Origin: Eledone cirrhosa
Lineage: Eukaryota
Length of the DNA: 64,000 nt
Assembly: GCA_964016885.1 (NCBI GenBank)
Contig: OZ024746.1
Span: 98,518,001-98,582,000 of the forward strand
Direction: 5' to 3'
Shown here: piece by piece, positions 1 to 64,000 of the stretch
Layout of the letters: each line of letters starts with the position of its first letter
How positions within the stretch are numbered: the stretch's first letter is position 1
The notes under the pieces: generated by a model
Database searches by the model: none
What the model was told of the DNA's origin: nothing
What the model saw: only the letters and a program-made list of their open reading frames with translations
Made by a program: the position numbers and the translations under genes

Positions 1-2984
1 TAGCAACACAGCCTACTTATAGTTAGATAGCAACACAGCATACTTATAGTTAGATAGAAAAACAACACACTTATAGTTAGATAGCCACACAAGATACATA
101 TAGTTACATAGCCACACAACATACATATAGTTAGATAGCAACACAACATATTTATAGTTAGATAGCAACACAGCCTACTTATAGTTAGATAGCCATCCAA
201 CATATTTATAGTTAGATAGCAACACAGCCTACTTATAGTTAGATAGCAACACAGCCTACTTATAGTTAGATAGCAACACAGCCTACTTATAGTTAGATAG
301 CAACACAGCCTACTTATAGTTAGATAGCCACACAGCCTACTTATAGTTAGATAGCAACACAACATACTTATAGTTAGATAGCAACACAACATATTTATAG
401 TTAGATAGCAACACAGCCTACTTATAGTTAGATAGCAACACAACATACTTATAGTTAGATAGCAACACAACATATTTATAGTTAGATAGCAACACAGCAT
501 ATTTATAGTTAGATAGCAACACAACATATTTATAGTTAGATAGCAACACAGCCTACTTATAGTTAGATAGCAACACAGCCTACTTATAGTTAGATAGCAA
601 CACAACATATTTATAGTTAGATAGCAACACAGCCTACTTATAGTTAGATAGCCACACAACATATTTATAGTTAGATAGCAACACAACATACTTATAGTTA
701 GATAGCAACACAACATATTTATAGTTAGATAGCCTCACAACATACTTATAGTTAGATAGCAACACAACATACTTATAGTTAGATAGCAACACAACATATT
801 TATAGTTAGATAGCAACACAGCCTACTTATAGTTAAATAGCAACACAGCCTACTTATAGTTAGATAGCAACACAGCCTACTTATAGTCAGATAGCAACAC
901 AGCCTACTTATAGTTAAATAGCCACACAACATATTTATAGTTAGATAGCCACACAACATACTTATAGTTAGATAGCAACACAGCCTACTTATAGTTAGAT
1001 AGCCACACAACATATTTATAGTTAGATAGCCACACAACATACTTATAGTTAGATAGCAACACAGCCTACTTATAGTTAGATAGCAACACAACATATTTAT
1101 AGTTAGATAGCAACACAGCCTACTTATAGTTAGATAGCAACACAACATATTTATAGTTAGATAGCCACACAACATACTTATAGTTAGATAGCAACACAGC
1201 CTACTTATAGTCAGATAGCAACACAGCCTACTTATAGTTAGATAGCAACACAATATAGTTATAGTCAGATAGCAACACAACGTATTTATAGTTAGATAGC
1301 AACACAACATATTTATAGTTAGATAGCCACACAACATACTTATAGTTAGATAGCAACACAGCCTACTTATAGTCAGATAGCAACACAGCCTACTTATAGT
1401 TAGATAGCCACACAACATATTTATAGTTAGATAGCAACACAACATATTTATAGTTAGATAGCAACACAGCCTACTTATAGTTAGATAGCCACACAACATA
1501 TTTATAGTTAGATAGCCACACAACATACTTATAGTTAGATAGCAACACAGCCTACTTATAGTTAGATAGCCACACAACATATTTATAGTTAGATAGCAAC
1601 ACAACATACATATAGTTAGATAGCCACACAACATACTTATAGTTAGATAGCAACACAGCCTACTTATAGTTAGATAGCAACACAGCCTACTTATAGTTAG
1701 ATAGCAACACAACATATTTATAGTTAGATAGCCACACAACATACTTATAGTTAGATAGCAACACAGCCTACTTATAGTTAGATAGCCACACAACATATTT
1801 ATAGTTAGATAGCCACACAACATACTTATAGTTAGATAGCAACACAGCCTACTTATAGTTAGATAGCAACACAGCCTACTTATAGTTAGATAGCCACACA
1901 ACATATTTATAGTTAGATAGCCACACAACATACTTATAGTTAGATAGCCACACAACATACTTATAGTTAGATAGCAACACAGCCTACTTATAGTTAGATA
2001 GCCACACAACATATTTATAGTTAGATAGCAACACAACATACTTATAGTTAGATAGCAACACAGCCTACTTATAGTTAGATAGCAACACAACATATTTATA
2101 GTTAGATAGCAACACAGCCTACTTATAGTTAGATATCAACACAACATATTTATAGTTAGATAGCCACACAACATATTTATAGTTAGATAGCCACACAACA
2201 TACTTATAGTTAGATAGCCACACAACATACTTATAGTTAGATAGCAACACAGCCTACTTATAGTTAGATAGCCACACAACATATTTATAGTTAGATAGCC
2301 ACACAACATACTTATAGTTAGATAGCAACACAACATACTTATAGTTAGATAGCCACACAACATACTTATAGTTAGATAGCAACACAACATATTTATAGTT
2401 AGATAGCAACACAACATACTTATAGTTAGATAGCAACACAGCCTACTTATAGTTAGATAGCCACACAACATATTTATAGTTAGATAGCCACACAACATAC
2501 TTATAGTTAGATAGCAACACAGACTACTTATAGTTAGATAGCAACACAGCCTACTTATAGTTAGATAGCAACACAGCCTACTTATAGTTAGATAGCAACA
2601 CAACATATTTATAGTTAGATAGCAACTCAGCCTACTTATAGTTAGATAGCAACACAACATATTTATAGTTAGATAGCAACACAACATATTTATAGTTAGA
2701 TAGCAACACAGCCTACTTATAGTTAGATAGCAACACAGCATATTTATAGTTAGATAGCAACACAGCCTACTTATAGTTAGATAGCAACACAGCCTACTTA
2801 TAGTTAGATAGCAACACAGCATATTTATAGTTAGATAGCAACACAGCCTACTTATAGTTAGATAGCAACACAACATATTTATAGTTAGATAGCAACACAG
2901 CCTACTTATAGTTAGATAGCAACACAGCCTACTTATAGTTAGATAGCAACACAGCCTACTTATAGTTAGATAGCAACACAGCCT
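1..2984. repeat. 27-bp minisatellite, ~110 copies (TAGCAACACAGCCTACTTATAGTTAGA and variants), runs off the window start; probably inside an MRM1 intron
   Basis: Direct reading of 27-nt periodicity; variants GCAAC/GCCAC, AGCCT/AACAT, ACTT/ATTT. Confidence 0.98.
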
Positions 2985-3056
2985 CTTTCATGTTATTGTC
3001 CAACCCGTGCTAGCGTGGAAGATGAACATTAAACGATGATGATGATGATAATTTAT

Positions 3057-3277
3057 TATAATGATTTCTAATTAAGGCACAAGGTCAACGATTTTTGGGG
3101 AGGAGAAAGTCGATTAAATTAAACCCAGTGCATTACTGGTACTTTATTTTATCGACCTCGTAAGGATGAAAGGCAAAGCTAACCTTGGCGGGATTTGAAC
3201 TCAGAACGTAAAGGGCCGTAACTCTATGCTACAAGGCATAGTTTCCAATGCTCTACCGATACTGCCAATTCACCACC
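3057..3277 (-). mobile_element. tRNA-derived SINE family A copy
   Basis: Reverse complement has A-box-like TGGCAGTATCGG, B-box GAGTTCAAATCC, body CTTTCATCCTTAC..TCGATAAAATAAAGTACCAG and an ATT-rich tail; many copies in the window. Confidence 0.85.
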
Positions 3278-3393
3278 CTTGATGTTATTGATTATAATAA
3301 TATAAAATATATTTAAATTATATTTGTTTGCATGAGTTCACTTTGATTTATGTTGAAGCAAATATTTCTTCCAATAAAGTATTTTATTTTCAG

Positions 3394-3473
3394 GATCCTA
3401 TGAACTTTGGTGCCATTTTGCGCAGTGCTTATTACTTTGGTGCAAACAAAGTCATTTTCTCAAAAGAAAACAG
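3394..3473 (+). CDS. MRM1: MRM1 internal coding exon (DPMNFGAILRSAYYFGANKVIFSKEN)
   Basis: ttttcag acceptor and GTAATT donor; SpoU motif 1 (DPxNxGAIxRSA); phase 0 to phase 2, joins the next exon in frame; upstream exons not found in the window. Confidence 0.93.
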
Positions 3474-3904
3474 GTAATTTATTTCATTACGATTAAATTT
3501 GTCTTTGTGTGAATTTTCCACTCCTTGTGATGGTTTGAAGAATGCACCCAAACCATGCTGTAAAGTGGTGGGTGATAGGAAAGGCAGCCAGCCTTGCAAG
3601 CAGGGAAAAAGCAGACGTAGAATGATGATGATGATGTATATATTCTGTTCAGCACTGAGGAATATCTTGGGGTGTTAGTGTAGCTAATGTCCAACTTGGA
3701 CCGTTGCACTTTAGCAGTTAAGAAAGGAAACTTGGCAAATTATACCAACTAACAGGAAAAACAATCTGTTTAATCAAGAGCTACGAATTTAGTACATAAA
3801 TTATATAATATTCATTCATCATTTATTTAAAGTAATCCAACTTATTTTAGTAACGTGATAAAAAAAATAAACTAGACACAGTTTCACAGTCGTCGCCACT
3901 GCCT

Positions 3905-4170
3905 CTTCATTCGTCACGGTCCTTCGTCATCTCCATGAGTTTCAGTGATCTGAGGTCAACTCTCACCACCTCCGTCCATGATTTTTTGTGGTCTTCCTCT
4001 ACTGCGTCTTTCTTCTACTGGGATTTCTTGGCACTTCTTTATCCAGCAGTCATCCTCCATGTGCATCGCATGTCCATACCATCGCAGTCTTCTCTCCTGC
4101 ACACTACAGCTTATCCCTCTTATACATGGTTTCTCTCTCAACTCGTCTATACTTGGTCGTTCATGCACAT
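3905..4170 (-). mobile_element. RTE LINE 3' fragment
   Basis: ORF 3956-4168 has RRLRWYGHAMHM...RRSRGRP, closely similar to the C-terminus of the RTE at 18339-20785. Confidence 0.85.
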
Positions 4171-4255
4171 TGACAGAGGAAAGCAGTTCTTGGGGAAAGA
4201 AAATTGAGCAAAATATTTAACTTTACTTAGCTAATGTTTTTAATTTTGGTTTCAG

Positions 4256-4358
4256 CGCTCCAATTAACCCTGTGGTGAGCAAAAGCAGTGCTGGGGCTTT
4301 AGAGCTGCTACCAATGGCTTATAGCAATACAGAACAAACTCTGGTGTCTCTATTGAAG
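4256..4358 (+). CDS. MRM1: MRM1 coding exon (SAPINPVVSKSSAGALELLPMAYSNTEQTLVSLLK)
   Basis: tttcag acceptor and GTAACA donor; PVVSKSSAGA matches animal MRM1; phases consistent. Confidence 0.93.
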
Positions 4359-4833
4359 GTAACATATCTTTATATTTATCTCCTTCTTCTTCACCCACTT
4401 ATCCCTGAGAGGGTCATCCTCAAACATATTATTCTTACTAGCCGGTCCTGAGCTAGATCTATTTATTTCTTACGATGAGCCATACACCTTTTATAGCTGA
4501 ACGTGATGCCCTCATTCTTACAATGAGCCACACACCTTTTAAAGTTGAGCTAGATCTATTCATTTCTTACAATGAGCAACACACCTTTTAAAGTTGAGCT
4601 GGATGTCCTTCATTCTTAAAATATATGTGTGAGTCCTGGGTTCAATCAGGGGGTAACGACAGTAAGTAAGGTACTCAATACATTAGTTGAGTGTAAACAT
4701 CATGTTTAATTACAAACAACGAAAAGCAGGAAGATATCGTTTGAATAAAACAGTTTTAGTCCTGTAGAAGCCATTTCTATATTAAACATGATATATATGT
4801 ATATATATATACCTTTTTTTAAATTATTTTCAG

Positions 4834-4954
4834 AAACTGAAGAAATGTGGATGGAAACTGCTAGGAACTGTCGGTGAAAATTGTCAGTTTGAGGGAAAGT
4901 GTTTGAAGCATGTTACAGATACCAACCTTAGTGGACCAACCGTACTGATTGTTG
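4834..4954 (+). CDS. MRM1: MRM1 coding exon (KLKKCGWKLLGTVG...GPTVLIVG)
   Basis: ttttcag acceptor and GTAAGT donor; GWxxxGTV and PTxLxxG precede SpoU motif 2. Confidence 0.92.
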
Positions 4955-6016
4955 GTAAGTAACTCAAGTAAATTTTGGTTGTATGTTATCTTAGGATAAA
5001 TTGATGGAAATGTAATTTTACAGTAGAGTTGCTTATAAACGTAAAAAAAATTCAAATCACTCCTATATAACACAATTCCACATACTAAAGGAGTGTTGAG
5101 GTTAGCTCCCCTGTTTATTTTTAAACTGTCAATCTTTTTTTATCTTATTTTACTATCGTCGTCATCATCGTTTAACGTCTCTCTTCCACACTAGCATGGA
5201 TTAGACAGGAGTAGTCCCACTTGAGGCAAGATTGGTCGGGTGACCATGTCTCACTCGTATAGAACTCTTTCTGGCAGGTTTTCTATGGCTAGATGCCTAT
5301 CCTAATGCCAACCATATTTACAGTGTGGACTGGGAGCCTTTTTACCGTGTCTCCTACACAACCACTCTACAGTGTGAACTGGGTGCTTTTTGTCGTGTCA
5401 CCTACATGAACACTTTACAGATTGGTAATTTTAACTTAATTCTTTACTCTTATTTTTTATCTTAGATATATGTCTGACACTATTTTGAGACACTTTGTGT
5501 ACCCTTTCAAAACTCATTTATTTCAAGCAACTATATGCTTTTTCTTTGGATGTTCTTCCTAATGCCAACCTCTTTTCAGAGTGTAGTGGGTGCATTTTAT
5601 GATGACACCAGCACTACCACTTTATATATTTATATATCATCATGTAACATCTGTTTTCCTTGCAAGCAAGGGTTTGGTAAGTTTTCACAGACCAAGTCAG
5701 TACTGAAATGGGGCTACTGACCTTACAAATGAGTCAGGGGCCAGCATCCCGTGCTCTACCAAGTGCATTTTATTGTGATACCAACACTAGGGAGGTTGTT
5801 ATGTCTTTGACACAGTTGAAGGGTTTTCCTGACCCTTTATTTGTCAGGTTTTCTACAGCTAAATGCCCTTCCTATTACCTGCCACTTTACTGGGTGCATT
5901 TATCTTCTAGATCAGTTGTCACCAATCTTTCAGACCTCATTTGTAATTTTATAATTTTAAATCCCGCGGACCACTAATATGAATTTTTATAAAAAGATAA
6001 ATACATTTGTAAAATA

Positions 6017-6205
6017 ATTGTTTCTACTTTTGACACAAGGCCAGCAATTATCCCAGTGTATTACTGGTACTTTATTTTATCCACCCCATAAGGATGAAAG
6101 GCAAAGTTAACCTCGGCGAGATTTGAACTCAGACCATAAAGGGCCGTAACTCTTTGCTGCAAAGCATGGCGTCCGACCCTCTACTGATACTGCCAATCCA
6201 TCGCC
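6017..6205 (-). mobile_element. Full-length SINE family A copy with 17-bp target-site duplication
   Basis: AATACATTTGTAAAATA at 6000-6016 and 6206-6222; pol III A/B boxes. Confidence 0.9.
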
Positions 6206-7166
6206 AATACATTTGTAAAATACTGATCAGAGGACTTCCATTTTATTAAACAATACTGAAGTGTACCTGTGTCATATTGTCACTAGATGATACATATATA
6301 CAAAATTATTTCATGGATGTTAGTTCTTTACTGAGGAGAAACATTTTTTAGGGGATTTATAAAATATGTTTTAACCAAATATTATTTTTGTTTTATTAAT
6401 AAAACATAAAAATTGCAATGTCCAAATTTTTCTGCAGACCACCAGTTGGCGACCGCTATTTTAGATCACTACCACTAGAGTGGTTGTCATGTCTTTGACA
6501 CAACTAAAGGGTTCTCCTGGCCCTTTGTTTGGCAAAGCTTCTATGACTGGTGCTGTTCCTATCACCAATCACTTTACAGCATGTACTGGGTGGGTTTATC
6601 TTCTAGATCACCAACACTAGAGAGGTTGTCATGTCTTTGACACTACTGACGGATTACCTCAACCGTTTTTAGCAAGGATTTTACAGCAGGCTGCGCTTCT
6701 TATCTCCAAACTCATTGAAGTCTGTACTGGGTGTATTTTCATGCCACCAACACCAGAGAGGTTGTCAGTCATTGTCTCAACTGTAAAGACCTTGCTGCCC
6801 TACAGGAGGGTTGGAGAAGATAAGTATGATGCTCTAGGTGTAGAACATATGTTGTGGGATATAACAATTGAAAAGCCCTTTCTGCCCTGGGGGTGGGAGA
6901 AGATAAGCATGATGTTATAGGTGTATGATATATGTTGTGGGATATAACAGGGGGATGAGTAACGGTAAGGAATGACCTCCAGTGATGTAAGGGAGGGGAC
7001 TCACCAGGATTTTAGAGAAGGTGTAGTGATGGTGAGAATAGCTAAGGAATGATAGGATGCTCATAGCTTTGATCATAAGTCTACTCAGTCAGGGTCAGCC
7101 TGGGGCTAAACAACCACAACATTAGAACATTTGTTTCACCATATCACTCCTTTTTATATATTTCAG

Positions 7167-7289
7167 GCAATGAAGGCAGTGGTGTCTCTGAACAGCTATT
7201 GGACTTGTGTGATCAACTGGTGACAGTCCCTTCTTATGTGGACAGTGATCAACTTCATATTGACTCCCTCAATGTATCAGTAGCCACTG
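7167..7289 (+). CDS. MRM1: MRM1 coding exon (GNEGSGVSEQLLDLCDQLVTVP...IDSLNVSVATG)
   Basis: tttcag acceptor and GTGAGT donor; SpoU motifs 2 (GNEGxG) and 3 (SLNVSVA). Confidence 0.95.
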
Positions 7290-7493
7290 GTGAGTAGTTA
7301 CAGTCTTCTTCTCCTCCTCCTCCTCCTCCTCCTCCTAGGTTTAGTTGATCTGGGTTCACCTGGTCCTAAAAGACAGCTAACATTTAAAAAGAAAGTCCCT
7401 ATTATGGTGTTTATAAGTAAGTGTAAGCAGTTGGTATAAATCAAAGTAATGTACACCCAGCTAGTTCAAAAGAGGAGAAGCTGTTGTAGCAGT

Positions 7494-7665
7494 TTAACCC
7501 CTTAGCATTTAAACTGGCTGTAACTGGCCAATCATACTGATGTTAAGGTATTGTTCTCAACATAAATAATATCAAAATCTCAGAGATTCAATATTATGTG
7601 AGATAAAGCCTTTATCAGGAAAATACAATAGTATATATAGAGTAATGTAAATGGTAAAGGGATAA
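7494..7665 (+). mobile_element. piggyBac-type MITE family 1 copy (internally deleted)
   Basis: TTAA-CCCCTTAGCATTTA...TAAATGGTAAAGGG ends; family recurs more than 12 times. Confidence 0.8.
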
Positions 7666-8404
7666 GAGGCTACCACCAACCATTGATTACAGAAACTTTG
7701 TGGTCATCCAACTTACTAGAAATAGCAGTCAAATATCCCTCAACTCGAACCCTACTCTCTTATAGGAAAGACAAAGCAGATAATGTAATCTTAACCAAAC
7801 CTTTAAAATGTATAGTAAGTCACAGCTGGTATACCTTTGAAGATATGTGTGTAGATCAGGTGAAATTACCATATATACCTCTGTACAAGTTGCACCATAT
7901 ACACCTATGTATATATTACATTTACAGTCATCATCATCGTTTTTACATCCGCTTTACAACCCTGTGGATGGGACAGGATATTTTGAGATAATGTTTTACA
8001 ACCAGATGCCCTTCCTGTTGTGAACACCTCTTACAACACATTAGGATACGGCATGCCTATTCTAAAGACTGGGATATTAATGGGCAGGGTTGGATTCAGA
8101 TCTTGGGGTGCCCAGGGCACTTCAGGTTTCGGGGGTCCCTCATACACATAAAATTAGAATACACAGCAATCCCTCTCCTCCCAATTTTACATATCAAAGT
8201 CAGCTTGGTGCAAGTAATTGGAACTGAAAAGTTATACATACAGGTATTAAATTAAAAAATTCTAACCATCCTAAAACTAAAAAGCCCAGATGATGGGAAA
8301 AATAAATTGCTATAACCGTCGCTGGTGAGTCATGTATTTTTGTGGAAAAGATGTGACTCATATACAAGTGTATATAATACTAGAATTTTTTTTCCATACA
8401 CTGA

Positions 8405-8680
8405 CGTGTGTGTGTGTGTGTGTGTGCCCATGCATCATTTATATGTATGAGTATATGAATATAAACACGCAAACACAGACACACTTACAAAAATACACAT
8501 TCACAGACATACATTTACACAAACATACACACAGCGTAGTTTTTTCACCACCCACTTCCTTCCTTTCGCACACATTCACGCAGACAGCAGACATAAAGAG
8601 AGAGGAGTAGTACGAGGTAGTCAAACTACTCCTCTCTCTTTACATGTTGTGACAGTATCGCAGAAATTTATATATAGATA
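8405..8680 (+). repeat. Dispersed repeat with CA/TG microsatellite and subterminal 18-bp hairpin (Helentron/DINE-like architecture); inverted copy at ~36345-36660
   Basis: Perfect stem 8594-8611/8625-8642; homologous copy on the opposite strand. Confidence 0.55.
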
Positions 8681-8740
8681 TATTCTTTGCTGCTATATCA
8701 TTTTGTAATGTTTTTTTTCTTCTTTTTGTTTCTTTTGTAG

Positions 8741-8784
8741 GAATATTATTACATTCACTCAAGCAAACACCAAAGACATCTTAA
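8741..8784 (+). CDS. MRM1: MRM1 last coding exon (GILLHSLKQTPKTS*)
   Basis: Long polypyrimidine tract + TAG acceptor; GILLHS follows SLNVSVA as in animal MRM1; TAA at 8782-8784. Confidence 0.93.
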
Positions 8785-9629
8785 ACTACATCATAAGATC
8801 ACATGATTTATTAATTGGCAAGGACTTACCAACATTGCCTTAATTAATGTCTATCTCACAAGACGTACTCTTTCATCTCTCTGCTTCTACATTGGCCCCT
8901 GAACTAGCTGGCTGTATACCCTCTCCACTCAAGCCAACCAGGTAAACAATTTCCCAATCCTTCTTTCTCAGAAATGCCACCCTCTGGAATTCCCTTCTCC
9001 CCACCTATGTTTTAGTATTAAAACTGAACTTCAACTGCATCAACTTCACAGTCAGAGGAGGCCGACAAATGTCATAGAGGAGAAAATGCAGTACATAATA
9101 TATTTAACACGCACCTCCAACAAAACACCCTGAGTATGAAATAAATGATAATATCATATATAGTTCCACACTGGTGTGGTTGGTGTTAGGAAGGACATCC
9201 AGCTGTAAAATACCCAGTCAAATTTACAGTCCTCGCCAGAGCAAGGTGCGACATGGCCAACCATGGCCAAAATTGCCTCTCTGTGTGGACAACCTGTCTA
9301 ACCCATGCAAGCATTTAGATATGGATGCTAAACGGTGATGATGATGAGATATAGGATTTATTGCCAATTTACACAGGGCAGGCTTGGTAGTTTCCTAAAT
9401 CTGTCTTAGGATTCTGTGAACCGACAGCGGTTCTGGTTCAATGAATACAGTCATCTTAGTAGAATGAGGGAATGTATGTGAGATGCAGGTTCTTAATCCG
9501 TATGAGCAATCAATATAAAGTGTGGGAACATATGTAAGCAAGATGCAGGCCAGTAACTCTGGGAGGTCATAGCTCTCCTACACTACAGACCAGTTTGTGA
9601 CAACCTATCCAACTCAGGGAAAGTGAACA

Positions 9630-10004
9630 TTAACCTTTTTGTTACCAACCAGGCCAAAAGTCTCTCTGGTTCTATGAAATAAAACCACTCATTTCAAAGG
9701 AATCCACTTTAAATTAAAATCTTCCAACATAATTTTTATAAAAGAACCTTACATTAAGTTACTATCTTAGTAATGAAATAATTAATAATTTTAATGAAAC
9801 CATCTCTGGTTCAATTAAATAAAACCAACCATTTTAAAGGTTTCTAATTTAAATAAAAAATCTTCCAACATAATTTTATATAAGAACCTTTCATTAAGTT
9901 ACTATCTTAGTGAAATAATTAATCATTTTAGTAAATCCCTAAAAAATGTTCATTAATTAATTAAAATAGAGTGTATCTCGTTAGAAATGTGGTCATAGAG
10001 TTAA
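9630..10004 (+). mobile_element. TTAA-flanked MITE family 2 with internal duplication, in the probable MRM1 3'UTR
   Basis: TTAA at both ends; related pieces at ~17367-17556, 28983-29036, 46000-46213, 47075-47300. Confidence 0.65.
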
Positions 10005-10117
10005 AGCATGTATTGGAGTTTACAGAAATATTTATGTTACTTTATAACATTGACAGCAATTGAGAAAAAAAATATGAGCAGAATGAAATGATTTTATTTT
10101 GTGATTTGTGTTTTTTT

Positions 10118-10165
10118 AATAAAAGCAAATAGCCTAAAGTATTTTTTGTTGATTTTTTGTCATTT
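10118..10165 (+). terminator. Candidate MRM1 polyadenylation signal
   Basis: AATAAA at 10118-10123 followed ~20 nt later by a T/GT-rich element; other AATAAA hexamers lie upstream in this AT-rich region. Confidence 0.4.
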
Positions 10166-10289
10166 TAACATCTGCTTTTCCTGTTGCAAGGCTTCTAAAT
10201 TATTAGTACTTTACAGGACTTTCTGCTTGTAGTTTGTTTTATAATTCTTGTAGGCTTTAGTGACATCACTGGAAATATTGTTATATGTA

Positions 10290-11875
10290 GTAATACAGAA
10301 GACCTGACTTCCCACGTGTACAGGCCGAAGATGAAGCATATGTATAATATACACCACCCCACTCCTTCACCTACACACACATACATCTAGTGAAGCCTCC
10401 AACCCACACTGTAAAGTGGTTGTGATGGCAACCCGACAAAAAGCGCCCAGCCCACATTATAAAGTGGTTGTGATGGCAACCCGACAAAAAGCGCCCAGCC
10501 CACATTATAAAGTGGTTGTGTAGGTGTCACAACAAAAAACACCCAGTCCACACTGTAAAGTGGTCGCGTGGGTGTCACAACAAAAAACACCCAGTCCACA
10601 CTAAAGTGGTTGTGTAGGTGTCACAACAAAAAACACCCAGTCCACACTGTAAAGTTGTCATGTAGGTGTCACAACAAAAACCTCCCAGTCCACACTGTAA
10701 AGTTGTCATGTAGGTGTCAACAAAAATCTCCCAGTCCACACTGTAAAGTTGTCATGTAGGTGTCACAACAAAAACCTCCCAGTCCACACTGTAAAGTTGT
10801 CATGTAGGTGTCACAACAAAAACCTCCCAGTCCACACTGTAAAGTTGTCATGTAGGTGTCACAACAAAAACCTCCCAGTCCACACTGTAAAGTTGTCATG
10901 TAGGTGTCAACAAAAACCTCCCAGTCCACACTGTAAAGTTGTCATGTAGGTGTCACAACAAAAACCTCCCAGTCCACACTGTAAAGTTGTCATGTAGGTG
11001 TCACAACAAAAACCTCCCAGTCCACACTGTAAAGTTGTCATGTAGGTGTCAACAAAAACCTCCCAGTCCACACTGTAAAGTTGTCATGTAGGTGTCACAA
11101 CAAAAAACACCCAGTCCACACTGTAAAGTTGTCATGTAGGTGTCACAACAAAAAACACCCAGTCCACACTGTAAAGTTGTCATGTAGGTGTCACAACAAA
11201 AAACACCCAGTCCACACTGTAAAGTTGTCATGTAGGTGTCACAACAAAAAACACCCAGTCCACACTGTAAAGTTGTCATGTAGGTGTCACAACAAAAAAC
11301 ACCCAGTCTACACTGTAAAGTTGTCATGTAGGTGTCACAACAAAAACCTCCCAGTCCACACTGTAAAGTTGTCATGTAGGTGTCACAACAAAAAACACCC
11401 AGTCCACACTGTAAAGTTGTCATGTAGGTGTCACAACAAAAATCACCCAGTCTACACTGTAAAGTTGTCATGTAGGTGTCACAACAAAAACCTCCCAGTC
11501 CACACTGTAAAGTTGTCATGTAGGTGTCACTACAAAAACCTCCCAGTCCACACTGTAAAGTTGTCATGTAGGTGTCACAACAAAAACCTCCCAGTTCACA
11601 CTGTAAAGTTGTCATGTAGGTGTCACAACAAAAACCTCCCAGTCCACACTGTAAAGTTGTCATGTAGGTGTCACAACAAAAAACACCCAGTAGTCACTGT
11701 AAATGAGGTTGCCATTAGGAAGAGCATCCAGCTGTAGAAACCAAGCAAAATCAGTTCTGTATCAGCATGACACGATCACCTGACCTAGCGTTGCCCACAA
11801 CAGGATAACTCGTCTAACCCATGCTAGCATGGAAAAATTGATGCTAAATGGTGATGCTGATGATGATGGTGATAA
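10290..11875 (+). mobile_element. 5'-truncated RTE family-2 3' end with internally amplified minisatellite and (GAT)n tail
   Basis: 10290-10350 matches the ORF end of the RTE at 39318-40277; 11700-11875 matches its 3'UTR and tail. Confidence 0.7.
10400..11700. repeat. 48-bp minisatellite, ~27 copies (GTGTCACAACAAAAACCTCCCAGTCCACACTGTAAAGTTGTCATGTAG)
   Basis: 48-nt period read directly (e.g. 11101/11149); the 16-aa repeat ORFs are a by-product. Confidence 0.95.
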
Positions 11876-14149
11876 TGATTATGTAGTTAGTACATCTAAG
11901 ACACAGGTTCTCAACCCATTTAGGCCAAACGCCCCCTTCTGTCCCTTGAAATCACTGAACGCCCTCCTACCCTATTTTTCCATTTTTCAATATACTACTG
12001 ATTTGATATCAGTAGATTACTAAAAAAATGATTAACAATATTCCAAAGATACCATTGCAGGCAGCTGAGAGTATAAATACATTCCTTGAAAGGAAATATA
12101 TAAATGTCAAAAAAAGGAACATAAATGTTCTTTATTATGAATAAGGACCAGTTGAATTTGTTATATTCCCACCAGGCGATACCAACTATTTTGAACATTT
12201 ATACAAGAGCAACTCTGTCTATCCCAAGAGTGCTCTTATCTCGAAGAAAGTGGCAATTATATCATTTCAAAGCTTTCCAATTTTCCCTTTAATGAAATGG
12301 ACAGAATAAATGTTGATATCTAACTTGATGTCCCCTCTTCTTTGTGAGCTTAGAGACCATGGAAGAGGGTTTTCATAACCATGCGGGAGGGTATATTTAT
12401 TAATAAATGGTAAAATATATACAACAAATGAGTAATTGAATTGTAGTAGATGGTTTCCAGTCCAGTCAGACTGCAACTATAAATAAAAAAATTGTTAGTT
12501 TGTTTTGTAACAATAGCATATCCAAGTTTTCGGATAAATCAACTTACTTTAACTTTGACTCATTTCAATGGGACCCTTGATCTTCATGGAGTCTAGCTAA
12601 CTCTTTGACGTGAGCTGAATTTTCCTAAGATCTAGCCAGAGATCTCCACGTGTAATTACATTGTAGCGGTTGTGAGCCTTACTGTGTAGTCTGGAAACAG
12701 CACCAAACCTCCTCTCGACTAAGTATGAGCTTGGAAAAGGCAGAGCAAATCTCTTAGCCTCTACATGTAGGTGTGGAAATCAACGCTGAATTTCCTCTTG
12801 TATCCCAAAAAGGGGTTCACCTATTTGGGAAATCTAATTTTGATCATGTCATCTGCTTGAAGTTCAATGAATTCTTCCTGAAATTTAATGTCCAAATCAT
12901 TGACGTTAGCTATGAAGGGATCTGCTATCCACATTGGGATGTCCATTGGCAAAAGTACATTACTGGTACTTTATTTTATCAACCCCGTAAGGATGAAAGG
13001 CAAAATTAACCTTGGCAGGATTTGAACTCAGACCGTAAAGGGATGTAACTCTTTGCTGCAAAGCATGGCGTCAGAAGACCCTCTACCAATACTGCCAATC
13101 CACCACCGTGGATTCATCATCATCATCATTATAATGAACACTTATTCACTTACTTGCCCACCCACATTCTCTGGTCACACTGTATCAGGTATACCACTTC
13201 GTTTGCCTAGATTCTACACAACAGTGACCATACAACTAAGCAATCCAAGTGAATCAACACCACAACACACCACCATCTCATTTCAACACCTAATTTGCTA
13301 CAAAAGGAGTCACTATAAGTATATCAATCCAGACAAAACTGGCTCTGGTTTTATGAATTTTTACAAATTAAGAGATCACAGTTCTGATACTATGGGTATG
13401 TGGTTAGAATGTCTCGGGAAAGAATCGCTGAACAGATTTTACGGGGAAAACCAACCAGGGGTAGACTCTGAGAAAGATGGTTGGATAGCATCCATGAGCT
13501 TGGATGGTCTTGCTTGGGGATTCAGCTGGATTAGCTAGAGACGGTTGTTTCTGACAGGACCTGCAGGAAGGAGTGTTTCAGACACTACCTCCACAACCCT
13601 CTCAGGTATAAATGGGCAAAGAAGAAGAGAACCACTCATTTTAAAAGGATCCTATTTAAATTAAAATCTTCCAACATAATTTTATATAAGAACCATAGTA
13701 AAATAAACTTTTTCCTCCAATCCTAGAAAGGATCCATAGAAGTGGTTGATAGCTTCTGCTACCTAGGTGATCTAATTAGCAGTGAAGGAGGTTGCTCTGT
13801 GAGCATAGTATCTAAAATAAGAACATAATTGAAAGAGTTCAGGGAGCTACAAACTCTAACAACAGAAGCTTTCTTTCATTCAATGAAAGACAAGCTGTGT
13901 GTGATGTGCAATGTTGCATGGTAGTGAGATACGGGGAGTGAACGGTCAGATATGCAGAGAATTGATGGAAATGAATTTTGAAAATTAACTGAAACACATT
14001 GAGAAGAAGAAGAGAAGAAGAAACAACAACAACAGCATGAAATAAAGTACCAGTCAAGCACTGGGGTCGATTTAATTGACTTTCCCCTCCCCCCAAAATT
14101 GTTGGCCTTGTGCCTAAATCAGAAACCATTATTATTAGACATTATTATG

Positions 14150-14918
14150 TAGTCAACAATGTGGAACTCAGGCTCTCTCACTCAGCCCTACAGAATATCT
14201 TCCCTCTGGCTCCAGTGATAACTGGCCCTTCTGGTCATGCCACCTTAACAGCGTGGAACTCAGGCCCTCTCACTCAGCCCTACAGAATATCTTCCCTCTG
14301 GCTCCAGTGATAACTGGCCCTTCTGGTCATGCCACCTTAACAGCGTGGAACTCAGGCCCTCTCACTCAGCCCTACAGAATATCTTCCCTCTGGCTCCAGT
14401 GATAACTGGCCCTTCTGGTCATGCCACCTTAACAGCGTGGAACTCAGGCTCTCTCACTCAGCCCTACAGAATATCTTCCCTCTGGCTCCAGTGATGACTG
14501 GCCCATCTGGTCATGCCACCTTAACAGCGTGGAACTCAGGCCCTCTCACTCAGCCCTACAGAATATCTTCCCTCTGGCTCCAGTGATGACTGGCCCATCT
14601 GGTCATGCCACCTTAACAGCGTGGAACTCAGGCCCTCTCACTCAGCCCTACAGAATATCATCCCCCTGGCCCTTCTGGTCCTGCCTGAATCACTTCCGAG
14701 CAGTTGTTGGTCGCTGAGGAGCCAAACTTCAGAAATGGGGGTAAGCCACCGATGATGATTCCATTCCAACTACCAATGCAGACAATTACAAACTATGGAG
14801 CACCTACCTTCTAGTTTGCTCCAGTCTTGAAGATTCCTGCACAATTAATGACCTGGAAACCTTAATACCTCCAGCAAGGCTCTGTGTGCAATACTGGATG
14901 GGTGTGAAGAAGAAGAAA
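14150..14918 (+). mobile_element. Decayed non-LTR retrotransposon 3' end (RTEX/Ingi-like C-terminus) with (GAA)n tail
   Basis: Translates LPSGSSDNWPFWSCLNHFRAVVGR*GAKLQKWG...QTMEHL...CTINDL...YW with stops and frameshifts. Confidence 0.6.
14161..14660. repeat. 92-bp tandem repeat, ~5.4 copies, inside the LINE remnant
   Basis: Unit starts at 14161, 14253, 14345, 14437, 14529, 14621. Confidence 0.97.
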
Positions 14919-15654
14919 AATAAGACAGATAAAAAGAAAAAGAAGAAACGACGACAACAACAACACCGAAATTAAAACTGGAAAAACCGAAAAAGAAAAT
15001 AACTACGATTCAACATTTATGTCTGATGAAAAATAGAAGTGAAACGTACAGGAAAAAAATCAACGAATCTGAAGAAAGAACACGATGTATTATCTATTGA
15101 ATGGAAAGAAGTGTTCTATAAGATTCAAAGGAATGCACTCACTTCTTTTCTACTAATAAAAGAGAATATTCTCTTAAAGGTACATTTTTAAAATGGTGTA
15201 TAATAACTATTTATTTTACATGTCTTTTATTTTTCATGTTATTTTCAAATTTATAAATCTAATTTACCTTGTTTTGTTTTTATTTTTATCTTTCTCGTAT
15301 ATTTATAGCTATCAGAAAAGTTATATTTGCGCTTTAGTTTTGATCTGTCCCTCTTTCTCACCCCCCCCCCCCCCCCCCACCACTCGTGAAACTAATACTA
15401 ATATCATTTGTACTGTCTCTCTGTTTTTTGTTCTCTGTTCATTTATTAAACTATATATATACACTTTTCAAAATCTGCAGTAGCGCTGACAGCTTCAAAT
15501 TGTCAAATAGTGAGATGTATGAGAGAGTGCATGTATGCGGGAAGGTTTCCACAGATGTATCAAATTATTTAATCGATTTTCTCAACTATAATAAACCTCA
15601 ATGCAATGAAAAGAATTAGTGCGTGCTTGAATAAATTGCTACCCGGTTAGGGTT

Positions 15655-15760
15655 ATGAGCATGACCGGAACGGAAGTGACGAAAGCAATGAGGTCAAACT
15701 GAATAATTTCATTCACAAACATTTGATAGTGTAACGCGCGAAGGCAACGCCTCAGCATGT
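15655..15760 (+). promoter_or_regulatory. Probable housekeeping-type promoter with tandem ETS motifs
   Basis: CCGGAA-CGGAAGTG at 15665-15678, locally CpG-rich, repeat-free, ~330 nt upstream of the ATG/donor exon. Confidence 0.5.
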
Positions 15761-16006
15761 TAGTTAAGAAAAAGTAAGAAAACCGTAAAAACTGGGATAT
15801 TTATAGAAGAAACAAAGTCAGTATTGAAAAGAAAAGCATCAGTAATCAGTTGAATCTCCCTCTCAGTACTCAAAGGATTGTTTTTTTCTTTCGGGAGCTT
15901 TTCTTTTATTACGCTGAAGAAAAGCTGAAAGCAGTTTTGCTTTAGGGAGTTGACCGAAAACAAACACATCAAGCGTGTGTTACGGTCGGACGACAGTTTA
16001 TTCAAA

Positions 16007-16022
16007 ATGGTTGACAGACTCG
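16007..16022 (+). CDS. Putative first coding exon MVDRL(x), resembling the conserved N-terminus of PLEKHF2/Phafin2 (PH-FYVE protein)
   Basis: Kozak-like CAAAATGG, phase-1 donor G/GTGAGT; only 5 codons, so identity is tentative; no second exon recognised in the window. Confidence 0.5.
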
Positions 16023-17556
16023 GTGAGTAAATAAAGAACTTTAACAGTTACTCTACTACAAGATTCTTTCTTCGTGTAAGAAGTGTGTGTTGTGTGTATT
16101 TTAGTAGCAGTTGTGAAATGCAAAGCGTGATAAAACTTGTTCAAAGTATCCAAGTGTAATTTTCTATTGGTTTCCTGTGCTGGATTCTAACCTCCCCTTT
16201 CCATATATATATGTAAACAAATATATGTAATTGACTCTCGGGTCCCAAATATTACGGGGTGGTGATGGAATAGTCGGGAGGGGTGGGTCCCCTGGAAAAT
16301 CGGTAATTTTTCTAGGTTGTCTCGGTTGATTTTTTTTTTTAATAAAAAACCCGAATTAGTCATTTAGTTTACATATTGAGACCCCAACCCATCCTATTTA
16401 TTTTATAATATATAGGATTTATAGTAATCTACATTTTTTTTGGCCATACATAATTTTAATTGTTCGCAGGAATGCAACCACTTGAAATAACATTTAGCCG
16501 GAGATAGATTAGCAAAATTTAATAAGCGGGGTGGGGTGAGGGCACTATCATTCGAGACTCGAGAGTACGCTAGAGAAACTTTTACCTTATATTTTTCTTA
16601 GTTACCTTAATACACATCGTTACCTTGATACACACAATAAAATAAGCTATCACTAAAGTAACCATAACTTGGACATTAAATACAAACATGCTAGACGAGG
16701 TTCTTATCGAATTGTCTTCCACTTGATAACCAACATAGATCAATATATTAAGATATATACAAAGTTTTTCTAAGTTATATAACTCAGTTTTTAAGGTAAA
16801 CTTAATTTCATTTAATTATGGAATATTTCCAATAAATATTTTAAACATTAGCGGCGATGTTTTGCAAGTTTTTTTTTTAATATGAAATCGTGTGTGAAAC
16901 AGATATTGTTATATTTGGGGAGGATCGTGTTGTCCTACTAGTGCCAGAAAAAATATACTAAAGCGAAAACCAAACCAAACTGAGTGTTTTACTATTTTTT
17001 GGCATTATTAAGACATGATCCTCCCCAAACATAACAATATATAGTTACTTTCTTAGGTAGTTTCCACATCTCACTTGTAGTATTTTCAGGTGCGGTGGGG
17101 GAAATTCGATACTGGTTAGTTTTTTAGTAATAATAAACTTGGAGTGAATTAATACATATGATTGGAATGTTGAATTGGAACATCCTGTCTTCGGTAACAT
17201 CACAGTGCAAATAATATGTAATGGTTTCTAACAAGTAAAAGGACAGAAATTTGAGGAAGGGGAGTGGGGCAAAGTAGATTATATCAACTCAAGTACTTGC
17301 TCAGGTATTATATCTACCTGTGAAAGACAAAGTTGACCATGGCAGCATTTTTGAACACGCAGTGACCTAACCTTTTCCTTACCAACCCAGAGAAAATCGG
17401 CTCTGCTTATATGAAAGAAAACCACCTATTCTAAAAGGTTCCTATTTAAATTCAAATCTTCCAGCATAATTTTATATAAGAACCATATGTTAAGTAACTA
17501 TTTCAGTAATTAAATAATTTTTGTAAATCCCTAAAAAGTCTTAATTGAAATAGAAT

Positions 17557-17756
17557 NNNNNNNNNNNNNNNNNNNNNNNNNNNNNNNNNNNNNNNNNNNN
17601 NNNNNNNNNNNNNNNNNNNNNNNNNNNNNNNNNNNNNNNNNNNNNNNNNNNNNNNNNNNNNNNNNNNNNNNNNNNNNNNNNNNNNNNNNNNNNNNNNNNN
17701 NNNNNNNNNNNNNNNNNNNNNNNNNNNNNNNNNNNNNNNNNNNNNNNNNNNNNNNN
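17557..17756. other. Assembly gap (200 N placeholder)
   Basis: Exactly 200 Ns adjoining a TA microsatellite. Confidence 0.99.
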
Positions 17757-17902
17757 ATATATTATATATATAATATATAATATATATATAATATATTATA
17801 TATAATATATATATTATATATTATATTATATTATATATATATATTATATATATATATATATAATATATATATATAATATAATATAATATATAATATATAT
17901 AT

Positions 17903-17950
<48 letters not shown>

Positions 17951-18290
17951 TATATTATATTATATATATATATTATATATATATATATATTATATATTAT
18001 ATTATATATATATATTATATATATATATATATTATATATTATATTATATATATATTATATTATATATTATATTATATATATATATATTATATATTATATT
18101 ATATATATATTATTATATATATATTATATTATATATATTATATTATATATATATATATATTATATATATATTATATTATATATATTATATTATATATATT
18201 ATATTATATTATATATATTATATTATATATATTATATTATATATATTATATTATATTATATATATATATATTATATATATATAATATATA

Positions 18291-18337
<47 letters not shown>

Positions 18338-18338
18338 A

Positions 18339-20785
18339 GGCAGCGGGACAGGCAGATAGTGTCTAATACCAAGGCATACCCTGGGGAAGAATGTACCCCA
18401 CAGCATAGGTTAGTTGTTAGTGATATCTCAGTAAGCAAGAGATGGAATGAGACATACAGGAAGGTGTGGAGAAGAAAGGTCTGGAAGCTAAAAGACCTTT
18501 CACTAAAATTCAAATTTAGGAAAGCCCTTCAAGATGTATATGACGAAAAGAAGACGATTTAGAGACGTATGACATAGATAATAACTGGAAGTTCTTACGT
18601 GACAACTTGCTGAAGGCTACTGATGAAACCTGTGGCTGGAGCAGAGCTCCAACCAGACAGAGAGTGACCTGGTGGTGGAACAGCAGTGTAGATAAGGCTA
18701 TTAGAGACAAAAGACTAGCATGGAAGGCTTGGAATAAGGGTGGGAGTAGGGAAGAATATACAGCCACTAAGAGAGAAGCTAGACGTCAGGTGTACTTAGC
18801 ACGCAGGGAGGCAGAGAGTAGGAGGTTTGCCAATGTTCTGCGACGGGAAGATCAGAGGCGTGCGGTGTTCCACATTGCAAGGCAGTGTGTCAATGCAAAT
18901 CAGGATGTTGTTGGTGATAAATGTGTCCGGGATGATGCGGTGTACTTAGTGTCACGAATGACCAGAAAAAAAAAAAAAAAAAAGGAGGCCTGGAAATGTC
19001 ATTATGAGAGACTGATGAATGTGGAGAACGAATGGGAGAGAGAGAAATTACCCTTGGTAGATCCGACAGAGGGACCAGCTATTGAGATTGACGAATATAG
19101 GGTCCAAGAGGCGATTAGGGAAATGAAAAATGGTAAGGCGGCCGGACCATCGGGAATAGTTGCTGAGATGCTGAAGGCATCAGGGGACGTAGGCACTAAA
19201 CTGGTTGCACGCATAATCAATCAGGCTATATATGGTGGTGTCATACCCAAAGACTGGTGCAGCAGTATTCTCATAAGTTGCTACAAAGGTAAAGGGGATG
19301 CTTTGGAGAGGAGCAATTATAGGGGTATAAAACTGATAGATCAGGTTATGAAAGTGGCAGAAAGGATTTTAGCACAACTAATTAGAGAAAGGGTCAAACT
19401 AGATGAGATGCAGTTTGGTTTTGTGCCTGGGAAGAGTACAACAGATGCCCTCTTCTTGGTGAGACAAATGCAAGAGAGGTTCTTAGAGAAAAATAAGCCA
19501 CTATACTTAGCCTTTGTTGACCTAGAGAAGGCCTTTGATAGGGTACCCCGATCTGTCATCTAGTGGTCCCTAAGGAAGCTAGGTGTTGAGGAATGGCTTG
19601 TAAGGACAGTGCAAACTTTGTACAGAGGTACTCTCAGTAAAGTCAGAGTAGGAATGGAGTTTAGTGAGGAATTCCAGATACAAGTAGGAGTACATCAGGG
19701 TTCGGTCCTCAGCCCGCTCTTGTTCATTATAGTCCTCCAAGCCATAACAGAGGAGTTTAAGACTGGCTGTCCATGGGAACTTCTCTATGCTGACAATCTG
19801 GTTCTTATAGCAGAATCAGTAGAGGAGCTAGAGAATAAATTCTGGCTATGGAAACAGCAGTTGGAAGCAAGAGGACTGAGAGTAAATCTAGCTAAGACAA
19901 AAGTGTTGATGAGTAGAAAAAAGGACAAAACCCTGATTCCGTCAGGGAAATGGCCATGTTCGATATGCAGAAAAGGAACTGGCATAAATTCTATAAAATG
20001 CACACAATGTAGGTCCTGGGTACACAAGAGATGTAGCGGGATAGCAGGCAAACTAACAGGTAGGGAGAAATATGTATGCAGTAGATGTACAGGGAAATTA
20101 GACAGTAGAAGTCGCACTGATAGACACATTTTTCAAATGCGAGAGGGCGCTATAGAAGTGGTGGATAGCTTCCGGTACCTAGGAGATCAGATTAGCATGG
20201 GAGGAGGGTGTTCCGAGGCCATAGTATCTAGAATAAGGACGGGTTGGAAGAAGTTTAGGGAGCTGCTTCCTCTGTTGACGAAGAAGGGTTTCTCCCTGCG
20301 TACGAAAGGCCGGTTGTATGATGCCTGTGTGAGGAGCGCGATGCTGCATGTAGTGAGACATGGGCAGCTACCGCAGAAGATATGCGACGGCTGGAGAGAA
20401 ATGAGGCAAGCATGCTCCGTTGGATGTGCAGTGTAAATGTGCGTGAACGACCCAGCATAAATGTGTTGAGAGAGAAACTGTGTCTGAGAGGGATAGAATG
20501 TAGTGTACGGAGAGGAGACTGAGGTGGTATGGACATGTGATGCGCATGGAGGATGACCGATGGGTGAAGAAGTGCCAGGAAATGCCAGTTGAAGGAAGAC
20601 GTAGTAGAGGTAGACCACGAAAAACATGGGCGGAGGTGGTGAGAACAGACCTCAGATCATTGAAGCTCACGGTGGAGATGACGAGGGACCGTGACGAGTG
20701 GAGAGATGCTGTGCTGAATAAGACCCGTCCCACCCTTGCAAGCAGGGAAAAGCGGACGTAAAATGATGATGATGATGATGATGAT
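18339..20785 (+). mobile_element. 5'-truncated RTE-clade LINE (end of AP endonuclease, reverse transcriptase, PHD-like Cys/His finger, RTE C-terminus, (ATG)n tail); inactive
   Basis: QHRLVVSD; QFGFVPGKSTTDA, FVDLEKAFDRV, GVHQGSVLSPLLF, YADN; LRWYGHVMRM and RGRPRKTW; in-frame stop at 19561 and several frameshifts. Confidence 0.95.
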
Positions 20786-21820
20786 ATATATTATATTATA
20801 TATATATATTATATTATATATATATATTATATTATATATATATATTATTATATATATATATTATATTATATATATATATTATATTATATTATATATATAT
20901 ATTATATTATATATATATATTATATTATATTATATATATATATTATATTATATATATATATTATATTTATATATATATATTATATTTATATATATATATT
21001 ATATTATATATATATATTATATTATATATATATATTATATATATATATTATATTATATATTATATATTATATTATATATATATATATTATATTATATATT
21101 ATATATTATATTATATATATATATATATATTATATATATATATTATATATATATATTATATTATATATATATATATATATTATATATTATATTATATATA
21201 TATATATTATATATATATTATATATTATATTATATATATTATATATATATTATATATTATATTATATATATATATATATATTATATATATATATATTATG
21301 TATATTATATATATATTATATATTATATTATATATATATATATATATATTATATATATTATATATTATATTATGTATATTATATATATATATATTATATT
21401 ATATATATATATATTATATATACATATATATATTATATATTATATTATATATATATATATATATTATATATATATATATTATATATTATATTATGTATAT
21501 TATATATATATATATTATATTATATATATTATATATATATATTATATATATATATATATTATATATATATATATTATATATATATATTATATATATATAT
21601 ATTATATATATATATTATATTATATATATTATATTATATATATTATATATATATATATTATATTATATATATTATATATATATATTATATTATATATATA
21701 TATATATAATATAATATATAATATATATATATATATATATAATATATATATATATAATATATAATATATATATATAATATATATATATAATATATATATA
21801 TAATATATATATATAATATA

Positions 21821-22254
21821 TCCACACCGCCCCTTTCAATGTACAGTTATGTTGGTCCTACAACATCCAGGCCGAAACAAATGAGATCGTGTAGGTGTCA
21901 CGACAAAAAAACACACAGTCCACGCTGTAAATGTGGCCGTGTAGGTAACACGGTAAAAACCTCCCAGCCCCACACTATAAATGTGGTTGGTGTTAGGAAG
22001 GGCATCCAGCTGTAGAAAACCCGCCAGACAGTCCACGCTGTAATGTGGCCGTGTAGGCAACACGGTAAAAACCTCCCAGCCCCACACTGTAAATGTGGTT
22101 GGTGTTAGGAAGGGCATCCAACTATAGAAAACCCGCCAGACAGTCCTATGCGAGCAAGACAACCACTCTTGCCTCAAGTGGGAAAACCCCCGTCCAAACC
22201 CATGCAAGCGTGGAACACGGACGCTAAACCTGATGATGATGATGATGATGATGA
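21821..22254 (+). mobile_element. RTE-tailed non-autonomous retroposon with internal ~115-bp duplication and (GAT)n tail
   Basis: GGTTGGTGTTAGGAAGGGCATCCAGCTGTAG motif and CCCATGCAAGCGTGGAA...GATGATGAT end shared with RTE tails; sister copy at 25531-25759. Confidence 0.8.
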
Positions 22255-22286
<32 letters not shown>

Positions 22287-22354
22287 TATATAATATATAT
22301 ATATAATATATATATATATATATTATATATTATATATTATATATATATATATAT

Positions 22355-22429
<75 letters not shown>

Positions 22430-22555
22430 ATATATATATATAATATATATATATATATAATATATATATATAATATATATATATATATATAATATATATA
22501 TATAATATATATATATATAATATATATATAATATATATATATATATAATATATAT

Positions 22556-22633
<78 letters not shown>

Positions 22634-22635
22634 AT

Positions 22636-22680
<45 letters not shown>

Positions 22681-22742
22681 TATATATAATATATATAATA
22701 TATATATTATATATATATATATATATAATATATATATATATA

Positions 22743-22795
<53 letters not shown>

Positions 22796-22861
22796 TATAT
22801 AATATATATATATATAATATATAATATATATATATTATATATATATATATATAATATATAT

Positions 22862-22914
<53 letters not shown>

Positions 22915-22963
22915 ATAATATATATTATAATATATATATATATATATATATAATATATATATT

Positions 22964-23006
<43 letters not shown>

Positions 23007-23030
23007 TATATATATATAATATATATATAT

Positions 23031-23065
<35 letters not shown>

Positions 23066-23102
23066 ATATATATATAATATATATATATAATATATATATA
23101 AT

Positions 23103-23192
<90 letters not shown>

Positions 23193-23225
23193 TATATATA
23201 ATATATATAAATATATATATATAAT

Positions 23226-23295
<70 letters not shown>

Positions 23296-23297
23296 AT

Positions 23298-23365
<68 letters not shown>

Positions 23366-23402
23366 ATATATATATATATTATATATATATATATTATATA
23401 TA

Positions 23403-23435
<33 letters not shown>

Positions 23436-23574
23436 AATATATATATATATATAATATATATTATATATATATATATAATATATATAATATATATATATAT
23501 ATATATAATATATATATATATAATATATATATATATATAATATATATATATAATATATAATATATAATATATAT

Positions 23575-23606
<32 letters not shown>

Positions 23607-23612
23607 ATATAT

Positions 23613-23655
<43 letters not shown>

Positions 23656-23757
23656 TATATATAATATATATATATATATATAATATATATATATATATAT
23701 AATATATATAATATATATATATATATAATATATATAATATATATATATATATTATAT

Positions 23758-23791
<34 letters not shown>

Positions 23792-23810
23792 ATATATATA
23801 TATATAATAT

Positions 23811-23884
<74 letters not shown>

Positions 23885-23996
23885 ATATATATATATATAT
23901 ATAATATATATATATAATATATATATATATATAATATATATATAATATATATATATATAATATATTATATATATAATATATATATATATATAATAT

Positions 23997-24047
<51 letters not shown>

Positions 24048-24211
24048 TATATAATATATATATAATATATATATATATAATATATTATATATATATATAT
24101 ATAATATATATATATATAATATATATATATATTATATTATATATATATATATATATGTATATATTATATATATATATATATTTATATATATATTTATATA
24201 TATATATATAT

Positions 24212-24243
<32 letters not shown>

Positions 24244-24315
24244 ATATATAATATATTATATATATATATTATATATATATATTATATATATATTTATATA
24301 TAATATATTATATAT

Positions 24316-24362
<47 letters not shown>

Positions 24363-24406
24363 TATATATATATATATATTATATATATATTTATATATAA
24401 TATATT

Positions 24407-24453
<47 letters not shown>

Positions 24454-24538
24454 TATATATATATATATATTATATATATATTTATATATATATATATATT
24501 ATATATATATATATATTATATATATATTTATATATATA

Positions 24539-24581
<43 letters not shown>

Positions 24582-24588
24582 ATATATT

Positions 24589-24637
<49 letters not shown>

Positions 24638-24751
24638 TATATATATATATATATTATATATATATTTATATATATATATATATTATATATATATATATAT
24701 TATATATATATTTATATATATATATATATTATATATATATTTATATATATA

Positions 24752-24798
<47 letters not shown>

Positions 24799-25530
24799 GA
24801 ATATACTATTTATATATATGAGGCGGTGCCCCAGCATGGCCTCAGCCGGATGGCTGAAACAGGTAAGAGTAAATATATATATATATAATATACTATTTAT
24901 ATATATATAATATACTATTTATATATATGTATATATATATAGAATATACTATTTATATATATGTATATATATATAATATACTATTTATATATATGTATGT
25001 ATATATAATATACTATTTATATATATGTATGTATATATAATATACTATTTATATATATGTATATATATATAATATACTATTTATATATATATATATATAT
25101 ATATAATATACTATTTATATATATATGTATATATATATAATATACTATTTATATATATATGTATATATATATAATATACTATTTATATATATATGTATAT
25201 ATATATAATATACTCTTTATATATATATGTATATATATATAATATACTCTTTATATATATATGTATATATATATATAATATACTATTTATATATATGTAT
25301 ATATATATATAATATACTATTTATATATATGTATATATATATATAATATACTATTTATATATATGTATATATATATATAATATACTATTTATATATATGT
25401 ATATATATATATAATATACTATTTATATATATGTATATATATATATAATATACTATTTATATATATGTATATATATATAATATACTATTTATATATATGT
25501 ATATATATATAATATACTATTTATATATAT

Positions 25531-25759
25531 CACACAGTCCACGCTGTAATGTGGCCGTGTAGGCAACACGGTAAAAACCTCCCAGACCCTCACTGTAAAT
25601 ATGGTTGGTGTTAGGAAGGGCATCCAACTGTAGAAAACCTGCCAGACAGTCCTATGCGAGCAAGACAATCACTCTTGCCTCAAGTGGGACTACCCCCGTC
25701 CAAACCCATGCAAGCGTGGAACACGGACGTTAAACGTTGATGATGATGATGATGATGAT
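25531..25759 (+). mobile_element. RTE-tailed non-autonomous retroposon, 5'-truncated
   Basis: Closely similar to 22028-22254. Confidence 0.8.
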
Positions 25760-25943
25760 ATAATATAATATATATATGTATATATATATAATATAATATA
25801 TATATGTGTATATATATATATAATATATATGTGTATATATATAATATATATGTGTATATATATAATATATATATGTATATATATATATAATATACTATAT
25901 ATATGTGTATATATAATATAATATAATATATGTGTATGTATAA

Positions 25944-25993
<50 letters not shown>

Positions 25994-26075
25994 GTATTTA
26001 ACATATATATATATAATATATATATATGTATATATATATATATGTATATATATATAATATGTATATATATATATG

Positions 26076-26132
<57 letters not shown>

Positions 26133-26180
26133 GTATATATAGATATAATATGTATATATATATATGTATATATAGATATA

Positions 26181-26216
<36 letters not shown>

Positions 26217-26289
26217 ACATTATGAAGAGAGAAGAAACATTTAGATATAATTAGTAATAAAATGTATCATACCGAAACTGTTCCTAAAT

Positions 26290-26377
26290 TCCTCGACTAC
26301 GTAGTTTCGTGGCATAAACAAAAACAATATATCAAAGATATAGAGTCCCTGCGAGGTCTGCCGACTTATCAAGAGGA
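26290..26377 (-). ncRNA. Type I hammerhead ribozyme, U3-A8 variant (copy 1)
   Basis: Minus strand: UCCUC-UUGAUAA-GU(C)GGCA...UGCCAC-GAAA-CUACGUAG-UC^GAGGA; helices I, II and III all pair; predicted cleavage between 26295 and 26294. Confidence 0.8.
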
Positions 26378-26880
26378 TACCTCATTTTACTAGTCTCAAG
26401 AACGCGTCTACACGACGTGAGAAAGAATCCCAAAAGGCGGAGGGGGAGATAGTCACGCGATATAACGGTCGAGAAACAGAGCTAAGCCTCTTATAACCAC
26501 GAAGAAAATACCACGGAGGCGGAGGGGGTATTCATATCGAGGCCGTAGAAGAGGTAGTGAAGAAGGCGAGAAGTATGAGTAATGGAAGCTTTCCAGTTGT
26601 CCCCACACTTCAAAGATTGCTCGACCAGAGGGAGTTATTAATATATTTAGAAACACACAGATACATGCGGACACACACATATATACATGAATGCATCCGC
26701 ACCCAACTGTGAGTTAAGGGTGCCAACTTCACCGATGTTGCTCAATGAATGACTGGGACAGACCAATTCAGTTTGAACTAGACTGAACCAGTATCAGAGT
26801 TAAAAATACATTATGAAGAGAGAAGAAACATTTAGATATAATTAGTAATAAAATGTATCATACCTAAACTGTTCCTAAAT

Positions 26881-26968
26881 TCCTCGACTACGTAGTTTCG
26901 TGGCATAAACAAAAACAATATATCAAAGATATAGAGTCCCTGCGAGGTCTGCCGACTTATCAAGAGGA
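26881..26968 (-). ncRNA. Type I hammerhead ribozyme, U3-A8 variant (copy 2)
   Basis: Same motif as copy 1, offset +591. Confidence 0.8.
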
Positions 26969-27471
26969 TACCTCATTTTACTAGTCTCAAGAACGCGTCT
27001 ACACGACGTGAGAAAGAATCCCAAAAGGCGGAGGGGGAGATAGTCACGCGATATAACAGTCGAGAAACAGAGCTAAGCCTCTTATAACCACGAAGAAAAT
27101 ACCACGGAGGCGGAGGGGGTATTCATATCGAGGCCGTAGAAGAGGTAGTGAAGAAGGCGAGAAGTATGAGTAATGGAAGCTTTCCAGTTGTCCCCACACT
27201 TCAAAGATTGCTCGACCAGAGGGAGTTATTAATATATTTAGAAACACACAGATACATGCGGACACACACATATATACATGAATGCATCCGCACCCAACTG
27301 TGAGTTAAGGGTGCCAACTTCACCGATGTTGCTCAATGAATGACTGGGACAGACCAATTCAGTTTGAACTAGACTGAACCAGTATCAGAGTTAAAAATAC
27401 ATTATGAAGAGAGAAGAAACATTTAGATATAATTAGTAATAAAATGTATCATACCTAAACTGTTCCTAAAT

Positions 27472-27559
27472 TCCTCGACTACGTAGTTTCGTGGCATAAA
27501 CAAAAACAATATATCAAAGATATAGAGTCCCTGCGAGGTCTGCCGACTTATCAAGAGGA
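27472..27559 (-). ncRNA. Type I hammerhead ribozyme, U3-A8 variant (copy 3)
   Basis: Same motif as copy 1, offset +1182. Confidence 0.8.
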
Positions 27560-27998
27560 TACCTCATTTTACTAGTCTCAAGAACGCGTCTACACGACGT
27601 GAGAAAGAATCCCAAAAGGCGGAGGGGGAGATAGTCACGCGATATAACGGTCGAGAAACAGAGCTAAGCCTCTTATAACCACGAAGAAAATACCACGGAG
27701 GCGGAGGGGGTATTCATATCGAGGCCGTAGAAGAGGTAGTGAAGAAGGCGAGAAGTATGAGTAATGGAAGCTTTCCAGTTGTCCCCACACTTCAAAGATT
27801 GCTCGACCAGAGGGAGTTATTAATATATTTAGAAACACACAGATACATGCGGACACACACATATATACATGAATGCATCCGCACCCAACTGTGAGTTAAG
27901 GGTGCCAACTTCACCGATGTTGCTCAATGAATGACTGGGACAGACCAATTCAGTTTGAACTAGACTGAACCAGTATCAGAGTTAAATATATAGATATA

Positions 27999-28039
<41 letters not shown>

Positions 28040-28050
28040 GATATAATATG

Positions 28051-28083
<33 letters not shown>

Positions 28084-28271
28084 GTATATATATATATATT
28101 ATGTATATGTATATATATATATATATTATGTATATGTATATATATATATATATTATATATATGTATATATATATATATATTATATATATGTATATATATA
28201 TATATATTATATATATGTATATATATATATATATTATATATATGTATATATATATATATATTATATATATG

Positions 28272-28328
<57 letters not shown>

Positions 28329-28333
28329 TATAT

Positions 28334-28367
<34 letters not shown>

Positions 28368-29221
28368 ATTATATATATGTATATATATATATATATTATA
28401 TATATGTATATATATATTATATATGTATATAATATATATATATATATATTATATATATGTATATATATATTATATATGTATATAATATATATATATATAT
28501 ATAATATATTATATATGTATATAATATATATATATATATATATAATATATATATATTATATATGTATATAATATATATATATATATATAATATATTATAT
28601 ATGTATATAATATATATATATATACATAATATATTATATATGTATATAATATATATATATATACATAATATATTATATATGTATATAATATATATATATA
28701 TATACATAATATATTATATATGTATATAATATATATATATATATACATAATATATTATATATGTATATAATATATATATATATATACATAATATATTATA
28801 TATGTATATAATATATATATATATATATAATATATTATATATGTATATAATATATATATATATATATAATATATTATATATGTATATGTATATATATAAT
28901 ATATGTATATGTATATATATAATATATATATATGTATATATATATGTATATATATATATATATATATAATATGTATATATTTGTAATTAATTAAAATGGA
29001 GTGTATTTCATTAGAAATCAGTCATGAAAGGGTTAAATGGTGTAATATCAGGAGTGTTATGAGTAGAAACTGTTAAATGGTGTTATGAGTAAGCAAAATT
29101 TTCAAGTATCGTCCTTGAAAAAAATTAATTCCTAGACACAGCTTACAGACTATATAGACTCTATCTGATTATTGAATGCATCAAGCACACTGCACAAAAC
29201 ATTACATATGGTAGATATAAT

Positions 29222-29434
29222 TGTTTCTACTTTTTGGCACAAGGCCAGCAATTCACCAGTGCATTACTGGTACTTTATTTTATCGACCCTGTAAGGATGA
29301 AAGGCAAAGTTAACCTCGGTGGGATTTGAACTCAGAATGGCAAGGGCCGTAACTCTATGCTTTGACCCATAGAGTTACAGCCCTTGCCATTCTGAGTTCA
29401 AATCCCACCGAGGTTAACTTTGCCTTTCATCCTT
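29222..29434 (-). mobile_element. SINE A insertion with fold-back inverted duplication and 16-bp TSD
   Basis: ATATGGTAGATATAAT at 29206-29221 and 29435-29450; 68-bp inverted arms. Confidence 0.88.
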
Positions 29435-29658
29435 ATATGGTAGATATAATGGTGTTACGAAGGGCATCCAGCTGTAAAAATACCGACCAAATTTACAGTC
29501 CTTGTCAGAGCAAGGTATGGTGTGGCCAATTCTGGCCAGACTTGTCTCTTGACATAGATGACCCGTCTAACCCATGCAAGTATGTAAAATGGACTTTAAA
29601 CAATGTTGATGATGATGTAAACCTGAGTTTGATGCTGTAAAAGAAAGGGCAGATTGAA

Positions 29659-29845
29659 ATAATTGTTTCTACTTTAGGCACAAGGCCAGCAATTAATCAG
29701 TACATTACTGGTACTTTATTTTATCGACCCCGTAAGGATGAAAGGCAAAGTTAATCTCGGCGGGATTTGAACTCAGACTGTAAAGGGACGTAACTATGCT
29801 AGAAAGCATGGTATCCAACCCTCTACCGATACTGCCAATTCACAA
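29659..29845 (-). mobile_element. SINE family A copy
   Basis: Matches 6017-6205. Confidence 0.88.
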
Positions 29846-29970
29846 GGGCAGAGATGTTATATGAGAAGGGGAAACCAAAGAAAGAAGGGGAAACCAAAGA
29901 AAGATGATGGATAAAGCCTTGAAACTAACTGTAGCTCTGTTAGTTCAAGATGGAGTTAGTTTGGATAAGT

Positions 29971-30255
29971 GAAGGAGCGTGGCTCTGCAGTTAGGGTATT
30001 CTGCTCACAATTGTAAGGTTGTTAGTTCAATTCCCTGTGGCGCATTGCGTCCTTCAGCAAGACACTTTATTTCACGTTGTTCCAGTCAACTCAGCTGGCA
30101 AAAATGAGTTGTACCTGTAATTCGAAGGGCCAGCCTTGTCACATTCTGTGTCGTGCTGAATCTCCCTGAGAACTATGTTAAGGGTACACATGTCTGTGGA
30201 ATGCTCAGCCACTTGCACGTTAATTTCACGAGCAGGCTGTATCCACGGACAGCCA
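29971..30255 (+). mobile_element. tRNA-derived SINE family B copy
   Basis: tRNA-like head (TGGCTCTGCAG...AGTTCAATTCC) followed by AGCAAGACACTTTATTTCAC...ACTCAGCTG core. Confidence 0.8.
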
Positions 30256-30564
30256 GTTTAATTTTTTAGGTTTGGATAAAAATACAGTTTGGGTTTGTGC
30301 CAAGATATGAAACCATAGCTGCTATATTTCTGTTCTGATACAAGAGAAGTTGTTAGCCAAGATGAAATGACTGTGGAGATAAGCTCTCAGTAGACTGCAG
30401 AGTTTTGTAAAGATATAAGGTATGATGGCTTTTCCAAACTTTTAGTCAAGTTCAGAGGAGCAGAAGACTAGAAGTAGTTTTACTAATGACAAAAGAAAGA
30501 ACATAGTTGGCTGGTGGGTTTAGATTTTATTGATTGTATTTCAATGTATTCATTATTTCAACAG

Positions 30565-31355
30565 GTTTTGGTAGGATCAGTAGAGCATCGGACACCATGC
30601 GACATGGAGTTACGGCCCTTTACGTTCTGTGTTCAAACCCTGCTGAGGTTAGCTTAGCCTTTCATCCTTACGGGGTCGATAAAATAGAGTACCAGTCACG
30701 CACTGGGGTCGATTTAATCGCCTTCCTCCTCCCCCAAAATTGCTGGCCTTGTGCCTATATAATAAACCATTATTTCAGCTGGTTTGGTAGGATCGGTAGA
30801 GCGTCGGACACCATGTGGCATGGAGTTACAGCCCTTTACGTTCTGTGTTCAAACACTGCTGAGGTTAGCTTAGCCTTTCATCCTTACGGGGTCGATAAAA
30901 TAAAGTACCAGTCACACACTGAGGTCGATTTAATCAACTCCCCTCCCACCAAATTGCTGGCCTTGTGCCTATATAATAAACCATTATTTCAGCTGGTTTA
31001 TATCTACCTCGAAGAAATTTTATTGCTTCACAGCAACCAAAACATATTTTGATTACATTTCGGTTAAGGCCTGACTAGTTTTAACTTATTAACTTCCACA
31101 AACTAGACTCCATTATATGGTGGATTGTTCAAATCCCGCCAAGGTTAACTTTGCCTTTCATCTTTACGGGGTCGATAAAATAAAGTACCAGTAATACACT
31201 GCGGAAGATTTAATCAACTTTCCTCTCCATAAAAATTGCTGGCCTTGTGCCTATAGTAGAAATTATTAGGGAACTATTATGCATACACATATATAAAATA
31301 AAGTTCCAGGAATGCACTGGGGGTAATTGCTGGCCTTGTGCCAAACGTAGAAAAT
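30565..31355 (+). mobile_element. Cluster of SINE A copies (tandem pair of ~216-bp period plus rearranged copies)
   Basis: Repeated SINE A body; 136-bp flank duplication 30983-31118/31356-31491. Confidence 0.85.
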
Positions 31356-31939
31356 ATTATTTCAGTTGGTTTATATCTACCTCGAAGAAATTTTATTGCT
31401 TCACAGCAACCAAAACATATTTTGATTACATTTCGGTTAAGGCCTGACTAGTTTTAACTTATTAACTTTCACAAACTAAACTCCATTATATTTTTGTGTG
31501 TTTCTTTATTATTAATAGATATATTTTATTAGAAAAGAAAAAATATATACTTCTGTGTTAATATTGATTTCTAACTTAATATATAAGATTAGATTTACAA
31601 TATTCTCTTGGAACATTCAGCTGTAATTTTTCTATAGATCTTTTTTTTTTCTTTAATGTCACATTTTGCATTTCTTCCCCTATTTTAGAATTAATTGAAT
31701 TTAAAAATTAAAAATATAAATATATATTTCAGTATAGAAATGAAATTTACTTATTTGCAACTTGCTGAATAGAGATAAAAAAGGAAGACATATTGGAAAC
31801 TGTTGCATTTGGCTAGTTTTCATATATTTGAACAGTCTGAGGACCTGGAATAAAATATGGGTATTAAATATAACAGTTGTTATATGGAGGAACATGTCAT
31901 AATTGTGTTGCAGCACTAATGAAATCTATAAAAGAAACA

Positions 31940-33714
31940 TTAACCCTTTAGTGTTCAAACCGGCCCAAACCGGCTAGAATTCTGTTCTTCTTTCTGTTGA
32001 AACTGGCTGTAACTGGTCGCTCAAACTGATGTTAACCCTTTAGTGTTCAAACCGGCCAAAACCGGCTAGAATTCTGTTCTTCTTTCTGTTGAAACTGGCT
32101 GTAACTGGTCGCTCAAACTGATGTTAACCATTTAGTGTTCAAACCGGCCCAAACCGGCTAGAATTCTGTTCTTCTTTCTGTTGAAACTGGCTGTAACTGG
32201 TCGCTCAAACTTATGTTAACCCTTTAGTGTTCAAACCGGCCCAAACCGGCTAGAATTCTGTTCTTCTTTCTGTTGAAACTGGCTGTAACTGGTCGCTCAA
32301 ACTGATGTTAACCCTTTAGTGTTCAAACCGGCCCAAACCGGCTAGAATTCTGTTCTTCTTTCTGTTGAAACTGGCTGTAACTGGTCGCTCAAACTGATGT
32401 TAACCCTTTAGTGTTCAAACCGGCCAAAACCGGCTAGAATTCTGTTCTTCTTTCTGTTGAAACTGGCTGTAACTGGTCGCTCAAACTGATGTTAACCCTT
32501 TAGTGTTCAAACCGGCCAAAACCGGCTAGAATTCTGTTCTTCTTTCTGTTGAAACTGGCTGTAACTGGTCGCTCAAACTGATGTTAACCCTTTAGTGTTC
32601 AAACCGGCCAAAACCGGCTAGAATTCTGTTCTTCTTTCTGTTGAAACTGGCTGTAACTGGTCGCTCAAACTGATGTTAACCCTTTAGTGTTCAAACCGGC
32701 CCAAACCGGCTAGAATTCTGTTCTTCTTTCTGTTGAAACTGGCTGTAACTGGTCGCTCAAACTGATGTTAACCCTTTAGTGTTCAAACCGGCCCAAACCG
32801 GCTAGAATTCTGTTCTTCTTTCTGTTGAAACTGGCTGTAACTGGTCGCTCAAACTGATGTTAACCCTTTAGTGTTCAAACCGGCCAAAACCGGCTAGAAT
32901 TCTGTTCTTCTTTCTGTTGAAACTGGCTGTAACTGGTCGCTCAAACTGATGTTAACCCTTTAGTGTTCAAACCGGCCAAAACCGGCTAGAATTCTGTTCT
33001 TTCTGTTGAAACTGGCTGTAACTGGTCGCTCAAACTGATGTTAACCCTTTAGTGTTCAAACCGGCCAAAACCGGCTAGAATTCTGTTCTTCTTTCTGTTG
33101 AAACTGGCTGTAACTGGTCGCTCAAACTGATGTTAACCCTCTAGTGTTCAAACCGGCCAAAACCGCTAGAATTCTGTTCTTCTTTCTGTTGAAACTGGCT
33201 GTAACTGGTCGCTCAAACTGATGTTAACCCTTTAGTGTTCAAACCGGCCCAAACCGGCTAGAATTCTGTTCTTCTTTCTGTTGAAACTGGCTGTAACTGG
33301 TCGCTCAAACTGATGTTAACCCTTTAGTGTTCAAACCGGCCCAAACCGGCTAGAATTCTGTTCTTCTTTCTGTTGAAACTGGCTGTAACTGGTCGCTCAA
33401 ACTGATGTTAACCCTTTAGTGTTCAAACCGGCCAAAACCGGCTAGAATTCTGTTCTTCTTTCTGTTGAAACTGGCTGTAACTGGTCGCTCAAACTGATGT
33501 TAACCCTTTAGTGTTCAAACCGGCCCAAACCGGCTAGAATTCTGTTCATCTTTCTGTTGAAACTGGCTGTAACTGGTCGCTCAAACTGATGTTAAGGTAT
33601 TGTTCTCAAAATAAATACTTTCAAGATCTCATAGATTCGATATTATGTGAAGTAAAGCATTTACCATGAAAATATAATAGTATATATAGAGTAATGTGAA
33701 TGCTATAGGGTTAA
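31940..33714 (+). mobile_element. piggyBac-type MITE family 1 whose first 92 bp are amplified 18-fold
   Basis: TTAA-CCCTTTAG start, 92-bp period to 33595, then normal MITE remainder ending TATAGGG-TTAA. Confidence 0.92.
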
Positions 33715-33744
33715 GATGTATTTTTTCATTGGTTTGATTTAATA

Positions 33745-34230
33745 TAAATGTACGTGTGTGTATATGTAGAGAGGTACGTGTGTATATATAGAGAGGTACG
33801 TGTGTATATGTAGAGAGGTACGTGTGTATATGTAGAGAGGTACGTGTGTGTATATGTAGAGAGGTACGTGTGTGTATATGTAGAGAGGTACGTGTGTGTA
33901 TATGTAGAGAGGTACGTGTGTGTATATGTAGAGAGGTACGTGTGTATATGTAGAGAGGTACGTGTGTGTGTATGTAGAGAGGTACGTGTGTGTGTATGTA
34001 GAGAGGTACGTGTGTGTGTATGTAGAGAGGTACGTGTGTGTGTATGTAGAGAGGTACGTGTGTGTGTATGTAGAGAGGTACGTGTGTGTGTATGTAGAGA
34101 GGTACGTGTGTGTGTATGTAGAGAGGTACGTGTGTGTGTGTATGTAGAGAGGTATGTGTGTAGAGAGAGGTACATGTGTGTGTATATGTAGAGATAGAAA
34201 GAGAGGTACATGTGTATGTGCAGAGAGGGT
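33745..34230. repeat. ~24-bp minisatellite (GTGTGTGTATATGTAGAGAGGTAC)
   Basis: Direct periodicity. Confidence 0.95.
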
Positions 34231-34317
34231 AAGAGAGAAAGAAGCAATCTGAAAAATTAATAATACAGAATTTGGAGGGATTTAGTAATAAAACTAACTT
34301 TTCTATTATTAAGTTGG

Positions 34318-34515
34318 TGTTTGGAGCTTGTCCGGCTGTGTCCCCTTCACACTGGTCACCGTTGAGACCTCAGGCATCCTCAGACCCCATACTGCTGAGC
34401 TCCTCAGTAAAATCAGAATGTCAGCAGCCTGTCTGAAGAAGGAGCCCCATGAGGTGGGGTGGCTGTTGCAGCAGATGTGTGCTGGCCATTGTCTGCAAAA
34501 ATGCCTTTGTAGTTT
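34318..34515 (+). mobile_element. CRE-like LINE 3' remnant
   Basis: PFTLVTVETSGILRP motif, homologous to the minus-strand copies. Confidence 0.55.
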
Positions 34516-35239
34516 TGTCTGCAATGGCACAGCTGAAACACAGCCCCACCCTAGTCACAGAGCTCATCACTCTCTCCCTATTTTCCGTGGCCTCATAGTC
34601 CTTGCTTTTTTCCTCTATTTTCCCATACAGTCAGATCTGCCCTTCTTTACCTTTTCCCCACTCTGTTCATTAATTTTGTTTTTATCTTTCTTTTTCAATA
34701 AAGATTCTAACATAAAATTAAGATAGGTTTTTAGAGAAATATAAACACTTTAAAATAAACAATTTTGTATTTTAGAATTAGGGGTGGTTTCAGGAGGTTT
34801 GCTATCAAAGGAGTTAAAGGGGAATTCAGTAAGCTTCCATGTTATGTTTTCACTATCAGTATTTTCAGTTTGTTTAGGATCTCATTAGGTCTACAATGTA
34901 TGTGTATATGTAACATGTGGTGTGGTAAATAAATATATACATATATACCACGGAAACAACACATCACCAAATTCTCAGACCAGGTGATGTGTTGTTTCCT
35001 TGAGCAAGACACTTTACTTCACATTGCTCCAGTTTACTCAGCTGTAGAAATGAGATGAGAGGACTGGGGTCCCTATCATTCCACTGTAGAAAAGCGCCCA
35101 GCCCACACTGTAAATGAGGTTCGTGTTAGGAAGGGCATCCAGCTGTAGAAATCAAGCCAGAATCAGTTCCCGTCCCACCCTTGCAAGCAGAGAAAAGCGG
35201 ACGTAGAATGATGATGATGATACCAAGTCCGGACACAAT

Positions 35240-35712
35240 GGAATCACTCACACTGTCACTGCCTCCGTCCCTCTCGCTCTCCCCATCTCTCACTATAATG
35301 AGCAAATGGGGGCCCACACATTGGTCACCCCATGGCCCTGGCAGACAGAATAGAGGTGTTTTCTTGGACGATATTGAGGGAGATGACCCCAGAAGGTCAC
35401 ACCTGCTGGTAGCCAACTCTGTGCCGATAGTGGTGAGTAGAGAGGTGGCCCTAGTGCTAAGGACAGCAGAAGTCTCCACTGCTTCGGGCTTGACCGCAAA
35501 CCTGTCAGAGAGTGACCGATATTTGGAGAGTTTACCCTCCTCGGTTCGAAGTGCAGCAGAGCCTGGGTTAGTCACAGACTGCACTAGGTTGCCGCTGGAG
35601 AATGTGTTGCTGCATGTGGCATCGAAGAAGAGGTATTGACCACTGCTGAACAGGAAGATAGTCATGCCGTCTGGCCTTTTGCTGTCCCCTTGGGCCAGCC
35701 CTGCCTGCTTGA
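35240..35712 (-). mobile_element. CRE-clade non-LTR retrotransposon 3' fragment (restriction-like endonuclease domain)
   Basis: KRPDGMT...DATCSNTF...AA..EE.K..KY...F...AVETS matches the PD-(D/E)xK RLE of CRE elements. Confidence 0.8.
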
Positions 35713-35959
35713 GCTGGGAGGGGAAGCATATTATAACTGCCACATGCTTTTAATTTATACCTAAAATGTTACAAACAATCTGTGTGTTATGTACAGGAAT
35801 GAATGGACATTTAAAATAGCTAATGAATTGGAAGCTCTCCACCAGCATGTGTAGTGTGTATATTGATATTATACGCAAGTATATATACATGTAGATATGA
35901 TACATGTGTAGTGTGCATATTGATATTATACGCAAGTATATATACATGTAGATATGATA

Positions 35960-36344
35960 CATCAAATAAAATCATAATTGACAATATACACAGAAATTGA
36001 AGGAAGACTGCGTTACACTGTCTTATGTAATCAGTAACGTAATCCATGATACATTAAAAAAAGATATTATATATAAACTGCATTAGGAGAAAATTAGTGA
36101 TGGAAATATATGAATGTTTATTTAAGCGATTGCTAACCGGAAGTGTTGACATTTGAAAATTTTAAAGAAGTGAATCTTTAAATAAGCAATAAAATATATT
36201 TAATCAACAGCCACGAAATTTAGGAGATAAATTATGTAATATTCATTCATTATTTATTCAAAGTAATCCAACTTATTTTACTAACTGAATTAAAAGAAAT
36301 AAACCGTATGCAGTCCCGCACTCCTTACTTTATTATAGTTTAGA
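35960..36344 (-). mobile_element. Helitron 5' fragment
   Basis: Minus-strand 5' TCTAAACTATAATAAAG at 36344; shares AACCGGAAGTGTTGACATTT...AAAGAAGTGAAT with the Helitron at 57368-58753; left boundary approximate. Confidence 0.55.
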
Positions 36345-36720
36345 TGTATATCTCTACAATTCTGTCACAACACGTAAAAAGAGAGGAGTAGTTTGACTAC
36401 CTCATACTACTCCTCTCTCTTTATGTATGCTACATGAATGAATGTATGTAAAAGGAAGGAAGGGGATGGTGAAAAACTACGCTGTGTCTTTAAATGCATG
36501 TTTGTGTGAATGTGTGTTTGTGAATGTATGTGTGTGTGTTAATGAGTGTATGTTTGTAAGTGTGTCTGTTTGAGCATTTATTGTACACTCATACATATAA
36601 ATGTATGCATATACACACACAATACATACACACAAAAACAACACACACAATACATACAAAATTTTTTTAGTTTTTGTAAAGTTTTCAACATCAACAGTAC
36701 ATACTAGGTATAGTATCGTG

Positions 36721-37070
36721 AAGGCACATGGCTTAGTGGTTATAGTGTTAGGCTTGCAATCAGAAGGCTGGGATTTTAATTCTCGGACCGGGTGATCCGT
36801 TGTCCTTGATCAAGACACTTTATTTCACGTTGCTCCAGTTCACTCAGCTGTAGAAATGAGTTGCGATGTCACAGGTGCCAAGCTGTATCAGCCATTGCCT
36901 TTCTCTTGAACAACTTTGGTGGCATGGAGAGGGGAATCTGCCTGCATGGGTGACTGCTGGTCTTCCACAAACAACCTTGCCCAGACTTGTGCTTCAGTAG
37001 GAGTGGGGGGCTTTCTAGTTTCTAGGTCCCATGGTCCTACATGACCAAAGGGGGTCTTTACCCCTTTACT
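36721..37070 (+). mobile_element. SINE family B copy
   Basis: A box TGGCTTAGTGG and SINE B core; inverted homologue at 62222-62510. Confidence 0.85.
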
Positions 37071-37423
37071 AGTATGAACCTGTGAAACTCAGTCATGTTT
37101 GTCTGCTTTTAACCTTGCTCTCCTAGAACACATCTAAGTATGTTATATTCACATAAAAGATTACATTATGTAATATGTAGGAAGTAAATTGGCAGATATA
37201 TTAGTGTCAGATAAAATGCTTTGTCATATTCGTTCAAAAATCTACACTCTTAGACTAAATCTCATCAAGGTCGTGTGAAAAGATCAACTCGTGTTATACC
37301 TAGAAGGAAAGTTAGCCGGTAAGAGGAGTAAGGGTCGAATAAGAGCAGGGAGGGGGGACAGTTATTTGAGACCCAAGGGTACTTTTATAGTTTGACAGTA
37401 TGTCATTCTATTTTTATTCTGTA

Positions 37424-37890
37424 CTAGCTGAGGTACCCGGTAATACCTGGGAGTGACGGTATTCCCAGTCCCCATTAAAATGCCCAAAGCCTCTCAGACC
37501 ATAAATGAAATCAAAATATAGGACAGATAATCAAAAGCGAAGACAAATTCATTTACGAAACAATAATACAAACAAATATTGTTTGCATTGGTCAGGTGAA
37601 AATATGTTTGTCAGATGTTGAGTGTTGCTATAAAGAAAAAAATAGAACACCCATTAGGGTCTCTTGATATTATTGAAATTTTGTGAATTGTCATTTACCT
37701 ATGGTTTAAATTTTATATAAATCAAAGGGAAAACATTTTCAGCAGGGGTTTGACCCCTTTGATTAAAATGAAATATAGGCAAGAAATCAAATGGGCATGA
37801 ACCCCCCCACACGTGTCGAGTTTCATCAAGATGGGTTTGGTGGTTTTTGAGTTTTAGGTTCACAAACAAACAAACAAAAAATGAGAGTAT
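37424..37890 (-). mobile_element. Non-autonomous Helitron (3' end visible)
   Basis: a|CTAG followed by GC hairpin CCCGGTAATACCTGGG; 5' end unclear. Confidence 0.55.
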
Positions 37891-38541
37891 TGTGGGGCCA
37901 TGAACCTCTGAGTTAAAGGGATTGTCATGAACTGAAGGTAGACCAGTCAAGGGACCACATCTTGCCAATGCATTCTTTTTGGGGCTTGGTTTCTATAGCT
38001 GGATTCCCCTTCTAACCCAGCCACTTTAAAGCATGTATTGGCAACATATTGGGACACCAACACTACCACTTGACAGGGTGAACTGGGTGGGCTTTACCAT
38101 AACCTCAACACCACTATCTTATAGGCTAGATTGGATGCACTTTTGGGGAGCACTAGCACTACTGCTTTACAGAGTAGGTTACCTGAATTTGATTGTGACA
38201 TTAATGGTGTTTGATGTGTTCTAAGTCAGGCCAGAGAAACAGTGATGAGTGTAGGGGTGTAAGATGGGAGTGAAGTTGGGAAGAGGTTGTCCCATAATAG
38301 GACAGCAAGCATTGAGATGTGGAGATATCACAAGTTTTGCTATGAGAGGATATGAGCTCATTGTAACAGACTAATGAAACACTCATAATTTATATAGTTG
38401 TGTATATGTAATATATAACTAGGCACAGCAGAATATAGAGTTTCACCTGTTACTAGGGGTTCTATTAACTCAGCCAATTGTGAACACCACCACAATTCTT
38501 CAGTAAATTTATATCTTCCAACATATTCTACAAGAAACATT

Positions 38542-38763
38542 TTAACCCTTTAGCATTCACATTACTCTATATATACTATTATATTTTCATGGTAAAGGCC
38601 TCACATAATATCTCACATAATATCGAATCTGTGAGATTTTGAAAGTATTTATTTTGAGAACAATACCTTAACATCAGTTTGAGTGACCAGTTACAGCCAG
38701 TTTCAACAGAAGGAGGTAGAGAATTCTGGCCAGTTTTGGCTGATTTGAACACTAAAGGGTTAA
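38542..38763 (-). mobile_element. piggyBac-type MITE family 1, complete
   Basis: TTAA-CCCTTTAG...CTAAAGGG-TTAA. Confidence 0.9.
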
Positions 38764-39171
38764 GTTATAATATTAGGAATAAAATAATGAATCATTTGAG
38801 TAAATCCTTAAAAATTCTGCATTAATTAATTGAGAGTGGTAAGAAACTCTCAGAACTGGACAGCAGAAGGTCTTCAGAGAAGACCCCCCCCCTACACACA
38901 CACACACACACACACACCTCAAGCGAGTGTTTTGACCCTTAACTTCTTACACTCTAAGGGGGTCAGGCCGCAACCAGGTCATGACTCCTAGGTGCCCTTC
39001 TGCTGACATTTAGCCATTTGGAAATCATAGACTTGCTGTGTATTGAAACTGTATGGAGATTTTGTTGACAGGATCTAGCTGGAACTACTTTCCATTGCTT
39101 CTGCTTTCAAACATTTTCTTGAGTTGGAAAACAACATTGTATATTTCATTATGAATACAGTAATGAAAGGA

Positions 39172-40365
39172 TTAACCCCTTAGCATTTAAATCAACCATA
39201 TCCAGTCAAAATTCTCTCACCTCTTTCTGTTCAAACCGACTGGAACTGGCCGCTCATACTGATGTTAAGGTAGTGTTCTCAAAATAAATAATTTCAAAAT
39301 CCCATAGATTTGATGTTCATCATCATCATCATCACCGTTTTACGTCCGTTCTTCCACGCTAGCATGGGTTAGACGGGTTGTCCTGTTGTGGGCAGTGTCT
39401 GGTCGGCTGACCATGCCTTGCTCATACAGGAACTGATCTGGCTTGATTTCTACAGCTGGATGCCCTTCCTAACACCAACCTCATTTACAGTGAGTGCTGG
39501 GTGCTTTTTCGTGGCGCCTACACGTCCACTTTACAGTGTGGGCTGGGTGCTTTTTTGCCGTGGCACCTCCACGACCACCTTGCGGTGGTGGGGGGGGGGG
39601 GCATATTGTTTATATGCTTCAGCATGTACCCATGGGAGGTCGGGTACCCTGTATTACTGCGTGACGCCAGAAGTCACGGTCGTGTGTCATTGACTTTGAG
39701 AGGTGTAGTTGGGTAAGGTCGGCTTTTATCACCTCATCCCAAGTCATCTTGGGTCTCCCCACTCCGCGGTTTCCATCAACTTCTAGTGCTCTGCACCTTT
39801 TTATGCAGCTGTCATCCTTCATACGCATCACATGTCCATACCAGCGTAACCGCCTCTCCTGCACGCAGCATTTGATTCCTCTTATGCTCAGTCTCTCTCT
39901 CAATTCATTTATGCTTTGTCGTTCACGTATATTACTGTTACACATCCATCGGAGCATGCAGGCTTCGTTTCTCTCTAATCTACGTAAGTCTTCCACCTTC
40001 AGCGCCCAGGTCTCACTACCATGCAACATCGCTGTTCGGATACACGCATCATACAGTCTGCCTTTCATTCTGAGGGAGAAGCCTTTTGCAGCTAGCAGTG
40101 GTAGTAGTTCCCTAAACTTCTTCCATCCCGTTCTTACCCTAGTTATTGTACTTTCTGAGCACCCACCTCCGTTGCTAATTCGGTCACCTAGGTAGCAGAA
40201 GCTGTCTACTGTTTCTACAGGGCCCTCCCAGAGATTGGTGGTACTTGTTTCCTGTGGCTGTTTGCTTGCTGTTTCACATGTTATGTGAGATAATTGTGTG
40301 AGGTAAAGCCTTTATCATGAAAATATAATAGTAAATATAGAGTAATGTAAATGCTAAAGGGTTAA
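39172..40365 (+). mobile_element. MITE family 1 split by an RTE insertion
   Basis: Left half 39172-39317 and right half 40278-40365; ATGTT duplicated at the break. Confidence 0.88.
39318..40277 (-). mobile_element. 5'-truncated RTE family-2 LINE with long 3'UTR and (GAT)n tail
   Basis: ORF 39619-40068 KGRLYDACIRTAMLHGSETW...RRLRWYGHVMRM...GRPKMTW; 5-bp TSD ATGTT. Confidence 0.92.
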
Positions 40366-41157
40366 TGTTGGTTGTGGTGATAATCCAGACACATTTGAAA
40401 AGATTGGATGTTGGAAAATTGTTCTGCATGCATAAGTAGTAACTAGTGGGGTGCACAAACTTGTTAGTATTTAGTAACAGTACCTTTTAACTATCCTACA
40501 GCAACTAGTTATTAATAGCAACAGTGGAAGTCTCCTAACAGTTCTTTGATCTAGTATAAAGTGAGAAAGATTTCTGTAGTATCAGCTTAGTTATGGCAGC
40601 AGTATCTATGGGCTTTCTCATGCTTTTGTGAACTTATCTTTGATTATCAGATTTGTCATCATAGCCAGTAAGCTGAATAACTTTTATGGTTTATATAGAA
40701 TTTCATTTCCTTACATTTGTTCATAGTTAAATATTCCATGACCATATAATCTCTAACGGTGTTCAGTCTTAAGAAAAGAATTTGGGGATTTGAAGTAGAA
40801 GCAGAAAGCCATACACATTTATCAGCAAGGTGTATCTGTCAACATTTAAAATGTGTCAGACACTGAATAATGTTAATAAAGAAAACCTATGTTGGCTTTG
40901 AACAGGTCATAGAGAATGTTCTTATGGAAGCCATCCATAATACCTACATTACCTGTAGATATTATACTGACCCATGTATAGTGAAAGGTAAAAATCAACT
41001 CCAGAGGGATTTGAACATAGAAAGTAAAGAGATGTTATTAAATGCCTAAAAATGTTTTCTAGATTAAAGAAGGTAAAGAAATATTAATTTACTGGTTACT
41101 TAGGAGCCACACCGCTGAATAAAATTGTTGGAATTATTTTTACACCTTAAAAATGGT

Positions 41158-41517
41158 TTAACCCTTTAGCATTTACATTACTCTATATTTACTATTGTAT
41201 TTTCACAGTAAAGGCTTTACCTCACATAATATCTCACATAACATTTAAATTACTCTATATATACTATTGTATTGTCACAGTAAAGGCTTTACCTCACATA
41301 ATATCTCACATAACATTTACATTACTCTATATTTACTATTGTATTGTCACAGTAAAGGCTTTATCTCACATAATATCGAATCGATGAGATTTTAATATTA
41401 TTCATTTTAAGAACAATATCTTAACATCAGTATGAGTGGTCGGTTATAGCCGGTTTGAACAGAAAAATGTGAGAGAATTCTGGTCAGTTACAACTGGTTT
41501 AAATGCTAAAGGGTTAA
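41158..41517 (-). mobile_element. MITE family 1 with internal tandem triplication
   Basis: TTAA ends; ATTACTCTATAT...CTCACATAA block three times. Confidence 0.85.
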
Positions 41518-41799
41518 TGCATGTCAACCTCCATCCGGCAGACCTATGATTAAATGCATTCAAGCCCTGGCTATCCTATTAATTTGAAAACATAGTGAAT
41601 GTAAGGTTACGTCATCCAAATTGCCCTTCCTTTTTGTAGATTGTAATATGTGATTTAGAAAAATTTTTAGCTGCTATATCTAGCAGAATGAATACTCACT
41701 TTGTTAGCAGAAAAAACCATTTGTCTATGTATGTTTATATATCATTCAAACTGTGGGTTTGCATGTAATCTCTCGTTTTAGATGGAACCATTAAATAAT

Positions 41800-41992
41800 A
41801 ATAATTGTTTCTACTTTTGGCACAAGGCCAGCAATTATCCCAGTGTATTACTGGTACTTTATTTTATCGACCCCATAAGGATGAAAGGCAAAGTTAACCT
41901 CGGCCGGATTGGAACTCAGACCGTAAAGGGCCGTAACTCTATGCTGCAAGGCATGGTGTCTGACCCTCTACCGATACTCCCAATCCACTGCC
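41800..41992 (-). mobile_element. SINE family A copy
   Basis: Matches family; (AAT)n tail. Confidence 0.88.
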
Positions 41993-42587
41993 CTGAAAAT
42001 AAATATCAAAATCTCATAGATTCAATATTATTTTAGATAATTATGTAAGGTAAAGCCTTTACCATGAAAATATAATAGTAAATAGAGAGTAATGTAAGTG
42101 GTAAAGGATTCAAGGGTTGCTTCAATGACTCTTATACAGATGGTGTTTATTTCTGAGCATTAGGTTCCAAAACCTCTTTGGATGAGTAAATTAATGAACA
42201 GACACTTTTCTTAAGTACTTCCTCAAACTACTTCTTTCTCACTAAACATTGCTATTAGTGAAGTAGATAGTAATTAGACTCCAGACTACCCTGTTAGAAC
42301 AGATGGGGTTTTTTATTATCTATTTTTATGTATCTAAGTCTTGTTGTTTTATAGCATCAAATTTTGTTAATCTTTTGTGTTACACGTTTATCTCTTCAGC
42401 TATCCTTGCCTGATTCTAATATGGTTTTATTTTGCACTTGCCTATACAACTAGCTATTAAAATGGTTGATGTGAAACAAGCTTCATGTATACTGTATGAA
42501 AGTTCTTTTGAATCTTATATAATTGAAAACATCTATCCAGATGATTAGCTGTATCACAGATTTCATTATTTCCACCTATGTATTAGG

Positions 42588-42965
42588 GCGGTTGGTTAGC
42601 AGTATTGGTTGAGCGTTGGACACCATGCTTTACGCTGTTAACTTTGCCTTTCATCCTTACAGAGTCCATGAAATAAAGTACCAGTAATGCACTGGGGTCA
42701 ATTTAACCCTTTAGCATGTAAACCAGCCATATCCGGCCAGAATTCTCTCCCTTCTTTCTGTTCAAATCAACTGTAACTCATACTGATGTTAAGGTATTGT
42801 TCTCAAAATAAATAACATTAAAATCTCATAGATTCAATATTATGTGAGGTAAAGCCTTGACCATAAAAATACAATAGTATATATAGAGTAATATAAATGC
42901 TAAAGGGTTAATCGACTTTCTCCTCCCCCAAAATTGCTTGCCTTGTGCTTCAATTAGAAACCATT
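42588..42965 (+). mobile_element. SINE A interrupted by a MITE family 1 copy (42703-42911) at a duplicated TTAA
   Basis: GTCAAT-TTAA[MITE]TTAA-TCGACT restores the SINE consensus. Confidence 0.9.
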
Positions 42966-43560
42966 ATTTCAGCCTATCTGACTGAGTCTGGTCTCATTAT
43001 TCAAGTCTATTTGATAACTTGGACCTTATCCAACATCATTAGTTTATGATCCACTTCTCATCTTTCAGATAGTCTTGGATAAGACCAACTTAATTATTAA
43101 TATTGGATATGATACAGGATATTCCTTGATCAGAACATTAACACTTTCAATGGTTTTATGCCACAAAGCTGCTTATATATATCTAAAAATCTTGCATCAT
43201 TATTTTATGTAAGAACCTTTAAGTTATGCTCCAAACACCAGCATGATAGTGAGAAAGTTATATTATTAAATCCCTCCAAATTCTTGTTGATTTCAAACAT
43301 ATTTGAAAATCATAGGCAGTATCCGTCATTAGAAATATGGTAAGGAAAGGATTAAGGTAACCCTTTCTCTCTTGGAAACCCAAGATGGCACCTTGGGGCA
43401 AGTATTAATAGTCTTTGTTTTCTATGTCAGAGGTGTGGAGTAGGCAGATGTGAGTATTCTACTTTCAGCAGCTTCTGATAGACGATGGCTGTGACAGCTT
43501 GTGATAGACGATGACTGTAACAGTTTGCTATCTGCAATATTATTGAACCCTGGCATTGGA

Positions 43561-43966
43561 TTAACCCTTTACCATTTACATTACTTTGTATTTACTATTA
43601 TATTTTCATGGTAAACACTTTATTTCACATAATTATCTCACATAATATTGAATCTATGGGATTTTGATATTATTTATTTTGAGATCAATACCTTAACACC
43701 AGTATGAGTTGCCGATTACGAGTTTGAACAGAAACAGGTGAGAGAATTCTGGCCGGATATGACATTTAAACCGGCTGTATCCGGCCAGAATTCTCTCACC
43801 TCTTTCTGTTCAAACTGGCCCTAACCGGCTGCTCATACTTGTGTTAAGGTATTGTTCTCAAAATAGATAATATCAAAATCTCGTAGATTTGATATTATGT
43901 GAAATAAAATGTTTACTATGAAAATATAATAGTAAATATAGAGTAATGTGAATGGTAAGGGGTTAA
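43561..43966. mobile_element. Palindromic head-to-head MITE family 1 dimer
   Basis: Same MITE terminus with TTAA at both outer ends; arms ~190 bp. Confidence 0.85.
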
Positions 43967-44165
43967 AAAAAAATAATACTATTGTATGAATAAATTCTTA
44001 ATGTTTAGTTTTTCTTAAGTGTAGGAGTTGGTAAATTCTTTTAAAATAATGATTCAGTCAACCTTAACAAACATGAAACCTTAGAATCCCACCATTTGTT
44101 GTACATGAGAAGCCATTCATATGTTCTTAAAGTTACACAGCAAACCTTGTAGTACAGAATACTTA

Positions 44166-44380
44166 TCAACCCTTTACCATTTACATTACTCTATATATAC
44201 TATTGTATTTTCACAGAAAAGGCTTTACCTCACATAATATCGAATCTATGAAATTTTGATATTATTTATTTTGAGAACAATACCTTAACACCAGTATGAG
44301 CGGCCAGTTACAGCCAGTTTGAACAGAAAGAGGTGAGAGAATCTGCCATGATATGGCCGGTTTAAATGCTAAAGTGTTAA
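44166..44380 (-). mobile_element. MITE family 1 copy
   Basis: Family match, slightly degenerate ends. Confidence 0.85.
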
Positions 44381-44544
44381 CTGTTTTGATATGCTAAAAG
44401 AGTTTAGCCAGTACATATGGGCAATACATCTTTGTTCTAAAATGCAGACAATTAAAACTAGTTTGGTCAGCCATTATTGGGCAATAGGACATGTATGGTA
44501 AGTGGCCAAATAGTTTAGATGTCTTATCAAGTGTGTTTTGATAT

Positions 44545-45238
44545 TCTCTCTCTTTCACTCACTTTCCCCATCTCTCACTATTATAAATAAATGGCAACCC
44601 ACACACTGGCTGCCGTAGTGTTTACCTGGAAGATGGTGAGGGAGACACATTGGCAGAGCCATTCCAGCTTACGAGGCTCACACCTGTGGGTACTCAACTC
44701 CGTGCCGATGGTGGTGAATAGGGAGGTGGTCCTAGGGTCAAGGACACCAGAAGTCTCTACTGCTATGGGGTGCTGATGGTGGTGAGTAGGGAGGTGGTCC
44801 TAGGGCCAAGGACACCAGAAGTCTCTACTGCTATGAGGTGCTGATGGTGGTGAGTAGGGAGGTGGTCCTAGGGCCAAGGACACCAGAAGTCTCTACTGCT
44901 ATCGTGTGCTGATGGTGGTGAGTAGGGAGGTGGTCCTAGGGCCAAGGACACCAGAAGTCTCCATTGCTACAGGGTGCTGATGGTGGTGAGTAGGGAGGTG
45001 GTCCTAGGGCCAAGGACACCAGAAGTCTCTACTGCTACGGGGTGCTGATGGTGGTGAGTAGAGAGGTGGTCCTAGGGCCAAGGACACCAGAAGTCTCCAC
45101 TGCTAGGGGCTTGACCGCAAACCTGTTGGAGAGCGGTCAATATTTCAAGAGTTTACCCTCCTTGGCCCGAAGTGCAGCAGAGCCTGGATTAGTTGCAGAC
45201 AGCACCAGGTTGCCACTGGAGAACGTCTCGCAGCATGC
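44545..45238 (-). mobile_element. CRE-like LINE fragment containing six tandem 68-bp units (44702-45108)
   Basis: Homologous to 35240-35712; unit starts 44702, 44770, 44838, 44906, 44974, 45042. Confidence 0.85.
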
Positions 45239-46560
45239 CAAGATTGAATTTATTCAATTGAAAATAAACATAGATTGCTTGCAGTAATCATGAGTATTTA
45301 AATCAGACATTACTCATCTCTACTCGTTAGATATTTATGTAACATATTTTTAAGATTATTTACTTTTTATTTGCTTAGTTTCTTCTTTGTTAATCTTATT
45401 TGGAAACTTAACTATTTTTTATCTATGCATGCTTGGCTGTTTGTTAAATATATACCATACAACACAACTATCTTTTATTTCTGTAACCTCACCTGAAATT
45501 ATAGGTGCAGATAAAATGCCTGGCAGTTTAGTTATGAAGCATAACTTATGATTGAGGAAAATTTCCCTTTACATTAGGAGTTCAATTCTTGCTAGGGTTC
45601 ACTTTCGATTTCATCTTTCCTAGGTTGATAAAATAGTTAGCAGTTAAATACGGGGGTTGACTTAACTGTTTGTATATAGTTTCTGTGTGGTCTCCATAAG
45701 AACATAGAAGTGATTCTTTATGACCTGTTCAAAGCCAATATAGGTTTCCTTTATTAACATTATTCAGTGCCTGATACATTTTAACCCTTTACCATTTACA
45801 TTACTCTCTATATTCTAGTGCATTTTCACAGTAAAGGCTTTACCTTACATAATTATCTCACATAATATCAAATCTATGAGATTATGATATTTATTTTGAG
45901 AACAATACCTTAACATAAGTATGAGTGTCCAGTTATGATCAGTTTTAACAGAAAGAGGTGAGAGAATTCTGGCTGGATATGGCCAGTTTAAAATCCAACT
46001 AAAACCTGCTCTGATTCTATGAAATAAAACCACCCATTATAAAGGTTTTCAATTTAAATTAAAATCTTCCAACTAGATTTTATATAAGAACCTTACATTA
46101 AGTTACTATCTTTGTAATGAAATAATTAATAATTTTAGTCATTCTCTTAAAATCCTTCATTAATTAATTGGAATAGTGTATTTCATTAGAAATAGGGTAC
46201 ATGAAAAGGTTAATTCTTTAGTATTTACATTACTCTACTATTATATTTTTGTGGTAAAGGCTTTATCTCACATAGTTATCTCAGATAATATGGAATCTAT
46301 GAGATTGTGATGATATTATTTATTTTGAAAACAATACCTTAATGTCAGTATGAGTGGCTGGTTATGGCTAGTTTGAATAGAAAGAGGTGAGAGAATTTTG
46401 GCCAGATATGGCAGGGTTAAATAGTAAGTAGAGGACTGAAATTTGAGAGCTTACCCCCTTAAATTCATCTCCAAATTTTCTCACCTTTGACTAATTACAT
46501 TGTTGCTGAATGATTTTACTTGCAATAAATTTGGAATGTAATCTATATGTATTATTTTCT

Positions 46561-46740
46561 CGGCAGTATCGGTAGAGGGTCGGACGCCATGCTTTCCAGC
46601 ATAGTTACGTCCCTTTACGATCTGAGTTCAAATCCCGCCGAGGTTGACTTTGCCTTTCATCCTTACGGGGTCGATAAAATAAAGTACCAGTAATGTACTG
46701 GATAATTGCTGGCCTTGTGCCTAAAGTAGAAACAATTATT
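46561..46740 (+). mobile_element. SINE family A copy
   Basis: Family match. Confidence 0.88.
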
Positions 46741-48855
46741 TTCTCAGATGCTAATTCATCTGTTTTCCAATTTCCCCCAATGTTGTATTATATCTGAATT
46801 ATAATCTCACTGGGGACAGTAAAATAAGTTTCAACAATTAACTAGACTTCTCTCTTATTTTCTTATTGAGTATATCATATAAACTACATATATTAATAAA
46901 TATTACATTTGAAGCCAAATAGAAAGTATCTTCACAATACTAGAAATATTGGGTTGTCAAAGTATGAAATTTTGAAAAAAAATGTTTGTTTTTTTCTACA
47001 AATTTCATACTTGTCCACCCAATACTAACTATATGTGTCACAAGATTTTTGAATAATTGTAATTTTAGATACATAAACCCTTTTGATACCAGCCTGGCCA
47101 AAACTGGTTCAGGTTTTATGAAACAAAACCACAAAGAGTTCTATTTAACTCAAAACCCTCCAACATAATTTCATTAAACAACCTTATGTTATGTAACTAT
47201 TTTAGTAATAAGATAATTAATAATTTTTGTAGATCGTTCAAAATTCTTCATTGATTAATTGAAATGCAGGATATTTCATTAGAATTACAGTCATGGAAGG
47301 TCTCTTTGGTCAAGGCTGACTGGAGAATAAATAGCTACCACAGTTGTATTTCTTTTTAAACAAATTTGAAGTAAAGTCAAGTTTTGTAACCCATTGGGTC
47401 ATTGGTCAGCTCTGAAGGCTTCATTGTAACCTTTCATTACTGTATTTCTAATGAGATACACTGTATTTGAATAAATTTATGAAGAATTTGGAGGGATTTA
47501 CTAAAATTACTATTTCAATATTAAGATAGTACCTGTAACATAACATTTGGTCCTTATAATGAAGTTATCATCATCAATACCATTTTACATCTGCTTTTCA
47601 TGGGTTGGATGGATTTTGGTATTATTTATTTTGAGAATAATACCTTAACATCAGTATAAGTTGCTAGTTATGACCAGTTTGAACAGAAAGAGGTGAGATA
47701 ATTCTGGCCGGATATGACTGGTTTAAATGTTTATGGGTTAAATTCTTATAAGCGAGGTGGGGGGGGGGGTATAATTGTATAGTGTACATTTGTAAATATG
47801 AGATTTCCTGTAATGTTGTTTTTATGTCATATATAATGTTTTATTAATGTAAAATAAGGTTGTTGGATTGGCAGTATCAGGAGAGGGTCAGACGCCATGC
47901 TTTGCAGCATAGAGTTACGGCCCTTTTCGGTCTGAGTTCAAATCCTGCTGAGGTTAACTTTTCCTTTCATCCTTACAGGGTCGATAAAATCTGAAAAAAT
48001 CTGAAAAATTAATAATCTGGTGGTGGTGTTTATTCAAAACCTCAGAGTATCTAATGAAAGCAGTGGATATGTTGACTTAGTCACCACTGTGGCTGTTGTG
48101 ACCTTGTTTTCTCTTAACTGTCATTCATGATAAGACAATGTACATTGAGTTAATTGCTAAACTGATAAACATATCTAGGTGTAAACTAGTTTTATTTCAC
48201 ACATGATAGATGTAAGGTAGCAAATAGTGTTAGATTTTCTCAGATTTTCTCATATACTTCATATGGACAACTCAGATTATAGAATTTCATGGTATGAAAA
48301 AGTTCTTGGTGAGTTTTTCTTTTTTCTTTCTACTCAGCCTGATAACTAAAATCACCATCACACAATCCATGCCAGCATCGGTTAGATAAGTCATCACACT
48401 CTGAGTCATTCTTTATTTGGAGTTACTGCCCTCCAAAGTGGCTAGAGATCCCCATCTTGCTTATAAGTTCCATTTTTGGCATGTGGTCTTTCTAAAATCC
48501 GCCCCCATTACAGAATCTACCGGTTGTATTTTATGAGATCCCCACTAAAGGGGTTGTATTGTCCTCAGCATATCTGAAAGGTTGTTTCTACCTTCTCTTG
48601 TTTCCCTTAATTTGCTAACCACTTTACATAGTGTGGCACCAGCACTTGAGTGTGTGTGTGGTAGAGTCCCTCTTTATTGTATGTTGTCTCTGTTCCTTCT
48701 AGACATGATTGAGAGATAAAGGAGAGAATTTGTGCAAGAGGATGACAGAAGAGTTTGTAATACAAGAGGGACAATGAAAGGTAGTTTCATGTTGGTTGTT
48801 AATAAGAAGAGTGAATAGAAAAGTCATTGTATGAGTGGTGTGATGGTACTAAGTA

Positions 48856-49023
48856 CTGTATTCCCCGGGGTCAAAGACGCTACTCTTCCCCTAAAATAAG
48901 ACTAAAAAATCTACCATGTGTCCTGGAGGCTGAAGGTTGTTTATTATTTTTTTTTCAAATTTTTGGTTGTCAAATTAGGGTGGGTCCTCGAGGATGAAGC
49001 GTCTTCGGCGCTGGGAAATACGG
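48856..49023. mobile_element. Tc1/mariner(pogo)-type MITE
   Basis: TA on both sides; ~25-bp imperfect TIRs CTGTATTCCCCGGGGTCAAAGACGC / GCGTCTTCGGCGCTGGGAAATACGG. Confidence 0.65.
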
Positions 49024-50088
49024 TAATTCATCATCGTTTTACATTTATTTTCCGTGTTGATTTTAGTTAGGCAGGTTGTCATGGTTGGATGCGACAGAGA
49101 ATCATGTCTTGTACATTTCATTTCTAGCATGGTTTCCATGGTTTCCGCAGCTGAATGCCCTTCCTAATCCCAACCAGTGCTGCGTGTACAGGCTACATTT
49201 TATCATTGCATCATTGCTATTACCTTCAGCATTTACATTACTCTACTAATATAGTTTCATGGTAAAGGCTTTATCTTACACAATATGAAATCTATGAGAT
49301 TTTGATAGTATTTATTTTGAGAACAATACCTTAATATCAGTATGAGTGGCCAGTTATGGCTGGTTTGAACAGAAAGAGCTGATAGAATTCTGGCTGGATA
49401 TGACCGATTTTAAATGGTAAAGGGTTACTGAGTGTACTGGGTACATATAGCATCAGCACTAGAGAGGTCCTCTTTACTTTGTTGTTGCAGTTTGTTCATC
49501 AACTTCCTTACATGTTGTACTAATTGTATTTTATCTTGACACTAACATTAGAATATTTGTCTTGTCCACTGTATGGTTAAATCGTGCTGGTGGACAGACA
49601 GGTCATCTCTAGCGTGGTGAGTTGCCAGTCTAAATCATCCTATGTATAAATAATTAACAGCTTGTACAAATATTTTCATAACCATAGCCATATCTTCCAT
49701 ATGAACTTGGATGAAAACTGAACATGAAATATTTAAAAATGGAAAATTAATCTTTTTTTGCTTAACAACACGTTATATATCTTCGTTGTTATGGTCTATG
49801 GTTAGAGCAATGAAATGGAAATAACAGCTTGACTGTTAGCCTTTGGCTTAATTGAATTTGAAATAAAATGTGAATTTTGTTTTTTCCGCACTAACATAGC
49901 GGATACGTAAATGCATTTGTGAGTTTTATATCAAATGATAATATTATTTGATTCTTTTGTTTTGAGTTCTGCCCCAAACAGCCCCTGGTTCCATAAAACA
50001 AAGCCACCCATTTTAAAGGGGTCCTGTTTAAATTCAAATCTTCCTACATAATTTGCAACAAAAACTTTTTGTTATATCACAAATAATC

Positions 50089-50432
50089 TTGTGGATTGTC
50101 TCTCTGTTGACCACTGGTCTCTGTCGACTGAGACATATATCATCTGCCTGTCACCCACCTTGTGGATTGTCTCTCTGTTGACCACAGATCTCTAGTCTCT
50201 GTCGACTGAGACATTATATATCATCTGCCTGTCACCCACCTTGTGGATTGTCTCTCTGTTGACCACTGGTCTCTGGTCTCTGTCGACTGAGACATATATC
50301 ATCTGCCTATCACCCACCTTGTGGATTGTCTCTCTGTTGACCACTGGTCTCTGGTCTCTGTCGACTGAGACATATATCATCTGCCTGTCACCCACCTTGT
50401 GGATTGTCTCTCTGTTCACCACAGGTCTCTGT
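50089..50432. repeat. 71-81-bp tandem repeat, ~4.4 copies
   Basis: TTGTGGATTGTCTCTCTGTT recurs at 50089, ~50160, 50241, 50319, 50397. Confidence 0.93.
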
Positions 50433-51048
50433 CTTCTGAGGCATTTTTGCCCATTATTGTCTTTGACATTGTTTAGCTGTTTTAACGGCTGTTCTAGTGA
50501 TGAGTTTTTTTTCATTTTTATATGTATTCAATCAAATACACTCTTGCTTTGTTTCAATCAGAGATAACATTGTTTTATTTTAATGATTTTTAATTTTAGC
50601 TGAAGACCAGAAATTTGGGCCAAGGGTAAGTTGATTATATGAAACCCAGTACTTAACTGGTGTTTTATTTTATCATCCTCAGAAGGATGAAAGGCAAAGT
50701 TAACCTCAGCAGGATTTGAACTCAGATAGCCAGAACAAATGCTACAAAACATTTTATCTGAAGTTGTAATGATTCTGCCATTTCCCTGCATAAACAAACA
50801 TATCTGTGCAAAACAAAGAATATGTAAATTCTTGAATGCATGTGAGTCAGAACACATTAAGATAAGTTTGGTACCTCATAAATTTGCCAAATATATTTAA
50901 TCCAGAAGATGACTAAATTTGGTTATCTATGGCACTCAGCCTATAAACCACACGCCTATTTTCAGTAAATTGCCTGTTTTAAAACAAATATATTTTATAT
51001 TATCATTTGTGTATAAACTAATTCATGTTTTGTGCTCAATATATGTGA

Positions 51049-51728
51049 AAGCAGGTGGCCTAGTGGTAAGGGTGTTGGACTTACAATTGTAATGTTGTGG
51101 GTTTCGATCCCTGGGTTGGGCTGCGTGTTCTGTTCTTGAGTAAAACACCTCTTTTCAAATTGCTCCAGTATACTCAGCTGAAAATGAGTACCAGCAATAA
51201 TTAGGGGTTTAACCCTGCGATGGACAGGTGTCCTGTCTAGCGGGGAATCTTGTACTTTCAGGCGCTGCACGCCATCAAACCGGGATAAGCACCAGCTCAA
51301 TGCATAACTTAGGGGAGAAGTTCTGAAAAGGATGCTCCAATCATCATCACCGTTTTACGTCCGTTCTTCTATGCTAGCATGGGTTAGACGGGTTGTCCTG
51401 TTGTGGGCAGTGTCTGGTCGGCTGACCTTGTCTTGCTCATACGGGAACTGATTCTGGCTTGATTTCTACAGCTGGATGCCCTTCCTAACACCAACCTCAT
51501 TTACAGTGAGTGCTGGGTGCTTTTTTGCTGTGGCACCTACACGTCCACTTTACAGTGGAATGATATGGACCCCAGTCCCTATCATCTCATTTCTACAGCT
51601 GAGTAAACTGGAGCAATGTGAAATAAAGTGTCTTGCTCAAGAAAACAACACATCACCCGGTCCGAGAATTGAACTCGCAACCTTTCGATTGCAAGCCCAA
51701 TGCTCTAACCACTAAGCCATGCGCCTTC
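51049..51728. mobile_element. SINE B (+, 51049-51305) and an inverted SINE B head joined to an RTE-type tail (-, 51341-51728)
   Basis: tRNA-like heads; 51341-51556 nearly matches the RTE 3'UTR at 39327-39536. Confidence 0.75.
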
Positions 51729-51739
51729 AATGTCTGTAA

Positions 51740-52559
51740 AGAAACAATGAGTTGCCAGTTATGGATGCTCAGAGATGCTCAAAGGTGGAGGGAATGCATC
51801 ACCACATTGGTGTATCAGTTATATAACCAGATCTAGAATACAGAGAGTGGAAGAATGGAGCAGTTGCCTGCATCCCCCAAAACAGTGATTTTGCAGAATG
51901 ACAACTGGCGGGGGTGTACACTCAGATTATCCTGAACCAAATGAAAGAAGCAGTTGATCATGACTTGTCAGCGACGAGCTGGATTCCGACCGAAACCTTC
52001 ACATTCATTGACTTTAGTAGAGCATTTGATAGCCTACACCAGAAGTTCTGAAAGTGGGCTTTAACCCCCCTGTTGAGAAGGTCCAGGAGGCGCTGAAGCC
52101 TAAGGGGGTGATGGGGGTGAGTGGCGGTAGAGATGATATAATAGTGTATCAAATGATACATATTATATGGCAGTATCAGTAGAAGGTTGGACGCCATGCT
52201 TTTCAGCAGAGTTACACCCCTTTATGGTGTAAGTTCAAATCCCGCCGAGGTTAACGTTGCCTTTCATCCTTACGGGGTTGATAAAATAAAGTACCAGTAA
52301 TGTACTGGGATAATTGTTGGCCTTGTGCCAAAAGTAGAAACAATTATATATAAATATAGTAAAATAAAAAAAATATATATTTATTTATACATAGTATATA
52401 CTAGCAGAATGGCCCGGCATTGCTCAGGATTTGCTCCAGGGTTCTTATATATTTGATATATATTTATCCTTATTAAGTCTCGTGAAATAAATACGTTTGT
52501 TTATATTTTGTTATTGAGTATGCAAAAATATATGTACATGAATATATAATTATATATAT

Positions 52560-52594
<35 letters not shown>

Positions 52595-54870
52595 TAAAAT
52601 AACAGATTAAAGTTTAAGCAAAGAATCGCTGCTTTCCCTCTTAATGGGATCTTCTACCTAAAAGCAGTATGAAGTACACTAAGACTAACTGATGTAATCG
52701 TTGGCGTTGTTTTGTTTTCGTGTTTGCAAAAATATCTGTACACAAATATCTATATTAAAATAACAGATTAAAGTTTAAGCAAAGAATCGCAGCTTTCACC
52801 CTTAACGGGATCTTCTGAAACTAAAAAAAAATCAATCTGTGAACGCAGAAGTAAATATTTCGAAAAACGTTGCAACCGAAGGAAAACAGGAAGACAATAC
52901 TTTAGTTCGTGAAAACGTTCCCTGGTATAAGAATATATATATACACACATTATATATACATATATATACACACACACACACATTGATCGGGTCATAATGA
53001 CGTAATGCAGACAGCCAGGCATACAGACAGATATTATAAAGGCGACGTCATATCTACGTATCTCAATAGGACCATAAGTATTACATGTGTAAAGTTTGAA
53101 AACAATCAGTTGGGTGGTTCTCGAGTTTTAGTGATTGGACAGATAGACAGACATTCTCTGTTTTAGTAATATAGATTATATTATTATATATAAATTAACA
53201 ATTTTATTTATTATATATTATTTACAATTTGTGTGTAGGCAGGTCTCTCTGGAAATAGGGGTGGGGGCGCTGAGGGTATTACGTGGCCGTGAGGGGGGTG
53301 GGGGCAAACATTTTGGAACCTCTGACCTACCTACACAGACCATCCTTTTAGAACATCATGTGACCTCATGGCATACCATCCAAGGATGTCTCGGCCATCA
53401 AGGATTTATATACTGGTTCAAAATGCTGCATAAGAACTGAGAGTGGCTACAGTGAGTGGCTTGAGGTCATGACAGGAGTCTGCCAAAGATGCCTCCTGTC
53501 TCTGATTCTTTTTGTTTTGACCATCGAATGGATTTTCTAAAGGGCAACAGAAGATAAGAAGATTGAGTGGCATGGGCAACCTTTTTCGAGAGGCGGGCCA
53601 CATGAGATATGGCTCATCATCAGGTGGGCTGCAAGCGCTAATTTACATTCATGCCCACATTAAAAAGAAGGGCGATAACTCGGGTTGTTTTGATTTGTTA
53701 CTTCAGAATTCCTACACGTTGTTTTCCTCGATCATAAAAATAAAGAAAGATAAATTACGACTGAAAAGTTGGGGTAAACAAATCAAAGATTTCACTTTGG
53801 TGACTTAGGTGAGCCATTGAGAAAGCTTCACGGGCCGCAAGTTGTTGCTCATGACTGGGCTTGAGGAACAGAAGCTCTCAGAACTTGACTTTGCAGATAT
53901 TGTGGTCATTGCCAAAAATACATTTGATTTCCAGTATCTGATAAATGAGATAGGGTCACCTGCAGCCAGCATTGGTATCAACATCAGTGTCAAAAGGACC
54001 AAGAACATGCTAGACGGTAATCATTCATCGGCAACTAAAGCTTGCATTAATCAGGAGGATACCAATGGCAGTGGAGGCATGGCAAAAGAAATTAATTATA
54101 GAATAAGCAAAGCTTCAGTTGTCTTTTACCCTTTAACATTCATATTACTCTCTATATATATACTATTATATTTACATTACTCTACATTACTATTGTATTT
54201 TCACAATAAAGTCTTTATCTCACATAATATCAAATCTATGAGATTTTGATGTTATTTATTTTGAGAAAAATACCTTAATATAAGTATGAGTGGTCAGTTA
54301 CAACCGGTTTGAACAGAGAGGGGTGAAAGGATTCTAGCCGGATATGACTGGTTTAAATGCTAAAGGGTTAAACAACTTAAGATCTAGAGAAGCAAAAAAC
54401 GTTTGCCTTTTACCAAGATGAGATTTTACAACAGAATTGTGCTTTTAATGTTCCTGTATAGATTGAAAGATGGAGTGTGAAGATCAGCCAAGAGAACCAA
54501 TTAGATCCTTTTGACACCAAATACCTATGTAAAATCCTTGACAACAGGTGGGATGACTTCCTTACCAACAAAGAAGTCTGTCGACATACCGACCAGCAAC
54601 CTGTGCCTGACATTATGCACAACTTGATTGGTTGGGATGTGTCACATGACTCTCAAGTGAGAGACATGCTAGTCACGTCCTGTAGTGGTAGTACACCCAT
54701 GGAAAGAGGTGAAGAGGATGTCCCAAGATGAATTGACAGACTTGAAACCCATTAACAAAAGTTGAAACAATGTATTGATAGAAGCATCTGTCTGTGGTCA
54801 CTAGAGCACTTTGGTGGCCTTGTGTGTCAGAAGACTTGGCAGCTTCTAAGTAATGTCCTAGAAAGGTAAA
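51740..54870 (+). mobile_element. Old RTE-type RT remnant fragmented by SINE A (52165-52345), Helitron, hAT-like MITE (~53567-53857) and MITE family 1 (54127-54371)
   Basis: NDNWRG, FIDFSRAFDS, LSELDFAD and GISISVKRTK-like motifs spread across the insertions. Confidence 0.6.
52401..53175 (-). mobile_element. Non-autonomous Helitron
   Basis: Minus strand 5' TCTATATTACTAAAA and 3' hairpin+CTAG, inserted in A|T with no TSD; shares internal blocks with 57368-58753. Confidence 0.8.
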
Positions 54871-55293
54871 TATTGTGACCAACCAACCAATCAATCACTA
54901 ATTTTGATCTAAAAGTTTAATAATAAATGATAGCTGCATTAGAGAAATGTTTAATTTCCTAAAACGCAATTTTCTTATATTAAAAATAAAAAGTAGGAAA
55001 ACATAATAAAAATTAATATAAGAATAAGAAATACCTAACATAACTTTCTAGAAATTTATCTAAATTTAATCGAGATAATTACCTAGGGGAATATCTATTA
55101 ATGAATATTTAGAGATGTTGGCATACTGTAGATGTTTTCATTGAAATATGTTACTTAGGGTGTAGAATTATGGAATGTTTAAGCCAGCTGACTAGTTTAA
55201 AACTAGGTTTAACATTTGAATGGAATAAATTTGTGTAATGGTATGTGAGCTGTAGTAGAAATACCATCATAATTTTCATGTTAGAACTATTTT

Positions 55294-55684
55294 TTAACCC
55301 TTCAGCATTTACATTACTCTATATATACTATTGTATTTTCACAATAATGGCTTTACCTCACATAATATCGAATCTATATTATTTATTTTGAGAATAATAT
55401 CTTAACATCAGTCTGAGCGGCCAGTTAAGCCGATTTGAACTGAAAGAGGTGAGAGAATTCTGGCCGGATATGGCCAGTTTAAATGCTAAAGGATTAATCC
55501 TGTTGTATCTGGCCACCTCTTTCATACTGGCTGTAACTGGTCACTCACACTTATGTTAAGGTATTGTTGTCAAAATAAATATAAAAATCTCATAAATTCA
55601 ATATTATGTGAGATAATTGTCAGGTAAAGCCTTTACCTGAAAACAATAGTATATATAGAGTAATGTAAAATGCTAAAGTGTTAA
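55294..55684. mobile_element. Two MITE family 1 copies head-to-head
   Basis: Inverted arms with TTAA at the outer ends. Confidence 0.75.
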
Positions 55685-56491
55685 TAATGGTTTCTGATTT
55701 AGGCACAAGGTCAATAATTTTTGGGGAGAGGGAAAAGTCGATTAAATTGACCCCAGTGTGTTACTGGTACTTTATTTTATCAACCCCCATAAGGATGAAA
55801 GGCAAAGTTAACCTCGGTATAACAAAAGTATTTAGTATAACAAAAATAACTGTTTCTACTTTTGGCACAAGGCCAGCATATACCCAGTACATTACTGGTA
55901 CTTTATTTTATCGACCCCGTAAGGATGAAAGGCAAAGTTAACCTCGGCGGGATTTGAACTCAGAATGGCAAGGGCCATAACTCTATGTGTCAAAGCATGG
56001 CATCCGACCCTCTACCGATACTGCCAATCCACCGCCATGGTGGAAAGGTTGAGAAGCAGAGAGTTATATATCTGTTCACAGAACCTTTGACTGTAATTAA
56101 TGTAGCTTTATCAAGTGGTGTGCCGATTTATTTAGAAAGAAAACAATTTCTAGGACAAAAATATTGATTTTTATTTTCTGTTGAACAACTCTGCTCTTCC
56201 ACAGTAAAGTTAATTCTTTGATTTCTTATTTATTACTCCATTAGTATCCCTAATTAGAATCTAGATGTTGTTTTGGAACTTGCTTCAAGTGAATAATATT
56301 TGCACTGAAATTTTTCCTTTTTCGGTAATTAGAAGTTATATACGTCAGGTGCTCGGTTAATATTAAAAAAATCTCAATTTGAAACCAGCTTCAATTATTT
56401 AGTTTCTGAAATAGTTTGTTGCATGTTGTTTATAGCGATGTTTATATTTAGGATGAATATTTTACTCACAGTTGTGTAAATAACATTACAA

Positions 56492-56540
<49 letters not shown>

Positions 56541-57345
56541 GAAATAAGTAAATAATATGATTGCGAATACAATGGGGTTACTTCGAAGGGTCTTTGGAGT
56601 AACATTGCTCGATAGTGTAGCTCGGAGATCAGAGAGTCAATTCCAGGTAGAGCTGCTACTTCTCCGAATTGAAAGATCACAGCTCCTGTACTATGGGCAT
56701 GTGGTTAGAATGTCTCAGGAAAAATCTTGTAGATTCAATATTATGTGAGATAAAGCCTTTACCTCAAAAATACAATAGTATATGTAGAGTAATGTGAATA
56801 TTAAAGGGTTAAGTCATTCTTAATTCTTCTTCATCATCAGATTTATGTCTAGGTGGAATATATCAGCAATATGGAACACCACCTGCTCTTGTGGACTCTA
56901 TTCTCTGAGATTATGGTTGTGACTTTTGTGATAGATGCTACTGTGTAATATATAATGGTTTCTACTTTTGGCACAAGGCCAGCAATTATCCCAGTGCATT
57001 ACTGGTACTTTATTTTATCGACTCCGTAAGGATGAAAGGCAAAGTTAACCTCGACGGGATTTGAACTCAGACTTCAAGGGACGTAACTATGCTGGAAAGC
57101 ATGGCGTCCGACTCTCTACCGATACTGCCAATCCACCGCTGATATAGACAAGGCCAGTAATTTGGTGGGAGGGGGAAGTCGATTAAATCGACCCCAGTGC
57201 ATGACTGGTACTTTATTTTATTGACTCCGTAAGGATATAAGGCAAAGTTAACCTCGGCGGGATTTTAACACAGATCATAAAGGACCATAACTCTATTCTA
57301 CAAAGCATGGTGTCCAACGCTCTACCGATTCTGCCAATCCACTGC
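55685..57345 (-). mobile_element. Four SINE A copies (55685-55817, 55848-56036, 56950-57140, 57148-57345), plus (TG)n and a short RTE remnant (+, 56560-56730)
   Basis: Family match; IERSQLLYYGHVVRM motif. Confidence 0.8.
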
Positions 57346-57367
57346 CCGATTGTGGAATATATAATTA

Positions 57368-58753
57368 CTAGCTGGCCCCGCCCGGCTAGGTATACCAGCA
57401 TTTTATCTTTTCAGGAATCCCCCCTCCACTCCAGTGCAAAGATACTGCACGCCCTCTCAAGTCAGCAAGGGGGGGGGGGGGGTAACGTGCTCTGATGTTG
57501 GGTTTGAATAGTTTTTAGGATTCAGCAGCCACTACGTTAAAGAAAATTGATAGTTACAACAATAAAGGCTGAACAGAGAACATATTTTTTAACAAACAAT
57601 AATTTGTACAACCATAATGGAAATTCCAAGTAACAGAAAATATTTAAATTACATTGTTAGAGCCTCAGAGTATACAATATTTTGTGTTCGGCCCTCCGGA
57701 GCAAAGATGAAGAGATTGTCTGGCGAGCTCACCCTAGAGCATCCTACATACAATTGACCATGGGAAAATCACTGATCTCATAGATCGTCTAGCGGAGAAG
57801 CTCTGTAGACGTTGACCTCTGGACACTCCTGTCAGGAGCAGGTAAGCTGTAGTGACTTAGAGGCCTACCACCAATCTCCAGGACACTGTTTTCAAGACAA
57901 ATGAGCGCCTCATTGAAAACGACATTGTATGTTATGTTTGGATTGTGTCTGCATGTGCGGTGGAGGATGTCCTCAGCTAGACTTTCACAGTGGTTGTTCC
58001 ACATTGCGAGAGGGTCGGCGAGATTGCAGTTGGGCAGCATAATAGCAAAACGTTTTCGCAGCTGAGAAGGGACTTTAGCAGTTGCTGCTTCTTGCAGGGT
58101 GAGGTGCCAATGGCTGTCATCGTGTAACATACCACGCATCTGGCAAGCCAAACGGTAAGTGGAACATTGATGGCCATTGATGGTTCTCAGATCTTGGAAA
58201 GACTGTGGTCCTCGAACAGTTACAATGACGATAAGCCGTTTGTGCTTTCGTGAAATAAATAGGTTTTTGTTTTTGTGTATGCAAAAATATCTGTACATGA
58301 ATATATATATTAAAATAACAGATTAAAGTTTAAGCAAAGAATTGCTGCTTTCACCCTTAACGGGATCTTCTGAAATTAAAAAAATCCGTCTAAATATTTC
58401 GAAAAACATTATCTAATGCAGACAGTCAGACATAGAGACATATTATAAGGTCGCTACGTTATGGCTATGTATCTATCTAAAAAGACAGACTAAGAAAAAG
58501 AGGGGAATGTTGTGCGACGTCATAAGAAAAAGTGAGGAATGACGTATAACCGGAAGTGTTGACATTTAAAATTTTAAAGAAGTGAATATTTAAATAATGT
58601 CTTTAATCTTTTAACAAAATTCAATAGACAAAAATACCTTCACTTTTTTACTTAGAAAAAGTTACATCGATGGTGCAAATTTGGTGCTGTTTGGTCCAGC
58701 CGTTTGGCGGAAAGTTTGTTACCTACATACGGCCGTCAGCTTTATAGTATAGA
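57368..58753 (-). mobile_element. Internally deleted Helitron with both termini and Rep/helicase fragments
   Basis: 5' TCTATACTATAAA, 3' CTAG, A|T target; ORF VRGPQSFQDLRTING...LACQMRGMLHDD..W...L.EA; PIF1 C-terminus FSHGQLYVGCSRV...TQNIVYSEAL at ~57650-57770. Confidence 0.92.
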
Positions 58754-58893
58754 TAATGATTTATCGTTAACTTTATGCTATTAGCAACATATGCTGTTCA
58801 TATTGATTTATCATGTATTTATTTTATTTTTTTGATTTTATACATTGCTTGCATCAGATTTCCCTATTTCAAACTACTTAAATATAATTCCCT

Positions 58894-59070
58894 TGGTAGA
58901 GGGTCGGACGCCATGCTTTGCAGCAAAGAGTTACGGCCCTTTATGGTCTGAGTTCAAATCCCACCGAGGTTAACTTTGCCTTTCATCCTTATGGGGTCGA
59001 TAAAATAAAGTACCAGTAATACACTGAGATAATTGCTGGCCTTGTGCCAAAAGTAGAAACAATTATTATT
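58894..59070 (+). mobile_element. SINE family A copy
   Basis: Family match. Confidence 0.88.
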
Positions 59071-59702
59071 CATGGTAGACAATCTGCTGTAAAACATCTA
59101 TTTGCAGTAGATAATCCCTAATATATTCAAATTATTTAGAATGAGGGATAGATACATTTATGACTTTGTTCTACTTCATGGGAATTTTCAATATAAAGGT
59201 CTTAATTATTTTGTATGAAGTGTGTTTTTGAGCAAAAACACGTTGCTCCAATATACGTAACTGAAAATGTGTACCAGCAATAGCTAGCGAGTTAACCCTG
59301 CTATGGACTGGCATCCTTTCCAGGGGGGAACCTTGTACTTTCAGTAGCTTCACGCCTTGAAACCGGGATAAGCACCGACTTAACACGTTGCTTGCAGCAC
59401 ACTAGGGCACATATGCATGCAATGTTTTTGTATTAAGTGTTTGGTGTTTATCCTACAAGTGTTTGTGAACAAATGGTGAGTTAAAGATATGTAGTAATCT
59501 AGTTTGACAGTTAATTTTATCCAGTAAGAAAGATATCATTGTCATCATCATAATGATTGTCCTCCTAGACAGGCTTCATGTCACATCTGCCTTACATGTG
59601 GTCTGGTTTTGGTATGGTTTCTACAGCTGGATACCATTCCTAATGTTAACCACTATACAGAGTGTGCTAGGTCATTTTATCATTTCACCAGCCACTCTGT
59701 GT

Positions 59703-60405
59703 AGATGATGGTGAGTAGGAAGGTGGTCCTAGGACCAAGGTCACCAGAAGTCTCCACTGCTAAGGGGTGCTGATGATGGTGAGTATGGAGGTGGTGCTAG
59801 GGCCAAGGACACCAGATTTTAGAGGCAAAACCAACCGGCAGGAGACCCAGGGGTAGACCCCAAGCAAGATGATTGGATAACATCCATGAGCTTGGCTGGT
59901 CTCGTTTGGGGAGCCAGCCTAATCAGTTGGAGACAGTTGCTTTTGGCAGGACCCAGTGGGGGGAGAGTTTGAGGACTCTGCCTCCACGATGCTCTCAGGA
60001 ATAGGTGGCTGAAGAAGAAAGTAAAATACTGGGGTCAATTTAATTAACTTTCTCCTCCCCCTAAATTGCTGGCCACAATACGTCAGACATTTTACAGACA
60101 TAGCCAGCCAACAGAACACCCAGAGGTGGAATACAAGCAAGATGATTGGATAACATCCTTAGACTCACTTTGTCTTACTCGTCGGATCTTTTGAAGATGG
60201 TGGCTTCTGATAGGACCCTGTCGAAGGTGTGTCTTAGGACTGCATCCTTGACCCTGTCAAAGTGTGTCTTAGGACTGCTTCCTTGACCCTGTCGAAGGTG
60301 CAGTCTTAGGACTGCTTCCTTGACCCTGTCGAAGGTGCAGTCTTAGGACTGCCTCCTTGACCCTGTTGAAGGTGCGTCTTAGGACTGCTTCCTTGACCCT
60401 ATCGA
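59703..60405. mobile_element. CRE-derived 68-bp units (59703-59816), RTE 3' ends with (GAA)n tail, and a ~37-bp tandem repeat (60215-60405)
   Basis: RRPRGRP..R motif; GACCCTGTCGAAGGTG..TCTTAGGACTGC about five times. Confidence 0.65.
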
Positions 60406-60540
60406 GAATAAATGTATAAAGATGACGAACCAGCACCATGCACTAGGACATTCAATTGACTATACCACTACTCTGCAAAATTATAGTTTGATACCTTGTG
60501 AGGAGAAATCTATTTTAATATTCGTGAATTTCATATCAAA

Positions 60541-61003
60541 TAATTGTTTCTAATTTAGGAACAAGGCCAGCAATTACCCAGTACATTACTGGTACTTTAT
60601 TTTATCAACCCCATAAGGATGAAAGGCAAAGTTGACCTCGGCGGGATTTGAACTCAGAATGGAAAGGACCGTAACTCTATACGTCAAAGCATGACGTCCG
60701 ACCCTCTACTGATACTGCTAATCCACCGAATATTATTATTTCATATCAAATAATAATATTCGATTCGTTTGCAAGCAAACAGCCTCATAATTGTTTCTAC
60801 TTTTGGCACAAGGCCAGCAATTACTCAGTGGATTACTGGTACTTTATTTTATCTACCCGCAAACAGTTACGCCCCTTTATGATCTGAGTTCAAATCCTGC
60901 CGAGGTTAACTTTGCCTTTCATCCTTACAGGGTCGATAAAATAAAGTACCAGTAATGTATTGGGGTAATTGCAGGCCTTGTGCCTAAAATAGAAACAATT
61001 ATT
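60541..61003. mobile_element. Three SINE A pieces in inverted arrangement
   Basis: 60541-60728 (-), 60788-60858 (-), 60865-61003 (+). Confidence 0.85.
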
Positions 61004-61550
61004 ATTTGATATAAAACTCACGAATACATTTATGTATCCGCTGAGTTGGAGCAGAAACCCAAATTCTAATTTTGTTTTTATTTTAATATTGATTTCTAAA
61101 TTCATGTTGTTGTTAATCTCAGTCATTTGTTTTAACTTAAAACTTTAGAACTCCATCTCAAACTTTAACAAATGAATGATAAAATCAAATATTAATTTCA
61201 GTTGCAATTTAAATCTCCTGCAAATTATATTTGTCAAAGATTTCTACATAATTCTTTGTACAAAGTGACTGTTTTACATCTAGTTTGTAACGGGGTTTTT
61301 TTAATAATACATTTCTGTAAAATAAATCATGTTGGTGTTTGTGTACTAAATGACATAAGGAAAAAGTCTGAATGAATTGAAATTCTCCAGAAAATATAAA
61401 TCTAGCAGTAAGTTATCATCATCATCGTTGTTGTAGTGTTTTTGCAGGCAGTCTCCAAGTCAAATTTTCATTTTTCATTTTCTTATTCTCTTTTCCCTAT
61501 CTTCTACGATAAGTATCAGTTCTATGTATCCCCGTTATGTAATTCTGTCA

Positions 61551-61628
61551 AAGTTACCCGATGAGTCCATCTTGTCTTGCATCATAAATGGATGATGGAG
61601 CTGGCCATTGAAATACGTATAGTGATTT
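61551..61628 (+). ncRNA. Degenerate type I hammerhead-like motif (possible Penelope/retrozyme relic)
   Basis: AAGUUAC-CCGAUGA...GAAA-UACGUA-UA^GUGAUUU; helix II base poorly paired, U4 changed to C. Confidence 0.35.
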
Positions 61629-61840
61629 CATGGAATTAAAATTTAAAACATATCTTCTAGTCCGGGCTTCTGTTGTTTAAAATACTTTACTCTGTTCCTA
61701 CGCCATCCACTGGATACCACATCTACAATGGGTCACATAACGTTGAGTGCTTTATTAATTCATTGCATCATGATTTACCTACCAGAAACACAAGTTTTAC
61801 ACTTTGGTGATCAAAATAACTTAAATGGTATAGATGTATA

Positions 61841-61875
<35 letters not shown>

Positions 61876-62014
61876 GTGTGTGTGTGTAGTTGGCAATGAA
61901 AGGGCATCCAGCTATAGAAAATAAAAGATCGAGAGAGCTTTTCAACTGTTTCTCATGAAACAGTTCTAGTCCTGTAGATGCCATTTCTATATTAAATATA
62001 TTTATATACACACA

Positions 62015-62219
<205 letters not shown>

Positions 62220-62221
62220 CT

Positions 62222-62510
62222 CATTCCCTTCTGAGGCACAAGCCCAGACAAGGTTTGTTTGTGGAAGACCAGCAGTCACCCATGTATACCAGTCTCCCCT
62301 CTCCACGTCACTGACATTGTCCAAGGGAAAGGCTATGGCTAATACAACTTGACACCAGTGACGTCGCAACCTATTTCTACAGCTGAGTAAACTGGAGCAA
62401 CGTGAAATAAAGTGTCTTGCTCAAGGACACAATGCACAGCTTGATTCAGGAATCAAACTCACAACCTCATGATTGTGTATCCAGCACTCTAACAACTAAG
62501 CCATGCTTGT
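62222..62510 (-). mobile_element. SINE family B copy
   Basis: Reverse-complement match to 36721-37000. Confidence 0.85.
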
Positions 62511-63721
62511 TTCCATAAATATAACATGAATTAGTTATAGATAATGTCTATTTATTCCTGACTACCAACAAAATATAAATCTGGTGAACAAAAGCAATTA
62601 ATATGATCAACATTTCATATCACGTAGCTAAATATTGACATTAGAGAGAATTTAGGTATGAAATTTTTGTCTTTAGTGAAAGCAAAGCCTACTTGAATAA
62701 AAAATAAATGTTCACAGGTATTTTCGTGTTTCCCAGTGAAGATAGTGTGCGTTGCTGGTAAGTGTGTTAATGCTGATAAATACAGAAATCAAATAAACAT
62801 ACTTGTGGAAAGGAGAGGCTAAAGTAAGAAAAAACAAACAGCTAGTCAAGCAAAATAATAAAAAATAAAAAGGGACAGGATTGGGCGGAAATATTAACAA
62901 GAGAGTAAGGAGAGTTGCTTCTGTGAATTAATCATTCCTGCAACCATGAGGCCTAAGCTCATGATTGGTTGAAACAACTGTAAAAACAAAATATCATCTG
63001 CATGAGTATTTATTACATATATACAGTAAAGCCTCACCAATAGCTACATGTTTTCTCTGCTGCCATCCTGTTTGTGTCTTAACTAATTCAACTGACTTTA
63101 TTTTTCATTGACCTCTAGTATCTACTCACTCTACCTCTCTTCCTATCTGACCTTGTATGTGTGTGTGCACCAATTCAACTTGCCTAGTCTTATAACTAAC
63201 TTTAATCATACAATACTTTCAACCGACTGCTTTATTCTGCCACTTTCATTTTCTCATTGCCTTCTGTCTGTAGTAATATGACACAGCTCTGGATTGATTT
63301 TAATTTTAAATTAGATTCTCTCATATATTTGCTGATGTTCAAATGTTCATAAAACTAGAAATATTTATCAACTGTGTCAGGGTTTTGCAGGAAATTATTT
63401 AGTCTGCTTGAATTATTATTGTACCTGAAAACACAGTAGGCCCAGTACTGTCTGTTTTTTTGCAATGTTAAAAATAGATTATATTGAGAGAAGAGCCATG
63501 ACAAAAGGGTGTTATTACATATTTTCTGTTACTCCTGTTTATATAGTTGAATCATTTGAGTGTTGGCTTTCTTACAGGGGCATAGCATCATCACCACTAT
63601 TTAACATCCATGTTTCCACACTAGCATGGGTTAGACGAGTTGTCCTGTTGTGAGCAATGCCAGGTCAGGTTAGCTTGTTATATTGTTAGACTGAAACCTG
63701 TAAATGAATAAAAGAATAAAT

Positions 63722-64000
63722 CACTTAACCCTTAACTCTACAAAATACTTCAATACTGGTATAGTCTCTGCCTCCATCTCTTTCGCTCTGCCCATCTCTC
63801 ACTATTATAAGCAAATGGGGGCACACACGTTGGCCGCCCTGGTGGACAGAATAGAGAAGTTTACTCTCCTCAGTCTGAAGTACATCAGCGCCTGGATTAA
63901 TCACAGACTGCTCCAACTTGTCACTGGAGAAAGTGTTGCTGCATGTGGCATCCCAGATGAGGGGTTTACCACCGCGGAATGGGAAGATGGTTATGCCATC
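63722..64000 (-). mobile_element. CRE-like LINE 3' fragment, continues past the window end
   Basis: Minus strand DGITIFPFRGGKPLIWDATCSNTFSS; same 3'UTR as 35240-35350. Confidence 0.8.

Follow-up and report, generated by a model that had tools for sequence, protein, structure and literature searches.

The window analysed here is a stretch of 64 kb from the genome of Eledone cirrhosa. It carries, at 26215-27986 on the minus strand (the RNA sense), a retrozyme insertion made of three head-to-tail units. Identity at a period of 591 spans the whole interval, i.e. 591 + 591 + 590 bases, which gives unit 1 (26215-26805), unit 2 (26806-27396) and unit 3 (27397-27986). As claimed in an earlier note on this DNA, only two substitutions are found in the trimer, a G at 26274 in unit 1 and an A at 27058 in unit 2. 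The 3' end of the insertion (26215) is one of the two fixed termini of the family described below, site A; at its 5' end (27986), unit 3 terminates at a site-A position rich in A and U, where microhomology likely made the junction with the TA target. The trimer is embedded in (TA)n-rich target tracts, 20784-26214 on the left, where other inserts interrupt it, and 27987-28980 on the right. Neither these tracts nor the fixed left end figured in the earlier note.

The longest stop-to-stop frame lying fully inside the repeat has 86 codons, so that a coding gene was rejected and the absence of a credible ORF, already claimed, stands. The repeat is non-coding and of low GC (0.38 in the 2-kb bin), with neither LTR nor PBS or PPT (the last two judged from the simple tandem layout), as in non-LTR retrozymes. 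It does not encode the reverse transcriptase (RT) and GIY-YIG endonuclease of an autonomous Penelope-like element (PLE) and is therefore non-autonomous.

Several other features are present in the window. A LINE-type reverse transcriptase at 18544-20433 (+), in two consecutive frames split by a stop (Pfam RVT_1, PHD-finger match), is not PLE-like. At 29313-29415, a near-perfect 100-bp palindrome corresponds to the two inverted ends of a SINE-like repeat, and its matches to Rfam miRNAs were sub-threshold. The other tandem arrays, at 1-2980 (27 bp x110), 10484-11703 (48 bp x26), 14161-14670 (92 bp x5.5) and 31940-33595 (an unrelated 92 bp x18), contain no hammerhead according to a type I scan of both strands.

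The hammerhead motif

That scan, which accepted C3-G8 or U3-A8 cores on both strands of the whole 64-kb window, returned four matches, of which three are the minus-strand units and the fourth, at 34383, is a loose one. The three motifs lie at 26290-26377, 26881-26968 and 27472-27559, with predicted cuts at 26295/26294, 26886/26885 and 27477/27476 (U3 at 26372, 26963 and 27554; C17 at 26295, 26886 and 27477). Each has a UUGAUAA (U3-A8) core, at 26372-26366 in the first, a 5-bp helix I, a bulged helix II with G10.1-C11.1, GAAA, a palindromic helix III and a GUC triplet. The elements of a type I hammerhead are thus all found (YUGANRA / GAAA / NUH, the 3-8 pair, G10.1-C11.1 and three helices, with 96% of cells paired), and the complete hammerhead motif attributed earlier to every minus-strand unit is confirmed, helices and triplet included. 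Rfam gave no hammerhead match at E<=1, in keeping with the prediction that a standard motif search would miss the variant core. The core is not new: U3-A8 is known from Schistosoma PLEs, as described in PMC4209133, and also occurs in several PLE families of the same genome.

The motif is strongly conserved among genomic copies, as expected in the earlier note. Its 44 bases are the same as in the window in 184 of 192 segments of young copies and, between the young and old subfamilies, 0/44 hammerhead columns differ versus 113/557 elsewhere (p 1.6e-4). In that comparison, the invariant stretches that follow it in length stop immediately before the two termini, A and B. The sequences being near-invariant, the helix covariation looked for across copies was not observed (no double-sided change in the 20 hammerhead pairs); five pairs elsewhere in the unit do show such a change. 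A search for C3-G8 relatives returned none.

Folding predictions indicate a highly structured RNA. Taken from cut to cut, the minus-strand monomer folds far better than its shuffles (z -6.9); the plus strand gave a z of -0.4. The hammerhead fold of the monomer is 4-11 kcal/mol above the predicted minimum. A nested double-hammerhead fold is 9.8 kcal/mol above the minimum and 9.3 kcal/mol better than two monomer folds, which supports, as far as modelling goes, the earlier suggestion that the palindromic helix III suits a dimeric hammerhead. In the predicted monomer fold, the 3' strand of helix I pairs with the pyrimidine tract that precedes site A; locked in that hairpin, it would protect a circle. 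Published tests call for caution, since PLE hammerheads are described as poor cleavers (PMC4209133), insertion of Poseidon in vitro did not need cleavage (PMC11167929) and eight of nine Xenopus retrozyme dimers were without cleavage (10.64898/2026.07.22.740005). By analogy with Poseidon (PMC11167929), cleavage may require the dimer and perhaps a PLE protein. On balance, we regard hammerhead cleavage in vivo as probable.

Copies, ends and candidate helper

Copies were searched for across the 3.0-Gb assembly. The unit sequence gave 675 candidate matches and, among the 40 that were scored, the full-length ones were 97-100% identical and spread over many chromosomes. The youth of the family, another earlier claim, is borne out by copies that are 99-100% identical; as near-identical arrays exist on many chromosomes, the trimer is not an assembly artefact, and a local satellite was likewise rejected, since the family to which the trimer belongs is dispersed. 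A subfamily of greater age, with 81% identity, gave 2,724 candidates, and subfamilies of 593 and 595 bp are intermediate (overall range 81-100%); a sequence pattern of the 593-bp subfamily had 282 matches. The hammerhead pattern itself had 6,169 exact matches against none for the reversed control, a count of motifs and not of insertions. The retrozyme-type nature proposed in the earlier note is supported by the tandem organisation, by the complete type I hammerhead in each unit and by the dispersed, mobile copies. The length of the unit, in turn, is not unusual: retrozyme units are reported to span 51-972 bp (10.64898/2026.07.22.740005).

The loci analysed (106, i.e. 71 young and 35 older) are a sample of the thousands present, partly picked for likeness to the window. 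Left out were overlapping fetches of one array, four bases at each alignment end and the second, near-duplicate copy of L134; L018, which has many indels, was omitted from the mutation spectra, and L052, L055, L151 and L086 from the tally of ends. At L134 (G000:C1:19619300-19624700), a near-identical pair of inverted insertions is separated by 2.5 kb, and the locus in its entirety has probably been duplicated locally.

Two fixed ends were recognised, both 3' relative to the ribozyme strand: A, at unit position 1, is 80 nt past the cut, and B, at unit position 427, is 245 nt past it. Both are AU-rich and preceded by a predicted long hairpin. In the window, the 80-nt segment from cut to A occupies 26215-26294 (and 26806-26885 and 27397-27476), the base of its hairpin, just before A, taking the 3' strand of helix I. 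Site B, with the second hairpin before it, falls at 26641, 27232 and 27823; a terminus in other family copies, it is internal in this trimer. Comparison within the family defines the 165-nt 'tail' between start sites A and B as 26641-26805.

The way these ends are combined is strict. The young loci comprise 38 head-to-head inverted insertions, 32 direct ones and one lying at a fetch edge. All but one of the inverted insertions pair A with B (37/38, the last having B and a near-A end), and none has A+A or B+B. The direct ones end at A (15) or at B (17), their other end being variable. Among the 35 older loci, A+B is found in 18 of 23 inversions and no inversion has two like ends. TA repeats adjoin 107 of the 110 young 3' ends. 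The 5' ends are ragged, only 2/103 lying within 3 nt of the cut site, and array sizes range from 0.5 to 7.6 units. A check for target-site duplications met degenerate (TA)n flanks, in which a flank motif is found on both sides, yet this motif is itself tandem. The window copy is of the A-type direct kind, and its neat trimeric form arises because its 5' end chanced to stop at the next site-A position, as in a few other copies.

A sequence mobilised by a PLE is expected to have a tail delimited by two fixed 3' termini, scattered 5' ends, an inverted arm and an AT-rich target, as the family does. An inverted truncated arm, an optional tail and microsatellite targets are given as the signature of these elements (PMC8557442; PMC3846280), and a mechanism demonstrated for them has the RT start at two internal sites, one on either side of a tail (PMC11167929); the template strand and the origin of inverted insertions were left open in PMC3846280. 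We consider PLE-type mobilisation of the family very probable.

The genome contains 10,597 GIY-YIG candidates; 48 loci, among 150 scored, were examined. They represent several PLE families with an RT, a C-terminal GIY-YIG and a C-x4-C-x2-C linker, the motif by which, following PMC8557442, their sequences are assigned to the Neptune type. In the ESM Atlas, the PLE protein has neighbours from mixed animal taxa. Hammerhead cores with U3 lie close to the 3' end in most of these families, and in several the core is U3-A8, so that this variant is the local norm. PLE family A has its ends 81 and 146 nt past its cut site, in TA, and its three inverted copies (3/3) all pair the short with the long end, as does one copy of family B. 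Family A is very young: its 131 scored copies show 98-100% identity across 300 aa of RT, and many frames of 775 codons are present.

The repeat and these PLEs nevertheless do not resemble each other in sequence. No alignment of the unit with the 48 PLE loci extended beyond simple repeats, which also leaves it without pLTR homology there. A likeness between its end motifs and those of family A was rejected as compositional, as it was not above that of shuffles (p 0.69 and 0.68). A search for a minimal-hammerhead PLE with the same palindromic helix III gave 11 matches, mostly deleted copies of the family or chance (2 for the control). The helper RT proposed in the earlier note is supported by the common end geometry, and the helper is likely a Neptune-type PLE of the same genome.

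Side observations were made at the PLE loci. Loci L091-L108 of G000 (e.g. L092:4809-7622, L091:1775-5062 and L094:4722-6629) include at least six TA-targeting families of Neptune type, each with its own minimal hammerhead and with U3-A8, U3-G8 or C3-G8 cores; that of family D has GCAA in place of the expected GAAA. An unrelated repeat family has hammerhead-like motifs of type I, with the canonical C3-G8 core, at L097:603 (-) and L098:8486 (+). Nested insertions were also seen: a young copy sits in a TA tract next to an old-subfamily copy, and others sit in TA tracts beside PLE ends (L030:2150-3240, L086:2285-3264 and the left flank of L043). Family copies and PLEs repeatedly use each other's TA flanks.

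Variant patterns and the template

Because the family is young, numerous and multimeric, a change that preceded reverse transcription can be told, in each array, by its presence in every unit, and one that arose in the course of copying or later by its presence in a single unit. Variants were called in the 71 young arrays (270 segments), on the ribozyme strand and against the commonest letter of each subfamily, and were polarised with two outgroups. There were 136 variants common to all covering units, 147 present in one unit and 15 in some units; both arms of inversions have the same haplotype. The two main classes have very different spectra. The 49 polarised array-wide changes include 26 A>G, 8 T>C and 2 C>T, and the 115 single-unit ones 3 A>G, 20 T>C, 21 C>T and 24 G>A (Fisher p 1e-13 for A>G, 26/49 versus 3/115); no polarity could be assigned at 27 array-wide and 31 single-unit sites. 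The difference remains when only changes unique to one array are considered (A>G 17/42 versus 3/136, p 8e-10). In L124, which has 7.6 units counting both arms, A>G accounts for 8 of 10 array-wide changes, five of them unique; there, site 514 has G in the outgroups too and is therefore unpolarisable. A two-site marker of L124 occurs eight times in its own locus and once elsewhere, on another subfamily background. In L167, all four unique changes are A>G. The old subfamily showed no clear array-wide bias (A>G 5/28).

Changes in an RNA that precede copying recur at every turn, which would make the template one unit that was gone round repeatedly. It was probably a monomeric, circular, ADAR-edited RNA, copied by rolling-circle reverse transcription; the array-wide haplotypes and the A>G spectrum make a monomer or circle, in line with the unit-length circular RNA of the earlier note, a distinctly probable template. 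The same data bear on a different proposal, in which an uncleaved, linear, multimeric read-through transcript is copied by the PLE, no circle is made and the hammerhead is a pLTR relic or a protein-binding structure. In vitro, Poseidon accepts RNA that has not been processed (PMC11167929), the predicted minimum-energy fold is not the hammerhead one and the cut site is ignored by 5' ends, all of which would suit such a transcript. Edits or errors in a multimer, however, would land in single units, yet A>G is array-wide; new variants are uniform over as many as 7.6 units in L124, which needs a monomer bottleneck followed by re-expansion; and the hammerhead columns are invariant between subfamilies. 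A linear multimeric template is accordingly improbable.

Re-expansion might also have taken place in DNA, monomers being inserted by PLE-type TPRT and arrays growing later by unequal crossover, slippage or gene conversion, like minisatellites. Such a model was put forward in 10.64898/2026.07.22.740005, and the 15 partly shared variants are of the kind it calls for: in L122, L029 and L141 they are common to neighbouring units only. The single-unit variants outnumber them by 147 to 15, arrays begin at A or B and finish at random 5' points, and the arms of inversions are both multimeric with one common haplotype, none of which speaks for growth in DNA. In addition, the single-unit changes of young arrays are strand-biased in the direction predicted for RT errors made at each turn (T>C 20 versus A>G 3, p 0.016), an excess that would fit U-dG errors. 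Growth of whole arrays in DNA is thus quite improbable, and the partly shared variants suggest some later duplication or conversion of units within arrays copied from a circle. Variants mirrored between the two arms were seen in L123.

Least probable of all is a jump of the RT, precisely and repeatedly, from the 5' to the 3' end of a linear monomer cut by the hammerhead, with no covalent circle. It would yield the same array-wide haplotypes, and genome data alone do not separate it from copying of a circle. Only one indel was found in 202 crossings of the cut site, though, 5' ends do not pile up there, and the animal retrozymes studied to date are described as accumulating as circles (PMC7229834). 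Four runs of unrecorded kind were also compared: X3 and X5 each gave one closed-loop contig of unit length plus 30 (621 and 620 nt), a form to which tandem DNA leads just as an RNA circle does, and X6 has G at two candidate sites, contigs being prone to drop rare variants; neither result is counted as evidence.

An excess of A>G on the edited strand is the trace left by A-to-I editing, and the excess seen here, strand-specific and clustered, is of that type. An ADAR origin of the array-wide A>G changes is reasonably likely. Not all the expected features of editing are visible. Depletion of 5' G at A>G sites was not significant (3/19, p 0.41; the 0/19 obtained unpolarised did not survive polarising), 5' U being present at 11/19, and no significant excess of local pairing was detected at these sites (p 0.40). 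Circles copied through the PLE route might have acquired A>G otherwise, i.e. by RNA-to-RNA copying, polymerase II errors, transcription-linked mutation in master copies or selection for pairing (A-U to G-U). Were pairing selected for, C>T (G-C to G-U) ought to be retained as well, yet C>T, the second commonest single-unit change (21/115), is down to 2/49 array-wide; A>G changes are clustered in single arrays, such as L124 (five unique) and L167 (4/4); and the coding strands of PLEs, taken as control, are not biased in this way (14:5 and 9:5, p 0.63 and 1.0). A source of A>G other than ADAR is therefore rather unlikely, while being the least improbable of the alternatives considered.

The window trimer carries a candidate fixed edit, to judge from sequence comparison. 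At unit site 135 (26349, and also 26940 and 27531, on the minus strand), all three units have G, a letter found in 23 arrays from three subfamilies, whereas A prevails among the arrays and is what the outgroup subfamilies carry. Changes at sites 125, 135, 332, 395 and 540 (332 and 540 lie at 26546 and 26754 in the window) are common to two or three subfamilies, and this recurrence of the same A/G sites could be due to recombination or old polymorphism. Unit positions 67 and 565 (26281 and 26779 in the window) are A/G polymorphic in several subfamilies, with a majority letter that differs among them; they could be heavily edited sites at which A is kept in source copies, or else reflect recombination.

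Proposed mechanism and known systems

Taken together, these results are best read as the insertion of an abundant, non-coding hammerhead retrozyme, mobilised in trans by a Neptune-type PLE and copied from an A-to-I edited, unit-length circle, a reading to which we give a probability of about 0.72. The minus strand would be transcribed through an array. Adjacent hammerheads are predicted to pair via the palindromic helix III and to excise a 591-nt monomer, which ligation would turn into a circle; there, the downstream hairpin would hold the helix I strand and block re-cutting. ADAR would then deaminate some adenosines of the structured RNA, as suggested by the strand-specific A>G. The GIY-YIG endonuclease of a PLE would nick (TA)n and its RT would start at internal AU-rich site A or B, circle up to about seven turns and detach at random; this step draws on the observed TA flanks, the fixed termini and the scatter of 5' ends. 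Both target strands would prime, one with A and the other with B, to give a head-to-head inverted insertion; here the pairing is observed and the twin priming is what it suggests.

The circle-template and PLE-helper model for animal retrozymes is, in the published accounts, a proposal with little direct evidence (PMC7229834; 10.64898/2026.07.22.740005). The arrays provide a genome-only test of rolling-circle reverse transcription, of the template strand and of the pairing of start sites, and a candidate enzyme can be named, a PLE with many open reading frames. The data therefore bear on the circle and editing proposals of PMC7229834 and on the template-strand question of PMC3846280. If the A>G changes are ADAR edits, they reveal a route from RNA editing to heritable DNA change. 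In its broadest form, the interpretation is that an animal genome is rewritten from ADAR-edited hammerhead circles via rolling-circle, twin-primed Penelope reverse transcription, with each insertion the multi-turn fossil of one RNA, editing a main source of the family's heritable variation, the ribozyme-sense strand the PLE template and the start sites used one per target strand; we rate its chances as about even. The length of the unit and the U3-A8 core were already known; what seems new is the array-wide A>G pattern. The literature searched yielded no account of the family, of strict A+B pairing, of A>G that is array-wide and strand-specific or of edited copies of a retrozyme; Repbase/Dfam, subscription journals and bioRxiv supplements may hold the family.

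Among known systems, the closest in sequence organisation are the animal non-LTR retrozymes as described by Cervera & de la Pena 2020 (PMC7229834) and Li, Clavereau & Pollet 2026 (bioRxiv 10.64898/2026.07.22.740005). They too have non-coding tandem units with one type I hammerhead each, a GC content below 45%, thousands of copies ranging from monomers to multimers and a palindromic helix III suited to dimeric cleavage, and the length of the present unit is inside their 51-972 bp. A circle template and a PLE helper were proposed for them as well, circle-templated tandem cDNA and RNA editing, the latter among the possible causes of heterogeneity, being both mentioned in PMC7229834. Unlike non-LTR retrozymes as described in these papers, the family combines a U3-A8 core and a branched helix II region of 57 nt with insertion into (TA)n, a pair of fixed termini of the PLE type, strict A+B inversions and array-wide strand-specific A>G.

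In its insertions, the family is like Neptune-clade PLEs (Craig et al. 2021, PMC8557442; Arkhipova et al. 2013, PMC3846280; Frangieh et al. 2024, PMC11167929), with which it has in common (TA)n targets, partial tandems, an inverted 5'-truncated arm, an optional tail at one end, a hammerhead upstream of two internal RT start sites and U3-A8 cores. The distance from cut to first end is nearly the same, 80 nt versus 81 nt in local PLE family A. In contrast to these elements, the family has no ORF and no alignable homology to the 48 PLE loci; its tail is of 165 nt versus the 30-40 given for Neptune-clade PLEs (65 in local family A), and it has a palindromic helix III of canonical length with GUC where local PLEs have a minimal motif with GUA.

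The dimeric hammerhead satellites of newt, axolotl and schistosome also have a short palindromic helix III with the dimer fold favoured; they are long satellites, whereas the family forms dispersed short arrays (0.5-7.6 units) with a variant core. Hepatitis delta virus, whose RNA is edited by ADAR, and viroid-like circular RNAs are comparable in being highly paired, ribozyme-bearing circles, as is proposed here. Unlike them, the RNA of the family is genome-encoded and returns to DNA, with no sign of RNA-to-RNA replication or of a protein. To conclude, by its sequence the family fits the definition of a non-LTR retrozyme as worded in PMC7229834, and it appears to behave as a non-autonomous PLE.
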